From positions 62,001 to 126,000 of IMG/VR virus record IMGVR_UViG_3300046536_000256: a stretch of 64,000 bases of DNA; one strand, given 5' to 3'. The translations under genes were made by a program, and so were the position numbers. Each line of letters starts with the position of its first letter. Positions within the stretch are counted from its first letter, which is position 1. Under the pieces are notes generated by a model that was not told the origin of the DNA, ran no database searches, and was given only the letters and a program-made list of their open reading frames with translations. Shown here piece by piece: positions 1 to 64,000 of this stretch.

Positions 1-1
1 T

Positions 2-1732
2 GACAGCCTGATCTCCAACTTGAAGACTATTCAGGAAGGTAAAGACTGTGAGTTCGACATGTCTGAGTTTGCCGAGATGGCTAAAGCCAGTATTGTTCGT
101 CAATTCATGTCGGCTATTATTAGCGGTAAGGGTGACAACATCTCGATCAGCATCGACGAGGAAACCAACAAGATCTTCTTGGCGCGGATGTTTAAGCGTC
201 AGTCGGTCCGTTGCTTGTACGTTCCGGGTGAAAGTGTTACGTACATGGCGTTCAACTACAACCGTTTGGGTATTGGTCAATCCCTGACCCAAGCAGCCAA
301 GATGCACATTGCCCGTCTGGCAGCCTTTGACGTCGCTGACGCCATGGCTAACCTGGAAGCAGCCCAACCCCACAGCCTGATGTCGATTAACATCGCTAAG
401 GAGGATCCCGACCCCGCAGCCACCATCGCGATCGCTCGGTCTGTGTTCTTCGAGGCCAACCCTCGGATTCACAGCATTCTCTCAACGGCCCAACTCTCTA
501 TACCCCAGATTGTGGACTCCTTGCGGGAATCGTCCTTGACGGTGAAGATCAATGCGGGGGAAAACCCTCATATGCCTACACCGGATATCGACATCTCCCA
601 CATGGAAAAGCAGGTCTTCAAACCTGTTGACCAAGCCAGCCGTGAAGAGGTCCTTAACAAGATCTCCAACTACTTTGGTCTACCCCGCAGCTGGCTGGAC
701 ATTGTGGACGGTGGCGAGAACCAGTTCCAAATTGAAGCGTTGACTGAGCACCAGATGCTCCTGAACCAAGGGGCTAATTGGCAAGATCAGTGGTGCGACA
801 TGATCATGGACTTTGAGCGTAAGCACATGTCTGTGAACGGTCCTTTCCTAAATGACTTGGTTAAAGTCATTGTGGACAACAAACCTCTTTGGTCACCGGA
901 CAGTAAGGAGCCGTTGGAAGGCTCTGACGAAGAGAAGATCAAGTTGATCCTCACTGACTTCGTCAACAACATCTATTGCTGGTTGCCTACCCCGTCTAGT
1001 ACCGAGAGCCATGCAAAGCTCAAAGACAAGCTGGACGCGGTGGACGCACTGGTGCAAGCGTGGACCGACCTGTCGGGCTACGAGAAGATGTTGCCGGTGG
1101 TGGCTACGGCTCTGGGGTTGGAAGACGGCGATTACAACGCAGACACGATTAAGGAAGCTCTCAAGGCAGCCTATGTCACGGAAGCGTTTAAGCGATTCAA
1201 CTTGCCGATGCCGTTCGATGAGATTATCAGCGAAGGCAAAGGCGGTGGCATGGCGTCGCTGGTTAACGCGGTTGTGCATCAGCGGGTTAACTTGGCTGAG
1301 TTCTTGGCGAAGTTCACCATTGACGTGGCTGGCGCTGACAAGAAGTTGATCAAAGAGCACCAAGCGAAAATCGCTAAGGCCTTGGCTGCGCTCGAAGAGA
1401 CCGTGAACAAGGTAACCGGCGGCGGTGATGATCAACAACAAGTCGATGGCGACGGTAACCCTATCCCTGGCGGTGACGACCAAGGTAATTTGGGCGGAGC
1501 CGGTGGTGACGACAGTGGGTTGACTGGCGGTGACGATAACGACCTGGGTGGTGGAGGTGGTGACGATGATCTGACGGACGATACTCCTCCGGCGGATGAC
1601 AAACCAGCTGACACTGACGAACCTGCTCCAGATGACGACACTGCCAAGAAAGGCGATGACGACAACGCGGACGGACTCGATCCAGCGAAGAATGACCCTG
1701 AAGAAGACCCTTTCACCACAGGGAAAAAATAA
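2..1732 (+). CDS. Portal protein (phiKZ gp129-like), 5'-truncated by the window edge; Gly/Asp-rich acidic C-terminal tail
   Basis: The frame is open from position 2. Motifs such as YMAFNYNRLGIGQSL and a large helical body, plus position in the phiKZ-like gene order, support the call (inference). Confidence 0.7.
   Translation, partial: DSLISNLKTIQEGKDCEFDMSEFAEMAKASIVRQFMSAIISGKGDNISISIDEETNKIFLARMFKRQSVRCLYVPGESVTYMAFNYNRLGIGQSLTQAAKMHIARLAAFDVADAMANLEAAQPHSLMSINIAKEDPDPAATIAIARSVFFEANPRIHSILSTAQLSIPQIVDSLRESSLTVKINAGENPHMPTPDIDISHMEKQVFKPVDQASREEVLNKISNYFGLPRSWLDIVDGGENQFQIEALTEHQMLLNQGANWQDQWCDMIMDFERKHMSVNGPFLNDLVKVIVDNKPLWSPDSKEPLEGSDEEKIKLILTDFVNNIYCWLPTPSSTESHAKLKDKLDAVDALVQAWTDLSGYEKMLPVVATALGLEDGDYNADTIKEALKAAYVTEAFKRFNLPMPFDEIISEGKGGGMASLVNAVVHQRVNLAEFLAKFTIDVAGADKKLIKEHQAKIAKALAALEETVNKVTGGGDDQQQVDGDGNPIPGGDDQGNLGGAGGDDSGLTGGDDNDLGGGGGDDDLTDDTPPADDKPADTDEPAPDDDTAKKGDDDNADGLDPAKNDPEEDPFTTGKK
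1418..1670 (+). repeat. Coding GGDD-type repeats (ggyggtgaygay) in the portal tail
   Basis: GGGDD, PGGDD, AGGDD, TGGDD, GGGGGDDD, PPADD and PAPDDD are visible in the translation. Confidence 0.8.
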
Positions 1733-1746
1733 AAGATAGACCTTAA

Positions 1747-1780
1747 TACTACTCCTCTAGCCTAGGCTAGAGGAGTAGTA
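1747..1780. terminator. Perfect 34-bp palindrome between convergent genes (bidirectional terminator)
   Basis: tactactcctctagcct|aggctagaggagtagta, followed on + by cgtttatgtttg. Confidence 0.85.
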
Positions 1781-1793
1781 CGTTTATGTTTGG

Positions 1794-2534
1794 TTAGTTG
1801 TCATCCCAAGGATCAGACTGAATAATCCAGCCCGGGTATTGGCGGTCGATCTCTTTCATTTGCTCAGAGAACGACAACAGATATTCCCGATCCACATGCG
1901 GGATATGGTCGATCATGTTTTCTGGGTGGCCGATGACCAGCATGAGGTTCTTCCCGGACATCATCCCAGGGTTCTCATGCGCTCTACCCACCAGTTGCTG
2001 ATGGATAAGCCAATAGATGTGGTGTGCATCGTCCACATCCATTGGCCAAGTGCTGTGGTGGGTCAGGTAATTAAGGACAGCCCCGATGCCAGCCAACGCA
2101 CCATGGACAGGTTCGTTAACATCGGGTGGAAGGAAACGCTCAAGCGAGACAGTGATACAACCAATACGACGCTCGTCCCCACGCGCTTTATAGGTTTCCC
2201 AAGTTCCGCGGAGGAAGTCTTTAGGGAAACGGTATTCTTCGTAACCTTTAATAAAGTCACGACCAGGTTTATCGGGATTACCCTTAACCTCTTTGCGTAC
2301 CTGTGATGCCAGTTCCAGTTGCTGCTTACGCGATAAAACAATCTCGCCCTCCTCGTTAACTTCAGCAGCCTGAACCACTGGCTGCAACAACCGTTCCCTT
2401 ACTATTTCCATCAGTTGCTTAAGGGTTGGCAGGGAGCGTTCTTTAAAAGCAGGCGGGATGTTGGAGATCTGTGCGAATGTCATGCACCCCAAGAGTTCAG
2501 CTAACTCTTCATTGCTAAGTGGTTTCTCGTTCAT
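1794..2534 (-). CDS. Hypothetical protein; N-terminal helical module shared with two neighbours
   Basis: 246-aa ORF with an AAGGA SD; no recognisable family. Confidence 0.8.
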   Translation of the reverse strand: MNEKPLSNEELAELLGCMTFAQISNIPPAFKERSLPTLKQLMEIVRERLLQPVVQAAEVNEEGEIVLSRKQQLELASQVRKEVKGNPDKPGRDFIKGYEEYRFPKDFLRGTWETYKARGDERRIGCITVSLERFLPPDVNEPVHGALAGIGAVLNYLTHHSTWPMDVDDAHHIYWLIHQQLVGRAHENPGMMSGKNLMLVIGHPENMIDHIPHVDREYLLSFSEQMKEIDRQYPGWIIQSDPWDDN

Positions 2535-2602
2535 CTTTCAAATCCTTGTGTAGAAGACAGTGGAAACCGCGGGGCTAAACAACACCCCACGGAGTACAGT
2601 GT

Positions 2603-4390
2603 TTACCAGGTGGTGGCCGATCCACTGATCGGTGCTAACCAGAAACGATCGGGGATCAGTTCTTCGTTAGACAGGTCAGTGTAAATGATCCAACCTTTGA
2701 TTGCTGAATCAGGGAACGCAACTTGCAAGCCTTCAGGCATCGCCGCCACGAGACCGTAAGCGAAGTTCAGCACGGTGAACTCAGACGAGCTGATTGGTTT
2801 GCTGGCCAGTGCGGCTTTAACCTCGTCAGAGATCGTTTGATGTCCATTACGGGTAAACCTCAGTTCAGAGATACTGGTGATCAAGGTGTCGAAAGTATCT
2901 TCGATTGTGTCTGACACCTGGAACTTGAACGTTTGCAGCGGGTACTTCAAACTACCCAAGGTCTCGATCAAACCCGGGTATTGAACCCACTCGGCGCCTT
3001 CCGGGTATTCGAGCCGTTGGAGAAGGTTACCAATGCTAGTGCAGTTGTAAACGACCGAACCCTTTGTGTCTAGGTTAGTCGTGTGCTGGGCCACGTTCCC
3101 TGTATACGTGTCGATTGCCATACCCACAAACCGTTCATTACGCGGCAGTCCCAGAGGGGTTAGGTCATAACCACCAACTTTGCTCCCAGCGATTACTGCG
3201 TGGTAACGATTGTTGACATTTGTCATAGCACCCATGAAAGGACTGAACGGGAATTCAGCGTGCCCGAAACTGTTGTACCGCTCGTTGGCATAGTTCCCCG
3301 GCCCCGCTGGCATGCTGAACTCAGGGTTCTTCTGCCACGCACCCATGTGATCTTTAACGTATCGCGGACCAGCCAAACGTTCTTTCACCAACTCTAACAG
3401 TTCCAAACCAGCAGGGTTGTTAGCCCCACGCATCTGCGCCGGCATTGGGCGGATCTGAGTGAGTGAGTAGAGTTCCAGAAGACCCACGATGTCGTTATTG
3501 GTAACACGCCCGTACGGGTCCATCGGACCACCGGGCATCATGAACATGCGGTTAGGGCTGAAGCTGTTGAATGGGTTGAGTGGTGGGTTGGAGTTATTGA
3601 ACATCCCATATGGGTGCGGGGTTGGTTTGACCATGCTGTCAGTTACCCCGGCAACGAATCCATTGGATCCCAGTTCAATGGTGTAACGGTCGACACAGGT
3701 GAATTCCCAGCCTGGATGACCGATCTCTTTCCTTTCCCAGAGCTTGGCGGTGACAGTGTACCGATCAATGAGCTGGGTCAGCAGAGGCATGGACGGAACC
3801 ATCGTGTTAATGACGGCGGTTGCATCCAATTCGTCGATGAAGAAACCGGTGTTGACCAAGTGAGTTTTCAGGAAGTTCAGGTCAATTCCCTGTGGGGTCA
3901 TGAACTCGTTCAAAGTAACGGTCATGGTCAAAGGTTTCTGTGGTTGAGTTTGCATGGTGTCAGTACCCTTCTTTGGTGTAAGGTTAGAAATGAACAGTTG
4001 GGTTCGTTTGGTTTTGTTTCTGGTGCCTTTTACGCAGTATTCCAGGTGGTAATCGATCAGCTTCATTTTCGAGCCGAGTACCAAAGTTACTTGGTTTTTC
4101 TGCAACCCGCCAATGTCGCAAAGCAGCCCCGGTAGTCGCTCACTGAGATCTTGTCGAACTAGCTTGCGGCCGGTCTCACCCACCGGCCAGAGACCGTCGC
4201 GGTCGCAACCGTCCAGAACCTTACACAGGCTCTCCATGAACGAGTTGGGCGCTTGCGCCATCAGACTATTCAGATCGATCTGAATGAAGTCGTCTTTTAC
4301 AGTCAAGCTTGCGTGTCCAGTAGAACCTTTCCCCAAACCAATGAACAGGTCGAAAAATCTTCTACCAACTGATTGCCGTTGGTTCTCCAT
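2603..4390 (-). CDS. Hypothetical protein with a central M/N/P/F-rich low-complexity region; possible internal start at 3955
   Basis: Long ORF; the best start is ATG 4390, preceded by AAGGGGG. Confidence 0.75.
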   Translation of the reverse strand: MENQRQSVGRRFFDLFIGLGKGSTGHASLTVKDDFIQIDLNSLMAQAPNSFMESLCKVLDGCDRDGLWPVGETGRKLVRQDLSERLPGLLCDIGGLQKNQVTLVLGSKMKLIDYHLEYCVKGTRNKTKRTQLFISNLTPKKGTDTMQTQPQKPLTMTVTLNEFMTPQGIDLNFLKTHLVNTGFFIDELDATAVINTMVPSMPLLTQLIDRYTVTAKLWERKEIGHPGWEFTCVDRYTIELGSNGFVAGVTDSMVKPTPHPYGMFNNSNPPLNPFNSFSPNRMFMMPGGPMDPYGRVTNNDIVGLLELYSLTQIRPMPAQMRGANNPAGLELLELVKERLAGPRYVKDHMGAWQKNPEFSMPAGPGNYANERYNSFGHAEFPFSPFMGAMTNVNNRYHAVIAGSKVGGYDLTPLGLPRNERFVGMAIDTYTGNVAQHTTNLDTKGSVVYNCTSIGNLLQRLEYPEGAEWVQYPGLIETLGSLKYPLQTFKFQVSDTIEDTFDTLITSISELRFTRNGHQTISDEVKAALASKPISSSEFTVLNFAYGLVAAMPEGLQVAFPDSAIKGWIIYTDLSNEELIPDRFWLAPISGSATTW

Positions 4391-4478
4391 GTTGATCCCC
4401 CTTAGATTTCGATAGTGACGCCGTCGGTTGGTTTGACCACGTTTGCCATTAATAAAGTCCATCGATGTAGAAAAGAAA

Positions 4479-4528
4479 AACCCTCTAACTCTATTAGTGC
4501 TTGGGTGAGAAAATAGAGTTAGAGGGTT
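4479..4528 (-). terminator. 17-bp stem / 16-nt loop hairpin with a U-rich tail on the minus strand
   Basis: aaccctctaactctatt ... aatagagttagagggtt, preceded on + by aaaagaaa. Confidence 0.7.
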
Positions 4529-4532
4529 GATG

Positions 4533-5285
4533 TTAGAGAGCGTTTCTTACTTCCTGCGGGACCGCACCCGGTTCGTACCGATTCCGAACGTTGCCATCCA
4601 TATCGCAAACGTATATCCCCAGTGCTGCTGGGTTGCTCAGCGTATGGAAAGCATGGTAGATCGTCTTGGTATCGAAGTTAACGGTTACGTCGGTAAAGAC
4701 TTCTTGCGAGGTCCAGACAGGGAACAAGTTGTAAGCCACCGGGATGATCTCAGGGTCACGTGAGATGAACGTGATCGGGAATGCGTAATACTGGTGCCCG
4801 GTGATGTAGTGGCGGACCAATACCCCTTTGGTTTCAGGATGCGGAATGTCAACCAGAACACGCCAGCAGTTGAACTCCAGTTCTTGCTGGAGTTCAATGT
4901 ATACCTGAGCCTTCGAATAGCTTTCCGACCGGATGTGGGCTTCAAGCTGCCGGAGGATGTTGCCGTACACGTTGTCGCGTTGAACAGCCCCGCCTTCAGC
5001 TGCGTACACCATGTCCTTCACCATGTTCCTGACGTGGTCGTAGGGACTACTCTCGGCGTCTACAATTTTGGTGAGATCGATACCCCTTCTTACGGTATTG
5101 CTCTGTCGGGCCCCTGTGACTTTTTCCTCGCCTTCTTTCAGGGTAAGACGACGGGCTACAGCTGCGAGCAACTTAACCGTATCGGCCGTCATTGGCGCGT
5201 AGGTTACCAGGTTGTGGATTTCCTGGGACAGTTGTTCATTGTCCATCAGGCGGTAACGGTTACCGCGCGATTCAGTGATTGCCAT
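4533..5285 (-). CDS. Hypothetical protein
   Basis: 250-aa ORF with an AAGGG SD. Confidence 0.8.
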   Translation of the reverse strand: MAITESRGNRYRLMDNEQLSQEIHNLVTYAPMTADTVKLLAAVARRLTLKEGEEKVTGARQSNTVRRGIDLTKIVDAESSPYDHVRNMVKDMVYAAEGGAVQRDNVYGNILRQLEAHIRSESYSKAQVYIELQQELEFNCWRVLVDIPHPETKGVLVRHYITGHQYYAFPITFISRDPEIIPVAYNLFPVWTSQEVFTDVTVNFDTKTIYHAFHTLSNPAALGIYVCDMDGNVRNRYEPGAVPQEVRNAL

Positions 5286-5314
5286 GTTAGGTTACCCTTG
5301 TTTGAAATGAGACA

Positions 5315-5345
5315 AAAATAAAGGGGCGCGCAACGCCCCCCTTTT
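5315..5345 (-). terminator. Intrinsic terminator
   Basis: GC-rich hairpin ggggcg...cgcccc flanked by A and T runs. Confidence 0.7.
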
Positions 5346-5358
5346 ACCGCGTCGACCA

Positions 5359-5730
5359 TTACTGGCCGGCGAGGTTGCACAGTGAGTCAGTGATCGCAGC
5401 ACCCAGGCTAGCAACACTAACGCCGAAGCTTGCAGCGGTGATGCCGGTCAGAACTTTGGTGGTGGTGTTGATATTGCTGATAGGACCCATTACGGTACCC
5501 AGTGCATAACCACCCAGTGCGCCGATAGCCGCGCCAACCAGTGCTGCACCTTTAGAGCTACCGCCAGACAGTGCACAAACACCACCCAGGATACCACCGG
5601 CAACACCAGCGATTTCAGATACAGCCAGACCTTCGTTACGGATACCAGTGATAGCGGTGCGGTCGCGCAGGCCCAGTTCTTCTTTAACGGAAGCAGCGTC
5701 AGCAGCAAAAGAGGAAGAGAAAGAAGTCAT
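5359..5730 (-). CDS. Small glycine-zipper membrane protein, probably early
   Basis: GxxxG repeats (GVAGGILGGVCAL..., GAALVGAAIGALGGYALG); has its own early-type promoter and terminator. Confidence 0.75.
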   Translation of the reverse strand: MTSFSSSFAADAASVKEELGLRDRTAITGIRNEGLAVSEIAGVAGGILGGVCALSGGSSKGAALVGAAIGALGGYALGTVMGPISNINTTTKVLTGITAASFGVSVASLGAAITDSLCNLAGQ

Positions 5731-5786
5731 TGATCAAGTCCTTGTATAACGGGATAGGAAAGTTATTTGTGTTACTTATGTACCCT

Positions 5787-5806
5787 AGTTATATAGACCT
5801 GAAAAA
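5787..5806 (-). promoter_or_regulatory. Early (virion-RNAP)-type promoter
   Basis: Minus strand TTTTTCAGGTCTATATAACT resembles the phiKZ early consensus (T-run ... TATATTAC); related motifs occur at 11349 and 61463. Confidence 0.65.
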
Positions 5807-5824
5807 GAATATAAGTTAAATTTA

Positions 5825-6052
5825 TTACATGTAGAAGTGGGGGAAAGAAATCCAGTCGTAATAGCTGAGTACCGCCACAGTGACTATGCCGCCAACCGCC
5901 ATCAACAGAACTATATTAAACGCCATCCAGAGGAACTCACCCGTCCGCTCAAGGAACGAACGACGATCAGGTTGGTGAATACCGTAGGCAACACCGTCTT
6001 CGTAGTGGATGCGCCTTAGTTCTTTATCCAGTGCTTCTGCTTGTGGTGACAT
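5825..6052 (-). CDS. Small single-pass membrane protein
   Basis: Start MSPQAEA with a GAGG SD; hydrophobic segment FLWMAFNIVLLMAVGGIVTVAVLSYY. Confidence 0.7.
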   Translation of the reverse strand: MSPQAEALDKELRRIHYEDGVAYGIHQPDRRSFLERTGEFLWMAFNIVLLMAVGGIVTVAVLSYYDWISFPHFYM

Positions 6053-6106
6053 ATGGGGTGCCTCTAAATAAAGGGTGTTGTGTTGAAAAGAAAGGTCAAG
6101 CAAACA

Positions 6107-6137
6107 TAACTCAGGGGCTTTGGTGGCCCCTGAGTTA
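6107..6137 (-). terminator. Hairpin terminator with TATG tail
   Basis: taactcaggggc...gcccctgagtta; minus-strand tail TATGTTTGC. Confidence 0.75.
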
Positions 6138-6148
6138 ATGTCCGTTAC

Positions 6149-8491
6149 TTAGTCGAGCGCGAGGAGTACCAGCGGTTGCTTACGAGATACGTGACGAAGA
6201 GTCGCCATGTTCTTGTCAACGGCCGAGTAGCTCCACAGCCACAGATTGTCGCTGGTAGTGAAACACACCAGTTTATCAATGGTGTCAAACGAAGCTTCTT
6301 CGCCCATGGTCGGATCGAAAGCTTTCTCGATCAGATCGAAGTATTCCGGGAAGGTGCTGCGTTTCAATTGAATCGGTAGGTTTGTATCGGTGTAGATCGG
6401 GCCGCCACGGTTGTTAATGAACGTGATGTACAGTGGGCGTTCCAGAATCAATTCCTGCGCGTACTTGATCTGCTCGATAGCCGACAGTTCTGCTGCATCC
6501 GGTTTGGATGGATGAGCGTACGTGAAGATTTTCAGTTCTTCGAGCAGGTAGTGTTCTTGATCATTCGAGTTCAGGATGCGGAACATCACGGAGTCGGTTC
6601 GCTCCAAGATACCATCCAGTTCCTCGTAGTCCTTCACAATGCTGTCCACCGAAAGGTAGTGAGCTTCGTGAGGGTAACTGTCGTAACCAGCACAGTTAAT
6701 GAAGTAGTTATTGATTGCCGTTGTCAGTCGACTGTCAATGAACGACATCAGTTCTTTGTCGATGATGTTCTGACGGAAGTACGCCAGGGTTGCTTTCATC
6801 GCGGTGTAGAAGTTAGGACGCGTTGTCATCTCGCTGTCTTTAAACAGGAATGGCAGGTCCTGGAACAAACGGACTTTGTCTTCCGGTTTCGCGCACGCAA
6901 ACGTATCCCACACTTTGGTGTTGAAGCTCACCGCGTTGACTTTGGTGAAGTTCTGGCTTACACGCTGGTTGACATTGATCAGGGTCGATTCCAACTCTTT
7001 CGAGCTGGCAGCCAAGATCTGGTCTTTCAGGGTGATAACCGGGATTTTGTCTTTCTCCTCCAGCGTTTGGCAAGTCTCAATAGAGATTGTCAGTGCTGCG
7101 TCGCCTTTCAAGCCGGCAACATCTTCAACCGCAGAAGTTTCAACGGTCAAGAAATCTCCGCCATCATCGGACAGACGTGGTAGGAGTTTATGCGGGTCAC
7201 TCAAAACGGTAGGCATATCGTAGCCCTCGCAACGGACGATTCGACTGAACCATCCCGAGTCCGCATCAAGATCGATAATCACGATCCGGAAGCAGCCCTC
7301 TAGGACGGTTTCCTCTTTCTTCATTTCTGGGTGTTTAACAAACGCGTGCTTAATATTCTTCCAGTCGGTCTCGGTAACCAAGTAATGATTTGGTTTACCG
7401 ATGTTGTAGAAGAATCTGCTGAGCTGGAACTCTCCTTTGTTTTTGGGTGTAAGGTTGTTAAGGTCGTTACGGATTTTGTTCCAGTTGTGATCTGCGGCAA
7501 TGCTCGCTTCGACTGGGTCGTGACGGTCATTGTGCTGAACGTTCCCATGGTAATCACGGGCGTTCTTCTGAACGATGGAGAACAGATCACGGGCATCGCC
7601 GAAATCGGCCTGTCCGTGCATCGCCAGACCTTGGTTGCCGTACAGATACTCGGCACCCGATTCATAGCGGTTGTTCGTCAAGTCAGACCGAACAGCGGCT
7701 TTGATTTCCCACTTGATCCCAGCATACGGGTTGTTGATCCCGAACACCGCACACGCCGAGCTGATCACGTCGCTGTAGTTTTCCAGGTTTGGCATTTTGA
7801 TGGCCAAGTCCTTAGGCAACTGGCGAGCGTGGACGTTACCTTCCGGCGTCTTCATCAACCAGTTAACCATCTCCATAAAGAGGATGGAACGGATTGCGAC
7901 TTCAGCCGCACTCAGGTACTGGTTGGAGTTCAGCTCTTCCCGACCGGTCTCCTGACGGATATTGATCAAGCGCCAGCCGAACAACGGAGCTGCTGCAATC
8001 GCCACCGGGCGGTTAAATTCCTGGTGGCGAGAGAACATGGTGATAAACGCATCACGCACTGGACAAGGATGACCTTGCTCATTACGACGGAAACTCTCCA
8101 CCGTTTGTCGGTATACCTCATAAAACTTACCCGACCGCGAGATGAGGTGCTGCATGAAGATTACGTTGATCTGCACCACCTGGGAAGCGTGGTACTGCAT
8201 CGAGTCCTGATCAGGGCCTGAGGAATTTAGAATCTCCTGCATGCCCTGATCGAATACGCCACCCGAACCGTACGATTCCCATTTGATACCACCACCCATC
8301 GCAGCGGTACCGCCATCGACCATCTGACGAAACATCGCCATTGGGTCCATGGGTTGCCCCAGCATGGGGGTTGCACCTAACATGCCTGTGCGAGCACCAG
8401 CAATAGGAAGTTGACCCTGCAAGTTTGGGACTGATACACCGACTCCTCCACCTGGACGAATCATACCGCTTTGACCATTGTTCTGTTGCAT
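6149..8491 (-). CDS. Large hypothetical protein downstream of the nvRNAP beta gene; M/G/Q-rich N-terminus
   Basis: 780-aa ORF in an operon with the RNAP subunit. Confidence 0.75.
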   Translation of the reverse strand: MQQNNGQSGMIRPGGGVGVSVPNLQGQLPIAGARTGMLGATPMLGQPMDPMAMFRQMVDGGTAAMGGGIKWESYGSGGVFDQGMQEILNSSGPDQDSMQYHASQVVQINVIFMQHLISRSGKFYEVYRQTVESFRRNEQGHPCPVRDAFITMFSRHQEFNRPVAIAAAPLFGWRLINIRQETGREELNSNQYLSAAEVAIRSILFMEMVNWLMKTPEGNVHARQLPKDLAIKMPNLENYSDVISSACAVFGINNPYAGIKWEIKAAVRSDLTNNRYESGAEYLYGNQGLAMHGQADFGDARDLFSIVQKNARDYHGNVQHNDRHDPVEASIAADHNWNKIRNDLNNLTPKNKGEFQLSRFFYNIGKPNHYLVTETDWKNIKHAFVKHPEMKKEETVLEGCFRIVIIDLDADSGWFSRIVRCEGYDMPTVLSDPHKLLPRLSDDGGDFLTVETSAVEDVAGLKGDAALTISIETCQTLEEKDKIPVITLKDQILAASSKELESTLINVNQRVSQNFTKVNAVSFNTKVWDTFACAKPEDKVRLFQDLPFLFKDSEMTTRPNFYTAMKATLAYFRQNIIDKELMSFIDSRLTTAINNYFINCAGYDSYPHEAHYLSVDSIVKDYEELDGILERTDSVMFRILNSNDQEHYLLEELKIFTYAHPSKPDAAELSAIEQIKYAQELILERPLYITFINNRGGPIYTDTNLPIQLKRSTFPEYFDLIEKAFDPTMGEEASFDTIDKLVCFTTSDNLWLWSYSAVDKNMATLRHVSRKQPLVLLALD

Positions 8492-8505
8492 GGCTAGTTT
8501 ACTCT

Positions 8506-10158
8506 TTATTCGCGACGCTTCAGCCTGTTACTGGTCGACTCATATAACTCTTTGAACTCGGGAGCGAGTCCGGTTACTTTGTCGTTGATCAGATGGAGGC
8601 ATGGTGTCAGATACCCTCGTCCGTCTGGATACGGGTTAGTCACCCGCAGGTAACTGTTTACGAAAGGCAAGGAAGGGTGAGTGAAGCACGCGCTGTCAGT
8701 TGTATCAAAATCACCGCGCTTCTTCTTGTTGCCTACCCCGGTATAGACCTTGTGCTGTGGCATGCATCCCAACACATAATCGATGAACGGATTATCTGTC
8801 GGTGTCGGTTCCTGAATGAGATTGGTCGTTCGCGCATTGTCAATCTCCTTGATGTGAAAATTGTTATTAAGGAACCGGGACACTTTCTTCTGGCTGAGTT
8901 CCGAGTTGTTCTTGATGTCGTGTTTGAAACTGTTGGCGGCTGTGATCAGCTTGTCCAACGTGAATTCCAAACTCGCCAGCTCTTTGTAGAGCATGGAGGC
9001 ACGATCGGTTGTCTGAACGATCTCACTGCGGTTAGCAATGATGTAGTTAAACAAATCGAACATGTTCGACACCACGATGGACTGGGACGCGAATTTCTTA
9101 ATCGAGTCTTCGTCCAGGTACTCGTTGATCGAGTCAAAGTGCTCATACATTAAACGCATGATGTACTCGTTACTGTCTCCCGCTTTCACGGAGCAGCGAC
9201 CGATGATCAACTTCCAGTAGTCCGGGTTGTCAATGCTGTCAATATCAAAGTACGAGGAAAGGCAATCAATGACAAACAACAACGCCCCGGCATACTGCAA
9301 CGCCATAGAGCTCAGCTCTTTACGCTTATCGGACTTGTTCCGTACCGCCACGGCATAGTCGTGGCCTACGAAGTCACCCAAAGAACGCGAGTTAGGCGAA
9401 CTGGAACGGGTGATAATTTCCCAACGATCCCCTGGTTTGCATTCCGCAACCAAAGCATCGGTAGGTCCGATCTCAAAGTCACACTCGCCATACTGTTGCA
9501 TGGCTTTGGTGAACCCCATATCCGCAAAGATGTACCAGGCTAGTAAAGGCGTAGGGGTTTTGGTGTCCTTGATCTTCCTGGCTTCCGTCGGGCTATAAAA
9601 CCGATTGGCTGCCAAGTTGATGTCGGCGGTTCGCGTCATGTTGCTACCGGTCTCAGAGAACACTTGGTCGTACTTAAAGTGCTCCACACCGATCTTGAAC
9701 TTGAACCCCAAGACTTTGACGAACAGCGAGTTTTCCTTAGTGACGGGTAGTCCACGTTCGGCTAACACGAATTGCAAGCTGTAATGCACGCCTCGTAACC
9801 ACAGATCGCCATGCTTGTCGCAATACGGCAACATGACATACACTGGGTTCAACGCGATAATCTTGCCAGCCTTGTCCATGTACTCGAACATGATCTTGCA
9901 AGGGTACAGCGTCTCCTTGTGAATGTCGAAGATCTTAGCGCTCGACTTAATGAGATACTCGTTGTATTCCCGAGGCGATACCCGCTTCACGTCCCGGAAG
10001 AATACCCCGCGCTTTTCAATGCTCTTGAAAATCAATCGAAGTGAATGGTCGAAATAATGAAGACCTTTCTCAAATTCCTTTTGATGAAAACCGTCAACAA
10101 TTACCTGATTGAATTTCGGCATTGTTGCTTCAATAGGTCCTATTAGCCTTGGGTGCAT
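8506..10158 (-). CDS. Non-virion RNA polymerase beta-like subunit, N-terminal part (phiKZ gp123-like)
   Basis: N-terminal MPKFN..IVDGF, LWLRGVHY...VLAERG and C-terminal HPS...GRGYLTP motifs; lies two genes downstream of the major capsid gene. Confidence 0.8.
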   Translation of the reverse strand: MHPRLIGPIEATMPKFNQVIVDGFHQKEFEKGLHYFDHSLRLIFKSIEKRGVFFRDVKRVSPREYNEYLIKSSAKIFDIHKETLYPCKIMFEYMDKAGKIIALNPVYVMLPYCDKHGDLWLRGVHYSLQFVLAERGLPVTKENSLFVKVLGFKFKIGVEHFKYDQVFSETGSNMTRTADINLAANRFYSPTEARKIKDTKTPTPLLAWYIFADMGFTKAMQQYGECDFEIGPTDALVAECKPGDRWEIITRSSSPNSRSLGDFVGHDYAVAVRNKSDKRKELSSMALQYAGALLFVIDCLSSYFDIDSIDNPDYWKLIIGRCSVKAGDSNEYIMRLMYEHFDSINEYLDEDSIKKFASQSIVVSNMFDLFNYIIANRSEIVQTTDRASMLYKELASLEFTLDKLITAANSFKHDIKNNSELSQKKVSRFLNNNFHIKEIDNARTTNLIQEPTPTDNPFIDYVLGCMPQHKVYTGVGNKKKRGDFDTTDSACFTHPSLPFVNSYLRVTNPYPDGRGYLTPCLHLINDKVTGLAPEFKELYESTSNRLKRRE

Positions 10159-10170
10159 CTTAACTCCAAA

Positions 10171-11307
10171 CTACGAAGTAAATAGTTTATACCCTGTAAA
10201 CGCGACTCCGGCTATTGCTCCAACGGCCTTCGCGAATTCACCCCAGTTATTGGCCGATCCTTTCTGTTTAACCAGCTCCATGGATGCTTTATTCACCGTG
10301 TCTTTGATACGACTCTCGTACTTAAAGATGTCGCCTGACACTTTGGTGTGGTGTTTCAGCTGGCTCATTTCAAGGCGGTGCTCATGCTTAACCTGAGCGA
10401 CTTCTGTTTTGTGATCTTGTCGGGATTGCGTGAGGTCCTTGGCCAAACGACTATTAACGATCTCAGACTTGGACAGGAGGTCTTGCAGACCGTTGGAGTG
10501 ATCCTTCAGACGTCCCACCTCCTTGGAGAATTCTTTAACCTTGTTCTCGGCGGTCAGCATGCGTTCAGTGTTACCACCGTTTTCACACGCAGACTTGGTT
10601 GAGAACAAACCTAACGACTCCAGGATTTTTGCATCCAAACCTTCGAAAGTGTAATATAGTATTTGCGGTGATTCATTACCATACATGACTCCAGTGTACA
10701 GCCCAGGCTGCTTACTGTCGTCGTACACCACAGGAACCTCAACAGCTTTACCCATGACGTTGGTGTACATCGGGTTGCTTTCCCGACGTGGGTCGTTCAC
10801 ATAAACGAAGTGGTGTAATCCACCTTTAGGGAGCGGTTGGTCACCCAGGGTTGTTGTGCACAACTCTTTCAGGGTGAAGGTTGGGGTGTTCATGGAAGGC
10901 TGAGTAGCATTCTCCATCCCGTTATACAAAGTGATGCCGAGGATCTCGCTGTGGATCGCGTCGTTCTTTTCAACGAGTGAGCTGGTTAGTGCAATCACTA
11001 CGTTAATGTCCTGAGAGAACATGTCTGCGAAGTTACCTTCGGAGTCTTTCAAACGGTCGCGGTCTAAACGGATACCCTTAAGCAGTTGTTTGTCAAACAG
11101 GGTCAGTGCGGCGGATTCATCGATGAGCAGGTTAGCGATCACGATTTGTGGAATGTGTACGTGCACTTGGCGTTGGGACGAATAGCTCGGCTCCTTTGCC
11201 CGACGAATAATGTAACCCAGGCCACCTTTGGCCCTTACAACCATTTCTTGACTGGATCGATTAACGATCCGGTAATTCAGCTTGAAGCTACTGATCTCGG
11301 TTTCCAT
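10171..11307 (-). CDS. Conserved hypothetical protein (gp122-like) with a C-terminal coiled coil and a hydrophobic tail
   Basis: 378-aa ORF; heptad-rich region followed by AVGAIAGVAFTGYKLF. Confidence 0.7.
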   Translation of the reverse strand: METEISSFKLNYRIVNRSSQEMVVRAKGGLGYIIRRAKEPSYSSQRQVHVHIPQIVIANLLIDESAALTLFDKQLLKGIRLDRDRLKDSEGNFADMFSQDINVVIALTSSLVEKNDAIHSEILGITLYNGMENATQPSMNTPTFTLKELCTTTLGDQPLPKGGLHHFVYVNDPRRESNPMYTNVMGKAVEVPVVYDDSKQPGLYTGVMYGNESPQILYYTFEGLDAKILESLGLFSTKSACENGGNTERMLTAENKVKEFSKEVGRLKDHSNGLQDLLSKSEIVNSRLAKDLTQSRQDHKTEVAQVKHEHRLEMSQLKHHTKVSGDIFKYESRIKDTVNKASMELVKQKGSANNWGEFAKAVGAIAGVAFTGYKLFTS

Positions 11308-11348
11308 TTGGAGGCCTCCAGGGAAACATTAATATTAGGTTCTAACTC

Positions 11349-11367
11349 AATAATGTAGGTCTGAAAG
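11349..11367 (-). promoter_or_regulatory. Early-type promoter for the nvRNAP beta operon
   Basis: Minus strand CTTTCAGACCTACATTATT, about 40 nt upstream of 11307. Confidence 0.65.
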
Positions 11368-11404
11368 ATTCCAATGGAAAAAGTCACCAAGCAAACATAG
11401 ACCA

Positions 11405-11443
11405 CTGCCCTCCCTCACCCCTTTCGAGGTGAGGGAGGGAGCA
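11405..11443 (-). terminator. Terminator after the major capsid gene
   Basis: ctgccctccctcacc...ggtgagggagggagcag; minus-strand tail contains TATGTTTGC. Confidence 0.8.
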
Positions 11444-11539
11444 GACTCTGTTTCAACTCACTTCAACCACAGCCCAACTTGGCATCGGCTTCGTTGACAG
11501 ACAACATCTAAACTGTCAACTGACCGTAGTCAGTAGGGC

Positions 11540-13723
11540 TTAGGCGTTTGGGTCGGTGTCCGGTACGTTAGCACCGGCGTTGCCGATATTGTCAACAACA
11601 ACGCGCTGAGAAGCCAGCTTCGACAGCAGACCTTCGTCACCCAGGAAGTCATGGGCGTCGGTGATGGTCAGCGAGCCGATGATTGGGTTCAGAGCCCAGT
11701 GCTTGTAGATCGGGAGGGTCATGACCACACCGAAGTCCTGCTGGTCACGAGTGACGTTGCCTTGGACCAGGATGTTTTCCTTGGACACGTTCACGCCGAT
11801 ACCGCCCAGAGGGTTGATGGTGTCGTTGGTGGAGGTGTTCTTCGGAACGATCAGGATTTGACCGATCTGCGAGTCGAAGTTGGTTTCGACTACGTTCAGG
11901 CTTTGCTTCGGACCAGTGGTACGAGCGTCGCCGGAGCGCATTACGAAACGGCTGAGGTTCTGGTGAACAACAACGGTCCACTCGATGTTGCCGTCAGTGC
12001 CGCCGTATTCAGCGATCGCAGCCAGACCCGACTTGGTGTTCAGGGCAGCAGTGATGTCGCTGATTTCGTTGGTGATGGCTGCGCAGACAGCGTCGAAGAC
12101 ACCCGAGGAGTCGATCGACGAAACTACGTCCTTCAGAGTGATCGCACGGTTAACTGCGGACGCAGTAACGAAGTGCTGACCGGCCAAGGTGTTGGAACCT
12201 TGGTTGTTGCCCACGACTGGGGAACCGTCGATGGAGGTGATGTACTTCAGGTGATCTTGAGCCTTGTCGAACGCGTTACGCGAGCACTGGTTGTTGATCA
12301 CGATGGACATCTGCTGGATTGCGAAGTCCAGGGAAGCCTGGTTGACGTCGTCCTTGCTGATCGGGTATTTCACCGACACTGGGGAGCGGCGCTGTACCGA
12401 CAGATGCTTGCGGGCATCGAACACTTCGATGCGATAGCCGAAGTTGCCACGGCTGGTGTTGGAAACGTTGAAGGTAGGCTTCATCGCCACAACGGTGCCG
12501 AGGCTGAACGAACGGATCAGCGCTTTCTGAGTGTCATCAGCTTTGCCGATGGTGATCAGGCTGCCAGTGGTCAGGTCGCGCAGAGCGTGAACTTCGGCAG
12601 TACCGGCGTTCAGGCGCAGTTCGTTGCCTTGACGCTGGTAGTTACCAGAAGCCGAGACGTTCAACATTGGCTCGTAGCCAGCGGTTTTGAAGCTAGCGAA
12701 AATGGTTTCGCCGACTTTCACGCCGTCTTTGTCTTCAACCGAGAAGCCTGGCAGAATGCGCAGGTGCATGTTGAGCATGCGATCGTCGGACGATTGACCG
12801 TTGGCGGTTGGGCCGAAGGTGTTGTTCGACATCGACTTGGTGTCGATGAAGAAGGTAACGGCGTTGGCGCCGATTTTGCCACCCAGAGCCATGGTGCGGA
12901 TGCTGATGGAGTTCGATTCGATTTCGTCGGTCGAAGTCCAAGGGCGCTGGCCAGGAACTTGGGTCAGACCCAGAAGGTTCGGTACGGTAACCGGAACAGT
13001 CAGGAACTGAGTTTTGTGAGCGCTACGGCCGTAGGCGTCGCCTTCGGAGTAGGTGGCGTTGGTTGGAGCAACCAGGCCGGCATCAGCGAACAGGGAACGA
13101 GTGTCGTCACCAGCGTCAGCTGGGTACACTGGCCACAGAGCCAGCACTTCGTCTTTGAACATTTCGCCGGAACGCAGCAGACCGAAGATCGGACGCAGCT
13201 CGGAAGCCGACTGCCATGCACTGTTGCCGTAGGCATAAGTGCCCAGACCAGCGGCACGTACGACCATTTCAGCGCCTTCATCTTCGTACTTGACGGAGAT
13301 GGTGGTGAAAAGTGCCTCAGCCGCAGGCGTTTGCAGGTGAGACTGGGCGTTGAGGGTCATGTTCGCAGCTTTCAGGTCAGCCTGATCGCCTTTGAAGTTT
13401 TGCATCGAGAAGCCTTCCAGACCTTGGATAGACTTCAGGCCAGCTTCGGCCTCGCCGAACAGGGACAGCGCTTCGCCTGGAACGCCGCTACGGCCTTTGG
13501 CGCCCATGAAAGCGTCGTACGCGCCGGGAGTCAGGACTTTCAGGCTCTTGCCGAGGGTGGCGCCTTCAGTGCCAGCAACCCCCATCATTTGCGATTGGAA
13601 AGTGTCGAAGCTCTCGTTACCCGAGAAGGTAGCCAGCGCGTTGTTGTTCACCAGCGATTCGCGGATAGCGTGGAACAGGTTGTTCTCCGGCTTCAGCGCT
13701 GCCGTCAAAATTTTCTTAGCCAT
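11540..13723 (-). CDS. Major capsid protein (phiKZ gp120-like)
   Basis: 727 aa with strong codon bias; propeptide carries G-x-E sites (SGNE, AGTE, QGLE|GF); Q..AAEALF motif; lies beside gp119-like and DnaB genes. Confidence 0.9.
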   Translation of the reverse strand: MAKKILTAALKPENNLFHAIRESLVNNNALATFSGNESFDTFQSQMMGVAGTEGATLGKSLKVLTPGAYDAFMGAKGRSGVPGEALSLFGEAEAGLKSIQGLEGFSMQNFKGDQADLKAANMTLNAQSHLQTPAAEALFTTISVKYEDEGAEMVVRAAGLGTYAYGNSAWQSASELRPIFGLLRSGEMFKDEVLALWPVYPADAGDDTRSLFADAGLVAPTNATYSEGDAYGRSAHKTQFLTVPVTVPNLLGLTQVPGQRPWTSTDEIESNSISIRTMALGGKIGANAVTFFIDTKSMSNNTFGPTANGQSSDDRMLNMHLRILPGFSVEDKDGVKVGETIFASFKTAGYEPMLNVSASGNYQRQGNELRLNAGTAEVHALRDLTTGSLITIGKADDTQKALIRSFSLGTVVAMKPTFNVSNTSRGNFGYRIEVFDARKHLSVQRRSPVSVKYPISKDDVNQASLDFAIQQMSIVINNQCSRNAFDKAQDHLKYITSIDGSPVVGNNQGSNTLAGQHFVTASAVNRAITLKDVVSSIDSSGVFDAVCAAITNEISDITAALNTKSGLAAIAEYGGTDGNIEWTVVVHQNLSRFVMRSGDARTTGPKQSLNVVETNFDSQIGQILIVPKNTSTNDTINPLGGIGVNVSKENILVQGNVTRDQQDFGVVMTLPIYKHWALNPIIGSLTITDAHDFLGDEGLLSKLASQRVVVDNIGNAGANVPDTDPNA

Positions 13724-13787
13724 GGATTAAAGTCCTGTGAGTTGAACATTTGAAACAAATATATTTGTTTGCGCAAGTTGAGCTGCA

Positions 13788-13795
13788 CATAAAAT
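13788..13795 (-). promoter_or_regulatory. Candidate late promoter (TATG core) for the capsid gene
   Basis: Minus strand TTTTATG about 65 nt upstream of the capsid ATG. TATG is the established phiKZ late consensus, but it is short. Confidence 0.45.
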
Positions 13796-13806
13796 ATGTA
13801 AGAGTG

Positions 13807-14352
13807 TTAGGGATTTTCAATGCTGAGCAGTTTGAAAACCTCTGCCAGCGTGAATTCCCCGAGAGCAGGATGCGTGACTTGTCCGGAGTGAGACTCCAAA
13901 TAACCCACGCGACTATAAATCGTTTCCAGCAGGGCGGCTGCGAAAGTATTGCCATCTTGCTTGTGGAAGCTTGGGAGTAACTTGTCGGCATGATCCCCAG
14001 CAACCATAACAACAGTTTGCCCTATAACAAGGGATTGGAACTTAGTGGCCGCCTTGAACTGGCCGGCTAAAGCATCACTGCTAGACGAATTGAATGCATC
14101 TGCGAGCATGGCGGCATCGTACCCAGTGCCCATTTGCACCTTGGCATCAGTCAGAGGGATCCCCATAGTTTTCCCAACAACCAGTTGGTACTTGAGGATA
14201 TCCGCCATTTCTCCGTAAGTCAGGACACCATGGTATACTGCCAATTTGTCCAAGTCCTGCAACGGAACAGACGACCGGACTAGCGTGTCTACCATCCCGC
14301 TGGTCAGGAAAAAGAATTTAAACGGATTACCGTTAGGATAATTCAAAATCAT
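13807..14352 (-). CDS. Virion protein (gp119-like)
   Basis: 181-aa ORF between the capsid and DnaB genes (synteny). Confidence 0.65.
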   Translation of the reverse strand: MILNYPNGNPFKFFFLTSGMVDTLVRSSVPLQDLDKLAVYHGVLTYGEMADILKYQLVVGKTMGIPLTDAKVQMGTGYDAAMLADAFNSSSSDALAGQFKAATKFQSLVIGQTVVMVAGDHADKLLPSFHKQDGNTFAAALLETIYSRVGYLESHSGQVTHPALGEFTLAEVFKLLSIENP

Positions 14353-14375
14353 CTTTAGCTCCCGGGGAGTTTTGA

Positions 14376-15908
14376 ATGAACGATTTACTGGTGTTGGTTA
14401 AGATCCTTTCGGCACTTTATCAAGCGAAGAAGCTGAAAGATAACAACTTAATCAACGAATTAATAGAAACCTTGGAAGAACTCCCGAAACCTAACGCTGA
14501 CGTTTTCAGCCAGGATAAGGAAGTTCGCGAGAGCATAAAGGCGACAATTCAGTGGCTGCTCAAGCAACCTAACGATGAGCCTGTTATAAAATCATTGCTT
14601 ATGCAGCGTGTTGAGCTGTTTTGCAAGAATGATGACTCGCTGAAGAAGACCATTGAAGCAGGCTTGGAAGATTGTGCCGACGAAGAACTGACTCGTAAAC
14701 TGGTCTACAAGCACGTTACTGAAGTACGTCTGAACGGCGAGACTGAAGCGTTCCAGAAGAAGTTCAAGCAGGCACTGGCTCCTTTCTACTTCAAAGACAT
14801 CTCGGAGATGAAGAAGGAAGACTGGGGCAACCTGATCGACATGATTCAGGAACGGGTGAACAACACCTACGACGAACGCACGTCGGAGATTGTTTACACG
14901 GTCACTTCCGGTACGCCGGAATCCTTCTTCCAAATCATTGAGATGGCCAAGAAGGAAAACAGTAAGCAAGGTATCCTTAAGCTCGGTCTGCATGCATTGA
15001 ATCAAATGCTCGAGCCTGACGGCGGTTTGCGTCGCAGTAAGTTCTACCTGATCAACGCCCTGACTAACCGCGGTAAGTCGTTGACCATGGCCCACATCTT
15101 GGCGTCTGTGGGCTTGTACAACATTCCGATGTTGCGTAACAAGGCGAAGATCCCAACGCTGCTCATGGAGTCCTCTGAAGACACCATGGACCTGATCATC
15201 ATGCGGATGTACAAACTCGCATTGAGTGTTCAGAACAACCACAGTGGCGACTTCCAAGTGGATGCTGCTGAGGATATCGTTGAGACCATCGTTAAGTGCT
15301 TCAAGGAAAACGGTTGGTTCCTGATCATTAACCAGATCGAAGCGAACAAAGACAGCATGCAAGGCATGTTCGATCGCGTTCGTAACCTGGAAATGAAAGG
15401 CCACGAGATTATCTTCTACGGTTACGACTACTTGGGTCTGGTCCCTATCGACAAGATCCCAGGCGAAAGCAAGTCGGACAAGTTGCAGATTCTCTTCCGT
15501 CGTGTTCGTTCTTTCATGATTGCTCGTGGTATCTGCTTTGTTACTCCGCATCAACTTAGCCCAGAAGCCAAGAAGATGCTGAAAGAAACAGACGATGAGT
15601 CTGAAGTCTATTTTGCTCGTGAAGTTGCTGGTAAGTCCATGACTGAGACTTCCACCAAGATCACGAACGAAGTTGATGTCGAGTTAACCATCCATGTGGC
15701 CAAAACCCCAACCAAGAACTACTTCACAGCATGCGTGGGGAAATCGCGTGGGGAAGGTTGTGAGCCGAGCAAACGGTTTGCGATCTACGACCTTGATCCA
15801 ACACATGGGTTGAAACACGACATCAATGGTAAACCCGCCTTCCGTCGTAGCCTGCAACAGAAGATCACCGATGATGGTTCTCTGGTTGCTGACTGGGACT
15901 CGCTCTGA
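14376..15908 (+). CDS. dnaB: DnaB-like replicative helicase (gp118-like)
   Basis: Walker A ALTNRGKS, S-E-D motif, DYL Walker B, TPHQLS and KSRG arginine finger. Confidence 0.9.
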   Translation: MNDLLVLVKILSALYQAKKLKDNNLINELIETLEELPKPNADVFSQDKEVRESIKATIQWLLKQPNDEPVIKSLLMQRVELFCKNDDSLKKTIEAGLEDCADEELTRKLVYKHVTEVRLNGETEAFQKKFKQALAPFYFKDISEMKKEDWGNLIDMIQERVNNTYDERTSEIVYTVTSGTPESFFQIIEMAKKENSKQGILKLGLHALNQMLEPDGGLRRSKFYLINALTNRGKSLTMAHILASVGLYNIPMLRNKAKIPTLLMESSEDTMDLIIMRMYKLALSVQNNHSGDFQVDAAEDIVETIVKCFKENGWFLIINQIEANKDSMQGMFDRVRNLEMKGHEIIFYGYDYLGLVPIDKIPGESKSDKLQILFRRVRSFMIARGICFVTPHQLSPEAKKMLKETDDESEVYFAREVAGKSMTETSTKITNEVDVELTIHVAKTPTKNYFTACVGKSRGEGCEPSKRFAIYDLDPTHGLKHDINGKPAFRRSLQQKITDDGSLVADWDSL

Positions 15909-15964
15909 TAAAACAGTAACTTTTAATATCGCCATCTATCAGTATTAAATAGACCACCTAAATA

Positions 15965-15996
15965 CCTCCTCTCCGGGTCATTCCTGGGAGGAGGTT
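15965..15996 (+). terminator. Hairpin after dnaB
   Basis: acctcctctccggg...cctgggaggaggt. Confidence 0.65.
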
Positions 15997-16203
15997 AATG
16001 GGTTATATTTGCCTGCTTCTTATTTCCACATCGCCTTATTAGCGAATGCCGGCTACAAAGGGCTACAAAGCGATTACAGCCGTTTTAAGAATACTCCCTT
16101 CTCGTATTAGGGGTTATTCTCTTTAATAGGTTTAACGTGATTGTAGGGGTTACTCTTTTCCCTTCCTGTTAATGGGTTCCCTAGGGAACAGAGCAATAAG
16201 GCA

Positions 16204-16236
16204 TATACCTCTACTCCCAAAAGGAGTAGAGGTATA
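16204..16236 (-). terminator. Hairpin terminator for the minus-strand structural operon
   Basis: tatacctctactcc caaaa ggagtagaggtata; minus-strand tail TATGCC. Confidence 0.75.
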
Positions 16237-16338
16237 GCTTACTGTCAAAAGCAAAGATAGAAGGGGATTGCCCCCACTCGCTCCCGCGTCTTTCCATTAC
16301 TGGTGTATAGACATAAGCACCCAGACAGGAAAATATAT

Positions 16339-17679
16339 TCATTGATCCACAGGGATAACCGTGTTCGCCAAGAACAGTTCCAGTGTAGAGTGTTCCCTGA
16401 ACTTAGGTTGCCCTGCGTTCTGAGTATCCTGCTGGTATTCCGAGCGAACCGTTATGATGGTGCCTTCCCGGTACATCAACGCATCACTGCCGCTCATGAA
16501 GTAGAACCGACATGGCATGCCTGGGGTGATCTCGCTAGCCCGTGAGTTGTGCCAGGTCCTAGAGACCACTGAACCGTCGATGTAGGCGTTCTGAGAAAGC
16601 AGCTTACACAGGTTGTTGGTAGGGGTGGCGTGGAAAGGGATACTGTCTTCCCCACTACCCCGAGCCGTGGTCTTGTATTCCGACATGGAGTCTTCACGCG
16701 TAGTGAGCGCCTGTCCCTTAGCGTAGTAGCTACCTGTCTCCCCCATGATGGCGTCCGAGCTAACCACCCGTTTACCAGAACCGAAGTTCTGCTTCTGGAT
16801 GTCACTGCCGTCACTGTTGTGCCCTTCACCTGTCGACAGGATCGTCAGAACCTTATCATCAAGGAACCAACTGTTCTTCAGGGTCGGGAACACGTTAGAT
16901 GGCAAGGCGTAGATGTTGGCTACCTTGCGAGCAGCTTCATAACGTCCGATCTTTAGCGGAGGAAAGATGTACCACATCCCTTTACGGTAGTAGGACGCCA
17001 TACCCCGGCTGTAGAACCCAAACTGGTCATCTTGCTGAAGAAACTCAGCAAACTTGATCAACGGCATCGGTGGAATAACAATCTGCTTAAACACCCGTGT
17101 GTTGTCATATGGGTATTCGATGTCCACACCACGGAACTTATCCCCACCGGTCAATTGCAGCTGTTCGCCGTACTTGGTCAGTTGGTAATGCAGGGCGTTG
17201 TCCAAGGTGGTCATTAACAGGTGGTCAGAGATCGTGGTTGTCTTCAGTTGGGCGTAACCCACGTCCAACAGCTGGAACTCCACATCAACCATGTTCAGAT
17301 CGTCTTTGGTGGACAGATCCGCCAAGGCCGTGTTGTTGGCCGCCATCGGCGCACTGGAGTCATGCAGAGGGATCGCCCGGAATCGATACATCACTTGTGT
17401 GTAACCTTCCCGCTCAGTGATCTCGATAAACAGGTTGTCCTTCACCGGCAGCACACGGTTCTGGTATACCCCCGGTTGCAGCTGAGCTTTAATCCGGCAA
17501 TCATCCGAGTGGTTAACCCCGAACAACGCCAAACGAGCAAACCCCGTCGGAAGAATCAACGGGATCTGTTCATCAGGAGCGATGATCATCGCCGACATGG
17601 TGAAAATACGTTCGCTCTTGCCCTGGTCAATCGAGTTGGCGTAATTAACCAGGTTGGCTAACGGCTTTGGTACTTCCAT
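16339..17679 (-). CDS. Virion structural protein, probable baseplate hub/tail tip (gp101-like)
   Basis: 446 aa, beta-rich; W.NS....ITPGMP motif; synteny. Confidence 0.55.
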   Translation of the reverse strand: MEVPKPLANLVNYANSIDQGKSERIFTMSAMIIAPDEQIPLILPTGFARLALFGVNHSDDCRIKAQLQPGVYQNRVLPVKDNLFIEITEREGYTQVMYRFRAIPLHDSSAPMAANNTALADLSTKDDLNMVDVEFQLLDVGYAQLKTTTISDHLLMTTLDNALHYQLTKYGEQLQLTGGDKFRGVDIEYPYDNTRVFKQIVIPPMPLIKFAEFLQQDDQFGFYSRGMASYYRKGMWYIFPPLKIGRYEAARKVANIYALPSNVFPTLKNSWFLDDKVLTILSTGEGHNSDGSDIQKQNFGSGKRVVSSDAIMGETGSYYAKGQALTTREDSMSEYKTTARGSGEDSIPFHATPTNNLCKLLSQNAYIDGSVVSRTWHNSRASEITPGMPCRFYFMSGSDALMYREGTIITVRSEYQQDTQNAGQPKFREHSTLELFLANTVIPVDQ

Positions 17680-17682
17680 GAC

Positions 17683-18393
17683 TTACCCCTTAAAGATCCA
17701 TTCGGAATGAGAAGGAGCGGACTCCAGTTGTGACAGGCTATCCATCACAGCCGAAGGGGTCATGGTAGGACGTTCCGCCATGAATTCATCCACCGATACG
17801 AAGTCCGATTTATCCTGCAAGCCATCGAGGTGACTGACAAAGCTGATCTCGCCCTTCTGCTTACTGAAGCTGAACAGCATCGACAAGCCAGTAAGGCCCG
17901 ACTTGTTCAATGCCTTCTCAGTGGTCATCGCTTTCTCGACATCGTCGTCCAGTACAAACGGTTTGATCCGCCGGTACATGGGGAACAGATACCAAGCCAA
18001 GGATTCCAGCCAGCGCAGCTCCTGCATCGGTGGGGTAGGGAACTCTGGTGCGTTAGTGGTAATCTCGCACCAAAGCATCAAGTACTCCTGGATCGACTCG
18101 TAGATCTCCGGAACAACCTTGTTGGCATTGTTGAAGCCCAGATCATCAGCCCCTGTCAAGTTCGGCAGGATGTCGATAATCTGGGGGCAAGTCATCTTCC
18201 TGATTTGATGGTTATCAAAGTAACCCGCATCGTTGGCGTACCCTTCCTGTTTGGATTCGTACCGCTCACGTAACTGTTCAATATCCATCAACGTCTTCGG
18301 GGCAATCCACATCGGGAAAGCTCGGTTGTTGATGATGTTGTACAGGAAGAAGATCCGCTCTCGGATCTGGTTGTACCGGGTATGCGAAATCAT
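17683..18393 (-). CDS. Conserved hypothetical protein (gp100-like)
   Basis: 236-aa ORF translationally coupled to its neighbours. Confidence 0.6.
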   Translation of the reverse strand: MISHTRYNQIRERIFFLYNIINNRAFPMWIAPKTLMDIEQLRERYESKQEGYANDAGYFDNHQIRKMTCPQIIDILPNLTGADDLGFNNANKVVPEIYESIQEYLMLWCEITTNAPEFPTPPMQELRWLESLAWYLFPMYRRIKPFVLDDDVEKAMTTEKALNKSGLTGLSMLFSFSKQKGEISFVSHLDGLQDKSDFVSVDEFMAERPTMTPSAVMDSLSQLESAPSHSEWIFKG

Positions 18394-19679
18394 AGAGGGT
18401 CCCCTAGCTTACGGCTGACCTCCAGCAGGAGCATCAAAATGGCGCCGTGGTAAAGTTGTTGGTTCTTGTCGAGGTCGAAGTACCCCTCGCAATAAGCAAG
18501 CAGCTTCTTCTTGTCCACGACTTTGTCACGCAGGATCGCAAACACCAGTTGTTCGAACGGATCATCCGACACACCGGTAAAGAACGCGTCGGAGAATACG
18601 TAACCCGAGAAGTTCTTTTCTGTGGACGGCAACAGGATAGGGAAACCGTCCATGTTGAAGTATTCCTTGTACTCCTTGTAGTCCTCTGGGTTGGTGCAGA
18701 TGAACCACATGATCTTGCTGGAGCGCAAGTTACCGTAGAGCCGGGTGTTCGCCAACCGTGTGGTCTGGATCATGGCGGCTTTGTTGTCACAGATCTTCAG
18801 CAGGTTAAAGTCGCCCCGCAGCAAGACCTCCCAGATGTTGATGGTGCCGTGATAGCCCTTATCCAACCCGCCGTACTGCACCGAGAACTCGTTGATGAAT
18901 GGGTAGGTCGTCTGGAGCTCTGGGGGCAACACCGCCCGGATGAAACTAACCAGATACTGGTCATAGACCTTCTCATCGTTAGCAGCATCGTAGACGATAG
19001 TCTTTTCCGGGTTCCAGTAGAACTCCCGCATCACGTAGTTAGCGATGGTCGCTTTCCAGCGCGAAAGCTTCTGACCGATGTCGTAGGCTTCCGGACTGAT
19101 AACGTCGGCACCACTGTGCAACGCAGCATCCCGATCGTAGACCTTCTCCTCCACGACCCGGCCATTGAGGATATCGTAGATGTCCTTGGTCAGGATGCAG
19201 AGGAACTGGTAGGTGATGTAGAACATCTTGTTTGCGGTGATGTTGCGCGGTTCCGGTTGCTCGGTAACCGCAAACAACCCTGCCAGCCCATCGCCGATGT
19301 CGAAGATCACCACGTCGTGTCGCACCGGGGCTAACTTGCTGATCGCCCAGCCGTTGTATACCTTGGTGCTCTCGGCATTGTCCGGGTTGAAGTTAAACGC
19401 ACCGTCCCCTTCCTGCTTAATGACCGTGCGTTTGATGCGGGTGTAGCTTTGATACGTCCCGGTGTTATCCGGGGAAAACGGGGTAGGCTCTTCGTCAGCA
19501 CCCAGGAAGCAGCGGTAGTACTCGCCCAGACGGGGAGCACCGTCAACCATGCTCAGCAGGCTGGTTTCAGGCTGATAAGAAGAGTCGACGATGGAGTGCT
19601 TAAAAGCCTCGCTGTAAATCTTGGGGGCTTCCGATGCCGGGGGTATCTCTTTCCCCAGGGGAGTAATCGCGAAAGACAT
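18390..19679 (-). CDS. Virion structural protein (gp99-like)
   Basis: 429 aa; LLSMVDG...EYY and YQSY.RI motifs; synteny. Confidence 0.6.
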   Translation of the reverse strand: MSFAITPLGKEIPPASEAPKIYSEAFKHSIVDSSYQPETSLLSMVDGAPRLGEYYRCFLGADEEPTPFSPDNTGTYQSYTRIKRTVIKQEGDGAFNFNPDNAESTKVYNGWAISKLAPVRHDVVIFDIGDGLAGLFAVTEQPEPRNITANKMFYITYQFLCILTKDIYDILNGRVVEEKVYDRDAALHSGADVISPEAYDIGQKLSRWKATIANYVMREFYWNPEKTIVYDAANDEKVYDQYLVSFIRAVLPPELQTTYPFINEFSVQYGGLDKGYHGTINIWEVLLRGDFNLLKICDNKAAMIQTTRLANTRLYGNLRSSKIMWFICTNPEDYKEYKEYFNMDGFPILLPSTEKNFSGYVFSDAFFTGVSDDPFEQLVFAILRDKVVDKKKLLAYCEGYFDLDKNQQLYHGAILMLLLEVSRKLGDPL

Positions 19680-21202
19680 TATTTAATCTCCTCAATGAGG
19701 GTGAAGGCAGTCAGTCCCATGTTCATGGTGTAGGTGTTGATTGGACGTTCATGGAACTTCCCCCACCCTTTAGCGATGTCTTGACGGACTTCGTATAGAT
19801 GGTCAATCCACGGACCGTCGAACTGGTTCCAGTCGTAATCCGTGAAGAATGATTCGACAAGCACCCGGTCGGCAGGGTTATTGCGCATATCATCCCAGAA
19901 CGTGTCTGTGTAGTCACGGATGGCCCAATCGAGACAAACCACAACCCGATATGTGTTTTTCATCTCGGGAGCCGTAGAGAGCCACACAACCCCGTTCTCG
20001 TCCAAAGACAAGCGTGGAGGATGAACACGGCGGTCATTACTGAACACCTGGACAATGAACGGGGTCTGGTTAGGACTGAACGCCCAGTCCCGACGACGCA
20101 GCATGTAAGCCTTTACCTGCTCGTTCCACTGATAGCCTGGTAGATCGAAGATGTTCCCCAAGGCTTGGAGTTCGACATCTTGAACCACACAGCGGGCTTG
20201 AACAATCGGTTGTACCCACGCGCTGAACTGCCACGCCCATGGATCGTGTGCCGGCAGTTTCAAGTAGTACGGCGCTTGGATGAACTTATCCGGGAAGCCC
20301 AAGTCACGACCGAACGCAACTTCTGGGGCAACACGCTTGTTGTACTGCTCAACGTGCTTTACCTGAGGCGCCGGAATAAAGGCCTCGGGGATCTGCTGTT
20401 GGTAGACCATCAGCGGGTATTCCAACTCCCAACCCATGAACTCCTGGAAGAAGAAGTTGTAACCCAGCGTCACTTCGTATTTCCCGAACTGATCCGCCAG
20501 ACGAGATAACTTGGTTTCAGGGTCATCGAAGTACACCCCGATGTTATCCAGTCGCATTGGCGCGGCCATACGTTTCTGGTTACCCGCCACGTTGCTGATG
20601 GTGGTGACCGGGGTCTTACAACCAGCATCAAACCAATCCGGCAGTTCGGGGGTCAGGGGTTCAGCGTCAACCAGCATGCCATGAATAGTCTTCATGAACT
20701 CGATGATCTGCGGGTTGATGACCAAGTGCACTGTAGCGCTGATGTTAAACGCCGTGACCTGGTTAGCCTGCAAACGACTGATACGGTTGACAAAGACCTT
20801 AGCGCCCTGACGACTGTTGAAGTAAGCGGTTACACCCACTCGAATCCGACGCCCCTCAAAACAAGGGGTCAGTCGTAGAGGCAAAGCTCCCTCATCGGAC
20901 CAAGTGGTCAGTTCGGTTGCCATGCGTCGTTGGTTGCCGTACCCCGAGTTGAACTCATGGCGCTCGACTTCAGGGGTAATGAAAATCTTGTTACGGAATA
21001 CGCCATCCGTGTAACGACCAGCGCGATCATCGTCAGTGGCGTTGTTACCCACCAGCTTGGCGATCTCGTTCTCACCGTTGTAGTAGATCTGGGCTGTGCT
21101 GTCCAGTCCGTAGAACTTGAGTACTTGACGGATGGAATCCATGATAGCTGGTCTGAAGAAGGCGTTGTAGTCTTCCTCTGACTCAATAAAGGTGTTGAGC
21201 AT
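19679..21202 (-). CDS. Virion structural protein (gp98-like)
   Basis: 507-aa ORF; synteny. Confidence 0.6.
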   Translation of the reverse strand: MLNTFIESEEDYNAFFRPAIMDSIRQVLKFYGLDSTAQIYYNGENEIAKLVGNNATDDDRAGRYTDGVFRNKIFITPEVERHEFNSGYGNQRRMATELTTWSDEGALPLRLTPCFEGRRIRVGVTAYFNSRQGAKVFVNRISRLQANQVTAFNISATVHLVINPQIIEFMKTIHGMLVDAEPLTPELPDWFDAGCKTPVTTISNVAGNQKRMAAPMRLDNIGVYFDDPETKLSRLADQFGKYEVTLGYNFFFQEFMGWELEYPLMVYQQQIPEAFIPAPQVKHVEQYNKRVAPEVAFGRDLGFPDKFIQAPYYLKLPAHDPWAWQFSAWVQPIVQARCVVQDVELQALGNIFDLPGYQWNEQVKAYMLRRRDWAFSPNQTPFIVQVFSNDRRVHPPRLSLDENGVVWLSTAPEMKNTYRVVVCLDWAIRDYTDTFWDDMRNNPADRVLVESFFTDYDWNQFDGPWIDHLYEVRQDIAKGWGKFHERPINTYTMNMGLTAFTLIEEIK

Positions 21203-21231
21203 GTCGAATACCCGTTATACGAATGAACAAA

Positions 21232-21262
21232 TCCGGTATGGAAGGGGCTACCCTCCATACCG
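21232..21262. terminator. Intergenic hairpin
   Basis: ccggtatggaagg...ccctccataccgg; followed on + by cgttatgcc. Confidence 0.65.
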
Positions 21263-21275
21263 GCGTTATGCCTGC

Positions 21276-22004
21276 TTAACCGGCTTTCTCTTTATCGCTG
21301 GCATCCAGAAGGCGATACCGCACGAACCACAGATGGTTATCCTCGGTCCGGAAGATGGCGACGTCAGATACACCGTCATTGATCAGTTCCACCACCTCGG
21401 CTTCCAGCATCGACGCAACCGACGGAGAATGCTCGATCGAGACGTGTACGAGATCGGCCGCCAACGATTGAACGAAGCCCTTAGGTAGCCCGCCTGCGCC
21501 AATGACGATAACGTCGTAAGTCGGGAAAGCTTTACTGACCAAAGCCAGCTGAGCCTTCTGTTCTCCCAACGCACAGCACACGGCGATCTTTGGACGATCG
21601 AACTTGGTCTTGTCCTTCACTGTGAGCGGGAAACCGCCTGTGAGGTGAACGGAGTCGGGACTGATCACGATGCTGGCGACGATAGTACCGCTATCACCGA
21701 ACTCAACCGTATGGTCATCCACGCCGTAGTCCACACCCGGGGTCAGGTAAAGGCGGTACTTGGCCGAAATCGCCGCCATCACATCCGCCCACTTATCGCC
21801 TTCGTTGGCAAAGACTTCCGGACGCTGGCCGCCCAAGTAGGTAGTAACATCGAGCTTGGGCATGACCACCCGTTTGACTTCATCACCGATGCGCACGCTA
21901 AAAGCAGACTGAGTCAGTGATTCGACCGTAGCCGATTCGATTACCGAGCCGGACGGTAAACGACTGGTCAACAGGCTAAGAACGCGGGGATGCACGTTAT
22001 TCAT
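21276..22004 (-). CDS. Probable virion protein
   Basis: Start MNNVHPR overlaps the upstream stop codon; lies in a structural operon. Confidence 0.65.
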   Translation of the reverse strand: MNNVHPRVLSLLTSRLPSGSVIESATVESLTQSAFSVRIGDEVKRVVMPKLDVTTYLGGQRPEVFANEGDKWADVMAAISAKYRLYLTPGVDYGVDDHTVEFGDSGTIVASIVISPDSVHLTGGFPLTVKDKTKFDRPKIAVCCALGEQKAQLALVSKAFPTYDVIVIGAGGLPKGFVQSLAADLVHVSIEHSPSVASMLEAEVVELINDGVSDVAIFRTEDNHLWFVRYRLLDASDKEKAG

Positions 22005-23400
22005 CTTTCTTATCCTTGGTATCGTCGGCAACAAAGATCTTCGGGCTGATACCGGAGATTGCCTTCTGAATGCCTTGCATGAGTTTGGTGTGAGCCGCCA
22101 GTTCGAACTTGACGTTCTTCAACGCCTCCTTACCGGTTTTCACTTTGTCCTGGACCTTGGCCTTCTTCGCAGCAGCCACGTCCTTATTCGTTTCATCACC
22201 CGACGTATCGCTGGCCGCAGCCTTGATGTCACTTACCGCCTTCTGCGCGTCGGAGATCTCTTTATTCAGAGGACCGGCCGCAGTGGCTTCTTTGGACATG
22301 AACCCCATCAGAGCATCAATGACCTTAGGACCGTCGCTAGGAGTGCGCAACTGGCTGACCAGGTTCTTCAGTTTACCCGAAGGATCAACTTCAGCCATCA
22401 GGTTGGTGATGCCCTCCCGTGCCTTGTCATTGATGACAGCAGCGGTGGACTTCATGGACTGCAATGCCTTCTTGTTATTATCGGCCATTGTTTCAGCCGA
22501 CTTAACCTTTTCTTCAGGATTGCTGGTGGTGAAGAGATCCTTGATCGCGCTCAAGGACGCGGTCAGTGCATTCCAGGCTTTCTCACCCAGATCCTTGATC
22601 GCATCAAAGATAGGACCTTCCTGACCGGCGTAGCCCTCCAGACGAATGTTGTTGGCGCCCGCCACCCCGATGAAGTATTCACGGGCAGGAGACTCAACCC
22701 CATTGAGGAAGTCCTCCATCCCGTCGATTACCATCATCGGGTGATCCATTACGCAACCACAGGTACAGTCGGCGTCTTGCTTGCATTCCAGACCGTCCAC
22801 ATCAAAGTCGGGGTCAGGTGTCTCGCCCACTTCCTGCAATGCCGCCTCGGAGTATTCAGGGGCCCCGTAGACAGCACCCAGCTTGCAGGTCACAAAGACG
22901 TCAGTCAGCTCCAGCACCTTATCAAGGTATTCCAGCTTGTGGACATACGCTCGCAAGATATCGATGGGGAGATCATCCGTCCCCTCGTAGAACTGCATCA
23001 GCTTGCTCAGGATAAAGTGGGCTTCTTCAGAAATGGCATCAACGGATTCAGAGAACTCCATTGTACCGTTCTTATTCCCCATCCCGCAGATTGTCATGGC
23101 AAGGGTTTTGGAACGCTCGTAGATCCCGTTACGAAGATCTTTAAGGACGTCGCCCAGATACTGGTTCAAAGCGAAGTTAACCTTCATCTCAGAACCGTCG
23201 TAATAAGTGAAGCGATCTTCCAGACTGGCCAACGTGTTAAAGAAGCGTTTGGTGATCTCCTCCTTCGAGTTGGCGTCATCGCCGTAGAGCCCCATCGAGT
23301 CCAGCAACTTTTGCAGGATCGGGTGTTCAACTTTGGAAAAGGAAAACATCTTGGTGATCAACATCAACCCCAAGAGGTGTAACTGGAGATAAAGGCTCAT
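21997..23400 (-). CDS. Internal head protein with a long propeptide
   Basis: DGLE, DGME, NGVE and AGQE sites followed by an amphipathic helix (IFDAIKDLGEKAWNAL...) and a coiled-coil body. Confidence 0.7.
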   Translation of the reverse strand: MSLYLQLHLLGLMLITKMFSFSKVEHPILQKLLDSMGLYGDDANSKEEITKRFFNTLASLEDRFTYYDGSEMKVNFALNQYLGDVLKDLRNGIYERSKTLAMTICGMGNKNGTMEFSESVDAISEEAHFILSKLMQFYEGTDDLPIDILRAYVHKLEYLDKVLELTDVFVTCKLGAVYGAPEYSEAALQEVGETPDPDFDVDGLECKQDADCTCGCVMDHPMMVIDGMEDFLNGVESPAREYFIGVAGANNIRLEGYAGQEGPIFDAIKDLGEKAWNALTASLSAIKDLFTTSNPEEKVKSAETMADNNKKALQSMKSTAAVINDKAREGITNLMAEVDPSGKLKNLVSQLRTPSDGPKVIDALMGFMSKEATAAGPLNKEISDAQKAVSDIKAAASDTSGDETNKDVAAAKKAKVQDKVKTGKEALKNVKFELAAHTKLMQGIQKAISGISPKIFVADDTKDKKDE

Positions 23401-23410
23401 GCAGAGCTCC

Positions 23411-23899
23411 CTACTTGATTTTGACTTGTACCATGCCTTTAAACAGCAGGGCGTTACGGGCGTCGATGTTCATGTAGTCATCAGACGTGCTGAGCTCCAC
23501 TTCAGAGCGCGCCAAGCTGTCCAAGCCCACCACGCGCTTCCATTGAGTAAACAACACCCCCAGCGCGTCGTCAGGACCCAACTGCTCGGTGACCGGGGCC
23601 ACAACAGGATACTCTTGCGTTAAGAGATCGATGTTGAGGCTGGCTTGCAATTCGAATGGCGACTGTATCGAGTCTTGGAACGTAAAGCCGGTGATGTCTT
23701 GGGGAACCTTATCGAACAGTTCGGCCAGGTCGACACGTTCCACCAATACAGCGTTCAAGCCATCGCCAGTAGCGGCGTACTTAAACAGTTTATCGTTAAC
23801 AGCGACCGCGCTCCCGAAACGAGGACTTAGGTTAGACAGTCCAGCCTGAAGAACGGCGACCGACATAATGACGGTTTGGTTTAACAGATTGAGGCGCAT
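23411..23899 (-). CDS. Hypothetical, probable virion protein
   Basis: 162-aa ORF in a structural operon. Confidence 0.65.
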   Translation of the reverse strand: MRLNLLNQTVIMSVAVLQAGLSNLSPRFGSAVAVNDKLFKYAATGDGLNAVLVERVDLAELFDKVPQDITGFTFQDSIQSPFELQASLNIDLLTQEYPVVAPVTEQLGPDDALGVLFTQWKRVVGLDSLARSEVELSTSDDYMNIDARNALLFKGMVQVKIK

Positions 23900-23903
23900 G
23901 TGA

Positions 23904-24956
23904 TCAGCCTTTATTAATGGTGGCGTTCAGAACCGACTGAGCCGCGAAGATAGATTTGTAGACAGCGGTCTGCAACATCTTCAGGTTACCCATGACAACA
24001 CGCACGGTAGCCTGGACCTCATTGGCCGCCGCAGTGAACTGCTTGGTCCCGTTTACATCGATGTTCTTGTTGAAGTCCATCAACGAGTTAAGAGACTTCA
24101 ACGACACGCGTTCGATGTGCATGGATGTTTCCAGCATGCTGTCTGCTGCCTTTAACAGGGCCTTCTGCTTGGTGAGCAAGTGGAGTACCTGACTTTGATC
24201 CGTTTTGAATTTAGGGTTCTTGCCCTGAAGCGGAGGATCGGGAACTTCTTTCAACTTACCGTGGCCGTCCATCTGGAAGTCCACACGGCCGTAGAGCGTG
24301 CTTGGGGTATTCAGTTTCTCGATGGCCAGCGCATTCTGTGCCGCAACCAGCAAAGCGTCATGCTCTTTCTTAACAGCGCCAGCACCGTCATCGTTAACCT
24401 TCTGGAAACCAGCCTCGGTGATGGCCTGGCAGCCCTTCTTCATGACCTCGATGTAGTCCTCGATCTTCTTGACCGCTTTCTCACAGTCGCCCAGAGCACT
24501 GTCCATCCAACCCAGGTTGGCGGCCGGGATACCGGTTTTGTTGTAGATGTCGCCGAAGCCGAGAGGGTAAGGAATCTCATCGGTGTTCACACCATGCTTG
24601 TCGATGCTCAATTCCAAGCTTACCGACTTACGCCCGGCAATCTCTTTCTTACCAGTAAAGAAAGAGAACAGCCATTTAAAGAAATCTTTCACCGACTGTA
24701 TAACGGCACTCAGGCCTTTCTTGATGCTGTCCATGAAACCAGCTTCGTTACCCGAGACGACGTCAATACTGGGAAGCGAGATGTGAGAGAAGACAGCCTT
24801 GTAGAACTCTTCGTTCCCGCTGACCGTGTCGTACTCGCGGGAGAGGGCGATTACCGTGTCGTCGTCAACGGCCTGATCGTACCCTTTCTTATCCTCGTTG
24901 TATTCCTCCAACAGAGTTGGGGTATTGATGAAACGAGGACTATCGCTAATGGACAT
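23904..24956 (-). CDS. Internal head protein
   Basis: Two VSGNE sites followed by GFMDSIKKGLSAVIQSVKDFFKWLFSFF. Confidence 0.75.
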   Translation of the reverse strand: MSISDSPRFINTPTLLEEYNEDKKGYDQAVDDDTVIALSREYDTVSGNEEFYKAVFSHISLPSIDVVSGNEAGFMDSIKKGLSAVIQSVKDFFKWLFSFFTGKKEIAGRKSVSLELSIDKHGVNTDEIPYPLGFGDIYNKTGIPAANLGWMDSALGDCEKAVKKIEDYIEVMKKGCQAITEAGFQKVNDDGAGAVKKEHDALLVAAQNALAIEKLNTPSTLYGRVDFQMDGHGKLKEVPDPPLQGKNPKFKTDQSQVLHLLTKQKALLKAADSMLETSMHIERVSLKSLNSLMDFNKNIDVNGTKQFTAAANEVQATVRVVMGNLKMLQTAVYKSIFAAQSVLNATINKG

Positions 24957-25029
24957 AAGGAAACCCCTTGTCTGTGGTTAATAGAACATGCCTATAGCAT
25001 CCCCTAAATATCGAAATGCGGCATAAAGG

Positions 25030-25062
25030 CTAAACGCCCAGGGAAGAACCCAGGGCGTTTAG
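25030..25062 (-). terminator. Hairpin terminator with TTTATGCC tail
   Basis: ctaaacgccc...gggcgtttag. Confidence 0.7.
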
Positions 25063-25093
25063 TTTCTTTACGTCAGCAACCTAACCGCGAGGG

Positions 25094-26344
25094 TTAGATG
25101 TGTGCAGCAACAGCGTCCAGAGTCCAGCTGGCGCAACGCAGCATGTACTTGTGGGTCTGCTGAGTAACGGAAGCCGAAGTGGCGTAGATCGCACGAACCA
25201 GCGCAACCTGCTTGTTCACTTCGTCGGCTTTCTCTTTGTCGTCAGCTTTCACGACGTTGAGGGTGCCGATGACTTGGTCACGCTGAGCCTTGGAGAAGGC
25301 CTGTGCGGTTTTGTTGCCGCGGAACGCAGTGATGTCGGATTTGATCGACGTCAGGATGCGGGACAGCTCGCCTTTGTCAGCTTTAGGAGCCGACTCGCCG
25401 CTGGTCAGCTTCTTCACGTCGCCTTGGCCGAAGAAGATCTTGATGGAGCGAGCCATTTCGGCAGCTTCACCCAGGTCTTTCGCAGCGCCAGACTTCATCT
25501 CGGCGTGAACGCGCAGGCCGGCGTATTGACCGATCAGCACTTTCTTGTCGCCTTCCGATTTCTCGCCAGCTTCCAGGTCTTTCTTGGCGTCAGCAGCAAT
25601 TGCCGAAGTCAGAGCCGCGTAGGCAGTGTTGAACTTGCCCACTTCGATGCTGGTTGGCTTGCTGGCCACTTCAGCGAACTTGTCCAGCGCGGTACCAGTA
25701 GCGTCCCAGCCGTCCATGCCAGCTTTCAGGCCGTGCTTCTCGTAGTCGAACATGGCGTTCCAGCCGCCCAGCTTGACTTTCTCTTTCAGCTTGTCGGCGG
25801 CAGCCAGACGAGTGGAGAGTTGTTCCTGGCGACGGACCAGCTTTTCGATCTGCGAGAAGACGCCGACGAAGAAGTTGATCACGGTGTTGAAGATGTGCTT
25901 GATGACTTCGATGGCTTTCTTGGCGTAACCTTTGACGGTCTCCATGAAGCCTTCCATGCCATTGCGGGCCATGATCTGAGCGGTAGCCGCGTCGGACATG
26001 GATTCAACACCGCAGCGCTCGATGGACTGGCCGCCGAGTTTGGTGTTCAGCTTGGCCGCACGGTTGTACATGTTGGCGAAAGCGGTGGAGTTGAACGAGC
26101 CGGAATTGATCAGGGATTCCAGGCCTTCAACAACTTCCTGGATTTCTTCAACGGCTTCGTCCTGCTGCTTGACTTCTTCACGCAGCTCTTCGATTTCCTG
26201 GGAAACTTGTTCCAGGGTCACAGCGACTTCGGCGACTTCAGCGCGGACCGAATCTTCGGCGCCAACTTCAACAGCTTCAACAGGCAGCGTGCCGCCGTTC
26301 AGTTCCAGTTCTTCGAAACCGGCGTAGCGAGTCAGAATGCTCAT
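25094..26344 (-). CDS. Abundant internal head protein (phiKZ internal-protein family, gp93-like)
   Basis: Glu-rich propeptide with AGFE, EGLE, CGVE and NGME sites followed by an amphipathic helix; very strong codon bias. Confidence 0.8.
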   Translation of the reverse strand: MSILTRYAGFEELELNGGTLPVEAVEVGAEDSVRAEVAEVAVTLEQVSQEIEELREEVKQQDEAVEEIQEVVEGLESLINSGSFNSTAFANMYNRAAKLNTKLGGQSIERCGVESMSDAATAQIMARNGMEGFMETVKGYAKKAIEVIKHIFNTVINFFVGVFSQIEKLVRRQEQLSTRLAAADKLKEKVKLGGWNAMFDYEKHGLKAGMDGWDATGTALDKFAEVASKPTSIEVGKFNTAYAALTSAIAADAKKDLEAGEKSEGDKKVLIGQYAGLRVHAEMKSGAAKDLGEAAEMARSIKIFFGQGDVKKLTSGESAPKADKGELSRILTSIKSDITAFRGNKTAQAFSKAQRDQVIGTLNVVKADDKEKADEVNKQVALVRAIYATSASVTQQTHKYMLRCASWTLDAVAAHI

Positions 26345-26392
26345 GCTTTTGTATCCTTCGTTAACGAAATGATTTGGTTTGTTTATAAACAG

Positions 26393-27370
26393 TTAAGCGA
26401 AAACACCCAGTACACCATGAATGTACCGGTCGGTGTATCCGACCACACGCGGAGTGAATCCACTATAAAATGCAAGCGCCCCGCGGTTTCCTTCCAGAAG
26501 CTTTTCGGCTTCCTTCAACGCAGACTTGCTAACGCGGTATTCCAGCTTGGTCATGTTCTCATCGACGCCCTTAACCATTTCGGTCCAAGACTTGATGTAG
26601 GCCAGATAGCCGTCGTAGGCCGCCTTAACGCGCTGATGAAGACTGTTGACCTTGTCCAGCTTATTCAGCAGTTCAGCAGCGCTGGACTTGGATAACGAAA
26701 GGTCACCGCCTTCGCCCGCAGGAGTATCCCCCGACATAGAATATTTCGGAGTATCAGCGTCGCCACTGGTAAACGTCCATTCCTTGCCGCCTGGGAGAAC
26801 ATCGGATGCCGCCAAGACCGGGTACTTCAGCTTCTCGACCGCGTCAATAACCCCGAAGACGTCATCCGTGTGTTTGGCGTCTTTGAGTTTACGTACCGCG
26901 ATAAGCTGAGCATCAAGATGGTCCAAGACCGCCTTGTTGTGCTTGTCCAACGCTTCCAGGTTTCTGATCAGGATGTCCATATCGCGAGAGATATTGTCCG
27001 GATCGCCTTTGCAGGTGATCATCCCGACCTGAGTTGCCGAAAGCTTCAGAGTGTGGTCGTCCGCTTTGCCCACGTCACCCAACAAGCGCTTGATGTAAGA
27101 CTTGTTGTCATCGAAGGACTTAGAAAGCGCACTACCGGCCGTCTGAATGACGGAGGAGAAGGCGGTAAGAGCTTTACCACCTACCCACATAGTAACGCTT
27201 AGCAAGCCGTTACCCAGCTCCTTCATGCTGTCAGCGAAGGCTTCGTTCCCCGCTACAGAATGGGGATCGGTTGCCATCAACCGGCCTAAATCGATTACAT
27301 CGTTCCCAGCTTGGAGCAGCTTAATGTGCTGCTCCAGTGCCGAGGTCAGATCTCTTTGAATCTGAGACAT
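26393..27370 (-). CDS. Internal head protein paralog
   Basis: AGNE|AF site; S.VLPGGK motif of the internal-protein family. Confidence 0.7.
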   Translation of the reverse strand: MSQIQRDLTSALEQHIKLLQAGNDVIDLGRLMATDPHSVAGNEAFADSMKELGNGLLSVTMWVGGKALTAFSSVIQTAGSALSKSFDDNKSYIKRLLGDVGKADDHTLKLSATQVGMITCKGDPDNISRDMDILIRNLEALDKHNKAVLDHLDAQLIAVRKLKDAKHTDDVFGVIDAVEKLKYPVLAASDVLPGGKEWTFTSGDADTPKYSMSGDTPAGEGGDLSLSKSSAAELLNKLDKVNSLHQRVKAAYDGYLAYIKSWTEMVKGVDENMTKLEYRVSKSALKEAEKLLEGNRGALAFYSGFTPRVVGYTDRYIHGVLGVFA

Positions 27371-27388
27371 GTCCCACCTCGTCCTTGA

Positions 27389-28708
27389 TTAAGGAGTGTT
27401 GACCTTGATGGAAGTGTGGCAGAGTTCAACCAGACCGGCGATGATCAAGACCAGGTAGCTGTTCACCGCAACGCGGATGTTCAGCAGTTCCATTTGGTTC
27501 TTCCGCACCAAGGCAGAGAACGTAGTCAGGAGCTTGTCCTTCAGCTCATCGCTGATGTCGGATTCAAAGAACCCTTTGGTGATGTCGGAGTAATCCGATT
27601 CACCCAGCTTGAACTTCTCGCCGCCGTCGAAGACCTTACGCCATTCTTTCAGCACGTCACGCAGCAGCTTAATCACGGCCTTGATCTGTTGCGAAGACAG
27701 GGACTTGATTTCCAGGTCCAGCTTCGGGTAGATCATCGGAGCCGAGTTATCGAAGCCGGTCGTGTCGATGTCGAGGAAACGGGTCACGAAGTCTTCAACC
27801 TCACCGATCGATTTGGTAGCCCGACCGCTGTTGTTCTGACGAATGTCGACGAAGTAGGCGCCGCCCATCAACTCAACCGACTGCTTAGCCGTGGCTGCCG
27901 CCACCGAATGCTGAGGGCACGGGTAGGTGCACTCTTTGAAACGTTCCGACGGGATAGACACACCCAACAGCATGAAACGTTCTTCGGCTTCTGCCTGAGA
28001 CTTGCCTGCAAAGCCGCCAAAGTAGCTCAGGGTGGCGTTGAGGCTGTTACGGTTGTTCAGGTAGTAGTTCTGACTCAAACCCGACAGAGAGCGGCTCAGC
28101 TTGCTCAGGTCTTCAACCCAGTTCTCGCTGACCTTACCGTTTACCTTGAACAGGTTAAACAAACGGTTGCCCAGCAGAATCTTCTCACGGTCCTTTTCGA
28201 ACGGTGGAGAAGTGCTGATTGAGTTTTCCAACAAGTCCACCGACGCTTCCAGGGAGTCCTGGCTTTGGGTGAACAAGATGTAAGCCTCTTTGAAGCCTGT
28301 GCCCATCTGGGAGATGATCTGGCGTGACTTCTTGAAGAAGTCTTCCATGAAGCTCTCACAGCCTACCAGACGGGTGAGCAGGTAGTCCTTCGGCATCAGA
28401 GAACGACCCAGTGCCTCAAAGCCCTCCACCGAGTCAACACCTTCAACCGGAGGGATTTCAACTTCAGACCGCTCCAGTTGCGCATCCATGACTTCCGCCA
28501 AGGAGGGAGTGACTTCATGCGCCTTGAGGGCTTGCAGGGTGTCCTTCACGGACTGAACACGATCTTTCGAGTTGTCCAGTTCGTTCTGGTAACGGTTGAG
28601 GTCACCAGAGTTCGCGGCGCTAGCTACGATTTCCGCAGACGTCACCACGTTAATGGCGGCCATCTCAGCCGCCAGCTTTTCGTTTGCAAGTACCTCAGGA
28701 CTAGCCAT
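27389..28708 (-). CDS. Internal head protein (gp92-like)
   Basis: EGFE and VGCE sites; RLFNLFKVNG and SVELMGG motifs. Confidence 0.7.
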   Translation of the reverse strand: MASPEVLANEKLAAEMAAINVVTSAEIVASAANSGDLNRYQNELDNSKDRVQSVKDTLQALKAHEVTPSLAEVMDAQLERSEVEIPPVEGVDSVEGFEALGRSLMPKDYLLTRLVGCESFMEDFFKKSRQIISQMGTGFKEAYILFTQSQDSLEASVDLLENSISTSPPFEKDREKILLGNRLFNLFKVNGKVSENWVEDLSKLSRSLSGLSQNYYLNNRNSLNATLSYFGGFAGKSQAEAEERFMLLGVSIPSERFKECTYPCPQHSVAAATAKQSVELMGGAYFVDIRQNNSGRATKSIGEVEDFVTRFLDIDTTGFDNSAPMIYPKLDLEIKSLSSQQIKAVIKLLRDVLKEWRKVFDGGEKFKLGESDYSDITKGFFESDISDELKDKLLTTFSALVRKNQMELLNIRVAVNSYLVLIIAGLVELCHTSIKVNTP

Positions 28709-29213
28709 AGTAGTTTTCCCCGCCCAGGAGTAAGAAGATGCGTCCTACGGCGGCTGGACCGATACCCGCAGCAAGACGATAAAGGTCGTAGTCTTCGACA
28801 CTGTAACCGTCTTTGAGGAACGGTTCGCTCGAACCATGGCGGTAAGTCGCCTGGTAGGTCGCCGAGCGAGCGCGGGCAGAGGCTTCGAGAACGTGTTCGC
28901 ACATGCGGATCGACGTCAAGACCGTTTGGTGGCCTTGTTTACCGTTAAGGTAATGGACGATGTCGCGTACCAGGTTCGCCAACGGGCCGTTACCATTATC
29001 GAAGTTCAGCTTAAGGAACTGATCGAAATCGTTACCAGTCAAGCGCTTCGCTACTCGCAGGGTTTCTACGGCAACATAGCCTTTGATAACAATCTCGAAA
29101 TCGTTGTACGCATCCTGACGCAACATCCGCAGGTTGCGAAACAACACCGACAGTTCCTGATCTGACAACGACGCGTCCACGTAGCCGTTATTGATCAGTC
29201 TGTATTCAGGCAT
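28701..29213 (-). CDS. Conserved hypothetical/virion protein (gp91-like)
   Basis: Start MPEYRL overlaps the upstream stop codon. Confidence 0.6.
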   Translation of the reverse strand: MPEYRLINNGYVDASLSDQELSVLFRNLRMLRQDAYNDFEIVIKGYVAVETLRVAKRLTGNDFDQFLKLNFDNGNGPLANLVRDIVHYLNGKQGHQTVLTSIRMCEHVLEASARARSATYQATYRHGSSEPFLKDGYSVEDYDLYRLAAGIGPAAVGRIFLLLGGENYYG

Positions 29214-30087
29214 ATTTCTTCTCGATCGCTTCGATAGCGTGGGTGTTTTTGATGATCTCGTCTTGATAGATTTCGATCTCACGTTCGAGTTGTGGATCCT
29301 GGCCGCCACCTTTCTTGTTGATGGCCTGAGAGATCTTCATCGCGAACAGTTCGTTGTCGCGGCGCATTTGTTCGATGCGCATGATGTTGATCTTCGACCA
29401 CGCCAAGTGGAACCAGAAGATTGGGTTGACCATGTGCACGCCGAAGCCTTGCTTGAGCAGGTCGACCTTAGCGGTGCCTTCCATGCTTTCCAGCACGTCC
29501 AAGGAGTTCTTCGACACTTCCACATCGGCCAAGCTGTTCAGGCGCACCAGTATAGCGCGGGAACCCTTCATCAGTTCAACAGTCAGCTGGCGGAAGAACA
29601 GCTCGGTACCATTGACCCAGCGGGTGTCGTACTTGGTCAGGTACTGGTCCGAGTGAATGCCGCTGTTGTTCATGGTCAGCAGAACGTCGAAGACCATACG
29701 AACGTACTTGATCCAGAAGCTCAGGTGCTCGATCAGGTTCAGGATGTTTAGCTGTTTAAGTGTAACCAGCTTGCCGTCCCAGATCTTTTCGTTAAAGCCC
29801 TTGACCAACTTGATCACTTCAGGCACCAGCGATTGGATGCTGGCGACGCCGACCAGGATGGTGCCTGGGAAGTCGTTCATGAACAGACCTTGCGCACGCA
29901 GGAACTTTTCCAGGCCTTTCGAGATGATCCACTGCCCCGACGCCTCAGTCAGATCGACATCGCTGTTTTGAATGCGGTCTAGGTTGGCTTTCAGATCCGT
30001 GACCGCGACAGTGATGTTCAGCAGAGAGGAAATGATGTCTTCTTGCTTGAACGTCTGTACGCCAGCACTATATTCAATTGCGTCCAT
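29206..30087 (-). CDS. Inner-body/head protein (gp90-like)
   Basis: 293-aa helical protein with NPIF and a C-terminal DPQLE.EI; synteny. Confidence 0.7.
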   Translation of the reverse strand: MDAIEYSAGVQTFKQEDIISSLLNITVAVTDLKANLDRIQNSDVDLTEASGQWIISKGLEKFLRAQGLFMNDFPGTILVGVASIQSLVPEVIKLVKGFNEKIWDGKLVTLKQLNILNLIEHLSFWIKYVRMVFDVLLTMNNSGIHSDQYLTKYDTRWVNGTELFFRQLTVELMKGSRAILVRLNSLADVEVSKNSLDVLESMEGTAKVDLLKQGFGVHMVNPIFWFHLAWSKINIMRIEQMRRDNELFAMKISQAINKKGGGQDPQLEREIEIYQDEIIKNTHAIEAIEKKYA

Positions 30088-31203
30088 TTACGCGCCCCCG
30101 TTCAACAGTTTAACCAGATCAGCCAGCGTGTTGCTGCCCGCATCTTTCTTGGATTTGCCCGACAGGTCCTTACGAGTGTAAGTCTCTGCCATGTTCGAGC
30201 CGTGAGTGTAGAACGTGTAGATACCACGGTCTTCATTGCACACGACGATGGTGTTAGCCTTGACCGCTGCGAAGATCTTGTCGCGAGACTTCGGATCATC
30301 GAAACGCTTACCAATGGACAGCTCAAGCTGGTTGGCGGTGTCCTTGGTAAAGATGAAGCTGTTGGCCAAGCTGTTGAAGCTGACCAAGCCGGTACGGATC
30401 GCCGCCATGCGGTTACCAGTTTCACGGCTCAGGGCTTCTTTGTAGTAGCCGGACATGTCCTCGTTCTTGATGCGGAAGCGCTCTTTCACGAGGTCCAGAC
30501 CACTGATGAACTCAGGAGAGGTGATCTCGCCTGTTTTGACCATCAGCATGCGGGCGAAGAAACCGTCTTCACCTTTGGCCGCCGAGAAGACTTTGTCCAA
30601 GTCCTTTGGCTGGATCGGCACGGGGATTTGGCGGAAGGTCAGAGGGAACTCAACCTTAACGCCGTTGTCGCCGTAGATGGTGGCGTTAACCACTTTACCG
30701 ATGGCCAGCGGGGCGAACTCGTGCAGATCAGGGAAGGTCTTGCCGCCGACTTGAACGTAGTTGGCTTTACCCTCATCGTCATCTTTACCAGTACCGTCTT
30801 CCAGACCCTTGATGTTGTCATCAAGTGCTTCCGCACCCAGGACCGAGAGCATGCCGCCGCGGTTAGGGTTGATGGTGCCGATGATGTCGCGAACCTTGAC
30901 ACCCATGCCCGCAGAGTTCTGCAAAGCCAAGTGAGTCAGGGTTGCTACCACGTCACGCAACATGACGATTTGCATCAGGTCGCCCATGAACTCTTGGTGC
31001 AACAGAGACGCTTCCACAGCGACCATTGGGGCAATGATTGCTTGGTTCGCAGACTGTGTCACCGACGTGGTCGAAACCACATTGTATGAACGTTTTACTC
31101 GCTCCGCCGCATCAGCCGCCGAGCCAAGATCTTTGCTGTCTGGGTAGACTTTCGACGCGAAGTCGAGAAAGAAAGACCCCAGGTTAAGTACACTTCCGAT
31201 CAT
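30088..31203 (-). CDS. Inner-body/head protein (gp89-like)
   Basis: LGAE and KGLE cleavage-type sites; LAIGKVV and GEITS.EF...DL motifs; synteny. Confidence 0.7.
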   Translation of the reverse strand: MIGSVLNLGSFFLDFASKVYPDSKDLGSAADAAERVKRSYNVVSTTSVTQSANQAIIAPMVAVEASLLHQEFMGDLMQIVMLRDVVATLTHLALQNSAGMGVKVRDIIGTINPNRGGMLSVLGAEALDDNIKGLEDGTGKDDDEGKANYVQVGGKTFPDLHEFAPLAIGKVVNATIYGDNGVKVEFPLTFRQIPVPIQPKDLDKVFSAAKGEDGFFARMLMVKTGEITSPEFISGLDLVKERFRIKNEDMSGYYKEALSRETGNRMAAIRTGLVSFNSLANSFIFTKDTANQLELSIGKRFDDPKSRDKIFAAVKANTIVVCNEDRGIYTFYTHGSNMAETYTRKDLSGKSKKDAGSNTLADLVKLLNGGA

Positions 31204-31230
31204 GTTAACCTCTCCAAGAAGGAATAATTT

Positions 31231-32304
31231 ATGGCTGATAGCCCAAGTTCTAATGAGGGATGGTTTGAAGGGACACCAGGTAACGAGAAACCTACTGTCG
31301 CGCTTGATTCACAGAGCGTCCCTGAATACCTTGATTACGCGTTCAGAGAGAATGGTGGACCCGGTTACCAGAGTGCGTTGGTTAACATGCTCCGAGGTAT
31401 CAGAATTCTCGGCCCAGGGAACCAGCTAGCGCCCATCCCCGACGACACCATAGGATTAGCGTTTGTTAGCCGTCCCATGCTCAATTTGTCCGACGAAAAC
31501 GTCATCAAACACCCACAGCTCGCCCCTCTTTATAAGCCTCAGAAAAACACCCTGATGGCTTACCTCAAAGGGTTGCTGGATCCAACGTGGGGACGTGGTA
31601 ACGCTGGGCTCTCTGATATCCTCGATCCACTATGTCCTTGGATACCGCCGTGCACCAACCAATTGAAGGTCAGTTCGGGTTTCCCTGACCTTCAATTGCA
31701 AATGGGTAAATCCAACCCCGGGTTTCGTAAAGAGGTTTACCAGTACGTGAACAGCGTGCTTAAAGTGAACTACGACTACGACTTGCGACAGTCTTACACC
31801 ATCGCAAAGCCCAACGTGCTTCCTTATATGTTTGAAGCTTGGGTTCACTACATCGAAGCCGTGCGGTTAGGTGACGAAGGTCTGGAACCTTATCCTGAAG
31901 CGTTGATCGAGAACTACATCGATTACGACTGCCGGATCTACCACATGATCTTGAACAAAGACATGCGGAGTATCGAGTGGTTGTTCTGTAGCGGTAGCAG
32001 CATACCGACTACGTTCCCGTCGGGTGCGTTCAGTACCATCGACCGGACACAGAACTCGCTCCGCGGTCAAGGGCAGGACGAGATGGAGGTTAACTTCTCT
32101 TCCGTAGGTTTCCGGTTTGGTAACATTCAAATCGCCGACATGTTTAACCGCACCACTGTGAAGTTCAATCCGGGGATGCTGCCTTCTGTACGGGATCAGA
32201 AATACCGCCAGCTAACAATGGCTGAGTACTTTGGCGGTGGTTACGAGTCCTACCCGTGGATTAACATCGACTCAATGCAGATTGAATACTGGAGTAAGAT
32301 CTAA
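31231..32304 (+). CDS. Baseplate/tail-tube-like structural protein (gp88-like)
   Basis: F.SRPMLNLS, SSGFPD and WVHYI...DY.CRIY motifs; divergent from the gp89-like gene. Confidence 0.65.
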   Translation: MADSPSSNEGWFEGTPGNEKPTVALDSQSVPEYLDYAFRENGGPGYQSALVNMLRGIRILGPGNQLAPIPDDTIGLAFVSRPMLNLSDENVIKHPQLAPLYKPQKNTLMAYLKGLLDPTWGRGNAGLSDILDPLCPWIPPCTNQLKVSSGFPDLQLQMGKSNPGFRKEVYQYVNSVLKVNYDYDLRQSYTIAKPNVLPYMFEAWVHYIEAVRLGDEGLEPYPEALIENYIDYDCRIYHMILNKDMRSIEWLFCSGSSIPTTFPSGAFSTIDRTQNSLRGQGQDEMEVNFSSVGFRFGNIQIADMFNRTTVKFNPGMLPSVRDQKYRQLTMAEYFGGGYESYPWINIDSMQIEYWSKI

Positions 32305-35231
32305 TGGCTATGTCCCAAGACGATCTGGAACGATTGGCTAACAACCCACAGCGTGGGATCAACCTGATTGTCGATGAGATCGAAAAGAACTGGTTCAACG
32401 GCACCGTCAAGCTGAACAGTAAAGCGCACCCCGCCGTCCTCTGTATGGATTTGATCCTGGGCACCTCGCATGGTTTCCTGAACCGTCTGAGCGACGCCAA
32501 CAGCAAGGTAGCCCTGAAGCACGCGCGTAACGTCAGCGACCTCAGCCGCAACATGAGTGACGATGAGCGGTTCGGCCTGTTCGCTAACCCTGCCGATTCC
32601 ATGATGCAGTATGCGATTTCGGAAGATGCGTTTAAAGACATCGCCAAAGACGTCACTGTAACCCAAGGCAAAACCACTATGACCTACAAAGTCATATTGA
32701 TTCCAAAGGACACGGTATTCGACGTTAACGGCTATTCCTTCGCGGTGAACAACGGCATCGAACTGCGTTACAGCGAGAAGGCTGGCTGGCAAGCGGTGTA
32801 CGACGAACAAACCAACAACCCGTTCCAACCGATCGGCACTAACCTGATCGACAAGGACAAGAAGTTGGTGAACGGTACAATGTATCGCCTGTTCAACATC
32901 CCCGTTACGCAGTTGGCGATCAAGGCTACCGAGAACATCACTTCCAACGAAGGTTCGGGTTGCCGCGGGACAGTTGACTATCCGGACTACCTGTTCGGTG
33001 TGCGGGCATTCCTGGTGCAGAACGGTGTGTTGTCGGAGATCGCAGTGTCCTTTGACCAGGACGTGTTCGACCCACTGACCGTGACGCTGGCGTTGGACAT
33101 CGACACCGTGAATAACGTATTCAACTACGAGATCCCGGACGTCTACATCACCAACAAGCTAGGCGTGGGTTCCATCCGGATCTACACGTACACCACCAAA
33201 GGTGTATTGTCCAAGAACCTTACCCTGACCCCGTCGCAATCGATTACTCCTAACTACCAGGACTTCCGTTACGGCGCTGGTAAGCTGGGCGATACCTCGG
33301 TCATGCTGCGTAACGCCAAGGGTGCTGCGTGGGCAATGGTTGACGTGACTACCGGGGGTACTAACCCAGTACCGTTCAACGTCATGAAACAAGCGCTGAT
33401 TGACGGCCGTCGTCAACGCAATACCCCGATCACCGAAAGCAACCTGAAAGGCATGGTGGAGAACTACGGTTACGGTTCGGTTAAGACCATCGACTACCTA
33501 ACAGGCCGGGCTTACTCGCTCAGCAAGGAATTGCCTATCCAGGACAACAAGGGCTTCTACGCTCCGATGTCTTGCTACGTGGGCAGTCACTTAGCTTCGG
33601 CGAACGATTTGGTGGGCGCGGGGGTTGTGTTGGACAACGGTAAGCGGATCACCATTCCGCACAACGTGCTGTTCGATATCACCACGCCAACCTCTAAGCT
33701 GGTTAACGACCTGACGAAGAACCGTTACCTGGGCATGACCAGTGATCAGATTGTAGACCTCATGGGTGCAAATACCTTGGTGTACACTCCGTTCTACTAT
33801 GTCTTGGACATGACCAACAACCAAGCGGTACTGCGAACGTATCACCTAGATGCCCCGGTAGTGCGTAACCAGACCTTTGTTGCGGAGAACTCGACACTTG
33901 GGTTTGAACTGGGTGTGGGGTCGATTGCGATTGAGCATGTGGATACGGGTTACCTGATTACAATCGTGACCAAGTCTAACGACGCTTACAAGCAGCTGGA
34001 CAACAACCAGTTGGCGATGCAGCTCAGTATCAGCCCGCAAGACTCCAGCAGCTTGGCTAGCATTGCAGGGACTCTGATTGGGGTGACCGCGGACACCAAT
34101 GAGCGGATCTTCCAGTTTAATCTGGATACGAAGTTTGACGTTGATGTTAACGACATTCTTTACTTCACTAACCTGCATCAATTCGGGGCGGTACAACCAA
34201 GCACAGGTTCTACACTGGCAGTGGACATGACGTTCATCTTCTGCTTCGTGGGGGACATGGAGTTCTCGAAATCGGATTCTGATGCGAAGATCGATCAGAC
34301 ACTGTTCGCCGAGGACATGGTAGCGATCATCGAAACCGCCTACGGGATTACCTTTGGCAAGAAGATGGGGAACCTCTACAGTCGGATTCGTCCATTGGTC
34401 GGTGAAGCCCAGTACTTGCGTTATGCAGCGGATGTTCCTGAAACCTACACGACGAACGTGATGAAGCGTGTAAACGGCGAGCTGGTGTTCGATCCTGACA
34501 CTAACCTACCGATCATGGATCAGGTGGCGGGTCAGATCGTGTACAACGATGACGGCACTCCGCGCTTGCTGTACCGCGCGGGTATCGACGTGGTGTATCA
34601 GGATGGCGTCCCTGTCATGGTGGCTCCTCGAGACTTGAAGTACCATTGGGACTTCATTGCGTTCGACGGTAACTACTTCTTCAGTGACGACCAGTACGAC
34701 ATCCAGTTTGCGCTGGACACCAAGAACTACTTCGTTAACGTGATCAGTAAGGACCTGGAAGCCTTTACCTCGGAGTCGTTGGACCGTACCGAACTGTTCT
34801 ACCAGCCGCGCAGTAAGCTGGGGTATCAGAAGGTTGTGGTTAACAGCAACTACGAGTCGTTCCTCAAGCAAGACTTGGAGTTCACCATCACGTACTACCT
34901 GACGGGCGCTGGGTACAAGAACCAGAACCTGAAGGATGCGTTGTCGGCCAGTTCTCCTCGTGTGATCAACGAAGCGTTATACGGGGCTACCACCATCGGT
35001 ATCACTAACTTCGTAACCAGCTTGATGCAGGACGCTGGCGAACAAGTGGTGACGGTTAAACTCAGTGCAATCTCCGGTGACACAACCGTTGATGTAATCA
35101 GTAACGTGGACAACCTCACAGGCTTCAGTGTTCGTAAGAACTTGAAACTCTTGGGGGATGGCGGCGTAGGTGTTAAGGAAGCGATTGACATCATCTTCCT
35201 GCCGCACGACGCCAGCGTCGCTGGAGCATAG
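32304..35231 (+). CDS. Large baseplate (wedge-like) protein (gp87-like)
   Basis: 975 aa, beta-rich; TTGG.N...PITE and YTPFYYVLD motifs; synteny. Confidence 0.65.
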   Translation: MAMSQDDLERLANNPQRGINLIVDEIEKNWFNGTVKLNSKAHPAVLCMDLILGTSHGFLNRLSDANSKVALKHARNVSDLSRNMSDDERFGLFANPADSMMQYAISEDAFKDIAKDVTVTQGKTTMTYKVILIPKDTVFDVNGYSFAVNNGIELRYSEKAGWQAVYDEQTNNPFQPIGTNLIDKDKKLVNGTMYRLFNIPVTQLAIKATENITSNEGSGCRGTVDYPDYLFGVRAFLVQNGVLSEIAVSFDQDVFDPLTVTLALDIDTVNNVFNYEIPDVYITNKLGVGSIRIYTYTTKGVLSKNLTLTPSQSITPNYQDFRYGAGKLGDTSVMLRNAKGAAWAMVDVTTGGTNPVPFNVMKQALIDGRRQRNTPITESNLKGMVENYGYGSVKTIDYLTGRAYSLSKELPIQDNKGFYAPMSCYVGSHLASANDLVGAGVVLDNGKRITIPHNVLFDITTPTSKLVNDLTKNRYLGMTSDQIVDLMGANTLVYTPFYYVLDMTNNQAVLRTYHLDAPVVRNQTFVAENSTLGFELGVGSIAIEHVDTGYLITIVTKSNDAYKQLDNNQLAMQLSISPQDSSSLASIAGTLIGVTADTNERIFQFNLDTKFDVDVNDILYFTNLHQFGAVQPSTGSTLAVDMTFIFCFVGDMEFSKSDSDAKIDQTLFAEDMVAIIETAYGITFGKKMGNLYSRIRPLVGEAQYLRYAADVPETYTTNVMKRVNGELVFDPDTNLPIMDQVAGQIVYNDDGTPRLLYRAGIDVVYQDGVPVMVAPRDLKYHWDFIAFDGNYFFSDDQYDIQFALDTKNYFVNVISKDLEAFTSESLDRTELFYQPRSKLGYQKVVVNSNYESFLKQDLEFTITYYLTGAGYKNQNLKDALSASSPRVINEALYGATTIGITNFVTSLMQDAGEQVVTVKLSAISGDTTVDVISNVDNLTGFSVRKNLKLLGDGGVGVKEAIDIIFLPHDASVAGA

Positions 35232-35240
35232 TTGCAAACA

Positions 35241-35288
35241 TAACCCCCACCCATGCCTTCCTTAACGGGGGCATGGGTAGGGAGTTAC
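35241..35288. terminator. Bidirectional terminator between convergent genes
   Basis: acccatgcctt...ggggcatgggt; minus-strand tail TTATGTTTGC. Confidence 0.75.
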
Positions 35289-36026
35289 TTACATCGTTAC
35301 TTCACGGTTGTCCGTCATGTCAACGAAGTTTTCCAGGTACGCGGCAAACAACAGCGAGAGTTCCGTGACCGCACCCAATGTACTGGAGCGCCAATCAACA
35401 TCGCCCAAACTGAGGCTGTATTTGTACGGGAAGTTTTCTTCGATAAACTTAGCGTGAGCCTTGTCCACCAAGTTTGGGATGTTCTCCAGGAACAGGTAGT
35501 CACCGTTTTCAACGCTTTCCACGGAAGGGCTAAGGTCACCCCATTGCTTTGGGTCAGGATCCAGCAACTGCGTTTTGATCTCGTACACGCCCCAATTAAC
35601 AAAGCCCATGTAACGAGACACCTGAGCTTTGAGGGTGTTGAGAGTGAACGCCGCATCCTGACACGCCAGGTTCTTCGAGTTGATGTCATCCAGGATGGCC
35701 TGAACCTTCTCGGAGATGTACACCCCGGCAGCCTCAAAGTACTTCTGGGCTTGTTCCGTAGCGATGGTATCGCTGATGCGCTTGTCGAGACCTTTGTTCA
35801 GGATGACCTGACCGTTCTCTTTCGGGAAGCTGTCGAACAGTCGGAGTTTGATTTCCGACGCTTCGCGCACAGGCCAGAAACGGTTAGCGACTTCACAAGC
35901 TTCCTTGTAAGAGACGCCTTCCTGGAGCTGTTTAACCAGATCCTTCATCGCAGCGGTGGAGTTGGTCATCTCGGCGTGCGCCGCGTTACGCAGCTCAACG
36001 AGTTGAGTCAAGCAAATGTCGGTCAT
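35289..36026 (-). CDS. Hypothetical, probable virion protein
   Basis: 245-aa ORF coupled to an upstream head-protein gene. Confidence 0.65.
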   Translation of the reverse strand: MTDICLTQLVELRNAAHAEMTNSTAAMKDLVKQLQEGVSYKEACEVANRFWPVREASEIKLRLFDSFPKENGQVILNKGLDKRISDTIATEQAQKYFEAAGVYISEKVQAILDDINSKNLACQDAAFTLNTLKAQVSRYMGFVNWGVYEIKTQLLDPDPKQWGDLSPSVESVENGDYLFLENIPNLVDKAHAKFIEENFPYKYSLSLGDVDWRSSTLGAVTELSLLFAAYLENFVDMTDNREVTM

Positions 36027-37552
36027 ACCATTTTCCCCCAGCCAGTTTGTTTGGAGAAGTTATTCAGCGTGGTTTTAACACCACCGAAGTCGTTCTTGAT
36101 GATGGTCTCAACGACCGCGGCATTCTTCTCGCCGAAGGTCTTTGCGTCCGCTTCTTTGATGAACACCATGTCGCGAGCGTAGGCGTAACCTTCCGAGTCA
36201 CCGAAACCAGCATGACCTTTAGCCCGTGCCTGCATCACCAGGTTCGCCGCTGTCTCTACTTCGCCCAACAGGCCGTTGTAGTAGTAGGCGTGCGCGCGGT
36301 TGTACCAGTCCGCCAAGTTAGATGCCTGGCGTTCAACGATCAACAGCGATTGCGAGATGCTGTAACAGAACTGAGAGAAGTTCCGTACGTCCGCGGCCAT
36401 CACCTGATACATCTGAGCCAACGCCGGGTAATTGTAGAAGCCAGCAATCTCATTGATCTTGTCGGCCTCACCCTTGTCGATTACCGAAGCCAAGTCCTTA
36501 AAGTTGATCTTGGACAGGTCAGCGGTGTTCTCGGTGATTTCAATGTACCGCGTGTTGAGCGCCTGGATGCTGTGCAGGATAGTCGAGACATCCTGTTTTC
36601 TCACCTTAACCATCTCGGTGACCACAGTCTCCTGGATCTTCTTGCGGCAATTGCTGAAGCCGCTCTGAAGCTCGTCGTTGCTGAACTTGATGTTGTACAG
36701 TGTTTCATACAACTTGCTGACCAAGCTGGCCACAACGTCGACATCAAGGCCCAGCACCACTTCGTTAATCTCCTTGGTCAGGCGGTTAACTTCAGGGGAC
36801 ATACTCACCGAGGTCTGCAACGCAGGGTTACCGGCACGCACACGGGTCTTGGTGTATTCCTTGCTAATCAATGCCTTAAGCGATTGATTGTTCTTGGCCA
36901 CCTTGTCCGTGATCTGACCCAGCTTAGCCATCGCCTGTTGCAGCAGTGGCATGGCTTCGATCAGACTGTCAATGGCGCCTTGGTCCGTTTCGAACTTGCT
37001 CTTCAGCAGGGTCAGCTGCGCGATCCGGTCCTGGTTAGGCGGCAGGTTCATCAGGAAGTTTTCGAGGTTGTATTCACTGGCGGGGAAACCCAGGCCACTG
37101 AGTACAGTAACGAACTCTTGCTTCAGTTTACCCAGGTCGTCGTTGATCGCCTTGTTGATACGGGCGCTCTTACGGAAACCAAAGATCCCTTTCACCGTGT
37201 CGACCACCCAGTCCACCGCCATGCGGATGTACTTGATGATGTTCTCGATAAAAGCCTTGAAGCCATCCTTAATAGCGCTGAAGAAACCTTCCTGACCAGC
37301 ACGGGCATTACGCTCAGACGGGAACGGGTCGTAGTTCTCGTGGTTTGCCAGTTTGAAGTGAGCCGCTACACGCTTGGAGAACTTACCCAGTTGCATGCTT
37401 TCAATGCCGCTGACCATGACGGTTGCATCGTCTTGCTGGGTTTCTTTGTAGTACTCGGTCAAATCAACGCGTTGTTTGCTGGTGCCCGGCTCATACGAAT
37501 CGTCCGGGTGACCAGTGGCGATCTGTTTGTATGTGTCCAGGTAATCACTCAT
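36023..37552 (-). CDS. Internal head protein (long helical/coiled coil)
   Basis: Start MSDYLD; SGIE and AGQE sites followed by GFFSAIKDGFKAFIENIIKYI. Confidence 0.7.
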   Translation of the reverse strand: MSDYLDTYKQIATGHPDDSYEPGTSKQRVDLTEYYKETQQDDATVMVSGIESMQLGKFSKRVAAHFKLANHENYDPFPSERNARAGQEGFFSAIKDGFKAFIENIIKYIRMAVDWVVDTVKGIFGFRKSARINKAINDDLGKLKQEFVTVLSGLGFPASEYNLENFLMNLPPNQDRIAQLTLLKSKFETDQGAIDSLIEAMPLLQQAMAKLGQITDKVAKNNQSLKALISKEYTKTRVRAGNPALQTSVSMSPEVNRLTKEINEVVLGLDVDVVASLVSKLYETLYNIKFSNDELQSGFSNCRKKIQETVVTEMVKVRKQDVSTILHSIQALNTRYIEITENTADLSKINFKDLASVIDKGEADKINEIAGFYNYPALAQMYQVMAADVRNFSQFCYSISQSLLIVERQASNLADWYNRAHAYYYNGLLGEVETAANLVMQARAKGHAGFGDSEGYAYARDMVFIKEADAKTFGEKNAAVVETIIKNDFGGVKTTLNNFSKQTGWGKMV

Positions 37553-37958
37553 GGCGGCCCACCAGTTCGGCCAGCAGGAATTCAACCAGCACGCTGAACT
37601 CTTCGTTCTGAGTGATGTCCACGCCTTCGGTACCCTCGACCACGACCACAGTGGTGAAAGGTTCAGGCAGACGGCCCTTGGTGATCAGTGCAGCACGCAG
37701 GGAGGCCATGCGGTACTTGACGGTTTCGAAAACAAACGGACCGTTGATCGGCGAGATTTTGTTCCAGCGGTCCAGTTGTTCCCAGACAGCTTGTTCTTCG
37801 TCAATGCTCAGGCCGATGCTCGAGCTGAACTTGAAGTGCTTGCGGATGATGGCGGTGGCGTAAGGTTCCAGAGCAAACTTCGCCAGTTGTTCAGGGCAGG
37901 TGATCCCCAAGCTGATCAGTTTGTTCTTGTAGTCGGCAACATGCGGCAAATGAGACAT
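37545..37958 (-). CDS. Small hypothetical/virion protein
   Basis: Start MSHLPH with an AGGAG SD. Confidence 0.65.
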   Translation of the reverse strand: MSHLPHVADYKNKLISLGITCPEQLAKFALEPYATAIIRKHFKFSSSIGLSIDEEQAVWEQLDRWNKISPINGPFVFETVKYRMASLRAALITKGRLPEPFTTVVVVEGTEGVDITQNEEFSVLVEFLLAELVGRHE

Positions 37959-37986
37959 GGTAATGCTCCTAATTAGTGGGGGTGTT

Positions 37987-39390
37987 TTACGCTGGCAAAG
38001 CTTCTGGATCACGCCGTTCTTTCAGTGCCGCCAACTTGACGGCGAACACGTTCAGTTCGTGGTTCGACAGAACCTGGGTGTAGTGCTCGATTTCTTGCAG
38101 CTTGAAATCACCACCGTTGAACACCCAACCCATGGCACGCTGGATAACGGTGTTGTCGTACCACGGTTTGAATTTCTTGTTCAGCTCGAGCATCTGGTCA
38201 ACGGTTTTCACCAACTCAGCTTTCTCGGCCGAACCCACGCCCTTGTCTTCTTTGATCTTGGCAACCATTTGACGGAGGGCATCTTCAAAGCGACGGTGAT
38301 CGGCGTTGTACACGCTCGAGTAACCTTTGCTGAAGTATTCGCAGACGAACAAAGTCGTGAAGAGGCATCCGCTGAAGATAGTAAATGGCAGAATACCACC
38401 TCCAGCCGCGAGGGTCAGCGCGATGCCAGGGGTCATCAACATTTCGATAATGATGGTAAAGAGGGCTGCGGAGATCAGGCTGTTGACCACATGGGTAATT
38501 GCACCAATGTCGATGAAAGCCGAGATCACAGCAATGATACCTTTGTCACACCCCATACGAATGGCGTACATGTCAGCAACCACTTCCGACGACATACGCT
38601 CTACGCCTACGGACAGACTACGGCGGCTGTTGCGCTGCACAGTCAGTTTGTTCCAATAGAGGACAAACGCTTCCTCGTTAGGGTTCTGGGCAATGGCTTG
38701 TAGTTCGGCAATCTTGGCTGGATCGAGTTCCAAGATGGAGGCGGTATCTTTCAACACCATCACGCGGTCCTCTTCACGCTCAGCCTTCTTGTAGAACTGT
38801 AGGGCTGCTTTCGCTACCAGGTTGTCCGACGCAGCGGTGTAGATCATCATGCAGCCACCGAAAACGTGGCCGAGTTCATGTGCAATAGCACCGGCAATGA
38901 TACCGTGGATTGGGACACCGTACTTGGCGACCTTCTCTGGTTCAAAGGGGACGCTCAGGTTTACGTTGATGTGCAGGTTAACCGGGATCGTTGCGAAGCT
39001 ACCGCTGACTTTACCAGTACTGTAATCGATGGAGCCCTTGAACAGCTTGACCTTGTTCTCGGCGAACCAGCGATACAAAGTGGTCTTGGTGATGCCCATC
39101 AGCTGGTCCGTACCTTCGTTGTTGAAAACGTGGTGCGGAGAGAAGTACCCAGTGTCAACCGCTAGGTTACCCTTCTCTTCAAGCTTGACCGTAATGTTCT
39201 TGAAGCCGGTGAATTCTTCGATGATCGGGAGGATGTCTTTAGCAACGTCCTTACCCAACACCGATTTACCATTAACCAAGGTAATGTTCTTTTCGACGGC
39301 AGTGCTCAGGATATCGTAGAACCGAGTGGTCTGAAAGTCGATGAATTCGATACCAGCACGGCTGGATTTAAGAAAATCAATAGAGATCAT
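37987..39390 (-). CDS. Probable virion protein with a zinc-metalloprotease signature and membrane segments (gp84-like)
   Basis: HELGH (38866-38880), downstream EVVAD, a long hydrophobic stretch and an N-terminal AGIE site. Confidence 0.65.
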   Translation of the reverse strand: MISIDFLKSSRAGIEFIDFQTTRFYDILSTAVEKNITLVNGKSVLGKDVAKDILPIIEEFTGFKNITVKLEEKGNLAVDTGYFSPHHVFNNEGTDQLMGITKTTLYRWFAENKVKLFKGSIDYSTGKVSGSFATIPVNLHINVNLSVPFEPEKVAKYGVPIHGIIAGAIAHELGHVFGGCMMIYTAASDNLVAKAALQFYKKAEREEDRVMVLKDTASILELDPAKIAELQAIAQNPNEEAFVLYWNKLTVQRNSRRSLSVGVERMSSEVVADMYAIRMGCDKGIIAVISAFIDIGAITHVVNSLISAALFTIIIEMLMTPGIALTLAAGGGILPFTIFSGCLFTTLFVCEYFSKGYSSVYNADHRRFEDALRQMVAKIKEDKGVGSAEKAELVKTVDQMLELNKKFKPWYDNTVIQRAMGWVFNGGDFKLQEIEHYTQVLSNHELNVFAVKLAALKERRDPEALPA

Positions 39391-39468
39391 GCGCGGACGC
39401 TCCTTTAAGTTGATACACAGACCCTATTAATATAGTGTCAAAAGCAGGCATAAAATGCAGGGTACTCC

Positions 39469-41250
39469 ATGGAACCAAATAGCTCACCCATAATTGCTAA
39501 AGTGTGCAAACATGCCGCTCAGTCGATTAATCGTTTTGACAAAAGTAAAGATTTGCTGTGTGCCAAGATCACCAATATTCATGAAGATGGCTCACGCTCC
39601 AATTCGCTGATAGCCCTTGAGAATTACAAGACGCCTATCTGGATCGTTAAGGAAGATAAGCGTAAGTTCAAACAGCACAAAGATTACATCGAAGAAACCA
39701 TGTGCAAAGAGTACAAGGTACCTCGTTGTCAGTTGGCCGCCGCAATCAACAAGTTCTATTATGGCCGGGTTGATAGCTCTTATGACATTCGTCAGGCTAA
39801 GAACAACCCCCACGTATTCGGGTTAGACCAAACCCCTCCAGTTCACTTCAAACGCAAGTACTTTGAGCGTTACGGCGACCATCAGGAAACTGAGGCTTAC
39901 AGCTTAGCGGCTTACGACGTTGAAGGCGACATGTTCAAGAAGGGCGTGCCGGTCATGATGGCCTCGGTAACCTTCAAGACCAAAGCCTACTTCGCAGCCT
40001 GCCGTGGTTGGTATTCGGAGAAGGCTGGTAAACGCTTAACCGATGCCGAGATCCTCAATGGCTTGAAGGAAGCCGAATACGCTCACTTGTCGGGACACCT
40101 TAAACGTCGTAACTGTACTGTTGAGTATGAACTCTTCGATACAGCCGGTCAGGTAGTTAAAGCGTGCATTGACAAGATGCATACGTGGCAGCCAGATTGG
40201 GTAGCCGCTTGGAACGCAGCTTACGACATGCAGGCTAACGAAGATGCATTGTTGGCTGACGGTTACAACTTGGCCGACGTGTATTCCGATCCGAGCATTC
40301 CAAAAGAGTACCGGTCGTATAAGTTTCACCCGGGTCGCACACACAAGCATAAAGAAGATGGCACGAAGATGCCGTTGGAATGGCAAGAGCGTTTCCCAAC
40401 GATTCGCACCATGGCCACTTGGCAAATGGCGGACGCTGGTTCGTTCTACGCGATTAAGCGGCAGCCGGTTGAAGGTAAGCTTCAGGATACGTCGTTACAA
40501 GGCATTGCTACAAAAGAAGACGTGCCAGGCAAGCTGTACACCGCAGAAGGCGCTGAGCAAGGTGTAGGGTCGCCGCAGTGGCACCGTTACATGCAGAAGA
40601 ACTTCCCGTACATCTACTCCATGTACAACATCTGCGATAACTTTGTAATTGAAGAGATCAATGAGAAGACCAGTGACTTCAGTCTCTCGTTACCGATGCT
40701 GTTGAAATACTCGGAATACTTCAACTACGTCTCTCAGCCAAGCATGATCTCGGATACCCTGTCGTTCATGGCAAGAGAGCGTGGGTTTGTGTGGGGGTCG
40801 ACTCCAAGCAACCGGGATAAACAGTTCTCTGAGAAACTCCCAACTCTGGGCGATTGGATTGCGTTGCTCGATACTGAGAAGAACGCCTCGTTTGGTAAAC
40901 CGTTGTTTGCGGGTCTGGACGATGTGTTCAGTAACGGTCGAACAGATACGTCAGACATTGACGTGGAAGGTGCATACCCAACAGCTACACTGGCATTGAA
41001 TGCCGGGGGTAAGACGACCATGGCAGAGGTCTACGGGATTCAGGGCGCAGACCCCATGAAGTTCCGGGAGATCGCGGTGAACTATGCCAGTAGTACGCAG
41101 GCTAACGCATTCGGGTTGTGTCATGACCTGTTCCGTTTCCCTGCCCCTAAAGATCTGAAGAAGGTCTTTGAAGCGGCATTGATTGCACAAGGCAAAGAAG
41201 AAGAACTGAAGAAACTGCAAGAAAACGAAGCAATGAAAAGAGCCGCCTAG
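39469..41250 (+). CDS. Split family-B DNA polymerase, exonuclease-containing half (gp82-like)
   Basis: ExoI YDVE, ExoII WNAAYD, ExoIII YNICD and a motif-A-like DIDVEGAYP near the C-terminus. Confidence 0.85.
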   Translation: MEPNSSPIIAKVCKHAAQSINRFDKSKDLLCAKITNIHEDGSRSNSLIALENYKTPIWIVKEDKRKFKQHKDYIEETMCKEYKVPRCQLAAAINKFYYGRVDSSYDIRQAKNNPHVFGLDQTPPVHFKRKYFERYGDHQETEAYSLAAYDVEGDMFKKGVPVMMASVTFKTKAYFAACRGWYSEKAGKRLTDAEILNGLKEAEYAHLSGHLKRRNCTVEYELFDTAGQVVKACIDKMHTWQPDWVAAWNAAYDMQANEDALLADGYNLADVYSDPSIPKEYRSYKFHPGRTHKHKEDGTKMPLEWQERFPTIRTMATWQMADAGSFYAIKRQPVEGKLQDTSLQGIATKEDVPGKLYTAEGAEQGVGSPQWHRYMQKNFPYIYSMYNICDNFVIEEINEKTSDFSLSLPMLLKYSEYFNYVSQPSMISDTLSFMARERGFVWGSTPSNRDKQFSEKLPTLGDWIALLDTEKNASFGKPLFAGLDDVFSNGRTDTSDIDVEGAYPTATLALNAGGKTTMAEVYGIQGADPMKFREIAVNYASSTQANAFGLCHDLFRFPAPKDLKKVFEAALIAQGKEEELKKLQENEAMKRAA

Positions 41251-41257
41251 CAGCCAT

Positions 41258-41297
41258 ACCCTCACCCATTCCCCTTTGTCGGGGAATGGGTGAGGGT
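41258..41297. terminator. Bidirectional terminator
   Basis: accctcacccattcccc tttgtc ggggaatgggtgagggt. Confidence 0.85.
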
Positions 41298-41310
41298 TAT
41301 TCACGGTTGG

Positions 41311-42303
41311 TTACTTCACGTAGTTGGTTTTCAGCCAGTTACTGAATTTGACGCAGTCACTAATGGCGTCTTCCAGGTACTGGTTGAGTTTGACCAGTGC
41401 TTGCAGGAACTCTTTACCAGCGGCCAAATCGCTCTTAAGCTTAGGGAGTTCCTTGTCATTCTTCTTGGTAGCCTTGACACGTTTCTCCAGATCGCTGATC
41501 GCGCTTTGCAGGTTGCTTTTGATACGGTCCAGCGGAACACGCGCATCCTTCATACGACCTAGGTACTTCTTGACCTCGAACTGGCTCTCGAGTGCTTTAA
41601 CAAAGCCGTCAATCGAGATGGCCTTGCGGAGTACCTTGTCTCGATCAACGTGTTCCATTTTGCCCAAGGCGATGTGCAGCTCGTCGTGAAGATTTTCGAA
41701 AGTAGTGCCTTTATACTTCCCTTCTTCGGACGGGTCGGCGATGGCGGTCAGCTTCTGGCTGGTGCGCTCGGCTTTGTCGACCAAATCGCTAAGCTCAGCG
41801 CGGCGCTTACCATTCATAGCCTCCCATTCTTCTTCTTCCTTCTTCCACTTAGCGTCACGTTCCGCTTTCTTCTTGGCCGCTTCCTCGTCGTCAGCCTTGT
41901 TTTCAGCCTTATTCTTGGCGATTTGGTCATCAAGTTCTTGATGACGCTTCTTCATTTCCTCGGCGTTACTTTCAACGCGAGTAATGGCGGCGGTTTCTTT
42001 CTTGGCAATCGCATCGTCGCTGCTACCGAAGAAGAAGTTCCAGATTCCCTTGAAGAGCTTGGCGATGAAATCCCAAACAGCCTGAAGACCATTGCCGATC
42101 GCCCCGAAGAAGCTCTCGTTACCAGCAACTCGTTCAGCACGAGAGAGCGCGCCATCTGCTTCCAGGATGGAGTAAACGTAAACCTGAGCAGGCACCAGGG
42201 AATAACTTTCCGAACCGTTCAGCCGATCCAGAGAAGCTGTCAAAGCATCGAAAGCCATACCAACGTGGCCTGCGTCCGAAACACCGTAATCTTCATTGCT
42301 CAT
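41311..42303 (-). CDS. Internal head protein, tandem paralog 3
   Basis: Shared propeptide with NGSE and AGNE sites, followed by SFFGAIGNGLQAVWDFIAKLFKGIWNFFF. Confidence 0.75.
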   Translation of the reverse strand: MSNEDYGVSDAGHVGMAFDALTASLDRLNGSESYSLVPAQVYVYSILEADGALSRAERVAGNESFFGAIGNGLQAVWDFIAKLFKGIWNFFFGSSDDAIAKKETAAITRVESNAEEMKKRHQELDDQIAKNKAENKADDEEAAKKKAERDAKWKKEEEEWEAMNGKRRAELSDLVDKAERTSQKLTAIADPSEEGKYKGTTFENLHDELHIALGKMEHVDRDKVLRKAISIDGFVKALESQFEVKKYLGRMKDARVPLDRIKSNLQSAISDLEKRVKATKKNDKELPKLKSDLAAGKEFLQALVKLNQYLEDAISDCVKFSNWLKTNYVK

Positions 42304-42319
42304 GATGTAACCTCGTGAA

Positions 42320-43411
42320 TTAAGCGTGCGCCATACCGAACAGGCGCATGATGGTTGTACTGATCTGCTTCAGGCCTTCATCGCAGGTTTCAATCTGCTT
42401 GGCCAGGCGGGTGGTCAGACTCAGGAAGATCTTGCACGCGGTCAGGTCCTTACGGAACTGGGCTTCTTCGGCCGAGTTCCCTCGTTTACCAGCGATAGCG
42501 ACTTGCTTCTCGAGCAGCTTGACCTTGCTGATAATCGGACCCTTCTGCGCCACGATGAACAAACGCTGACCACCTAGGTCAGTGTGCAGCATACGCGTGA
42601 TGATAGTCTGCGCCGCGATTGCATCTTTGAGGTTGTGGATCCTCGAGAACTCAGCGATGTCGAGCCCATTGGAATCTTGCAGGTCGGTGTGGAAGCTGTG
42701 GTACATCGACTCGAATTCAGTACCCGCGAACTGAGCAGACTCGTCCTTCATCACCATGGTGTTGAAGTCTTCGGTGATCTTGTTCACCCGGGTTACCTGC
42801 TCAATCAGGTGTTGCTTCTGACGGCGGTTCAAACGACCAACTGCTTCGGCGACTTCCTTAACAGCGTGGGCTTTTTCGGCAGGTGTGGGGTGCTCGGGGA
42901 CCTTGTCGATAATAGCTTTCACCTGAGCGGCTTCGGCAGGCGTTGCGTCAGAGGACCCCATGAACTTATCCAGGGCCTCAACACTATCGATGTGTGCCAT
43001 CTTTGTCCAAGTGGCGTCGGTTGTCGGCGTAGGCTTGGCTACCAGCACGCTGGAGAGGGAATCCGCGTTGACCTTGACCTTGATCTCGGTCTTCTTGGTC
43101 TTCTGCTCAGCAGAGTTCTCCGAGGTGCCAAAGAAGAAAGAGGAGATGCCATTGAACATCTTCATGATGTAATTCCAGATGGCTTTCAAACCATCCCCAA
43201 TTGCACCAAAGAAACTTTCGTTACCATCCACCTTCTGCTGGTGGGTGAGGTCGTCGCCAGCGCCCAGTACTGCAAAGGCGTATTGCTGAGCCCGCGTCAA
43301 CCCAAAGCCTTCGCTGCCGGTAACACCGTCGAGGGTGTCGGTGATAGCTTCGAACATGAGTTCCAGGTGTTCAACACCAGCAACACCGTAATCTTCTTGT
43401 ACATCATCCAT
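42320..43411 (-). CDS. Internal head protein, tandem paralog 2
   Basis: TGSE and DGNE sites, followed by SFFGAIGDGLKAIWNYIMKMFNGISSFFF. Confidence 0.75.
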   Translation of the reverse strand: MDDVQEDYGVAGVEHLELMFEAITDTLDGVTGSEGFGLTRAQQYAFAVLGAGDDLTHQQKVDGNESFFGAIGDGLKAIWNYIMKMFNGISSFFFGTSENSAEQKTKKTEIKVKVNADSLSSVLVAKPTPTTDATWTKMAHIDSVEALDKFMGSSDATPAEAAQVKAIIDKVPEHPTPAEKAHAVKEVAEAVGRLNRRQKQHLIEQVTRVNKITEDFNTMVMKDESAQFAGTEFESMYHSFHTDLQDSNGLDIAEFSRIHNLKDAIAAQTIITRMLHTDLGGQRLFIVAQKGPIISKVKLLEKQVAIAGKRGNSAEEAQFRKDLTACKIFLSLTTRLAKQIETCDEGLKQISTTIMRLFGMAHA

Positions 43412-43447
43412 GGTGGATTCCCCAGTTAAGCAAATATAAAGGAATAG

Positions 43448-43477
43448 GCCGGGATAACCTTTTACAGTTATCCCGGC
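43448..43477 (-). terminator. Hairpin terminator
   Basis: gccgggataac...gttatcccggc. Confidence 0.7.
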
Positions 43478-43487
43478 TTAACGGTTG

Positions 43488-44555
43488 TTACAGGCAGAAC
43501 ACGCGCTTGGTGGCCTTTTTCAAGGTCAAGATGTCTTCGACGCTGGTTTTGACGTGGTGAGCGAAGCCGCTGCAATACGCCAGGATCACGCGCAGTTGAC
43601 CCAACAGAGTCGTTGCGGTTTTGTTTTCGGCGGTGGACTCTTTCAGCTGTTTCTCGCACTCGGCGATTTGCTTGGAGATGGTGTTCTTCTGATCGTTCAT
43701 CGCCTTGACCGCTTTCTTGGCCTCGTCGATGTCGTTGATCATCGCCTGAGCAACGCTCTTGGCTTTGTTCAGATCGCCCAGCTCTTTGATTTCTTCCAGC
43801 TGGTCCAGGAATTTCTTGCTGGCCGTGATGAACGGGTTCATCTTCTGGAACATTTCCCAAGCCAGACCGTGTTCAGCCCCGCCGACCATGGACTTCTTCT
43901 TGGAGTCTTCATGGAACGCCAGGAGTTTGGTCAGCTTGTCAACAATGCGCTGGACAGCCTTGACGAAAGCGGCTTGGCCATCTTTGTTGAACTTCGGCGC
44001 TTCATGGCCGATCATCAAGATGACTTCTTTCTGCTCGGCGGGAGTTTTGGCTTTCTTCTCGCGTTCCAGCAGGCTGTTGACGATGGTCAGTTCGGCGCCA
44101 GTGGCGGTTTGCGCGAGGGACTCGAGGCGACCTTTCATGGTGCTGATCTGGTCGGCGATTTCTTTCTCGCTACCCTTGCCGATCTCGTCGAGCTCTTTCT
44201 TGAACTCGGTGACGTCTTCTTTGGCTTTGTCGAGCAGAGCCGGGGCGTCACGGTTGAAGAAGAAACCCCACAGGCCTTTGAACATCTTGACGATGTATTC
44301 GTAGACCGATTTAGCGCCGGTGGCGATCGAACCGAAGAACGATTCGTTACCGCCGACCGAGCTGGCTTTGATAGCACCGCTGGCCATCAGAACGCCTTCA
44401 GCATAACGCTGAGCTTCGGTCAGACCAAAGCCTTCACTGCCGGTAACACCGTTGACAGTGTCGTCCAGTGCATCGAACATGATCTCGATGTGGGGACGGT
44501 CACTGACGTCAAAGCCTTCGTTTTCATCACCTGGAGCAATATCAAGAGGATCCAT
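43488..44555 (-). CDS. Internal head protein, tandem paralog 1
   Basis: TGSE and GGNE sites, followed by SFFGSIATGAKSVYEYIVKMFKGLWGFFF. Confidence 0.75.
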   Translation of the reverse strand: MDPLDIAPGDENEGFDVSDRPHIEIMFDALDDTVNGVTGSEGFGLTEAQRYAEGVLMASGAIKASSVGGNESFFGSIATGAKSVYEYIVKMFKGLWGFFFNRDAPALLDKAKEDVTEFKKELDEIGKGSEKEIADQISTMKGRLESLAQTATGAELTIVNSLLEREKKAKTPAEQKEVILMIGHEAPKFNKDGQAAFVKAVQRIVDKLTKLLAFHEDSKKKSMVGGAEHGLAWEMFQKMNPFITASKKFLDQLEEIKELGDLNKAKSVAQAMINDIDEAKKAVKAMNDQKNTISKQIAECEKQLKESTAENKTATTLLGQLRVILAYCSGFAHHVKTSVEDILTLKKATKRVFCL

Positions 44556-44615
44556 GGTACTTTCCTTTATTCTAATCTGGAGAAGTTGGGAGTGGGAGTA
44601 CTAAACCCCGCCGGC

Positions 44616-45272
44616 TTAAACGCTGGCGAGTTTGTTGAAGTACTGGGTGAGGTTGCGCTTGGCCTGAGGTTGCAGGCTGTTCGCCGCGTAGGTGATGTCG
44701 ATCAGCTTCTTCAGCTTGAAACGAACATTCCAGTTGATCGCGATTTTGGTCAGCACCTGCATGTACGACTGGTAGCTCTTGACGATGTCGTAGTACGGAC
44801 CTTTGTCCAGACCCACGGTAAAGCGGAACGCCAGACCATCGGTGAAGACCTGTTGGTTCGCACGGATCTGCTCCAGCAGGTAATCGGTAACGACCACGTA
44901 GCCTTCGAAATCCTGCTTCATCGAGTTACCGATCGTTTCAATGAAACTGATCTGCTCGGCGTTGCGCTCTTCAACGTTGTTGAAGCCTTCTTCGCCAGTC
45001 AAGTACTTCATGTGGCGATTGATGCGCGCGATCATGTCAGCAGTGACCAGGTTGCCTTTAGCGTTGAGCATTTTGCCCACGCCAATGACATCAGGGATCG
45101 GAGCCAGAGTAGGCTCTGCTGCTTTAACTTCAACCGCTGGAACTGGAGTCTTAATAACCGACGCCAGTGTTTGCACAGGGGCTTGTTTCGTTGGGGCGGG
45201 AACGACAGGCGCTTCAACAGCAGCACTCGTATCCTCTGTTTCTGGTTTAACGTATTCTTTATCGGTGCTCAT
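44616..45272 (-). CDS. Conserved hypothetical protein with a P/A/V-rich N-terminus
   Basis: Likely start MSTDKEY; helical C-terminal domain. Confidence 0.65.
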   Translation of the reverse strand: MSTDKEYVKPETEDTSAAVEAPVVPAPTKQAPVQTLASVIKTPVPAVEVKAAEPTLAPIPDVIGVGKMLNAKGNLVTADMIARINRHMKYLTGEEGFNNVEERNAEQISFIETIGNSMKQDFEGYVVVTDYLLEQIRANQQVFTDGLAFRFTVGLDKGPYYDIVKSYQSYMQVLTKIAINWNVRFKLKKLIDITYAANSLQPQAKRNLTQYFNKLASV

Positions 45273-45323
45273 TGAAAGGGCCCTTTCGTATGAGTAATAG
45301 GCAATATAGGACGTGATGTCATA

Positions 45324-45360
45324 GAATATCCCCAAGGAGCAAGGCCCCTTGGAGATATTC
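45324..45360 (-). terminator. Hairpin with TATG tail
   Basis: gaatatccccaagg...ccttggagatattc; minus-strand tail TATGAC. Confidence 0.65.
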
Positions 45361-45371
45361 GTAGACGTTTA

Positions 45372-45896
45372 TTACAGTTTCCCCATCCCTGCCTTTCTTG
45401 CCAACTCCAGAATTTCCTTCTCCTCTTTAGAGAGTCCAGCTTCCGGAGGTGTTGCATCGGCATCGGCTTTGGAACGTTGTGCTTCGCCCTCACTGATCGC
45501 CAGCACCAAGTCGTCCACTAAGAAAGCTGGTAGGTTCAGGTAGTCATGAAGGGGAATCACATCTTTCAACTTAGCCCGTCCGTAGTACTTACCAATGGCA
45601 TTAATCGACCACGGGTGTACAAACTCATTCTCCTTTTTAATGAAGGCAACTGAAGAATGCGGGTTAAGCTGAGATCGGTCGTAATACCCCATGTTGAAGT
45701 CATGCAGTATCCCCTCTTGGAAGTCCAACGACTCTGGTCGGTCCAGGTGTGTCGGAAGTCCAAGAAGGTTGTTGTTTACTACATGAAACTCATCGCTGAA
45801 GTGTCTCTCGAAATCTATTCCGAGATGGCTTCTTTGGTCGCGGCTGCCGCTTCGGCCGCTTGAGTCATCAGCTTCAACTGGGTAAGGGTAAAAAAA
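45372..45896 (-). CDS. Tail/baseplate assembly chaperone 'T'-like segment, probably reached by -1 frameshift from 45815..47557
   Basis: The frame is open from the T7 run at 45896-45890 to the stop at 45372; the annotated TTG start has no clear SD; contains YLNLPAFLVDDL. Confidence 0.7.
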   Translation of the reverse strand, partial: FFYPYPVEADDSSGRSGSRDQRSHLGIDFERHFSDEFHVVNNNLLGLPTHLDRPESLDFQEGILHDFNMGYYDRSQLNPHSSVAFIKKENEFVHPWSINAIGKYYGRAKLKDVIPLHDYLNLPAFLVDDLVLAISEGEAQRSKADADATPPEAGLSKEEKEILELARKAGMGKL

Positions 45897-47557
45897 GCCA
45901 TGAACGGGTCGATCGGGGTGTAGCCAAAACGACGGTCAGGGTCCTGGAACTCTTCGGTCCGCTTCTTGCACACCGGGCAGTGGTAGTTAGCCACAGCAAC
46001 GAAGGTGTGCGCCATCTGCGGCGATTTGTTCAGGATGAAGGCAGAGAGGGTCTTGTTCAGCTCACGGCTATCCAAGATCACGTCCATACAACCCTTGTTG
46101 AATTCGGACGCTTCACATTCCGAACGCTTCAACACCAGGTCTTCTTCGTCAGTACCCGGCGCGCCCACCGACACGTAGGTCTTGATCCAGTGCAGGAACT
46201 CAGTCGCACCCAGGGTAGTCAACAGCAGAGCGACCTGAGTCTTGAACTCTTTCTCGTCGATAACCTTGGAGCGAATTTCCTGGAGCTGTGGGTTGATACG
46301 ACCGGCGTAGTAGTCGTAGGTTTCGAACGCTTCAGCCATCGACGAAGGACCGACTTCGAAGTAGATCGACTTGTCAACGTTGTAGACCCGATTGCTTTCC
46401 AGGCCGTAGGTCGACTTCTCGATCATTTCCAGCGTCTGCTCAACGGTGTACTTCGCATTACCGTTGTACAGGTTGGCGTAGATCGCCGACTCTTCCGGAG
46501 TTTCGATGCTGTGACGCACACGCACCAGCTTGTCCGGATCACTGACCTGGAAGTCAGACCAGTCGCACTTGTCGTTCAGGCAACGCAGCTGGAGGTTGAC
46601 CCCGTGACTGTGGGTCGAGCGCAGCAGTGCCATGCAGATGGTGCCGAAGTCGCTGAACCGCACAACCTGAGACAGGTCCTTGAAGTCAACGATACCAGTG
46701 ACCGAACTGTTGACGATACGTGCCGCCAAGAAGTCCCAGACCACACGCATGCCAGCCATGACCGACAGAGTGACACTGTTACCGCCCACGGTACGCACGT
46801 AGCCTTTAACGGTACGGTTGATGTCGTTGACCAGCGCTGCCAGTTCCAGCTTGCTTGGACGGGTGAAGGTCAGCATGCAGTACGAATCACGCAGCAACAC
46901 GTCGAACTGGAATTCACCGTTCTCAGCACGCATCGAAGAACGACGCATTACTTCAGAAACAGAGAACCCTTTCGACGCACGACTTGGCTTCTTGCCCAGG
47001 ATGTCCGTGGTAACAATGTTGCTGCCACGGTCACTGACGTTGGAGATACCGTCTTCGTTCATGACCTTGGAACGGATCTTGATGCTGTCGACGTACTCTT
47101 CCATGAAACGGTAGAGGTCGCCGCAGATCTGCTCCATTTCTTCAGCAGTCTTGTCGGCGTGGCTCGCTTCCAAGTACTGAGCCCATTCGTTCTTGGTCGA
47201 CGCCAGCATGCCATCCGACGCTTGGCCTTGTTCGTGCAACGACTTCATTGCAGTCGTTTGCAGCCACTTGGACAGCAGGATGTTGGCACGCTCGTTGCAG
47301 TCACGAGAGTTACCCAAGAAGATCGGAAGGTAGCCGAGTTGTTTGTCCTCTTCAGTACCAGGACGAATCAACTCAGAGACCGAAGGCAGGATCTTCTTCA
47401 TCGGGGTGTTTTCAGCGGTGTGGGTTTCGCCGAAGCTGGCTTCTGCCACCGGAGCGGCTGGGGCCACTGGGACCACCGGCACTGGGGAGGCTTCAGCTGG
47501 ATCTTCCGCAACCCCGGCTTGCGTGGTGTTCGCCGGGTTGTTCTCTTGTTCACTCAT
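45815..47557 (-). CDS. Tail/baseplate hub assembly protein (T4 gp26-like chaperone)
   Basis: D...I..ALLRS...G......C....C and CPVC motifs; C-terminal ...DPFMAFF lies on a slippery run. Confidence 0.55.
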   Translation of the reverse strand: MSEQENNPANTTQAGVAEDPAEASPVPVVPVAPAAPVAEASFGETHTAENTPMKKILPSVSELIRPGTEEDKQLGYLPIFLGNSRDCNERANILLSKWLQTTAMKSLHEQGQASDGMLASTKNEWAQYLEASHADKTAEEMEQICGDLYRFMEEYVDSIKIRSKVMNEDGISNVSDRGSNIVTTDILGKKPSRASKGFSVSEVMRRSSMRAENGEFQFDVLLRDSYCMLTFTRPSKLELAALVNDINRTVKGYVRTVGGNSVTLSVMAGMRVVWDFLAARIVNSSVTGIVDFKDLSQVVRFSDFGTICMALLRSTHSHGVNLQLRCLNDKCDWSDFQVSDPDKLVRVRHSIETPEESAIYANLYNGNAKYTVEQTLEMIEKSTYGLESNRVYNVDKSIYFEVGPSSMAEAFETYDYYAGRINPQLQEIRSKVIDEKEFKTQVALLLTTLGATEFLHWIKTYVSVGAPGTDEEDLVLKRSECEASEFNKGCMDVILDSRELNKTLSAFILNKSPQMAHTFVAVANYHCPVCKKRTEEFQDPDRRFGYTPIDPFMAFFTLTQLKLMTQAAEAAAATKEAISE

Positions 47558-47583
47558 GTTCTAGCTTTCCTTAACAGGGGTGC

Positions 47584-48453
47584 TTAAGCGGTGGGTTGTT
47601 CTTGCGCCGCCAGATCCTTTTCAAGATCGGGAGTTTCCAGCAGCACGGCGTCGGAGATGTCTTCGTCGATGGTTGGATCCGACGGCATTGGGTTGGCCGG
47701 GGTGTAGGTGTGCAGCAGTTCAGCCGCGTCGCCGGCTTCGGAAACCTGGGTGTGGTAAAGCGGGAAGACCTTTTCCATGCGCTCGCAGTGCAGACCCTGC
47801 ATGTACAGGAACACACCGGCTTCTTTATTGCTGTTGTGTTCTTTGGCGTAGGTGTCGATCAGTTCCTGACGCGGAGTGAGCATGGCCATGACACTTGGAA
47901 CCGTCTGGTCGAAAAGACGCGCCAGCAGTTCGGTGTAGTTCATGAAGATCCCCATGTAGTCTTCTGGGGTCTTGCCGCTGTCCACGAACGCCACGATGGC
48001 GTTGATGTCTTCCGTCACCTTGGTGATCAGTTCATCAGTGGTGTTGATCAGGGTCTGCTCTTCAGCAGTGATCTCGAAACGCTTTTCGTCAGCCAGACGG
48101 CAGAACAGTTCGACGCCGGAGTGAACACGAATGACCGCCGGGATCACATCGTTAATGCTCTGCATCACGACGGTGTTGGTGATCTCTTCTTCGATGGCCG
48201 TTTGTTTGTCGTACTCGGCTTGGGTCATCTTGCCTTGGCGTACGCGCTTCTTCATGCTCTTCAGGCGTCGCTTGGCTTGATCAGCAATGCTTTCGTTGCT
48301 ACCGGTCTCAGCCATCAACTTGGCCATCTCACGACGACCGATGAGCTTCTTGCCGAGAGCCTCTTCTTTACGTGCGCCCACTTGTTTTTGCTTGGAGCGT
48401 TTCTGACGTTTAGCTTGTTTGTTCGCACGCAGTGAAGTTTGTTTGGTAGCCAT
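47584..48453 (-). CDS. Hypothetical protein with a very basic N-terminus and an acidic C-terminus
   Basis: 289-aa ORF with good codon bias. Confidence 0.75.
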   Translation of the reverse strand: MATKQTSLRANKQAKRQKRSKQKQVGARKEEALGKKLIGRREMAKLMAETGSNESIADQAKRRLKSMKKRVRQGKMTQAEYDKQTAIEEEITNTVVMQSINDVIPAVIRVHSGVELFCRLADEKRFEITAEEQTLINTTDELITKVTEDINAIVAFVDSGKTPEDYMGIFMNYTELLARLFDQTVPSVMAMLTPRQELIDTYAKEHNSNKEAGVFLYMQGLHCERMEKVFPLYHTQVSEAGDAAELLHTYTPANPMPSDPTIDEDISDAVLLETPDLEKDLAAQEQPTA

Positions 48454-48494
48454 ATGCTATGTTCCTTTTAATTAACAGCCATGGTAAAGCCCCA

Positions 48495-49454
48495 ATGATT
48501 ATTGAGACCCAAGATGTGGTAGTGATGAATGAGGATGAAGATCTTGCCGCCACCCTCATGGGCGGAATCTGGACTGACTTTAAGGCCTCTATTCCCGAGC
48601 CTCAAGCTAAAATATTGACCGAGGGGTTCAATTTAATTCTCCTCAGCAATCCTAGCGAGTCCGATCAAGAAGACCTTTCCGATCCAGACTTCAATTCGGG
48701 ACGTCAGGACACTCTGCTACCCAACGTGATCACCGGCTTGTTGGTAGATGAAAATACCCACACGCCAGAAAAGAAAAATGCGGTCTTTCAGCTCATAACC
48801 GGCAATATAATCGAAACGCTGGTGAAGTTAGGCTTTACGCTCAACGAAGACGAAGTTAACCCAGATCGTCTGACCCAACTGAACCAACTGGTGTCTTTGT
48901 TCTACGACCTGAATAACTACCAAGACCTGATCGGCTTGGCAGACGTGCTGGACTCTGCGGACATCCCACCGAAAGACCGTTACCTAATGGTCATGCAGAA
49001 GTACCTGGGTGAGAACTTCGACATCGACGTCTACGAGCTCATGGTGGACGATGTGAGCGAGGTTACACTCAAAGCCATCCGTGACTCGCTGATGCAGGAA
49101 GACATGACCGAGATGCCCGCACAGAGCATCATAAAGCGTATCGTCCAGAACAAAGCAGAACTGGACGGCACTCTGGTCTATACTCACATCCGTAATAACG
49201 GTCAAGTCGGTGGGTCGGTACAAAGCTTCCTGAACTTCTACCGTCGTGAACTGGATGCCCTCACCGACGAGCCTACTCCAGAGAACCTGTTCAAGTACGG
49301 TAAAGAAGTGATCGCGATCTTCCTGGCCAGTGAATTGAATACGCCGGTCATTAAGGACAGGCTGATGCGGTTCCTTGCTGACGTCGTGACCGACTACCAG
49401 GCTTTGATCCAAATCGAAAACCTTATTAACCGGTTGGTACTCACCGATGAATAA
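48495..49454 (+). CDS. Virion/head-associated protein (gp79-like)
   Basis: Acidic helical protein immediately upstream of the vRNAP subunit; start uncertain (48459 or 48495). Confidence 0.6.
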   Translation: MIIETQDVVVMNEDEDLAATLMGGIWTDFKASIPEPQAKILTEGFNLILLSNPSESDQEDLSDPDFNSGRQDTLLPNVITGLLVDENTHTPEKKNAVFQLITGNIIETLVKLGFTLNEDEVNPDRLTQLNQLVSLFYDLNNYQDLIGLADVLDSADIPPKDRYLMVMQKYLGENFDIDVYELMVDDVSEVTLKAIRDSLMQEDMTEMPAQSIIKRIVQNKAELDGTLVYTHIRNNGQVGGSVQSFLNFYRRELDALTDEPTPENLFKYGKEVIAIFLASELNTPVIKDRLMRFLADVVTDYQALIQIENLINRLVLTDE

Positions 49455-50742
49455 AATCGAATTCCTCAAGCACTGCTTTGACAATAAGGGTTACGGGTTA
49501 AAGGCAGCGCTGCAATCCATGATCACCATTCAGTTTGAAGATGAAGACTCGTCTGGGGCTTTTAAGAAGATCCCTTACGCGGTCTTCGTGGAGGGTGGCA
49601 AGTATCACACCCTGATCGACGGAGAGTCGGTGGTTGTAGAAGGTGACGCTAAATCCCCTCTGCTGTACATGGACCTTCCCTTGGATCTCCCTGGTGACTT
49701 CCACCCCTGCTTGAAGGGTAAGCCGGTTCAAACCACCTTCGGCTTGTTCCTGTTCAACGTGATCCTGTTCTGGGAACCTTTCCAGGGTAAGGTGGACTAC
49801 GTTAACAAAGAGTTCACCAAACCGCTGATCGAGGACTTACTAAACCGGTTGATGGTCGATAACCCACAGCCAGGCGAAACTGTGCCGGACGATAAGGCCA
49901 GTGTTGACGACTGTCTGAAGCTCAGTGAGAACTTCAACTTCCTGGAAGGCCTGGGTACTCACTTCGTTAAGCCCGGTGGCGTAGACGTGATGCAGGTGAG
50001 TCCTGCGGTCATGAAGCGCAAGGCCGAGCTCATGGAGATCCACAAGCATGAGCTGAACGATCCGGTGGTGTTTACTGCCATGATCGACGAGCTGGTTAAA
50101 CTGGACGAAGCCGAGCAGCGGAAAGGGCCGAGTAAGAACTTCTTCATTAACAAGAAGTTCATCCACACTGCTCGTAAACGGATGTTCATTGCTTTCGGTA
50201 TTGAACCGGATGCTAACGGCGGTTGGAGAGCATTGCCTCAGTCGTTGGACCAAGGTATCGATCCGAAGTACATCGTCGACTACATCAACACCTCGGTAGT
50301 CGGTTCGTACTCGCGTTCGATGGCTACCGGCGACGGGGGCGCTCAAGTAAAAGAAGCCTTGCGTTTGGTGGGTCGTTCTTCTGTTGAAGCGGAGGACTGC
50401 GGCAGTCCTGTCGGTGAGAAGATCATCATCGACGCCAAGAACAAGCGCGGCTGGATTGGTAGTTACCAGGTTGTGGACAAGAAGGCGGTGGAGTTGACCG
50501 CGGAAAGTCTTGACAAGCTGGTGGGCAAGACTATCTTCATTCGTGTCACCGAGTACTGCACCCAGCCGGACGGCAACTACTGCAAAGTCTGCTGTGGTGA
50601 AAGTCTTGGTAAGTACGGCACACGTATCTCCGCCGAGGTGGTGTTGATTCCTACCACGTCCATGTTGACGCGGATGAAGGCGGCCCACACTGCGGGCGGC
50701 ACCGTAGTGCGGTTGGACTTGAGCACGGCCATTCGTAAATAA
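49447..50742 (+). CDS. Virion RNA polymerase beta'-like subunit, C-terminal part (gp80-like)
   Basis: Bridge-helix-like GSYSRSMATGDGG, EDCGS, zinc-binding C...YCKVCCG and trigger-loop MKAAH. Confidence 0.85.
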   Translation: MNKIEFLKHCFDNKGYGLKAALQSMITIQFEDEDSSGAFKKIPYAVFVEGGKYHTLIDGESVVVEGDAKSPLLYMDLPLDLPGDFHPCLKGKPVQTTFGLFLFNVILFWEPFQGKVDYVNKEFTKPLIEDLLNRLMVDNPQPGETVPDDKASVDDCLKLSENFNFLEGLGTHFVKPGGVDVMQVSPAVMKRKAELMEIHKHELNDPVVFTAMIDELVKLDEAEQRKGPSKNFFINKKFIHTARKRMFIAFGIEPDANGGWRALPQSLDQGIDPKYIVDYINTSVVGSYSRSMATGDGGAQVKEALRLVGRSSVEAEDCGSPVGEKIIIDAKNKRGWIGSYQVVDKKAVELTAESLDKLVGKTIFIRVTEYCTQPDGNYCKVCCGESLGKYGTRISAEVVLIPTTSMLTRMKAAHTAGGTVVRLDLSTAIRK

Positions 50743-50763
50743 GACAAAAAAAGCACAGGCCGC

Positions 50764-50794
50764 ACCCTACCAACCCGTAATGGGTTGGTAGGGT
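50764..50794. terminator. Bidirectional terminator
   Basis: accctaccaaccc gtaat gggttggtagggt, followed immediately by tatg. Confidence 0.8.
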
Positions 50795-50802
50795 TATGGT
50801 CG

Positions 50803-51324
50803 CTATTCAGGAGTTTCGGTTTCTGGTTCTTTCGGTTCGGCGTAGTAGAACACGTAGGTGTCCCATTCCTTTTCCTCACGCACATTCAAGATGAGCTTTC
50901 CTGGATTAGGGTTTGGGAAGTTGGTAGGGAGGTCCAGTTTGTCTCTGGCCACGTACAGGGCCGACACGATGGACGCATGAGGAACGACCTCTTCTTTGTG
51001 GTGAGTCAAGATGCGGGCTTTCCACATTACCCACTCTTTGCGAACCACGTTGTTGCTGAACGGCATGGTGAACTCTGGCTCTGGTGGTACTTCCTCAGAC
51101 GCCAGATCTTCGTTGGATTCGAAGTCCTCTTTCAGTGTCAACAGGGTTTCGTCCGCAGCCGCCTCGATGACCTCACGGAAGCTCTCGAATTCTTTACCCG
51201 TTTCCGGATGACACTTAGGCGCCGACATACCGTGTTTGCAGGCAACCTTTGCCCAACGCGGTAAAGCCAAGAAGCTGCGGTCTAGACGATCAATCAACTT
51301 ACTACGTTCTTCAGGGGACATCAT
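50803..51324 (-). CDS. Hypothetical protein
   Basis: 173-aa ORF coupled to the upstream gene. Confidence 0.7.
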   Translation of the reverse strand: MMSPEERSKLIDRLDRSFLALPRWAKVACKHGMSAPKCHPETGKEFESFREVIEAAADETLLTLKEDFESNEDLASEEVPPEPEFTMPFSNNVVRKEWVMWKARILTHHKEEVVPHASIVSALYVARDKLDLPTNFPNPNPGKLILNVREEKEWDTYVFYYAEPKEPETETPE

Positions 51325-51830
51325 GCGGCTCCGTTTAGTTTCTCAGGTGGCAAAGACCACACGAGGTTGTCGGTCTCGAAGTGGGCCTTGTTGTTGTCTT
51401 TGTGGGTCACGATCAAGTCTTTAGGGTGACTCCCCTTCAGGCTCTCAGGGATCGGCACAAAGCCACAAGCAATTGCGCGGTGGATGGTCAGTGGTTCAGG
51501 CTTTCGTTGGATGTTCACCACGATGTGGGGGTACCCGCTGGAATCAAGACTCCACTCAACAAATTTTGGGTCAGTGGTATTGCGCATATTTACCACTCGG
51601 CCTTTGTTACTGATGAAGTAAAGGTAAGGGGCTACCTTCACAGCCGCTCCAGGTACTGTCAGAGCCGCTTCATGTCGCCAGTAGACCAAGGGGAGGAACA
51701 TCTCAAACGTATCGTCCTTAGCAAGCTTAGCCGCTAACCGATCGGCAATAATACCGACGTTGAAAGGGTACTCGAGTTCACGGTACGCTTTCATGTCATG
51801 AGTAGTCAGTGCAGTTTCTAGAAATTCCAT
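51321..51830 (-). CDS. Truncated/degenerate HNH endonuclease homolog (paralog of 55980..56921)
   Basis: Shares LEYPFN, FIS.KGRV, HRA.AC.FVP and HPKDL.V.H.D..K..F...NL.W, then ends. Confidence 0.75.
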   Translation of the reverse strand: MEFLETALTTHDMKAYRELEYPFNVGIIADRLAAKLAKDDTFEMFLPLVYWRHEAALTVPGAAVKVAPYLYFISNKGRVVNMRNTTDPKFVEWSLDSSGYPHIVVNIQRKPEPLTIHRAIACGFVPIPESLKGSHPKDLIVTHKDNNKAHFETDNLVWSLPPEKLNGAA

Positions 51831-51866
51831 AATGCGAATACCTCTGAGTGTAGGGAATCAAACATA

Positions 51867-51897
51867 TTCCTAACGAATCCGTGAGGACCGTTAGGAA
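51867..51897 (-). terminator. Hairpin with TATGTTTG tail
   Basis: ttcctaacg...cgttaggaa. Confidence 0.65.
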
Positions 51898-51915
51898 CAT
51901 AGGTTTATTGGGTAA

Positions 51916-52398
51916 TTACAGATCGATCAGTCCAGACAACATGAACATGACCTTATTACCCATGTGGGTCGTGGAAAAGTTCAGTTTAGCCGTGTACTCC
52001 GGCGTACGCAACATGTCCCCCAGGACCATGAGTGTCGCCATGTCATTGAATTGCGAGATGGTCTCTACTGCGAGACACAGTTTCATCGTAACAAAGGAAA
52101 CGAACTCCGGCAGGTTGGCCAGGTATTCCGGGGTAGTAATGTCGGTCCCGGTTTTCTCATCCATCTCTTTCATTACTTCCATGAGGAACTCGATCGACGC
52201 CATCAGGTTACTGTCTGGGTCGTCGGCGTAGGTTTCCGGATCATCGACCACCGGCATGTACAGCGACATGGCGCTGGGGATGTCTTTCACTACGTTGTAC
52301 AGCGCTTCAATAAGAATGAAGGCCAAGAAGTCTTCATGGATATCGGAGTAGAGCTCACCTCGGGTTGCGGGGTTCAGATTGATGGTTAGGCTTTTCAT
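51916..52398 (-). CDS. Hypothetical protein
   Basis: 160-aa ORF with overlapping start/stop. Confidence 0.7.
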   Translation of the reverse strand: MKSLTINLNPATRGELYSDIHEDFLAFILIEALYNVVKDIPSAMSLYMPVVDDPETYADDPDSNLMASIEFLMEVMKEMDEKTGTDITTPEYLANLPEFVSFVTMKLCLAVETISQFNDMATLMVLGDMLRTPEYTAKLNFSTTHMGNKVMFMLSGLIDL

Positions 52399-52769
52399 GC
52401 CGCCACCGGTTCTGGAACCTCGATCAACACAACCAGTCCACTTGCGGTGACGTTGGTGATTTCGAACTTGTTGTGCGCGTACGGCTTGAGGTTCTTGAGC
52501 GCTTCAGCGTACATCGGCGTCTTCTCGAACTCGTGGAAAGCTTGCAGGATAATCTTGCCTTCCGACTTGCAGTACTTCTGGATGTCTTCCTGCCGCACCA
52601 GCTTCGGTGGGATTTCCAGGTAACGCTCAACCAACGAACCGCTGATGTCGTTGAAGTGATCGCCTTCCATGATGCAACGGACGCGCTCTTTCGCCAGCAA
52701 CTGGACCAGGTAGTAGTTGGTGTACTTCTCAACGTCTGGGGTTGGGACAAACAAAGATCTGACGCTCAT
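52395..52769 (-). CDS. Hypothetical protein
   Basis: 124-aa ORF with a GGAG SD. Confidence 0.7.
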   Translation of the reverse strand: MSVRSLFVPTPDVEKYTNYYLVQLLAKERVRCIMEGDHFNDISGSLVERYLEIPPKLVRQEDIQKYCKSEGKIILQAFHEFEKTPMYAEALKNLKPYAHNKFEITNVTASGLVVLIEVPEPVAA

Positions 52770-53203
52770 AACTTAACTCCCTCGGCCATCAGCAGCCATT
52801 GATTACGGAAGGCACGAATTACCTTGATGGTTTTGATTTCGTAGCCGTTATACATCGCATTGATCTTGTCTTCATTGTGACGATGAAAAGACGTGATCAG
52901 TTCCTCGATCTGGGCGCTGAGGCGTATAAAGCCTCCCTCCGGATCCAGCATGAAGTCCCAGAGTTCTTCCCCATGGGCCGCGTAGGTGATATTCCCGACG
53001 CTGTCGTACAAGCGGTCCTTGAGGTGACCGTAGAACCATCCCTCATCAAACCAGTCGTCGCGCCCGCCTGTGTCCATCAGTAACTCGATGAGGCCTTCTT
53101 CTACAACCGCCGTAACTACAGTGGTTGCATTATGAATACCCGGGCACTTCAGTAGGAGTGGTATAGACTTGACTTGGCGATCTTTCTCCGCTAACGGAGC
53201 CAT
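52766..53203 (-). CDS. Hypothetical protein, paralog of 53205..53621
   Basis: Aligns by eye with its neighbour over the full length. Confidence 0.7.
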   Translation of the reverse strand: MAPLAEKDRQVKSIPLLLKCPGIHNATTVVTAVVEEGLIELLMDTGGRDDWFDEGWFYGHLKDRLYDSVGNITYAAHGEELWDFMLDPEGGFIRLSAQIEELITSFHRHNEDKINAMYNGYEIKTIKVIRAFRNQWLLMAEGVKL

Positions 53204-53204
53204 G

Positions 53205-53621
53205 TCAACCTCCTTTCTTTACAGCGATTATCCAATGATTGGGTAGCGTCTTGATCAGATCCAGTTCGCATTTCCAATAAGCACGTTGGGTCAGATCAAT
53301 TACCGATTTATTACACTCTGCGAAAGACGCCAGTGTTTTGTAAAACTCATCCAGGTACATCTGAAAACAAGAATGAGGATCACGCATATAACTTATCCGT
53401 TCTTCTTCGCTACCAGAAAAGGTAACGTATCCGTCGAACTCGTAGAACTGGTCTTCCAAATGCCGCCTGAAAGATCCCAGATGCAGACCCTCATCAATAT
53501 TCTCACCGAACGATAACACCGACAACAACGCATCTTGCAGTGCATTTTCTACAACCTGACTCGTCCGGCATACCCTAGGGCATTCCAGCTTCAACATCAG
53601 GAACTTGTCTTTATCGCCCAT
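53205..53621 (-). CDS. Hypothetical protein, paralog of 52766..53203
   Basis: 138-aa ORF. Confidence 0.7.
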   Translation of the reverse strand: MGDKDKFLMLKLECPRVCRTSQVVENALQDALLSVLSFGENIDEGLHLGSFRRHLEDQFYEFDGYVTFSGSEEERISYMRDPHSCFQMYLDEFYKTLASFAECNKSVIDLTQRAYWKCELDLIKTLPNHWIIAVKKGG

Positions 53622-53648
53622 AACGGTAACTCTTAAGGGTACTGCGCA

Positions 53649-55961
53649 CTACTGGAGTGCGCAGTTAGAGTCAATCACTTTGAAGGTCTTCTTCTTGGGT
53701 TCGAAGGCGACCTCGCGTTTGCGGAAGTACTCTTTATGTTTCGGCTGGCTTATGCAAACGCCAAACACAAACCGCGGTGTAATCCGACCCCCGAATTCAT
53801 TCCGGTTAGCCAAATCACGTAAGCGGCCAATCATCTGCTTATTACGTTGAGTAGACCCCACCGTATGGAAACAAATGGTTGTTACCAGTCCAGGAATGTC
53901 CTTACCGGTACCGCAGCTGCCTGGCGTGGTTATAACGTGTTCGTGCCGTAGATATTTAGTTTTTCCTTCCTTATCCTTTGACTTGGTATCGTCGCCGGTA
54001 AAGGTCACGAAGTCACCCCCTGGATATTCCTTCTGGAACATCTCAAGCATCACCTCGCACATGCTGACCCTGGAGAAGAAGAAGAGGCACTTAGTGCCAG
54101 GCTCCCGGATGTCGAGGTAATAATCCTCGTACGCCTTCTTAGCCACGTCAAAGTAGAACTGCGTGACGGCACGGTTCCCCAGAATGCTCTGCTCCCAGGT
54201 TAGGTCATTGTAACTACCGAACTGCTGGGTCTTCAGGTTATACCGACGCGGGTTAATGTCGTAAAGGTACGCGACGATGTCGATATAGTTCTCAGGCTCC
54301 GGTTCCTTAAGCCGGATGTGGTATGGGAACATGACCTTGTAGATCTTGTTAATGAACGGGTCATCGGCAGCCAGTGTGGCGGACAGCACCAACACTTTGG
54401 CAAAGTTACCGTACATCAGCGAGATGCACACCTGGTGGATCGCCTCGTGCCCTTCGTCAATGATCCTGAGACCACACTCAAGGCTTTCGAAGATCTTGTC
54501 CAACCCAGGAGTCGACGGATCCTTCTTCTCGTTGCGCAGGTGTACGTCAATGCGCGTCATCGGCACAATGATTACTTTAGGGTCAACCGTCCCCTTCAGC
54601 ATCAACTCCTGCAACTTCTCGAGATCCTGTTCCCACACCAACACATCAGACGGTTGCAAGTCGATGATGTTACCCAACGCAGTGATCCAGGTGGTGATGT
54701 ACCGTGGCTGGATGGTGATCAGGGTTCGCTTGCCCATCAACAACATCGTCCGAAGACCCATGTAGGTGTTGTGCGTAACGAGGTAGTCCTTGATCACAAA
54801 GCAACGACTGTCATGCTCTACGGCAATGCAGGTGGTCTCAACCGGCCGGTCAATCTCAATGCGGTTAATCCGCAATGCCAGATCACGGTTCTCCTTATCC
54901 CATAATGCTTCCACCTTCTCTTGGACGGTGAACAAGACATCTGGGGTTCGGTGCGTGATAACAACCCAGTTATCGCTATCGGAGTAGTGGGCCTTTGCAA
55001 CACCCCCTATGCTCCACACCAGATCGCGAACCATCTTGGCGCTGGTGCCGTAGTCCGACTGATACAGAATCGACCCATCACCCTGTGGTTCACCTGTAGC
55101 GTCCAACAAACCACGCAGCAAGCCCATCCGCTGAGAGTGTGAGCCCTCAAGGTATTTCTCGCCGAGGAACCGATCTGTTTGACCGATCAGGTAGGGGTCG
55201 ACTATATCTGCGCGTTCCGGATTGCGTTCACTGGCGGTTAAAGGAATGCGCCAGACTTTATCCGCCGGACTGTCCACCAACTCCTGTGTAGTCATGACCT
55301 CCCAATCAGTTTGGCCATCTTGCCGAACTTCCCACTGGTGTTCAGGGCAAGCCACAGCTGTTCTGCCGTCCTCGAAGGTCAGCTTATATGTCGGTGTCAC
55401 CCCTTGAGGGAAAACCCCTGTGACGTACGTGTGGGAGCCGTCAGGAGCCATCACAAGGTCATTAACCTTGATCTGCCCGATTGGCTTCCAACCTTTAGCT
55501 GTTCTGACCGGTGTATCGTTGGCCAGTGCCTTACCAAACCCCGTTGATGCGTTGTTGACCTTAATGGGACCGGGGGCTAGTTGGTACTTGACCCATTCAT
55601 CCTGACCAGGGCGGGTGTTCTCGTAACCTTTGTTGAACTTAAAGGGTACGTTCTTACCGACCAACTCAGGTTCTTCAAGGAGGTCCACTCGGCTCTGGTT
55701 GTAACCCCGATACTGGGCGAACTCCAGAAACTCCTTCAAGAGACTCGAAGGGATACGGTACTCACTCTTATCGAAGTTAGACCGTGCGAATACATGGGTG
55801 ACCTTGTACGCTGTTCGGTTGGTGCCGGGTACAACTACTTTCCCTGTTTTGTACAGGTTAGCCCGACAGAAAGGCATAATGACTTGCGCGTAAAACTCTC
55901 CGTAGAACCCAAAGATTCGTAGGTAGTTATGGGCACGACTGATGGTCGCCACGTGTCTCAT
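53649..55961 (-). CDS. SF2 DEAH-box helicase (gp75-like) containing an intein; 516 aa after splicing
   Basis: Walker A STGFGK|T split by the intein; DEGH, LSAT, GTGKDIPGL and QMIGRLR motifs. Confidence 0.9.
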   Translation of the reverse strand: MRHVATISRAHNYLRIFGFYGEFYAQVIMPFCRANLYKTGKVVVPGTNRTAYKVTHVFARSNFDKSEYRIPSSLLKEFLEFAQYRGYNQSRVDLLEEPELVGKNVPFKFNKGYENTRPGQDEWVKYQLAPGPIKVNNASTGFGKALANDTPVRTAKGWKPIGQIKVNDLVMAPDGSHTYVTGVFPQGVTPTYKLTFEDGRTAVACPEHQWEVRQDGQTDWEVMTTQELVDSPADKVWRIPLTASERNPERADIVDPYLIGQTDRFLGEKYLEGSHSQRMGLLRGLLDATGEPQGDGSILYQSDYGTSAKMVRDLVWSIGGVAKAHYSDSDNWVVITHRTPDVLFTVQEKVEALWDKENRDLALRINRIEIDRPVETTCIAVEHDSRCFVIKDYLVTHNTYMGLRTMLLMGKRTLITIQPRYITTWITALGNIIDLQPSDVLVWEQDLEKLQELMLKGTVDPKVIIVPMTRIDVHLRNEKKDPSTPGLDKIFESLECGLRIIDEGHEAIHQVCISLMYGNFAKVLVLSATLAADDPFINKIYKVMFPYHIRLKEPEPENYIDIVAYLYDINPRRYNLKTQQFGSYNDLTWEQSILGNRAVTQFYFDVAKKAYEDYYLDIREPGTKCLFFFSRVSMCEVMLEMFQKEYPGGDFVTFTGDDTKSKDKEGKTKYLRHEHVITTPGSCGTGKDIPGLVTTICFHTVGSTQRNKQMIGRLRDLANRNEFGGRITPRFVFGVCISQPKHKEYFRKREVAFEPKKKTFKVIDSNCALQ
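54768..55529 (-). mobile_element. Class-3 intein (254 aa) with a degenerate LAGLIDADG remnant
   Basis: Starts ALANDTPV (Ala1) and ends YLVTHN|T; WCT triad (PEHQW, TTCIAV, VTHN); a single LLRGLLDATG motif. Confidence 0.9.
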
Positions 55962-55979
55962 GGTAACCCCCTAAATTTT

Positions 55980-56921
55980 TCAAAGCGGTATCCTTTCGAA
56001 GGTATACCCCTTATAGCTGGATCTCTTTTGAGCGATAACATCGGCCACTAACCTTCTGTGAAAGTTCATATTCTTTAATTCTTTTCGCCCAACTATAACT
56101 ATTTGCTCTCCAGTTTCTATATGTGTCGCAAGTAGCTTCGTTGTGACGTAAGGATTTATTGAAAAGAGGTTATTCTTGACCTCGTCATTTAAGCCATGGG
56201 GAAGGGTCTTTAGATCTTCCGGAGTCGCCATCGAGAACTGACAACTCTTATGTTTTCTAAAGCCGGATCCGACTGATCCAAATATTCTTGTGGCGTCGAA
56301 ACCGGAAGCTTCCGCCTCCTTCTTCCCACATATAACAAAGGAATAACCCTTAAACTCTCCAGCCACTACAACACCCTTAACAGGCTTCACTGCGTAATGG
56401 TCGATTCCTACCGGAGATATGAGTAGTCCTGTTTCTCTGGCGTGCCGCACGTTACCTTGTCCAGTAGTCCACTCTAGGTTGAACAAATCGAAATTACTTT
56501 TGACGCCGTCCATGTGGTTGACTTGGAGGTCTTTAGGATGACCTGGTATCTCGAGCGGGACAAATGAGCAGGCTAAGGCCCTATGGAGAGGAACCTTATT
56601 TCTCTGCTTCCCGTTATCTACCATCAGCCTAGGGTATTCCTCCATCATCCACGGTATCAAACGCCCGGTATGTTTATTCTTCTTAAAGGACCAGACTCTC
56701 CCCTTGCTGCTAATAAACATTTTGTACGGTTTAAGAACCTGTTTATCGATGTAGCCATAATAAACAAACGGGACCCACACTTCGTACTCTGGATCCAGTT
56801 CCAGCTTTGCTTTCAAAGCCTTATGCAAAATAGAAAGGTTAAACGGGTATTCAAGTGAGTAATATAGGTTTAAGTCTTGCTCACTTAGTAAATCCTCGGG
56901 TTTATTTGAACTTTCATTCAT
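55980..56921 (-). CDS. Free-standing HNH homing endonuclease
   Basis: LHRALA..F...VNHMDGVKSN...NLEW.T...NVRHA; AT-richer than its neighbours; ATG 56921 has an AAGGA SD (alternative ATG 56939). Confidence 0.9.
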   Translation of the reverse strand: MNESSNKPEDLLSEQDLNLYYSLEYPFNLSILHKALKAKLELDPEYEVWVPFVYYGYIDKQVLKPYKMFISSKGRVWSFKKNKHTGRLIPWMMEEYPRLMVDNGKQRNKVPLHRALACSFVPLEIPGHPKDLQVNHMDGVKSNFDLFNLEWTTGQGNVRHARETGLLISPVGIDHYAVKPVKGVVVAGEFKGYSFVICGKKEAEASGFDATRIFGSVGSGFRKHKSCQFSMATPEDLKTLPHGLNDEVKNNLFSINPYVTTKLLATHIETGEQIVIVGRKELKNMNFHRRLVADVIAQKRSSYKGYTFERIPL

Positions 56922-56932
56922 AACGGTATCCT

Positions 56933-56959
56933 TAACCATCTCGATTGTCGAGATGGTTA
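56933..56959 (-). promoter_or_regulatory. Perfect 12-bp hairpin over the HNH translation-initiation region
   Basis: taaccatctcga ttg tcgagatggtta. Confidence 0.8.
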
Positions 56960-56968
56960 TTTAGGGAG

Positions 56969-56995
56969 TTAGTAGATTCTGGCAACGTGGCGCAT
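56969..56995 (-). pseudogene. Relic 5' end of the SF2 helicase gene / uORF MRHVARIY*
   Basis: AGAGG-8nt-ATG CGC CAC GTT GCC AGA ATC TAC TAA; matches the helicase start MRHVATI at 6 of 7 residues. Confidence 0.8.
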
Positions 56996-57009
56996 TGTAG
57001 CAGCCTCTT

Positions 57010-57041
57010 AACAAAATAAACGAGAACCCCGAAGGGTTCCC
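57010..57041 (-). terminator. Terminator after the nvRNAP beta' gene
   Basis: gaaccc cgaa gggttc with minus-strand tail TTTATTTTG. Confidence 0.7.
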
Positions 57042-57054
57042 GCCATCGGGTGTG

Positions 57055-59070
57055 TTAAGACGCCCCCAACGCCCAAAACGCTTCGAGTACCGAACCTTGA
57101 CGGTCAGTGGTCATGAAGGTGCGCGGGTCGTTAAGAACGTTCTGTTGTTTCTCAAAGATCAACAACCCGCCTCCGCCCCGGCTGGTGATGCAGTTAATGA
57201 AGCTGGCGAAATACTTATCACCAGAACCATTCGCTAGGGCGTAGTTCAGATTGTTTGGATCTCTGGCCAAGCAGCAGTACAGCAAGGATTCGATGTGAAC
57301 CGCGTTGATACCCTTGATCTCTTGGTTAATGAGCGTCCAGAATTCTGATTGCACTTCGCCAAAGACTTTAGGAGTCACCACTTGGTTACGCCATGCGGTA
57401 TTGCGCTTGTTAAAGGTCATGAAGTTTTCCACACGAGCCCGGTGCATATCCAAATCTTCCCGAGTATAAGGAAGAGCGAACATCGGAGCCAATGTGTTCC
57501 AATCCGACAGGTCGATGGAGATGAAGCGTTTGTCCACCGTGTTCCAACCCTTGTCCAACACAAACTTCAAGAAGTCCAAGGAGAAACGAGCATTACGCGA
57601 CGACACCGAGGTGGTAGCCGAATGCTGCTGCGTAGTTTTGCCACCCATCATGATGTCTTCCACTTGGTAGCGGAAGGTAACGTCGGAGAAGTACGGGAGT
57701 TTATCCAGCCCAACGTCGTCCAATACATCGAGCGACTTCAGGTCGGACAGATCCTTAACAATAGACGACTTCAGAATCAACTCTGAACCCGGAACGCAGA
57801 TCTCAGCCTTCAGGAAGATTTCGTCCCCGTTGGTGTAGATGATATCCTTGTCCCGCATGTGAGGCACGAACTTCCGCGAGGTTGCGTTGCGGATGTAGTG
57901 CTTAGTACTGAGCATTTTCTGCCCCATCGGGTTACATAAGGTAGTGCCCGAGTACATTCCCACGTTTGCGTCTTTCATCATCATGACGTTAAACGGGATG
58001 GTCGACTTCATTTTCCCATAGCAACGGCCGCACGGCTGGCCTGGGTTGTGAGAGTTACAGAACGCTATGCTGCGGAAGGTGATGACGTCACCCGCCTTGA
58101 TCGTGTTCACGTTGCGTTGGTCAATCAGCACCGAGGACCCGTCAGCCATGATCATGTATTTGCCCATCAAGGACAAAGCCATTTCCATGTTCAGGATCTT
58201 CATTGGAACGCCTACAGTAGTGCCGCAGTCGTTCATGTGCAGGATGCTGGACAACGGCGCCGACAGCAAGTGAATCTTGCGGTGGAACCACTCAGCGTCC
58301 TTCAGACCTTTACCGTTGTTGATCAGCGATTTCCCCGAGGAGTTACGTTCCCCCAAGGAATCCGCTAAGTTGGTGATACCGTGTGCATACGGCACGTTAA
58401 CCGCATTCGGGAAGATGGTGTTGTTCAAGTCAAACACCGAACCACGAATGATCGTCGTCTGGAATGCTTGGTTGACGCTCACGCCACCGGTACGCGCCAG
58501 CAGAGCCATGGTGTTAGTGCTCAGACTTTCCGCTTCACGCAGGTAGGTGCTGAACTCTTTCTCGCCATCGTCAATGCTGACTTCATGCTTCAGGATCCGG
58601 TCACGGATATCCATGATCCCGATGTCTTCCATCAGCTCCGCCACCGACTCAGCCGTAGCTGAAATCACCGACGCCTCACTCATCACCACAATCATGTTGT
58701 TGAGTTTGGTTTGCCAGATGTGCACCTGACGCTTGATGCTGTCGGTTTCTACCGGGTCATCGATCTCCGGCATGACCTTTTCCAACACCCAGTTAACCGG
58801 GATCGCTAGAGTGTCATCATTGTAAACAACCTCCTTATGCTCCGGGTTGGTGTTGGATGGGATCAGTTCATCAATCGAGTACGGTACATCGTTGTACTTG
58901 CGGTGAACGATTAAGCCTTGCCAGGTCAACATCATGGCGAACAGGCAAGACAGTGTCTTCTTGCCTTCGTCGTCCACCACTTCCACTTGATGTCGGAAAC
59001 CACGACAGCGGATGATGTCTTCCTCAGGGAGGTTGGCCCACTCACGCAGGCTAATTTGCATGCAGCCCAT
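57055..59070 (-). CDS. Non-virion RNA polymerase beta'-like subunit, C-terminal part (gp74-like)
   Basis: NQ..Q..IIRG, bridge-helix-like L.DAEWFHRK, DCGT, C.....PCGRCYG and trigger-loop Q.MLSTKH. Confidence 0.9.
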   Translation of the reverse strand: MGCMQISLREWANLPEEDIIRCRGFRHQVEVVDDEGKKTLSCLFAMMLTWQGLIVHRKYNDVPYSIDELIPSNTNPEHKEVVYNDDTLAIPVNWVLEKVMPEIDDPVETDSIKRQVHIWQTKLNNMIVVMSEASVISATAESVAELMEDIGIMDIRDRILKHEVSIDDGEKEFSTYLREAESLSTNTMALLARTGGVSVNQAFQTTIIRGSVFDLNNTIFPNAVNVPYAHGITNLADSLGERNSSGKSLINNGKGLKDAEWFHRKIHLLSAPLSSILHMNDCGTTVGVPMKILNMEMALSLMGKYMIMADGSSVLIDQRNVNTIKAGDVITFRSIAFCNSHNPGQPCGRCYGKMKSTIPFNVMMMKDANVGMYSGTTLCNPMGQKMLSTKHYIRNATSRKFVPHMRDKDIIYTNGDEIFLKAEICVPGSELILKSSIVKDLSDLKSLDVLDDVGLDKLPYFSDVTFRYQVEDIMMGGKTTQQHSATTSVSSRNARFSLDFLKFVLDKGWNTVDKRFISIDLSDWNTLAPMFALPYTREDLDMHRARVENFMTFNKRNTAWRNQVVTPKVFGEVQSEFWTLINQEIKGINAVHIESLLYCCLARDPNNLNYALANGSGDKYFASFINCITSRGGGGLLIFEKQQNVLNDPRTFMTTDRQGSVLEAFWALGAS

Positions 59071-61406
59071 TACACACCCCCGTAAATGTTGTCAGTACCG
59101 CCTGTTACTCCGTGCATTTCAAAATCCTCAGGAATTGCCGCCGGGTTAAAACCGCGCTTACCCGCATAACGCGGTTCGGCTGGTGGGCTTGGCGCCGGTG
59201 GCTCTGGGACCAGGAACTCTGGAACAGGACCCGCTTCTTTGATGTAGTTGTTAAACATCGCATCAAGTGGTTCAATCGTGCGGTCACTCGGCAGCTCACT
59301 GCGAATGGTGTAGCCCGAGTCAGACAACATACTCGACGCCATCTTCACTGCACGGTTGTTCTTGTACTCATCTGGCTTGACGATCTGATCGATATCAAAC
59401 GGATCGTTAGCCCGGATGGCCCGACGCACCATGACCTTACGCAGATCAGGAGAATACGCCATCGCCAATTGCTTAGCCGTTTCCTGACCACCGTGCTGGC
59501 TGGTACGCAGACGACCTTCAGTTTCACCCGTGTTCCGGTTACCCTGATCGCGCAGCCAGCTGGAGTACTTGCTGCTGTCATTCAGCTTCGCCGGCATACC
59601 GAACAAGTTAGACTTAGGCAATGCCTGAGCCGACATATCCGTACCGAACTTATCCAGCATCATGAAGTGCTGGTTACTGATGAGGATTGGGTTCACGGTC
59701 TCCACGTACTCACCCAACGAGTTCATGAAGGTAGCCTTCTGCGGTTTGAAGGGGTACTTCGCGCGCAGCGCGTTAATGATCCCCACGCCGTACAAACGGG
59801 TGTTACTGCGAACATGGATGGAGATCATGTGGTCACAGCAGTGGTCGACGTAATCCTTAATGTCTTCCGCGGTCTGGTAGGTTGCCCGAACGATCTCGCC
59901 AAACTCCGGGAAACCGGTCTCACAGAACTCCAGGATCATTGCATAGGCTTCAGCGTACTGACCCAGGTTACGCAACAGAGTTGCTTCTTTCTGGATGTTC
60001 ACGTTGATGTAGTTAATACTCAGCTCCATCAACATGGAGTAGATCTGACGACGGAACGCTGGTGTGTTGTTGATCACGACTTCCGCACGAGTACCGTCCG
60101 CGTAGGTCGGCGCCATGTGGTCTTCGATGATGCTTACCGCTACACCTTTGTCGCCGTTCAAACCTGCGAACTTGAACTTGATCCGACCAGGCACGATTTC
60201 GCGCAGCAGGATTGTAATGTTCCAGTCCTTCAGTTTAACGCGCTTGATCCCCCGGCTGAGTGGGTTGATCCGCCCGCTCTGGCTGTGGCGGGTATAGTTG
60301 CCGTACGCCAAGTTAATAAAGGTATCGAGTTCCACGGTGATTGGAATGTCGTTACCGCGGTTAGCCGCGATGCGACGCTCGTACCAGCGCAAGATGTTGT
60401 TGTGCATCTCGTTCTGGCGTTTCTCATACCGCTCCAGCAAATCGGTGTGAGGTTGTGGGATGTAATCAGTACCCCGGTTGTTCGCACGGTTCTTCATGCG
60501 GTCGCTTAACACTTCGACCGACATGACTTCCGAGTTAATCGGAGCGTAGAACAGTTGGTCGTAGGTCAAGTCCGGAATGGTCAGTGCTTTCCGGGTCAGG
60601 GACACCAAGGAGTTCTCGGCAACGCGGCGACGGAAGCCCATGACAATGCCGTCAGGACGAATACGATCACCCGACTGTGGAAACGGGCATGGGTTGCCTT
60701 CTTTATCCTTGTACAGCATCAGAGGAACCCACTCGTCCTCATTCCACTGGAACCCACGATCGTGTTTAAACATGCAGCGCAGGCGTTCTTCAGCGTACGA
60801 CCGAGTCAGCTGAATTGCATCCTCCTCGGTAACGTGGCTGGAGATAGCGGCGACGCGGGTGTTCATACCGAAGCACCATTCACCGCTTTCGCTGATACGT
60901 GGGGATTGTGCGAACACGGTACCCTTGGCAAAGGTAGCGTTCGGTTTCCCCAGACGGCGCATGACATCTTTGTCATAGACGTACTCGAATCCCACGTAGG
61001 TGTTCTGCGTGTTATATCGAGGAAGTTCCAGAACGTCGTACATGCCTTTTTCGTCGTTCTTAAACACCACCCAGATTTTGTTCCAAGCGTCAGTCTGGCC
61101 AATCTCCCCAGTGGCCGAGACGTAGAAAACTTCTTCAACCACCATGTTGGCGGGCGCTACGATCTTGCGGGCAGTTTGCGCGTAACCTTGCTGCCATTCG
61201 AAACCGGTCACCATCATGCGCTCATCGGCGCCCGAGGTTACTACCGATTTCGGAATCATGTTACCGGCCATGTACAAACGACCAGCGGAAGCAGACCATG
61301 GAAACAGAATCAGGTTATTACTAACGCCTACTAGTGCTGGGTGAATCTGATTCGGTCCGCAAATGTACTTGTACTTCACATCTTGTGCGGTCTCTTTGTC
61401 ACTCAT
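59070..61406 (-). CDS. Non-virion RNA polymerase beta-like subunit, C-terminal part (gp71/73-like), uninterrupted
   Basis: SAGRLYM..NM, TEEDA, KFAGLNGDKGV, RRQI and R.TGETEGR motifs. Confidence 0.9.
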   Translation of the reverse strand: MSDKETAQDVKYKYICGPNQIHPALVGVSNNLILFPWSASAGRLYMAGNMIPKSVVTSGADERMMVTGFEWQQGYAQTARKIVAPANMVVEEVFYVSATGEIGQTDAWNKIWVVFKNDEKGMYDVLELPRYNTQNTYVGFEYVYDKDVMRRLGKPNATFAKGTVFAQSPRISESGEWCFGMNTRVAAISSHVTEEDAIQLTRSYAEERLRCMFKHDRGFQWNEDEWVPLMLYKDKEGNPCPFPQSGDRIRPDGIVMGFRRRVAENSLVSLTRKALTIPDLTYDQLFYAPINSEVMSVEVLSDRMKNRANNRGTDYIPQPHTDLLERYEKRQNEMHNNILRWYERRIAANRGNDIPITVELDTFINLAYGNYTRHSQSGRINPLSRGIKRVKLKDWNITILLREIVPGRIKFKFAGLNGDKGVAVSIIEDHMAPTYADGTRAEVVINNTPAFRRQIYSMLMELSINYINVNIQKEATLLRNLGQYAEAYAMILEFCETGFPEFGEIVRATYQTAEDIKDYVDHCCDHMISIHVRSNTRLYGVGIINALRAKYPFKPQKATFMNSLGEYVETVNPILISNQHFMMLDKFGTDMSAQALPKSNLFGMPAKLNDSSKYSSWLRDQGNRNTGETEGRLRTSQHGGQETAKQLAMAYSPDLRKVMVRRAIRANDPFDIDQIVKPDEYKNNRAVKMASSMLSDSGYTIRSELPSDRTIEPLDAMFNNYIKEAGPVPEFLVPEPPAPSPPAEPRYAGKRGFNPAAIPEDFEMHGVTGGTDNIYGGV

Positions 61407-61462
61407 TACAATCTCCTACCCACTAATGCTCTGTTACAAAAAGAAATTGTTACCATATCTAA

Positions 61463-61485
61463 CCTAATGATATAGGTTTAAAATC
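61463..61485 (-). promoter_or_regulatory. Early-type promoter for the nvRNAP operon
   Basis: Minus strand GATTTTAAACCTATATCATTAGG, closely resembling the phiKZ early consensus. Confidence 0.75.
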
Positions 61486-61513
61486 GGTTAACCCCATCTT
61501 TGCAGGTAGCTTT

Positions 61514-61843
61514 ATGCCAATTCCTAACAACGAGATCAATAGCGACAAGGACGTGTTCTTTACCGAAAGCTTCAAGACCCTTGTTCGTTCTGAAAAGGAG
61601 CTACTTAAGCGTTCGGCTCATAGCAAGCCTATCGTTGAAAAGAACGTGCTCTACGCCTACCGTAATGACATCTACCGATTGCTGCGGAGTTTTGAGATTC
61701 CGTCTTATATGTGGTGGGCTACTGCGTACATCAATGGCTTCGAAGACCCCACATCGGACATCACGAACTTGTCAGAGATTTTCATCATCGATGAGTCCGT
61801 GTTGGCTGGAGCCATCTCCCGAAGTAATACAGTTCAGGGATAA
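61514..61843 (+). CDS. Small conserved protein (gp70-like), LysM-like/T4 gp53-type baseplate-wedge pattern
   Basis: Y..D.Y.LL....P.Y.WW.....NG..DP. Confidence 0.6.
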   Translation: MPIPNNEINSDKDVFFTESFKTLVRSEKELLKRSAHSKPIVEKNVLYAYRNDIYRLLRSFEIPSYMWWATAYINGFEDPTSDITNLSEIFIIDESVLAGAISRSNTVQG

Positions 61844-61867
61844 AAAATAAATGAGCCTTAAGAAATG

Positions 61868-61892
61868 GGTAGGGGAGCTCAGCTCCCCTACC
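61868..61892. terminator. Bidirectional terminator
   Basis: ggtaggggagct c agctcccctacc, followed immediately by tatg. Confidence 0.8.
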
Positions 61893-61912
61893 TATGACTT
61901 ATAGCCGCTTAC

Positions 61913-63343
61913 TTACCAGGAAGCTGGTTGCGCACCGCCACCGTTATCCGGATAAACCGATGGCGCTACGCCGCCCGCGGTAACCGGTTGGTTCATCATC
62001 ATCATCGGATTCATCATCATGCCAGGCTGCATCATCATCAAGGGATTGAACCCCATCATGTTCTGGTTGCCCATCATGTTGTTCATCATCGCCTGATTCT
62101 GCATCTGCATGGCATTCATCTCCACGCGTTGCAGGAAGTTACCGCGACGGGTGCAGTGGTAAACCACTGGGCTGCCCGACATGGTGTTAACAGCATGGTG
62201 CAGGACGCGTCCGCTGTTCTGATCGATTTCAGTACGGACGTAACGATCGCCCGCTTGCATTGGTGGAGGAGTGAGATCGTAATCACCCACCATCATGTTT
62301 TGCGGTTGGTTCGGGTTCTGCTGCTGATTGATCTGCTGGTTCTGCTGGTTGCTGGTTGACGAGACAGACAACAGGCCGGCCATGTCATTGCGACCCATGG
62401 CTTGGTTGACCGTTTCGTCTTGGGTGTTGTGACTGTTGTAGTCCATGATTGGAACTTGGCGGTAGGTCTCTGGCAACTCCTCCAGATATTCCACCCAGCC
62501 CATGTCGATCATGTACACGCCGGCTTTGTCGAAATCACCGCGGAACGTATTCTGGATCTTGTTCAGCTGATCCGCGATATTGCCGTAGCAGCCCAAGTAC
62601 GAGATCAAACGTGCAGCCACCGGAGTGGTCGACTCGAACTCGAACTCACCAGGGTTGTTCACCGCCGGGATGATCGACTGGAACAAGTGACGCGCCAGTT
62701 TCAGTGCACCAATCGAAATGCTGTGGTTGTTGAGTTCCACAGTTTGGTTATCGGAGACACCTTCCGAACGCGCCAGCTTCTTGACGATCTCGTTGTAGAA
62801 CGGGAACGACGGTTTGGTCTTGTAGTACACACGCTCGCCAGTTGCCTGGCTACGCCCACCGCCTTTAACAACCGTGAAGTGAATGAAGCGGTTGTCGGTG
62901 CCGTCTTCTTCCAGTTCAATGTGCATCCGGGCAAACAACTGATTCAGCTCATCACGCACAGAGCGCTTGGCTTCTTTCAGCGGTTCCATCATGTCGATGA
63001 TGTCCTGACGCCATGCTTTCTTTGGTCGAGCAGCAGCGGCAATGCCGAACAGCACGATTGGGTAAGCACGGAATACCGACAGCAGTTTCATGCAGGTCAT
63101 CTTGCGGATGATCTTGAACACCTCGGTTTCTTTCGAGGTGATGTTCTCGCACGCTGGGTGGAAGAACACCTTGTTCATGACGTTGCCGTCGAGGATGTTG
63201 GACAGTGGCAGGTACATGTCCATTTCATCGATCCGGATCGGGAATTCCTCACCATTGATGACGAACATGATGCGGCCGTCTTCCTTGACAGCACAGCTCC
63301 ACGATTTAACCATTGCCGCGTACAGTTTGTTCAATTCGTTCAT
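61913..63343 (-). CDS. Phage-nucleus import protein PicA/Imp1-like (gp69-like) with Q/N/M-rich C-terminal regions
   Basis: LYLP-like and FFHPACE motifs; lies between gp68-like and gp70-like genes (synteny inference). Confidence 0.7.
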   Translation of the reverse strand: MNELNKLYAAMVKSWSCAVKEDGRIMFVINGEEFPIRIDEMDMYLPLSNILDGNVMNKVFFHPACENITSKETEVFKIIRKMTCMKLLSVFRAYPIVLFGIAAAARPKKAWRQDIIDMMEPLKEAKRSVRDELNQLFARMHIELEEDGTDNRFIHFTVVKGGGRSQATGERVYYKTKPSFPFYNEIVKKLARSEGVSDNQTVELNNHSISIGALKLARHLFQSIIPAVNNPGEFEFESTTPVAARLISYLGCYGNIADQLNKIQNTFRGDFDKAGVYMIDMGWVEYLEELPETYRQVPIMDYNSHNTQDETVNQAMGRNDMAGLLSVSSTSNQQNQQINQQQNPNQPQNMMVGDYDLTPPPMQAGDRYVRTEIDQNSGRVLHHAVNTMSGSPVVYHCTRRGNFLQRVEMNAMQMQNQAMMNNMMGNQNMMGFNPLMMMQPGMMMNPMMMMNQPVTAGGVAPSVYPDNGGGAQPASW

Positions 63344-63355
63344 GATCGGGTTCCT

Positions 63356-64000
63356 TTACTGGCCGAAGTGTTCTTTAATATTGCGGAGGTAGTTCTTGGA
63401 GGTGCTCAGACCAATGTCAGAACCGGCGATGTTGGTGCTGGTCCGGTTGATCATGTAGGTGGCGTTGGTGAACTGCTTGATGAACGCCATTTCGCCGTTG
63501 AAGCAGATGGCGACGGTGGTTTCACCAAACATGTGCGAATCTACCTCCACGTTCATGATGGTCTTCTGGTGAGCGTAAACCGAAGTGTACTTCGCGAAGA
63601 AGTGTGTCTTCAGGGACTCACAGAACTGTTCCACACGGTTGATCACGTGATCGTCGTGGTTGAGCACCGACATGGCTTCGCCGGGGATTACCACAACACC
63701 CTCATCGGAACCCACCAGACCGTTGAAGTCCATCGGGTTGTTGGTGGCGCTGAAGTGGAAGCTTGCCAGGCCACTGCTCAGCAGCAGGTGAACGGTCAGC
63801 ATGGCCAGTTCGGTTGCCATCAGTTCGTGCGGGTTAGCACTGCCGTAGGCTTCGCTGGTAGCCAGGTTAGTGTCAGCCCCGAAGTTGTTTGCTTCCAGCA
63901 TGGTCAGGTTCAGCACATCGCTGAAGTTCATAAACACGCTGTTGATCTCACCCACCGAGAAACCCTGGAACCCAGCCATGCTGTAGCCACCGGTGCTGAA
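63356..64000 (-). CDS. nvRNAP promoter-specificity subunit (gp68-like), 5'-truncated by the window edge
   Basis: The frame is open to the window edge; F.F.ATNN and MFGET.V.I.FNG motifs; synteny. Confidence 0.7.
   Translation of the reverse strand, partial: FSTGGYSMAGFQGFSVGEINSVFMNFSDVLNLTMLEANNFGADTNLATSEAYGSANPHELMATELAMLTVHLLLSSGLASFHFSATNNPMDFNGLVGSDEGVVVIPGEAMSVLNHDDHVINRVEQFCESLKTHFFAKYTSVYAHQKTIMNVEVDSHMFGETTVAICFNGEMAFIKQFTNATYMINRTSTNIAGSDIGLSTSKNYLRNIKEHFGQ

Follow-up and report, generated by a model that had tools for sequence, protein, structure and literature searches.

The question raised by this locus is whether two neighboring genes of a phiKZ-like giant phage, annotated separately in related genomes, are a single gene with two products, the longer of which would be made by a −1 shift of the reading frame on a run of T's. 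The window analyzed was a 64,000-nt stretch of DNA from a metagenome assembly (IMG/VR UViG_3300046536_000256), which represents a new EL-like phage; a megablast search of the phage collection with the locus returned no match. An earlier note, made from the sequence alone, described a T TTT TTT heptamer near the end of a 580-aa ORF, an open −1 frame running into a small ORF whose TTG start lacks a clear Shine-Dalgarno sequence, and predicted products of 580 and 728 aa. It proposed a G/GT-like chaperone pair in a T4 gp26-like gene with Cys motifs and without an adjacent tape-measure gene, and named polymerase slippage on the T7 run as an alternative mechanism.

The sequence was first re-examined, and what the note had observed was confirmed. 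The 580-aa ORF is located on the minus strand (47557..45815), which reads ATG GCT TTT TTT ACC at the site. In the 0 frame, the codons are GCT (A554), TTT (F555), TTT (F556), and ACC, and the T7 run (45896-45890, minus strand) is therefore an in-phase X XXY YYZ heptamer with its first T as the third base of the Ala554 codon. The 0-frame stop is TAG at 45817-45815. The −1 frame has no stop from about 45935 down to TAA at 45374-45372, and its translation from 45890 starts with YPYPVEADDSSGRSG, as the note had written. The extension comprises 172 codons plus the stop (45372..45890, minus strand), and the predicted trans-frame product is 556 + 172 = 728 aa. Across the predicted junction, the tryptic peptide would read FGYTPIDPFMAFF-YPYPVEADDSSGR in the protein of the window, and the sequence in phiKZ would read ...IPIDMLSTFF-YFGGLEVKPDGVVNDLR. 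The first ATG/GTG/TTG in the −1 frame is TTG at 45728, codon 54 after the slip site. Shine-Dalgarno pairing was weak for this TTG and for the next ATG (45692), −3.0 and −3.1 kcal/mol, respectively, compared to a median of −5.5 for 51 long ORFs of the window and a background of −2.3.

The 580-aa protein was identified by homology and synteny as an orthologue of phage EL gp47 (tblastn, E 6e-146) and phiKZ gp77, Chimalliviridae core gene cg18 (core gene table in the supplement of PMC10299810), and it matched phrog_4585 (E 1e-108). The alignment with phiKZ gp77 includes the four invariant cysteines (C326, C331, C527, and C530) and the Phe-Phe pair. Synteny next to the vRNAP beta' subunit is also conserved. 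The N-terminal ~45 aa are disordered and P/A-rich, and a C-terminal helix spans residues 551-579 in the AF2 model (pLDDT 86.9, pTM 0.85). The C-terminal ~95 residues of the extension matched phrog_19747 (EL gp48 family), whereas the AlphaFold model of the 172-aa extension was poor (pLDDT 57). Pfam searches returned no family for either piece, even at E 10 over 20 orthologues, and PDB profile and Foldseek PDB searches gave no match.

Conservation across phiKZ-like orthologues had been set as a test beforehand, and the result was positive. An in-phase T TTT TTN heptamer was found at the homologous Phe-Phe in 29 of the 29 related genomes tabulated, down to 18% protein identity (18 TTTTTTT, 10 TTTTTTC, and 1 TTTTTTA). 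The genomes included EL, OBP, RisingSun, Miami, pTD1-like Vibrio phages, phiKZ, 201phi2-1, SPN3US, PCH45, and a Bacillus phage. The X and Y positions never vary, only Z does, and the preceding codon takes 7 different forms, encoding 7 different residues but always ending in T. Four metagenomic outliers have shorter or out-of-phase T runs and keep T TTT only, which fits single-tRNA slippage on T TTT or RNA-polymerase slippage better than tandem slippage. Since the search for related loci used peptide patterns that include the FF motif, tblastn-derived loci and codon-level features not fixed by those patterns were also relied upon. Chance is an unlikely explanation for the site: the window holds only two T7/A7 runs on both strands where 11.3 are expected, and this is the only one inside a gene. 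The genome also prefers TTC over TTT (991 to 401), yet both Phe codons here are TTT and the preceding Ala codon is GCT.

The frame relation is equally conserved. In all 29 genomes, the downstream ORF lies in the −1 frame although the gap varies from −4 to +218 nt, and the −1 frame is open for 149-184 codons. The chance of such openness is 1e-7 for phiKZ and 7e-8 for the Bacillus phage AgentSmith. The first possible start codon lies anywhere from codon 8 to codon 87, often inside conserved sequence.

Selection on the −1 frame was detected from the slip site on. In the dual-coding overlap (45818..45889, minus strand), the 0 frame encodes the end of the C-terminal helix (TLTQLKLM...KEAISE) and the −1 frame encodes a YPYP...SG-rich linker predicted to be disordered. 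The CC dinucleotides at +9/+10 and +15/+16 are invariant in 20 of 20 genomes; they encode Pro-x-Pro in the −1 frame, while the 0-frame residues vary and 0-frame third bases are invariant C. The following stretch (45729..45814, minus strand), annotated as intergenic in relatives, is open in the −1 frame, has no ATG/GTG/TTG, and encodes the conserved motif FS.E[FY]..V..NL[LF]G. In the window's clade, the only indel is one whole codon, there are no stops, and differences by codon position are 413/334/512. The extension was aligned by tblastn from its first residue in one piece, and the extensions of the EL type and the phiKZ type are homologous (hhalign, E 2e-5). The 0-frame tail is also under selection, with a wobble pattern in the window's clade, which suggests that both products matter.

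Naturally fused homologues were searched for and none was found. All 41 close homologues are 559-615 aa long. In an exhaustive profile search (648 hits), none of the best 150 hits listed or of the earlier homologues exceeds 657 aa, and among the 182 proteins of at least 280 aa examined, 172 have the CxxC..F[FL] motif and end 8-51 residues after it. A stimulatory RNA was also searched for: folding energies of the 75 nt downstream were like those of shuffled sequence in all 29 genomes, RNAalifold predicted 0 pairs, and Rfam gave no match. No upstream SD-like element is conserved. A 17-bp perfect hairpin just after the stop codon of the extension (45325..45361, minus strand; dG −30.8 kcal/mol, z −6.0) is the probable 3' end of the transcript. 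In phiKZ-like RNA, a nanopore cDNA contig ends with a poly(A) tail a few bases after the homologous ORF. Assembled RNA contigs (Logan) from three runs of phiKZ-like infection carry T7 with no indel at the run, although contigs hide minority U8 transcripts, and one raw-read run had no reads on the locus.

The best explanation, to which a probability of roughly 0.68 is assigned, is programmed −1 ribosomal frameshifting in cg18. In this view, most ribosomes read the 0 frame and finish at TAG 45817-45815, giving a 580-aa protein whose last 29 residues form a long helix. A fraction, with tRNA-Phe on the TTT codons of the heptamer, would slip back one base and continue through the Pro-rich linker and a ~110-residue helical domain to TAA 45374-45372, giving a 728-aa protein in which most of the terminal helix is replaced by that domain. 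The analysis itself demonstrates the site, the frames, and their pattern of conservation and selection across phiKZ-like phages, whereas the production of the fusion protein, the ribosomal nature of the shift, its low to moderate efficiency (no stimulator is conserved), and the need for both isoforms in a fixed ratio are inferred from sequence alone. U-only heptamers are not the classic high-efficiency bacterial motif, which is A AAA AAG. The protein, currently listed as hypothetical, is probably a non-virion assembly factor distantly resembling the T4 gp26/gp51 hub-assembly proteins, this last step being the weakest.

The interpretation in the earlier note was thus partly supported. Its core claim, a programmed −1 shift at the T run fusing the 580-aa protein to the downstream ORF, is strongly supported by the comparative evidence, and its G/GT comparison holds as a logic. 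Membership of the tail-assembly-chaperone family is not shown, and 'T4 gp26-like' is a lead rather than a result. Polymerase slippage remains possible, but fits the pattern of variation less well.

Of the rival explanations, transcriptional slippage survives best, although it is considered unlikely. The phage or host RNA polymerase would stutter on the T run (A run in the template) and add one U to a fraction of mRNAs, and normal translation of these would give the same 728-aa fusion. The run is a homopolymer of 7-8 in 19 of 29 genomes, one outlier (P0113) has a T6 run out of phase with the canonical heptamer, no ribosomal stimulator is conserved, and homopolymer runs are otherwise avoided in the window, as expected if the polymerase slips on them. 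However, ten genomes from several clades have only T6 followed by C, and outliers have T4-T5, while selection for a long run would favor TTT at the second Phe codon. Variation confined to the Z position is the signature of tandem tRNA slippage. The T7 in the RNA contigs rules out only a majority edit.

That the small ORF is an independent gene started at a weak or non-canonical codon, with the open −1 frame and T run as by-products of coding constraints on the large protein, is improbable. Seventeen public records annotate two separate genes, and PHROG 19747 is modelled as a 120-aa protein whose profile begins near the window's TTG. However, start positions are not conserved, phiKZ and AgentSmith would lose half of the conserved extension, and Shine-Dalgarno pairing is weak. 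The constant −1 frame despite variable spacing, the always-open frame, and the −1-frame Pro codons directly after the heptamer are not explained, and the third-base T and TTT codons run against the genome's codon preference. A sequencing or assembly error hiding T8 and one continuous 728-aa ORF is very unlikely, even though homopolymers are error-prone and the window comes from a metagenome assembly, as the same two-frame arrangement with a conserved 0-frame stop appears in more than 30 independent genomes from different laboratories and platforms, RNA-derived contigs also carry T7, and no fused protein appears among the 648 profile hits.

None of the 17 public records inspected annotates the frameshift, and literature searches found no report of it; hits for 'gp77' referred to genes of other phages. 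If the fusion protein is real, several hundred jumbo-phage genome records, including those of model phages studied for phage nuclei and of phages considered for therapy, list one recoded gene as two. A core gene labelled hypothetical would gain a testable property, two isoforms in a set ratio, which is typical of assembly chaperones. The rule of a conserved frameshift in tail assembly genes would be extended to a lineage where it had not been seen, and a natural U UUU UUN slip site without a conserved stimulator, working in many bacterial hosts, would be available. Gene callers and knock-out or Tn-seq studies of phiKZ gp77/076.4, EL gp47/48, and their equivalents should then treat the pair as one unit. 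A more far-reaching possibility, not excluded but doubtful, is that every phiKZ-like jumbo phage (Chimalliviridae and relatives, including phiKZ, EL, 201phi2-1, SPN3US, and PCH45) depends on this frameshift, and that the two isoforms are the long-missing functional equivalent of the G/GT tail or hub assembly chaperone pair in this lineage, evolutionarily tied to T4 gp26/gp51.

Among known systems, the lambda gpG/gpGT tail assembly chaperones and the conserved −1 frameshift of long-tailed phages (Levin 1993; Xu, Hendrix and Duda 2004) share a −1 slip near the 3' end of the upstream ORF, an extension domain reachable only by the shift, conservation of the arrangement although the sequences diverge, no need for a strong RNA stimulator, and two products (here predicted) with a common N-terminus and no naturally fused form seen. 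The heptamer here is T TTT TTN rather than G GGA AAG, and the short product is 530-650 aa rather than ~140 aa, four times larger than a typical chaperone. The neighbors are a virion RNA polymerase subunit, a virion structural protein, and DNA polymerase, and the gene is not next to a tape-measure gene, nor located between tube and tape-measure genes. No TAC Pfam family matched, and TAC-like fold similarity was weak: Phage_TAC_5 in the ESM Atlas at TM 0.53 over 92 residues, and BFVD TAC hits at E 1.4-5.5 with a probability of 0.5 or less.

For the T4 gp26 and gp51 baseplate hub assembly proteins (PF12322, T4_baseplate), the resemblance rests on weak structural leads. Foldseek against BFVD gave hits to 'Baseplate hub assembly protein, T4-like' models (E 0.02-0.026, probability 0.97-0.99, TMt 0.46-0.47), and the ESM Atlas gave feature and structure leads to PF12322 clusters (TM 0.48-0.51), with no solved structure matching. 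T4 gp26 ends in CPxC...FF.LL, like the jumbo-phage CPxC...FF.L, and some records label orthologues 'baseplate hub assembly protein'. However, PF12322 gave no hit even at E 10 in 20 orthologues, nor any in 10 remote relatives, whereas T4 gp26 and gp51 themselves score 216 and 178 bits, and hhalign aligned only the CPxC motif. The T4 proteins are 208-249 aa, and a frameshift in T4 gp26 was ruled out, as its FF is encoded by TTC TTT without a slippery site.

The E. coli dnaX tau/gamma and IS-element orfAB frameshifts are likewise bacterial tandem-slippage −1 events that set a fixed ratio of two proteins from one gene, but they use A AAA AAG with an upstream SD-like element and a downstream hairpin, neither of which is conserved here, and the dnaX shift truncates the protein, whereas this one would extend it. 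The HIV-1 gag-pol slip site U UUU UUA belongs to the same U-rich heptamer class, and the AgentSmith orthologue has exactly T TTT TTA, but gag-pol involves a eukaryotic ribosome, a downstream stem-loop stimulator, and an unrelated gene. In transcriptional slippage recoding (Thermus dnaX, Shigella mxiE, and potyvirus P3N-PIPO), a homopolymer run also gives access to another frame; the bacterial cases usually need runs of 8-9 or more, whereas many orthologues here have T6 or less, and the phase is conserved.

On the minus strand of the window, a 580-aa ORF runs from 47557 to 45815 and reads ATG GCT TTT TTT ACC near its end. The seven T's occupy positions 45896-45890, and the first of them is the third base of the Ala554 codon, which makes the run an in-phase X XXY YYZ heptamer covering Phe555 and Phe556. 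The 0 frame ends 24 codons later at TAG 45817-45815, while the -1 frame is open from about 45935 to TAA 45374-45372 and, read from 45890, gives 172 residues beginning YPYPVEADDSSGRSG. The first ATG, GTG or TTG in that frame is TTG 45728, 54 codons after the slip site. The earlier note, which had described this arrangement with predicted products of 580 and 728 aa, was thus correct in both its observation and its arithmetic. Pairing of the TTG and the next ATG (45692) with the anti-Shine-Dalgarno sequence was poor (-3.0 and -3.1 kcal/mol), compared with a median of -5.5 for 51 long ORFs of the window and a background of -2.3.

T7/A7 runs were depleted in the window, about five times rarer than in shuffled sequence (2 found, 11.3 expected), and the run at 45896-45890 was the only one inside a gene. 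The other one (50746-50752) lies just after the stop codon of the virion RNA polymerase subunit ORF 49447..50742(+). The genome prefers TTC to TTT by 991 to 401 and uses GCT for 27% of Ala codons, and a T7 at this position is therefore not what codon usage would give.

The window belongs to a 233-kb IMG/VR contig, and no known phage showed nucleotide-level similarity to it. The 580-aa protein is 42% identical to gp47 of Pseudomonas phage EL and has orthologues in RisingSun/Joad, FishSpeaker, Miami-like Klebsiella phages, pTD1-like Vibrio phages and Aeromonas phages. The large protein matched phrog_4585 and the small ORF matched phrog_19747, both of unknown function, and the Pfam search returned nothing. 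Synteny is conserved: a virion RNA polymerase beta' subunit and a virion structural protein lie on one strand, and a ~290-aa gene, the large gene and the small gene lie on the other, with DNA polymerase nearby. In phiKZ, the same arrangement identifies gp77 (533 aa), followed by a 218-nt "gap" and PHIKZ076.4. phiKZ gp77 is listed as core gene cg18, "hypothetical protein", in the Chimalliviridae core-genome table (PMC10299810 supplement). In the EL-like record PQ516283.1 (Pseudomonas phage vB_PQ1), the orthologue and its neighbour matched in three pieces (hits H21, H129 and H140), which suggests a fragmented or error-rich assembly of the region.

Conservation of the junction across phiKZ-like orthologues, set beforehand as a test of the idea, was examined in 29 genomes: the window, ten IMG/VR relatives, EL, RisingSun, FishSpeaker, Miami, four Vibrio/Photobacterium phages, Aeromonas PS1, OBP, Pantoea Survivor, Shewanella SXP01, phiKZ, 201phi2-1, Xoo-sp14, RSF1, SPN3US, PCH45, Ea35-70, Bacillus phage AgentSmith and Halocynthia phage JM-2012. 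Protein identity to the window fell to 18%. Every genome had an in-phase T TTT TTN at the homologous Phe-Phe (18 TTTTTTT, 10 TTTTTTC and 1 TTTTTTA). The preceding codon was AGT, GCT, AAT, GTT, ACT, CTT or GGT, i.e., seven different amino acids, all with codons ending in T. The downstream gene was in the -1 frame in all 29 genomes, although the annotated spacing ranged from a 4-nt overlap to 218 nt, and the -1 frame was open for 149-184 codons in all of them. Using the -1-frame stop density of each gene, the chance of openness up to the first start codon was 1e-7 for phiKZ, 7e-8 for AgentSmith, and 1e-2 to 1e-3 for many others. The first possible start codon lay anywhere between codon 8 and codon 87. 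Within the window's own clade of nine genomes it moved between codons 38 and 66, and different starts were picked by gene callers.

Several lines of sequence evidence supported the inference that the -1 frame is translated from the slip site. In tblastn searches, the 172-residue -1 piece aligned from residue 1 in a single piece in RisingSun, FishSpeaker and EL-like phages, and a conserved motif (FS.E[FY]..V..NLLG) was found in the stretch that relatives annotate as intergenic. In nine close relatives, that stretch had no stop, its only indel was one whole codon, and substitutions favoured the third position (413/334/512). In the overlap region, substitutions instead followed the wobble of the 0 frame, so the 0-frame tail is also under selection. 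The most telling result came from 20 genomes of the EL/OBP/Vibrio supergroup, in which the bases at +9/+10 and +15/+16 after the heptamer were invariant CC. These are the first two bases of two -1-frame Pro codons, and Pro-x-Pro was invariant, whereas the overlapping 0-frame residues varied (T/I/V/D, L/H/Q, T/S/I/H, Q/R) with their third bases fixed as C. Selection on the 0 frame cannot explain that pattern. The extensions of the EL-type and phiKZ-type clades are themselves homologous (hhalign E 2e-5, 89 collinear columns).

No naturally fused homologue was found. All 41 close homologues were 559-615 aa, and an exhaustive profile search of 1.84 billion representatives gave 648 hits, of which none of the proteins retrieved (best 150 listed) exceeded 657 aa. 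Among the 182 proteins of at least 280 aa examined, 172 had the CxxC..F[FL] motif and ended 8-51 residues after it. A two-frame arrangement that is never resolved by a one-base change is what would be expected if both isoforms are needed. The other ten representatives lacked the motif as defined here, although one of them (P0060) has FF with a differently spaced Cys pair. Four of the ten, the metagenomic relatives P0056, P0062, P0087 and P0113, were extracted, and all four keep an open -1 frame into a downstream gene in the -1 frame. Their T runs, however, are shorter (T4-T6) or out of phase (GTT TTT ACC, GGT TTT ATT and GTT TTT TCA), with T TTT retained in phase. The slip motif may therefore be reducible to T TTT, and single-tRNA slippage or polymerase slippage may operate in these relatives.

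No conserved stimulatory element was found: the folding energies of the 75 nt downstream were indistinguishable from shuffles in all 29 genomes, RNAalifold predicted no pairs, and Rfam had no match. For the RNA level, a phiKZ-type locus was located through IMG/VR and matched to RNA-seq runs. Contigs from three runs, one of them nanopore cDNA, carried T7 with no indel and ran continuously from the large ORF through the extension, with a poly(A)-tailed end falling a few bases after it. As contigs hide minority variants, and the single raw-read run held no phage reads, these data do not exclude low-level transcriptional slippage. RNA contigs from two studies carried one extra A, near the end of the extension ORF, relative to the record of the phiKZ-type phage PA7 (position 3517 of the extracted locus), likely a strain difference or a homopolymer error in one record. 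In the window, a perfect 17-bp hairpin without a T tract (45325-45361, minus strand; dG -30.8 kcal/mol, z -6) directly follows the stop codon of the extension and, given the transcript end in phiKZ-like RNA, is probably a transcript 3' end or terminator. No terminator-like element was found between the two ORFs.

The interpretation offered in the earlier note was partly supported. The heptamer, the relation of the frames and their pattern of conservation and selection are established by the sequences themselves, whereas the production of the fusion protein, the ribosomal nature of the shift and any role in assembly are inferred. Recoding of some kind that produces the fusion is very likely on comparative sequence evidence alone, and -1 ribosomal frameshifting is its most probable form (probability about 0.68). 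Invariant X and Y positions with a free Z position (T, C or A) are the signature of tandem tRNA slippage and argue against selection for maximal run length, and ten genomes have only six T's. Transcriptional slippage is an unlikely but surviving alternative. Frameshifting of this type is already known as a mechanism; what is new is its inferred use in a core gene of a much-studied phage family. None of the 17 GenBank/RefSeq records inspected annotates a joined CDS at this locus, and full-text literature searches, in an incomplete library and hence giving only absence of evidence, found no report of a frameshift in phiKZ-like phages or of any function for phiKZ gp77/cg18.

The 580-aa protein was modelled with AlphaFold using 40 sequences, which gave a confident prediction (pLDDT 86.9, pTM 0.85). 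Residues 1-25 fell below pLDDT 50, and confidence stayed low to about residue 30. This N-terminus (residues 1-45; 47423-47557, minus strand) is Pro/Ala-rich and appears to be the source of the "ZipA-like cell division protein" label on the orthologues of RisingSun, Joad and some Aeromonas phages, which nothing else supports. Four invariant cysteines (C326, C331, C527 and C530) suggest a zinc site. The slip site is near the start of a long predicted C-terminal helix (551-579), and the shift would therefore replace most of that helix with a Pro-rich linker and a helical domain of about 110 residues. The extension itself was modelled poorly (pLDDT 57).

No solved structure resembled the large protein. 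Against predicted viral structures, the hits fell into three tiers: jumbo-phage orthologues; a "Baseplate protein" at E 2e-17; and "Baseplate hub assembly protein, T4-like" models at E 0.02 and probability 0.97-0.99, followed by several tail or tape-measure chaperones at non-significant E-values. The ESM Atlas gave the same two leads, i.e., PF12322 clusters and a Phage_TAC_5 cluster at TM 0.53 over 92 residues. The sequence tests were negative, however: no orthologue or remote relative reached PF12322, and hhalign aligned only the CPxC motif. "Hub or tail assembly factor" is therefore treated as a tentative hypothesis, rather less likely than not, and not as a finding.

Phage T4 gp26 and gp51 (7803-8429(-) and 8480-9229(+) of the T4 sequence examined) both match Pfam PF12322 strongly and are thus paralogues. 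gp26 ends CPECGK...GLKEFFELL, which recalls the CPxC...FF.L of the jumbo-phage protein, but T4 encodes its FF as TTC TTT, without a slippery site, and gene 25 starts in the -1 frame, overlapping the gene 26 stop by one base. The chaperone analogy drawn in the earlier note, unproven as homology, is plausible in logic. In having no conserved stimulator, the jumbo-phage site resembles lambda G/GT, which works without one.

Follow-up and report, generated by a model that had tools for sequence, protein, structure and literature searches.

The helicase locus

The window analysed here is a stretch of 64,000 nt (positions 62,001 to 126,000) of the IMG/VR record IMGVR_UViG_3300046536_000256, from a rhizosphere metagenome. 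Its minus strand, on which all features of the locus lie, carries in order a phiKZ gp74-like RNA polymerase gene, a terminator, an SD sequence, an 8-codon uORF, a hairpin, an HNH gene, a new SD and a helicase gene. The RNA polymerase gene (57055–59070) encodes a 671-residue subunit of the non-virion multisubunit RNA polymerase, homologous to phiKZ gp74 (BLASTP E = 1e-35) and matching PHROG 3015 'RNA polymerase beta subunit' (E = 3e-191), which fits its initial annotation as an nvRNAP subunit. We take gp74 to be the beta'-like part of this polymerase (Yakunina et al. 2015). The helicase gene (53649–55961), starting ATG AGA CAC GTG GCG ACC ATC, encodes an SF2-type protein of 770 residues that is homologous to phiKZ gp75 (BLASTP E = 3e-30) and matches PHROG 16 'DNA helicase' (E = 2e-43). 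A match to the helicase was found in 732 phage records, and we assume, from conservation alone, that the gene is essential. The IMG gene call starts it 74 codons too late. phiKZ keeps the same gene order (gp71/73-gp74-gp75), with gp74 leading straight into gp75. A megablast search of GenBank phages returned no match to the locus; the nearest named phages are EL-like, with ∼46% helicase identity.

The helicase also contains a probable intein (54768–55529, residues 145–398), which lies in the P-loop at GFGK/T and outside the inserted HNH cassette. Homologues of ∼511 residues align to residues 1–144 and 399–769 only. The 254-residue insert starts with Ala and ends in ...VTHN followed by T (THN/T), and its match to Hom_end_hint is weak (E = 0.002, below the cut-off). 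The locus had initially been described as invaded without an intron or intein. This holds for the HNH insertion, after which the helicase frame restarts at the SD and ATG of the cassette, but not for the helicase as a whole, given its probable and unrelated P-loop intein.

The HNH gene (55980–56921) encodes an I-HmuI-like homing endonuclease of 313 residues and is preceded by the SD AAGGA (56933–56929). The listed ORF spans 56939–55980; the ATG at 56921 is the start conserved in a second allele. The protein matches PHROG 59 'HNH endonuclease' (E = 5e-23) and Pfam HNH_3 (24.8 bits, exactly at the cut-off), and aligns with I-HmuI (PDB 1u3e) with an E-value of 6e-6 over the HNH catalytic domain, the C-terminal stretch aligning more weakly and not significantly on its own. 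Residues H136, N148, N157 and H160 are invariant among 8 homologues, indicating that the catalytic motif of HNH (beta-beta-alpha-metal) homing endonucleases is present. As judged from its sequence context, in which the uORF ends at a stop and the helicase frame that restarts in the cassette encodes the complete native N-terminus, the gene is not surrounded by a self-splicing intron or intein, and no exon junction is needed. The genome of the window has a second HNH paralogue, a plain intergenic insertion between convergent genes that is absent from the genome of L001. A further HNH homologue (44%) at L011, between paralogous genes of 40% identity, was considered as a case of the same arrangement and rejected, since that gene family is dispersed in the genome of the window.

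The IMG/VR record, the 135-kb Logan contig L021 and a 77-kb contig with a depth of 932 all show the arrangement, and a diverged form of it occurs in a separate run (L020). It is thus not an assembly artefact. Two runs contain the identical HNH-bearing form. A third has 100%-identical fragments of both flanks and none over 55223–56975, a gap that proves nothing because these are low-depth filtered contigs. Exact-pattern scans of IMG/VR for the helicase start and the HNH start of the cassette recovered no further HNH-bearing allele, and a scan of JGI metagenomes recovered HNH-less loci only.

Anatomy of the inserted cassette

Two HNH-bearing alleles are known, compared with ∼11 distinct HNH-less relatives of 55–85% helicase identity (L001/2, L003/8/25, L004/5/7/24, L006/22, L026/27, L028 and L029); all lie between the gp74 and gp75 homologues, with clean junctions. 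In every HNH-less relative found, the RNA polymerase gene is followed by the terminator, an SD of the type that precedes the uORF and then directly the helicase, with first codons of the uORF type, as the initial annotation had predicted. Neither the uORF nor the re-spelled helicase start of the window was present in any of them. The HNH-bearing allele is 1,034 nt longer than an HNH-less one. The inserted cassette (55932–56974, ∼1,043 nt), absent from all HNH-less relatives and shared with L020, holds first a stop patch and a hairpin, then the HNH gene, and last a new SD followed by re-spelled helicase codons 1–10.

The sequence upstream of the cassette is that of the native helicase start. 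The terminator-like hairpin 3′ of the RNA polymerase gene (57009–57044, 11 pairs and a T-run) is present in all relatives and is kept across the aligned ones although its stem letters change. The SD AGAGG (57004–57008), today in front of the uORF, is identical in L001, the closest HNH-less relative, where it precedes the helicase ATG, and the region 5′ of the ATG, including terminator and SD, matches L001 at 75 of 76 nt. The uORF (56969–56995) reads ATG CGC CAC GTT GCC AGA ATC TAC TAA and encodes MRHVARIY. Its first 21 nt (56995–56975) are the stranded native helicase start, identical to that of L001 at nt 1–16 (16/16) and at 19 of 21 positions overall, and the stop codon is supplied by the cassette. 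On contig L021, which is near-identical, gene calling did not pick up the uORF. The initial annotation had placed two similar starts on this strand, MRHVARIY behind AGAGG and MRHVATI behind GGGGG, with 15 of 21 nucleotides identical, 6 of 7 residues matching and 4 of the 6 differences synonymous; both starts and all counts were confirmed. Local nucleotide alignment of the two HNH flanks did not recover this repeat above shuffles, even in known positives. Nucleotide similarity alone is therefore insufficient, and we judge the 21-nt repeat to be real because in L001 the sequence matching the uORF starts the helicase itself.

The stop patch, TAACTCCCTAAATAA (56957–56971), is identical in the window and L020 and provides stops in two of three frames. 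It is followed by a stem-loop of 11 pairs (56934–56958), directly 5′ of the HNH SD and conserved in both alleles (folding z = −4.4 in the window and −3.8 in L020). The two stems differ at four positions, all accounted for by two compensatory changes, one from C-G to T-A and one from T-A to C-G. The 5′ arm of the L020 hairpin contains an 11-nt exact match to helicase nt 32–42, a length reached by 2–10 of 500 shuffles; nothing significant was found in the window hairpin when a longer remnant of the old start was sought, and such a remnant in the L020 arm is uncertain. At the other end of the cassette, the helicase SD GGGGG (55967–55971) is part of a GGGGGT kept in both alleles within a spacer that is otherwise variable (11/18 identical).

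The re-spelled codons 1–10 (55932–55961) encode MRHVATISRA, the peptide of L001, although they differ from L001 at 10 of the 30 nt; the changes include that of TCG to AGT. Window and L020 agree at 28 of these 30 nt, compared with 20 for window and L001 and 17 for L020 and L006, and every HNH-less allele scores 17–20 against the re-spelled tract. The Ser8 codon is TCN in all HNH-less alleles, and none of those sampled carries AGT-CGT-GCC at codons 8–10. The clearly common tract stops at ∼nt 30; past this point the two share just TTT at codon 23, and otherwise each HNH-bearing allele follows its own lineage. The change of 7 of 9 codons relative to L001 is only modestly unusual (p about 0.03–0.09), given that ∼35–50% of conserved codons differ gene-wide.

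L020 is a second, diverged allele with the same architecture. Its uORF (MRHVATIH and a stop) matches its own lineage, L006. The uORF peptides of the two alleles differ at residues 6 and 8; the helicase peptide of L020 is unchanged. The same re-spelled start thus recurs in a different background, in support of the earlier proposal that the endonuclease carries a diverged gene start. The two HNH genes share 79% amino acid and 76% nucleotide identity, with dN/dS ∼0.10 and dS ∼1.4, indicating a working gene under purifying selection. With this divergence the cassettes are old, and they show no sign of recent homing.

Movement and origin of the cassette

In a tree of the flanks, L020 is sister to the HNH-less L006 (100/99), and the distribution of the HNH gene needs two changes. 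A clade of window and L020 was rejected (AU p = 0.0002), in a test whose group was named after the first inspection of the tree and in which the L020 flank is just 1.1 kb. As the HNH-bearing flanks are not sisters, the cassette has moved relative to its background. The 5′ part of the window helicase groups with L026/L028 rather than L001, and the region is therefore mosaic. A long co-conversion tract was also considered: compared with L001, helicase codons 1–140 show somewhat elevated values of sliding identity and synonymous change, but the signal is noisy and mosaic, and we do not rely on it.

What is observed is the insertion with its exact anatomy, missing from ∼11 distinct relatives and present in two non-sister backgrounds, together with the purifying selection on the HNH gene. 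We consider it probable that these observations reflect a free-standing I-HmuI-like HNH gene that entered the helicase coding sequence ∼21 nt past the start codon and repaired it with a carried start, homing and immunity being the presumed consequences. Synonymous divergence among these phages amounts to ∼35% of conserved codons, so "recoded" could simply mean "copied from a diverged donor". The insertion would then be real and the recoding functionless: a single illegitimate capture from a donor with the HNH gene just upstream of its helicase, the 30 nt being a short co-conversion tract and the nuclease targeting another site or none. Such an origin would suit the first ∼140 codons of the window helicase, where a fraction of ∼0.5 of conserved codons is changed relative to L001 (∼0.3 in the middle of the gene), as well as the mosaic 5′ part; moreover, the conservation of the tract between cassettes is not significantly above that expected from HNH synonymous divergence (p = 0.07). 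We nevertheless regard it as unlikely. The spelling is found in no sampled HNH-less lineage, four of the nine codons occurring in none, and the clearly common tract ends at ∼nt 30, accompanies the HNH gene in both backgrounds and travels with a nuclease gene under selection. That the cassette is instead ancestral to the phage group, with HNH-less alleles representing losses, is very improbable. The cassettes are about as diverged as their flanks, which would permit an old presence, but all sampled clades down to 55% helicase identity are without it, and phiKZ gp74 abuts gp75. Deletion between the 21-nt copies would also leave the re-spelled nt 22–30, and none of the HNH-less alleles sampled has these nucleotides. 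Thus, the HNH-less alleles are not deletion products of an HNH-bearing allele.

A different question is whether the short ORF is a scar or primarily a regulatory leader for translation of the HNH gene or the helicase, a role compatible with insertion and repair by a carried start. Both alleles keep exactly 8 sense codons after a strong SD, a conserved hairpin follows the uORF, and predicted folds pair the HNH SD region with the uORF end or the sequence just after it, so that a terminating ribosome could unmask the SD; in T4, too, hairpins and internal terminators are known to keep the expression of nuclease genes low (PMC2988022). However, the uORF codons are those of the local native helicase start, the two peptides differ at two of their residues, and the argument rests on two sequences. 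A primarily regulatory role is a serious possibility that we find somewhat doubtful.

Proposed mechanism and related elements

In the proposed insertion with a carried start, the in-frame stop of the cassette ends the stranded native start as the 8-codon uORF, and the synonymous copy of codons 1–10 joins the resident gene in frame at codon 11. As the cassette re-supplies these codons, the helicase protein is unchanged. The HNH gene and the helicase both lie behind the native upstream signals of the helicase and probably share them, presumably by co-transcription. During co-infection, helicase nt 1–30 of an HNH-less allele, or their vicinity, would be nicked or cut by the nuclease. Repair would then copy the cassette, with homology on the left from the 3′ end of the RNA polymerase gene up to helicase nt 21 and on the right from ∼nt 31 of the helicase onwards. 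The resident genome would be immune because its site is split and the right half re-spelled. A recipient in which repair went wrong would lose the start of a conserved replication gene, and resistant alleles would thereby be penalised. Translation of the HNH gene may in addition be tuned by the uORF and hairpin. Against local cutting, the cleavage sites of free-standing phage nucleases often lie far from where the nuclease gene is inserted (PMC2988022); in favour of the proposal, carrying a gene end works for the mobile ORFs (mORFs) of fungal mitochondria (PMC3630166).

These mORFs, which carry a foreign gene C-terminus, are known from Allomyces macrogynus atp6 (Paquin et al. 1994) and from Glomus atp6, atp9, cox2 and nad3 (PMC3630166). 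Like them, the phage cassette is a free-standing endonuclease ORF within a conserved protein gene, in neither intron nor intein, and brings along the gene end that it displaces, in a diverged copy with which the protein stays nearly the same; in both, the native end remains alongside and matches the closest element-free relative. The mORFs replace the 3′ end, in organelles, and encode LAGLIDADG or GIY-YIG enzymes. In contrast, the cassette resides in a phage, encodes an I-HmuI-like HNH, duplicates just ∼21–30 nt and replaces the 5′ end (N-terminus and SD); for this reason it has to bring a ribosome-binding site and a start codon as well, and it leaves a translatable uORF behind. By sequence comparison, the cassette works like an mORF and is not a member of the mORF lineages. 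Splicing-free carrying of a gene end is thus already known from fungal mitochondria, and the phage locus is its 5′-end version. We found no phage precedent in the literature, in a library that is incomplete and hence no proof of absence.

Among phages, intronless homing is established for SegF, SegG and MobE of T4-like phages, where genes-in-pieces also occur (Aeh1 nrdA, T4 gene 39/60; PMC2988022). The T4 seg/mob elements and the cassette are both free-standing, polymorphic in presence between relatives, located beside or inside essential DNA-metabolism genes and reliant on host-gene expression signals. T4 elements, however, are intergenic or split a gene into two reassembling polypeptides, whereas the helicase remains in one piece thanks to the start that the cassette provides; among the T4 cases in that review we found no report of such a re-supplied start (PMC2988022). 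I-HmuI of Bacillus phage SPO1, a nicking HNH enzyme that resembles the cassette HNH in its catalytic domain, has its gene in a group I intron and needs splicing, whereas the cassette HNH is free-standing, ∼140 residues longer and putative in its activity. The target of PhiPA3 gp210, an intron-encoded endonuclease, is the RNA polymerase gene of PhiKZ (PMC11620839; review PMC12908238). Both gp210 and the cassette HNH are homing endonucleases of chimallivirus-type jumbo phages in a transcription/replication neighbourhood, with a possible role in co-infection competition; gp210 lies in a self-splicing intron, the cassette HNH has none, and a competition effect is only putative here. If the HNH cuts the native start, the design logic is also that of synthetic 'home-and-rescue' and 'cleave-and-rescue' drives (PMC7968924, PMC6442612), in which a nuclease attacks an essential gene and brings a re-spelled, cleavage-immune copy, so that broken alleles are lost; the likeness is one of logic, these being engineered Cas9 systems in insects.

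We tentatively suggest, as a plausible reading held with less than even confidence, that the locus is a natural 'home-and-rescue' phage drive. Its HNH would cut the helicase start and carry an immune, re-spelled start with its own ribosome-binding site; correct copying would spread the element, sloppy repair would kill the recipient genome, and the native start and hairpin would have been co-opted to control nuclease translation. The locus would then parallel, in nature, the gene drives engineered with a re-spelled rescue copy.

Inteins let homing endonucleases invade conserved genes by keeping the host gene functional at the protein level. In the usual view, found again in a recent review of nucleus-forming phages (PMC12908238), self-splicing introns give them the same access, the host gene likewise staying functional. 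At the locus described here, a phage nuclease invades a coding sequence with neither, carrying the displaced gene piece. The element-free alleles form a natural control set and are joined by a second, independent allele of the element; the system is useful for studying target-site immunity via synonymous change and the reuse of a uORF scar. It also serves as a warning to annotators, with the helicase start miscalled and the uORF uncalled. If the strategy is general, phage nucleases would have a third way into coding sequences besides introns and inteins, that of bringing a spare gene end along.

Gene order and anatomy of the locus

The source record is a 233,283-bp IMG/VR virus with terminal repeats, originating from rhizosphere metagenomes, and the window corresponds to its bases 62001–126000. 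The nearest named relatives of this phage are the EL-like Pseudomonas jumbo phages (helicase identity ∼46%). The locus lies on the minus strand. A 671-residue RNA polymerase gene (59070–57055) is followed by a terminator-like hairpin with a T-run (57044–57009), an AGAGG (57008–57004) and a uORF (56995–56969; ATG CGC CAC GTT GCC AGA ATC TAC TAA, encoding MRHVARIY and a stop). A perfect 11-bp stem-loop (56958–56934) precedes an AAGGA and the 313-residue HNH ORF (56921–55980). A GGGGG (55971–55967) then leads into the 770-residue helicase ORF (55961–53649), which starts with ATG AGA CAC GTG GCG ACC ATC. The coordinates in the initial annotation hold on this reading, and its comparison of the uORF with the helicase start is exact (15/21 nucleotides and 6/7 residues identical, 4/6 differences synonymous). 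The anatomy is that of a nuclease cassette inside a coding sequence: the original start is cut short by a stop codon, and the cassette brings its own SD and ATG together with ten re-spelled codons, after which the resident reading frame continues.

The 671-residue protein belongs to PHROG 3015 (E = 3e-191) and is homologous to phiKZ gp74 (E = 1e-35), a non-virion RNA polymerase subunit. It is reportedly the β′-like part of that polymerase (Yakunina et al. 2015). The 770-residue protein matches PHROG 16 (“DNA helicase”) and is a homologue of phiKZ gp75 (E = 3e-30); in phiKZ, gp75 directly follows gp74 with nothing inserted between them. The gene call in the source gives a helicase of 696 residues, 74 codons shorter than the 770-residue ORF (53649–55961, minus strand), and by our reading apparently begins at a TTG at codon 75. 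In an identical Logan contig (L021, 135 kb) the helicase is called at 770 residues, and the uORF is absent among the called genes.

The 313-residue protein reaches Pfam HNH_3 exactly at threshold and matches PHROG 59 (“HNH endonuclease”, E = 5e-23). It also matches I-HmuI, a nicking homing endonuclease of solved structure (1u3e), over the catalytic domain (E = 6e-6), with a weaker C-terminal alignment that is not significant on its own. The motif residues His136, Asn148, Asn157 and His160 are invariant in all eight homologues compared.

The native helicase start and a second HNH-containing allele

Searches with the helicase in IMG/VR, JGI metagenomes and a large protein collection yielded ∼11 distinct relatives with helicase identities of 55–85%. 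The HNH gene is absent from all of them, and in each the RNA polymerase stop, terminator hairpin, SD and helicase ATG occur in succession within ∼60 nt. The closest relative (L001/L002, 85% helicase identity) is identical to the window at 75 of the 76 nucleotides 5′ of the ATG, and its first 16 coding nucleotides (ATGCGCCACGTTGCCA) are those of the window uORF (16/16; 19/21 over the first 21). The uORF is thus the native helicase start, severed after about codon 7. The HNH-containing allele exceeds the HNH-less allele by 1,034 nt. The initial annotation had proposed this comparison, anticipating relatives in which the RNA polymerase gene runs directly into a helicase that starts like the uORF; both expectations were borne out, and its structural interpretation is supported.

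Only one close relative of the HNH protein was found among 5.8 billion clusters (P0002, 79% identity). It is carried by a 2.2-kb Logan contig (L020) with the layout of the window: RNA polymerase gene end, terminator, SD, uORF, patch, hairpin, HNH, GGGGGT and helicase. The patch TAACTCCCTAAATAA is common to both alleles. The L020 uORF (ATG CGC CAT GTA GCT ACT ATC CAT TAA, encoding MRHVATIH and a stop) is, unlike that of the window, identical over nucleotides 1–16 to the HNH-less relative L006; this copy tracks the lineage of L020 itself. The L020 helicase starts with ATG AGA CAC GTT GCG ACC ATT AGT CGT GCC and agrees with the window at 28 of the first 30 nucleotides, compared to only 17–20 of 30 for either against any HNH-less allele. 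Like L001, both HNH-containing alleles encode the peptide MRHVATISRA. The re-spelling includes CGC to AGA and TCG to AGT, Ser8 being encoded by TCN in every HNH-less allele. The clearly common tract stops at about nucleotide 30; nucleotides 31–41 are identical across all close relatives, and from about nucleotide 42 each HNH-containing allele tracks its own lineage, except for one TTT at codon 23 common to both. An imperfect direct repeat (AAGGATACCGTTATGAA / AAGGATACCGCTTTGAA, 15/17) at the start and stop of the window HNH ORF (56933–56917 and 55995–55979, minus strand) is not kept in L020, lies within the shuffle range and is probably due to chance.

Movement, age and possible translational control of the cassette

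Flank sequence of 1.1 kb (RNA polymerase 3′ end and helicase nucleotides 31–662) was used for a maximum-likelihood tree. L020 groups with HNH-less L006 (100/99), apart from the window; a window–L020 clade is rejected by the AU test (ΔlnL 88, p = 0.0002), and the HNH distribution requires two changes on this tree. Loss of the cassette cannot explain the HNH-less alleles, since a deletion joining the two short copies would retain AGT CGT GCC, which is present in none of them. In the proposed insertion, the nuclease would nick or cut the start region of an HNH-less helicase allele, and repair would use left homology from the RNA polymerase 3′ end through nucleotide 21 and right homology in the helicase from about nucleotide 31. 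The pattern of local and common sequence in both HNH-containing alleles is exactly that predicted by these boundaries. The carrier would be protected by its split and re-spelled site. Synonymous divergence among these phages is high everywhere (∼35% of conserved codons), so that 7/9 changed codons appear only modestly unusual, and the conservation of the tract between the two cassettes is not significant alone (p = 0.07). These sequences fit re-spelling for immunity and copying from a diverged donor alike.

The two cassettes are old (76% nucleotide identity, dS ∼1.4), and nothing points to recent homing; with a dN/dS of ∼0.10 between the two alleles, the HNH is a maintained gene. In a third rhizosphere run (X3), low-depth contigs are 100% identical to both flanks, and one stops at 56976, inside the uORF. 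The filtered contigs leave the HNH gene and the initial 740 nt of the helicase uncovered (hole 55223–56975), which could reflect either another allele in a near-identical strain or thin filtered coverage. A near-identical HNH-less strain that started with ATGCGCCACGTTGCCAGAATC would mean that the AGA at codon 6 is native and the insertion recent.

Compared with shuffled sequences, the stem-loop separating the uORF from the HNH SD folds much more favourably (z = -4.4 and -3.8 in the two alleles). All four stem differences between the alleles fall in two compensatory pairs, so the pairing is under selection. Each of the two predicted folds pairs the HNH SD region with sequence at or just 3′ of the uORF end, so a ribosome terminating there could unmask the SD, judging from these two sequences. 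T4 nuclease genes are held back by hairpins and internal terminators (PMC2988022). The 5′ arm of the L020 hairpin (ATAACTACCTC, L020 536–546) repeats nucleotides 32–42 of the L020 helicase without mismatch over 11 nt, a match reached by 2–10 of 500 shuffles, so the stranded old start may once have been longer than the present uORF. No comparable match is seen in the window.

Other insertions and known systems

The helicase itself carries a 254-residue in-frame insert (residues 145–398; 54768–55529, minus strand) in its Walker A motif (GFGK/T), with Ala first and THN last, followed by Thr. It is present in all close relatives. Homologues of ∼511 residues are without it, and others of ∼856 residues have LAGLIDADG domains at the same place. 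The insert is a probable intein, possibly of a class without an N-terminal Cys/Ser. Two kilobases downstream of the helicase is a short HNH-family gene (169 residues, PHROG 17657; 51321–51830, minus strand), which L026–L028, the relatives checked, also have; the adjoining 173-residue ORF (50803–51324, minus strand) is present in L006 and absent in L001 and L026. Outside the window (G000:C1:202509–203255; 1431–2372 in contig L018), a second HNH paralogue (45% identity) forms a plain insertion of ∼940 nt between two convergent genes, where the L001 genome has only 22 nt; no duplicated gene end is found at this site. In another jumbo-phage contig (L011 3485–5579), an HNH homologue (44%) lies between paralogous genes of 166 and 204 residues (40% identity, both with NFTTNPKKL). 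This was considered as a carried gene end, but is probably ordinary tandem paralogy, because two copies of this family are dispersed in the genome of the window. In phiKZ (L037 13276–16596, gp71–gp73), the inserted ORF PHIKZ072, an intron-borne HNH, separates the two parts of an RNA polymerase subunit gene that immediately precedes gp74/gp75. Nucleases seem to have landed repeatedly in this gene neighbourhood.

The closest precedent is found in fungal mitochondria, where mobile endonuclease ORFs in Glomus atp6, atp9, cox2 and nad3 carry a foreign C-terminus that is diverged in DNA and conserved in protein, while the native C-terminus persists downstream as a remnant matching the element-free relative (PMC3630166). 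The element in Allomyces atp6 is of this kind too (Paquin et al. 1994, as cited in PMC3630166). The phage cassette mirrors this arrangement by acting on the 5′ end of the gene; it must therefore bring its own signals for translation initiation, and a translatable uORF stays behind. In T4-like phages, free-standing nucleases occupy intergenic positions or divide a gene into two polypeptides (PMC2988022), and the homing endonuclease case studied in chimalliviruses is intron-borne (PMC11620839, PMC12908238). The proposed logic of the cassette matches that of engineered home-and-rescue and cleave-and-rescue gene drives (PMC7968924, PMC6442612). We found no phage example of this arrangement in the literature, which does not prove its absence. 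Researchers studying homing endonucleases or jumbo phages should find the cassette of real interest, and it can be tested cheaply.

What the first reader, a model, noticed from the sequence alone, without database searches (positions are those of the whole stretch)
56921..56995. uORF plus perfect hairpin as a translational switch on the endonuclease
Seen on the mRNA: uORF stop, then CUCCCUAAA, then UAACCAUCUCGA-CAA-UCGAGAUGGUUA, then AGGAUACCGUU-AUG. The stem buries the first in-frame AUG (56939) and abuts the AAGGA SD of the second (56921). CCU can additionally pair with AGG across a 3-nt bulge. The uORF stop lies 9 nt before the stem. Established: RBS-sequestering hairpins delay HEG expression in T4-like phages (for example I-TevI). 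Inference: ribosomes terminating on the relic helicase start could melt the stem, coupling nuclease output to the helicase's ancestral initiation signal.
Basis: partly seen in the sequence, partly recalled or inferred. Interest (0 to 1): 0.7.

Follow-up and report, generated by a model that had tools for sequence, protein, structure and literature searches.

The report
Hairpin-gated homing endonuclease leader
A mobile endonuclease gene that landed in the first codons of a jumbo phage's helicase gene carries a conserved RNA hairpin beside its ribosome-binding site, a known way of keeping such selfish genes quiet; the short upstream reading frame is the helicase's abandoned original start.

Summary
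The window is part of a 233-kb EL-like jumbo phage. On the minus strand the order is RNAP beta-subunit gene, intrinsic terminator, 8-codon ORF, perfect 12-bp hairpin, HNH homing-endonuclease gene (HEG), helicase gene. Ten related phages lack the HEG and start their helicase exactly where the short ORF starts, so it is the relic helicase start. A second, diverged HEG copy (L013; 76% nt identity, dN/dS 0.10) keeps the hairpin through two fully compensatory base-pair changes. It lacks the first AUG, so the HEG starts at 56921. A distant relative (L029, different insertion site, no upstream short ORF) has the same leader plan, with a strong early-promoter motif inside the 5' arm. In the window that promoter core is vestigial. 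The hairpin therefore came with the HEG and resembles the T4-type hairpin control of I-TevI, mobE and seg43(25). The proposed coupling to the short ORF is not supported. A terminating ribosome reaches only the base of the stem, freeing at most a 3-bp clamp on the Shine-Dalgarno, and not in L013. No RNA data exist. Verdict: real, conserved and probably regulatory; a new variant of a known kind.

The parts
57009..57044 (-). Intrinsic terminator after the RNAP beta-subunit gene: stem-loop 57044-57019 plus a T-rich tail. It is ancestral and is present in all HEG-less relatives.
   Evidence: Terminator scan; fold; conserved with compensatory changes in L003-L007
57004..57009 (-). Shine-Dalgarno AAGAGG of the ancestral helicase start, which now serves the short ORF
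   Evidence: Identical to the SD of the functional helicase start in L003 and L005
56969..56995 (-). Short ORF MRHVARIY-stop, the relic of the helicase start. Its first 16 nt are identical to the L003 helicase.
   Evidence: L013 has the equivalent MRHVATIH-stop with TAA at the same place.
56956..56965 (-). Vestigial early-promoter-like core CCTAAATAAC. Its CCU (56965-56963) is the 5' half of the SD clamp, and its 3' end (56959-56956) forms the base of the stem.
   Evidence: Matrix score -11.4 bits, against 25.3 bits for the homologous site in L029; leader comparison
56933..56959 (-). Perfect 12-bp hairpin with a 3-nt loop: 5' arm 56959-56948, loop 56947-56945, 3' arm 56944-56933
   Evidence: Two compensatory pair changes in L013.
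56929..56933 (-). Shine-Dalgarno AAGGA of the HEG. AGG (56932-56930) pairs with CCU in the MFE structure.
   Evidence: the clamp is worth -2.4 kcal/mol
55980..56921 (-). HNH homing endonuclease gene, 313 aa, starting at the second AUG (56921)
   Evidence: Pfam HNH_3; PHROG HNH endonuclease families; called as 313 aa; dN/dS 0.10 against L013; absent from 10 relatives
56856..56878 (-). Strong early-promoter-like site inside the HEG ORF, 54 nt after the start codon (core CCTATATTAC at 56868-56859). It points toward the helicase.
   Evidence: 20.5-21.7 bits although left out of matrix training, against a shuffle maximum of 15; conserved in L013 at 17.9 bits
55967..55971 (-). New Shine-Dalgarno GGGGG for the re-created helicase start, in the 18-nt gap after the HEG stop codon
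   Evidence: GGGGG is also present in L013
53649..55961 (-). Helicase gene with a replacement 5' end carried by the cassette. Codons 2-10 differ from L003 at about 9 of 30 positions, all synonymous. The gene contains an intein-like Hint insert.

Best explanation
The hairpin is part of the leader that the homing endonuclease gene (HEG) brought with it. It is an RNA stem-loop that ends at the Shine-Dalgarno, and a short CCU:AGG clamp ties the Shine-Dalgarno purines to the sequence just 5' of the stem.

The ancestral form of this leader is seen in L029. There an early (virion-RNAP type) promoter core lies inside the 5' arm. Transcripts reading through from upstream genes fold the hairpin and are poorly translated. 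Transcripts from the element's own promoter lack the 5' arm and the CCU. This is the same logic as T4 I-TevI, segB and Aeh1 mobE.

In this window the promoter core has decayed, so full-length HEG mRNA most likely comes only from read-through of the RNAP-operon terminator. On those transcripts the hairpin and clamp hold HEG translation low.

The 8-codon ORF is a by-product of insertion. The cassette entered the first codons of the helicase gene and supplied a new Shine-Dalgarno and start for it, leaving the old start stranded.

Shown: the anatomy, the relic origin of the short ORF, compensatory conservation of the stem, and the homologous leader in L029.

Inferred: that the structure acts at the RNA level, that it represses translation, and where transcripts start.
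For: - Stability: the hairpin is exceptionally stable for its composition.
- Not a terminator: it has no T-tail on the coding strand, is 41% GC, and lies 95 nt beyond a gene that already has its own terminator.
- Compensatory conservation: L013 is an independent HEG copy with saturated synonymous divergence (dS 1.39, dN/dS 0.10). All four stem substitutions form two compensatory Watson-Crick pairs. The chance of that under random substitution is 0.09-0.7%.
- Homologous leader in L029 (HEG 36% identical, different neighbours): core CCUACAUUACC overlaps the 5' arm of a 15-bp hairpin, CCU pairs with the GGG of the SD, and then comes CGGGAUACUGUUAUG against the window's AGGAUACCGUUAUG. The upper stems are unrelated in sequence but still paired. 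The U-to-A change in the window's core is matched by A-to-U in the 3' arm.
- RNA rather than operator: stem length and loop size differ between the window and L029, which fits an RNA structure better than a fixed protein operator.
- SD pairing: the SD purines are predicted paired in all three leaders.
- Promoter motif: it is real and genome-wide, with about 22 sites, all on the coding strand and 40-80 nt before start codons. It fits the described class of AT-rich early promoters centred near -10 (PMC7598289). L029's site scores 25.3 bits and the window's scores -11.4.
- Modelled start inside the hairpin: this frees the window's SD completely, 0.30 to 0.99.
- Precedent: PMC2988022.
Against: - No transcript or translation data exist. 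No RNA run was listed.
- The 12-bp stem does not itself contain the SD. Occlusion rests on a 3-bp clamp worth only -2.4 kcal/mol.
- In L013 the SD is weaker (UGGA) and pairs with a different partner.
- Only three leaders carry the strong hairpin. Other family members and ordinary promoters show only background-level stems.
- Start-inside-hairpin modelling does not free the SD in L013, and in L029 it mainly frees the AUG.
- With the promoter vestigial, the 'switch' half of the T4 logic is missing here. Yet dN/dS of 0.10 says the protein is still made by some route.
- Compensatory changes in a short palindrome can also arise by templated (quasi-palindrome) mutation without selection.
Confidence: 0.5

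Rival explanations
1. Ribosomes translating the relic helicase start terminate 9 nt before the stem and open the structure, so HEG translation is coupled to, and depends on, the ancestral helicase initiation signal.
For: - The relic initiation region is identical to the functional helicase one in L003 and L005, so it is probably translated.
- ORF length and stop position are the same in both HEG-bearing genomes.
- A terminating ribosome would cover CCU and free the AGG of the window's SD: P unpaired rises from 0.06 to about 0.43.
- In L013 the SD's predicted partner AUCCA lies inside the short ORF.
- With the element's own promoter vestigial, some route to HEG expression on read-through mRNA is needed.
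Against: - The footprint geometry leaves the 12-bp stem intact in both copies, and there is no SD gain in L013.
- The stop codon is 35 nt from the SD and 47 nt from the AUG, with a -17 kcal/mol stem between them. That is far from classical termination-reinitiation distances.
- The shared ORF length is explained by common descent from one insertion junction.
- The hairpin module exists in L029 without any short ORF.
Confidence: 0.15
2. The hairpin is an insulator or stabiliser rather than a repressor. A self-contained stem immediately 5' of the ribosome-binding site would protect the mRNA from 5' decay or processing. It would also shield the initiation region of a mobile gene from misfolding with whatever upstream sequence it lands next to.
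For: - The stem stops at the SD rather than covering it.
- The same placement is seen in L029.
- The review describes the same placement for seg43(25) and says its effect is undetermined (PMC2988022).
- The element sits in at least two different genomic contexts.
Against: - The CCU:RGG pairing with the SD recurs in the window and in L029.
- In L029 the promoter lies inside the 5' arm, so own-promoter transcripts would lack the supposed protective stem.
Confidence: 0.15
3. The palindrome acts at the DNA level. It could be a binding site for the endonuclease or a regulator, by analogy with I-TevI autorepression at an operator resembling its homing site. It could instead be a scar of the original insertion, such as a fold-back repair product.
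For: - The structure is a perfect DNA palindrome.
- In L013 the 5' arm is identical over 11 nt to helicase codons 11-14, close to the insertion point (6 of 5000 shuffles).
- It overlaps a promoter-like core.
Against: - The compensatory changes lie in the upper stem, and arm length and loop size differ between the window and L029. That does not fit a fixed dimeric operator.
- The helicase match is absent from the window copy and was noticed post hoc.
- A neutral scar would not be kept perfectly paired at saturated synonymous divergence.
Confidence: 0.08
4. The hairpin is a functionless leftover of the ancestral promoter-in-hairpin leader, kept so far only by short divergence time or by templated mutation within the palindrome.
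For: - The promoter half of the module has decayed.
- The leader and the first 180 nt of the ORF are much less diverged than the rest of the gene, about 92% against 60-65%, so this segment may be younger.
Against: Four of four stem substitutions are compensatory, and the stem stayed paired while the overlapping promoter core changed.
Confidence: 0.07

Closest known systems
Hairpin-regulated homing endonucleases of T4-type phages (I-TevI, I-TevII, I-TevIII, segB, Aeh1 mobE), reviewed in PMC2988022
   Same: - A phage HEG sits on polycistronic read-through transcripts.
- A stable hairpin lies at its ribosome-binding site.
- In the ancestral form (L029) a promoter is placed inside the hairpin, so that own-promoter transcripts lack the inhibitory arm.
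   Different: - The host is an EL-like jumbo phage with its own multisubunit RNAPs.
- The embedded promoter is of the early virion-RNAP motif class, not a T4 late promoter.
- The stem abuts the SD rather than enclosing it.
- In this window the embedded promoter is vestigial.
- Nothing has been tested experimentally.
seg43(25) of Aeromonas phage 25 (PMC2988022)
   Same: [quoted passage not shown]
- The HEG is inserted in an essential replication gene.
   Different: - The enzyme is a GIY-YIG seg-type, not HNH.
- That insertion splits the polymerase gene in two, whereas this one replaces only the gene's start.
- No 3-bp SD clamp is described there.
Leader-peptide translational coupling in plasmid replication control (R1 tap-repA, ColIb-P9 repY-repZ). 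This is from my own knowledge and was not checked in the paper library.
   Same: A short upstream ORF lies ahead of a structure that hides the downstream ribosome-binding site.
   Different: In those systems the leader's stop lies within or next to the inhibitory structure, so termination opens it. Here the stop is 9 nt before a 12-bp stem and 35 nt from the SD, and the ORF is an insertion relic.
HEG insertions that fragment host genes, for example Aeh1 nrdA split by mobE (PMC3045599, found)
   Same: A free-standing HNH HEG sits inside an essential phage gene, and the host gene's function is preserved by signals associated with the insertion.
   Different: Here only the first 7 or so codons are stranded. 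The cassette supplies a complete duplicate start, so the helicase is not split into two polypeptides.

Membership tests
Hairpin-regulated phage homing endonuclease (T4 I-TevI / mobE type) | The gene is a mobile homing endonuclease | tested here: met
   - HNH_3 and PHROG HNH endonuclease matches.
- Absent from 10 close relatives at this locus.
- Present in two different flank backgrounds.
- dN/dS of 0.10.
Hairpin-regulated phage homing endonuclease (T4 I-TevI / mobE type) | A stable RNA structure sequesters the ribosome-binding site | tested here: inconclusive
   The 12-bp stem ends at the SD. Only a 3-bp clamp (-2.4 kcal/mol) pairs the AGG. The SD purines are predicted paired in the window, L013 and L029, but with a different partner in L013.
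Hairpin-regulated phage homing endonuclease (T4 I-TevI / mobE type) | A promoter lies inside the hairpin, so that its transcripts cannot form the structure | tested here: not met
   The window's core scores -11.4 bits and L013's scores -5.1. The feature is met in the homologous L029 leader at 25.3 bits.
Hairpin-regulated phage homing endonuclease (T4 I-TevI / mobE type) | Translation is repressed on read-through transcripts and relieved on promoter-proximal ones | not testable with these tools
   No RNA run was listed. Only thermodynamic modelling is available, and it gives mixed results.
Leader-peptide (upstream ORF) translational coupling | The upstream ORF has a working initiation region | tested here: met
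   Its SD, spacer and first 16 nt are identical to the helicase start of L003 and L005. That it functions is an inference from this identity.
Leader-peptide (upstream ORF) translational coupling | A terminating ribosome physically opens the structure that hides the downstream ribosome-binding site | tested here: not met
   With footprint edges of +11 to +15, the stem stays fully paired. The clamp opens only in the window, and there is no gain in L013.
Leader-peptide (upstream ORF) translational coupling | The ORF and the structure are conserved together as one module | tested here: not met
   L029 has the hairpin leader and no short ORF. Its upstream gene stops 24 nt before the stem. The window and L013 share the ORF by descent from one insertion junction.
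Intrinsic (rho-independent) terminator | A GC-rich stem followed by a T/U tract on the transcribed strand, shortly after a gene's end | tested here: not met
   The hairpin is 41% GC, is followed by AGGAUACCG, and lies 95 nt after a gene that has its own terminator. The genome's real terminators sit 4-16 nt after stop codons with T-rich tails.
Known RNA family (Rfam) | A match to a curated covariance model | tested here: not met
   No match with E up to 1 in 55900-57150.

The most novel reading that the evidence does not exclude
The cassette may be a self-contained 'gene-start replacement' element that takes over expression of an essential host gene. It brings three things: a hairpin-gated leader for its own nuclease, a strong early-promoter site hidden inside the nuclease ORF that points at the helicase, and a new Shine-Dalgarno and start codon for the helicase. 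The ancestral helicase start is left as a translated decoy whose terminating ribosomes loosen the clamp on the nuclease's Shine-Dalgarno. Nuclease output would then track the old helicase signal, while the helicase itself runs on element-borne signals.
Probability: 0.12. Interest if true: 0.6.

Novelty: new variant of a known kind. Interest (0 to 1): 0.4.

Why it matters
Hairpin control of homing endonucleases has been worked out almost entirely in T4-like phages. This case suggests the same design, a promoter inside a hairpin at the ribosome-binding site, also exists in nucleus-forming-type jumbo phages that use their own RNA polymerases. It also shows what remains when the promoter half decays. 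In addition, it is a clean natural example of a selfish gene inserting into the first codons of an essential gene without harming it, because the cassette carries a replacement start and leaves a datable, translatable relic behind. The promoter matrix derived here is a practical by-product for annotating early genes in this uncultured phage group.

Tried and rejected
- **Working promoter inside the window's hairpin:** rejected. It scores -12.7 and -11.4 bits with two matrices, and the invariant upstream TTTCA is absent.
- **Terminator:** rejected.
- **Known RNA family:** none found.
- **More copies of the cassette:**
  - A 16-mer scan of viral contigs gave 8 chance hits.
  - A gapped core-to-start pattern gave 4 chance hits.
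  - The metagenome scan with the protein found only relatives at 31-43% identity.
  - No near-identical phage record exists.
- **A strong leader hairpin as a family-wide HEG trait:** rejected by a control. Ordinary promoters and most relatives show only 4-9 bp stems, within background.
- **AUG 56939 as the start:** rejected. A 'VKD' resemblance to the paralogues' N-termini does not match the BLAST alignment, which places the homologous residues downstream of both AUGs.
- **RNA evidence:** no run was listed. The DNA runs hold only identical contigs, with no HEG-less or variant allele.
- **Automatic alignment of L029 with the window:** MAFFT misaligned the stems, so that comparison is by hand.
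- **The tool's shuffle control for covariation:** it has no power with two sequences, so I replaced it with a substitution-placement simulation.
- **phiKZ-type late promoter TATG:** the only occurrence in the leader is the start codon itself, which would give an untranslatable transcript. I did not pursue this further.

Full report
**Observation**

- The upstream gene stops at 57057-57055, followed by a canonical terminator at 57044-57019 with a T-rich tail.
- AAGAGG lies at 57009-57004, and an 8-codon ORF (MRHVARIY) runs from 56995 to the TAA at 56971-56969.
- Nine nucleotides (CUCCCUAAA) follow, then a perfect 12-bp stem with a CAA loop (56959-56933).
- An AUG at 56939 lies in the 3' arm, AAGGA is at 56933-56929, and a second AUG is at 56921.
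- ViennaRNA predicts the stem plus CCU:AGG across an AAA bulge: -19.4 kcal/mol, z = -4.8, with no shuffle as stable. The same fold appears in a 161-nt context.
- The stem alone is worth -17.0 kcal/mol and the 3-bp clamp adds -2.4.

**Context**

The window is bases 62001-126000 of a 233-kb virus record with terminal repeats. The helicase is 46% identical to that of Pseudomonas phage EL and its relatives. The two upstream ORFs are RNAP beta-subunit pieces, the 313-aa ORF is an HNH endonuclease, and the 770-aa ORF is a DNA helicase with an intein-like insert. The DNA is held by rhizosphere metagenome runs, which may be its source.

**The short ORF is the ancestral helicase start**

Ten related viral contigs (57-95% protein identity in the RNAP gene) all lack the endonuclease gene. 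They place the helicase ATG 57-60 nt after the RNAP stop, which is exactly the position of the short ORF's ATG.
- The window is identical to L003 and L005 through the terminator, the SD and ATGCGCCACGTTGCCA, and then diverges abruptly.
- The helicase now starts 1 kb downstream behind a new GGGGG Shine-Dalgarno. Its codons 2-10 differ from L003 at about 9 of 30 positions, all synonymous. The cassette therefore carried a replacement 5' end from another lineage.

**A second copy shows the stem is maintained**

The protein databases hold one close relative: P0002, 79% identical and also 313 aa. Its 2.2-kb contig, L013, has the same order of terminator, relic ORF (MRHVATIH, TAA at the same place), hairpin, HEG, 18-nt gap and helicase.
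- The two HEGs are 76% identical in DNA, with dS 1.39 and dN/dS 0.10. Both encode a protein under purifying selection.
- L013's flanks are closest to the HEG-less L004, and the window's junction matches the HEG-less L003. HEG presence is therefore patchy across lineages.
- Within the stem there are four substitutions. They form two fully compensatory pairs, C-G to U-A and U-A to C-G. All shared pairs remain Watson-Crick.
- The tool's own shuffle control has no power with two rows. In a simulation, four randomly placed substitutions keep the stem fully Watson-Crick in only 0.09-0.7% of trials.
- L013 has no AUG at the position of 56939, and a 1-nt indel shifts that frame. The start is therefore 56921, as the gene callers chose.

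**Not a terminator**

The genome has 27 perfect hairpins of 10 bp or more, against 0-4 in shuffles. Nearly all lie 4-16 nt after a stop codon, have GC-rich tops and are followed by T-rich tails. The HEG hairpin is 41% GC, has no T-tail on the coding strand, and lies 95 nt beyond a gene that already has a terminator. Rfam has no match.

**Where the hairpin came from**

While checking the leaders of distant HEG relatives I found a recurring motif that is also a genome-wide signal.
- The consensus is AAATTTCA(A/G)ACCTA(T/C)AT(T/C)ACT. About 22 strong sites all lie on the main coding strand, 40-80 nt before start codons.
- It is also used in related phages, including upstream of the RNAP operon.
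- It fits the published description of jumbo-phage early promoters: an AT-rich conserved element of about 10 nt centred near -10 and read by the virion RNAP (PMC7598289).
- Several HEG relatives carry it 40-50 nt before their start codons.

One of them, L029, has a leader that matches the window's piece by piece. Its HEG is 36% identical to the window's, it has unrelated neighbours, and it has no short ORF.
- The core CCUACAUUACC (25.3 bits) overlaps the 5' arm of a 15-bp hairpin.
- CCU 5' of the stem pairs with the GGG of the SD.
- The initiation region CGGGAUACUGUUAUG is nearly identical to the window's AGGAUACCGUUAUG.
- The upper stems share no sequence but both pair. The window's core differs by a U-to-A change that is matched by A-to-U in the 3' arm.

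In the window and L013 the core (CCTAAATAAC) keeps 9 of 10 positions but lacks the invariant upstream TTTCA. It scores -11.4 and -5.1 bits, so it is vestigial.

A control limits the claim. Ordinary promoters and most other HEG leaders show only 4-9 bp stems, so the strong hairpin is specific to these three leaders.

**Testing the proposed coupling**

With the short ORF's stop in the A site, the spacer occupies +7 to +15 and the stem starts at +16.
- Folding with the footprint forced single-stranded (3' edge +11, +13 or +15) keeps all 12 bp in both copies.
- In the window only the clamp opens, with SD GG P unpaired rising from 0.06 to about 0.43. In L013 the SD re-pairs elsewhere.
- The stop codon is 35 nt from the SD with a -17 kcal/mol stem between them.

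The hairpin also exists without any short ORF in L029. This makes termination-driven melting of the stem unlikely, although a modest effect through the clamp cannot be excluded.

**Most likely mechanism**

The hairpin is an inherited HEG-leader element that limits translation of the nuclease on read-through transcripts. In its ancestral form an internal promoter bypassed it, which is the arrangement documented for I-TevI, I-TevII, I-TevIII, segB and mobE. The stem-abuts-RBS geometry matches that noted for seg43(25) (PMC2988022).

Modelled transcripts starting about 6 nt after the core give mixed results:
- In the window the SD is fully freed (0.30 to 0.99).
- In L029 the AUG is freed and the structure collapses from -38.6 to about -10 kcal/mol.
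- In L013 the SD is not freed.

Because the window's promoter is vestigial, the nuclease is probably made at a low level from read-through mRNA. How the level needed for homing is reached is unknown.

All functional steps are inferred. No RNA run was listed, and the DNA runs show no variants.

**Rivals**
- A protective or insulating stem.
- A DNA-level role. This is hinted at by an 11-nt identity between L013's 5' arm and helicase codons 11-14 (6 of 5000 shuffles), but the match is absent from the window and was noticed post hoc.
- A decaying relic.

**Novelty**

The kind of control is known. The variant features are the jumbo-phage setting, the early-promoter class, the decayed promoter, the start-replacement insertion with a relic ORF, and a strong promoter-like site inside the HEG ORF pointing at the helicase.

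Noticed in passing
window 56856-56878 (-), core 56868-56859; L013 about 619-641: A strong match to the early-promoter motif lies inside the HEG ORF, 54 nt after its start codon (codons L-N-L-Y-Y-S). It scores 20.5-21.7 bits although it was left out of training, against a shuffle maximum of 15. It is conserved in L013. It cannot give full-length nuclease mRNA, but it would transcribe the helicase, which has no such motif of its own in HEG-less relatives.
   Followed up: partly
whole genome G000; in the window for example 61476, 11359, 5797 (-): A genome-wide promoter-like motif, AAATTTCA(A/G)ACCTA(T/C)AT(T/C)ACT. About 22 sites, all on the minus strand and 40-80 nt before start codons, including one ahead of the RNAP operon. 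The same motif appears in related contigs (L003, L028, L029).
   Followed up: partly
window 53649-55961 (-), residues about 140-400: The helicase carries an intein-like (Hint) insert. It is 770 aa here and 766-792 aa in L003-L007, but 510-513 aa in L008-L012. The insert region hits terminase, primase and loader PHROGs, as intein-bearing proteins do.
   Followed up: no
window about 51354-51818 (-); genome 202512-203252 (-): Two paralogues of the endonuclease. One is short (about 165-178 aa) and lies just downstream in the same gene block; it is also present in L003-L005. The other is longer and lies elsewhere, with its own promoter-motif site (25.5 bits) and a terminator hairpin after it.
   Followed up: partly
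L013 538-550 against helicase codons 11-14 (window 55931-55920 region): The 5' arm of the L013 hairpin (ATAACTACCTC) is identical over 11 nt to the conserved helicase sequence CAT AAC TAC CTC, close to the insertion point (6 of 5000 shuffles). The match is absent from the window copy. It could be microhomology used at the original insertion, or chance.
   Followed up: partly
window 56742-56921 (-) against the rest of the HEG ORF: The first 180 nt of the HEG ORF are 92% identical between the window and L013, while the middle of the gene is 60-65% identical. This could reflect a more recent exchange of the 5' segment, or constraint from signals embedded there.
   Followed up: no
window 57019-57044 (-) and the same place in L003-L007: The terminator between the RNAP gene and the helicase is conserved in position across relatives, with different but still complementary stem sequences. 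The helicase, and here the HEG, must therefore depend on read-through or on promoters of an unrecognised class.
   Followed up: no
genome 166382, 167586, 26919, 67797, 213481 (-): Five promoter-motif sites are followed 6-10 nt later by a shared box, AGTAAGTAATACAAAT, part of which is complementary to the promoter core. It may be a repeated leader or an operator.
   Followed up: no
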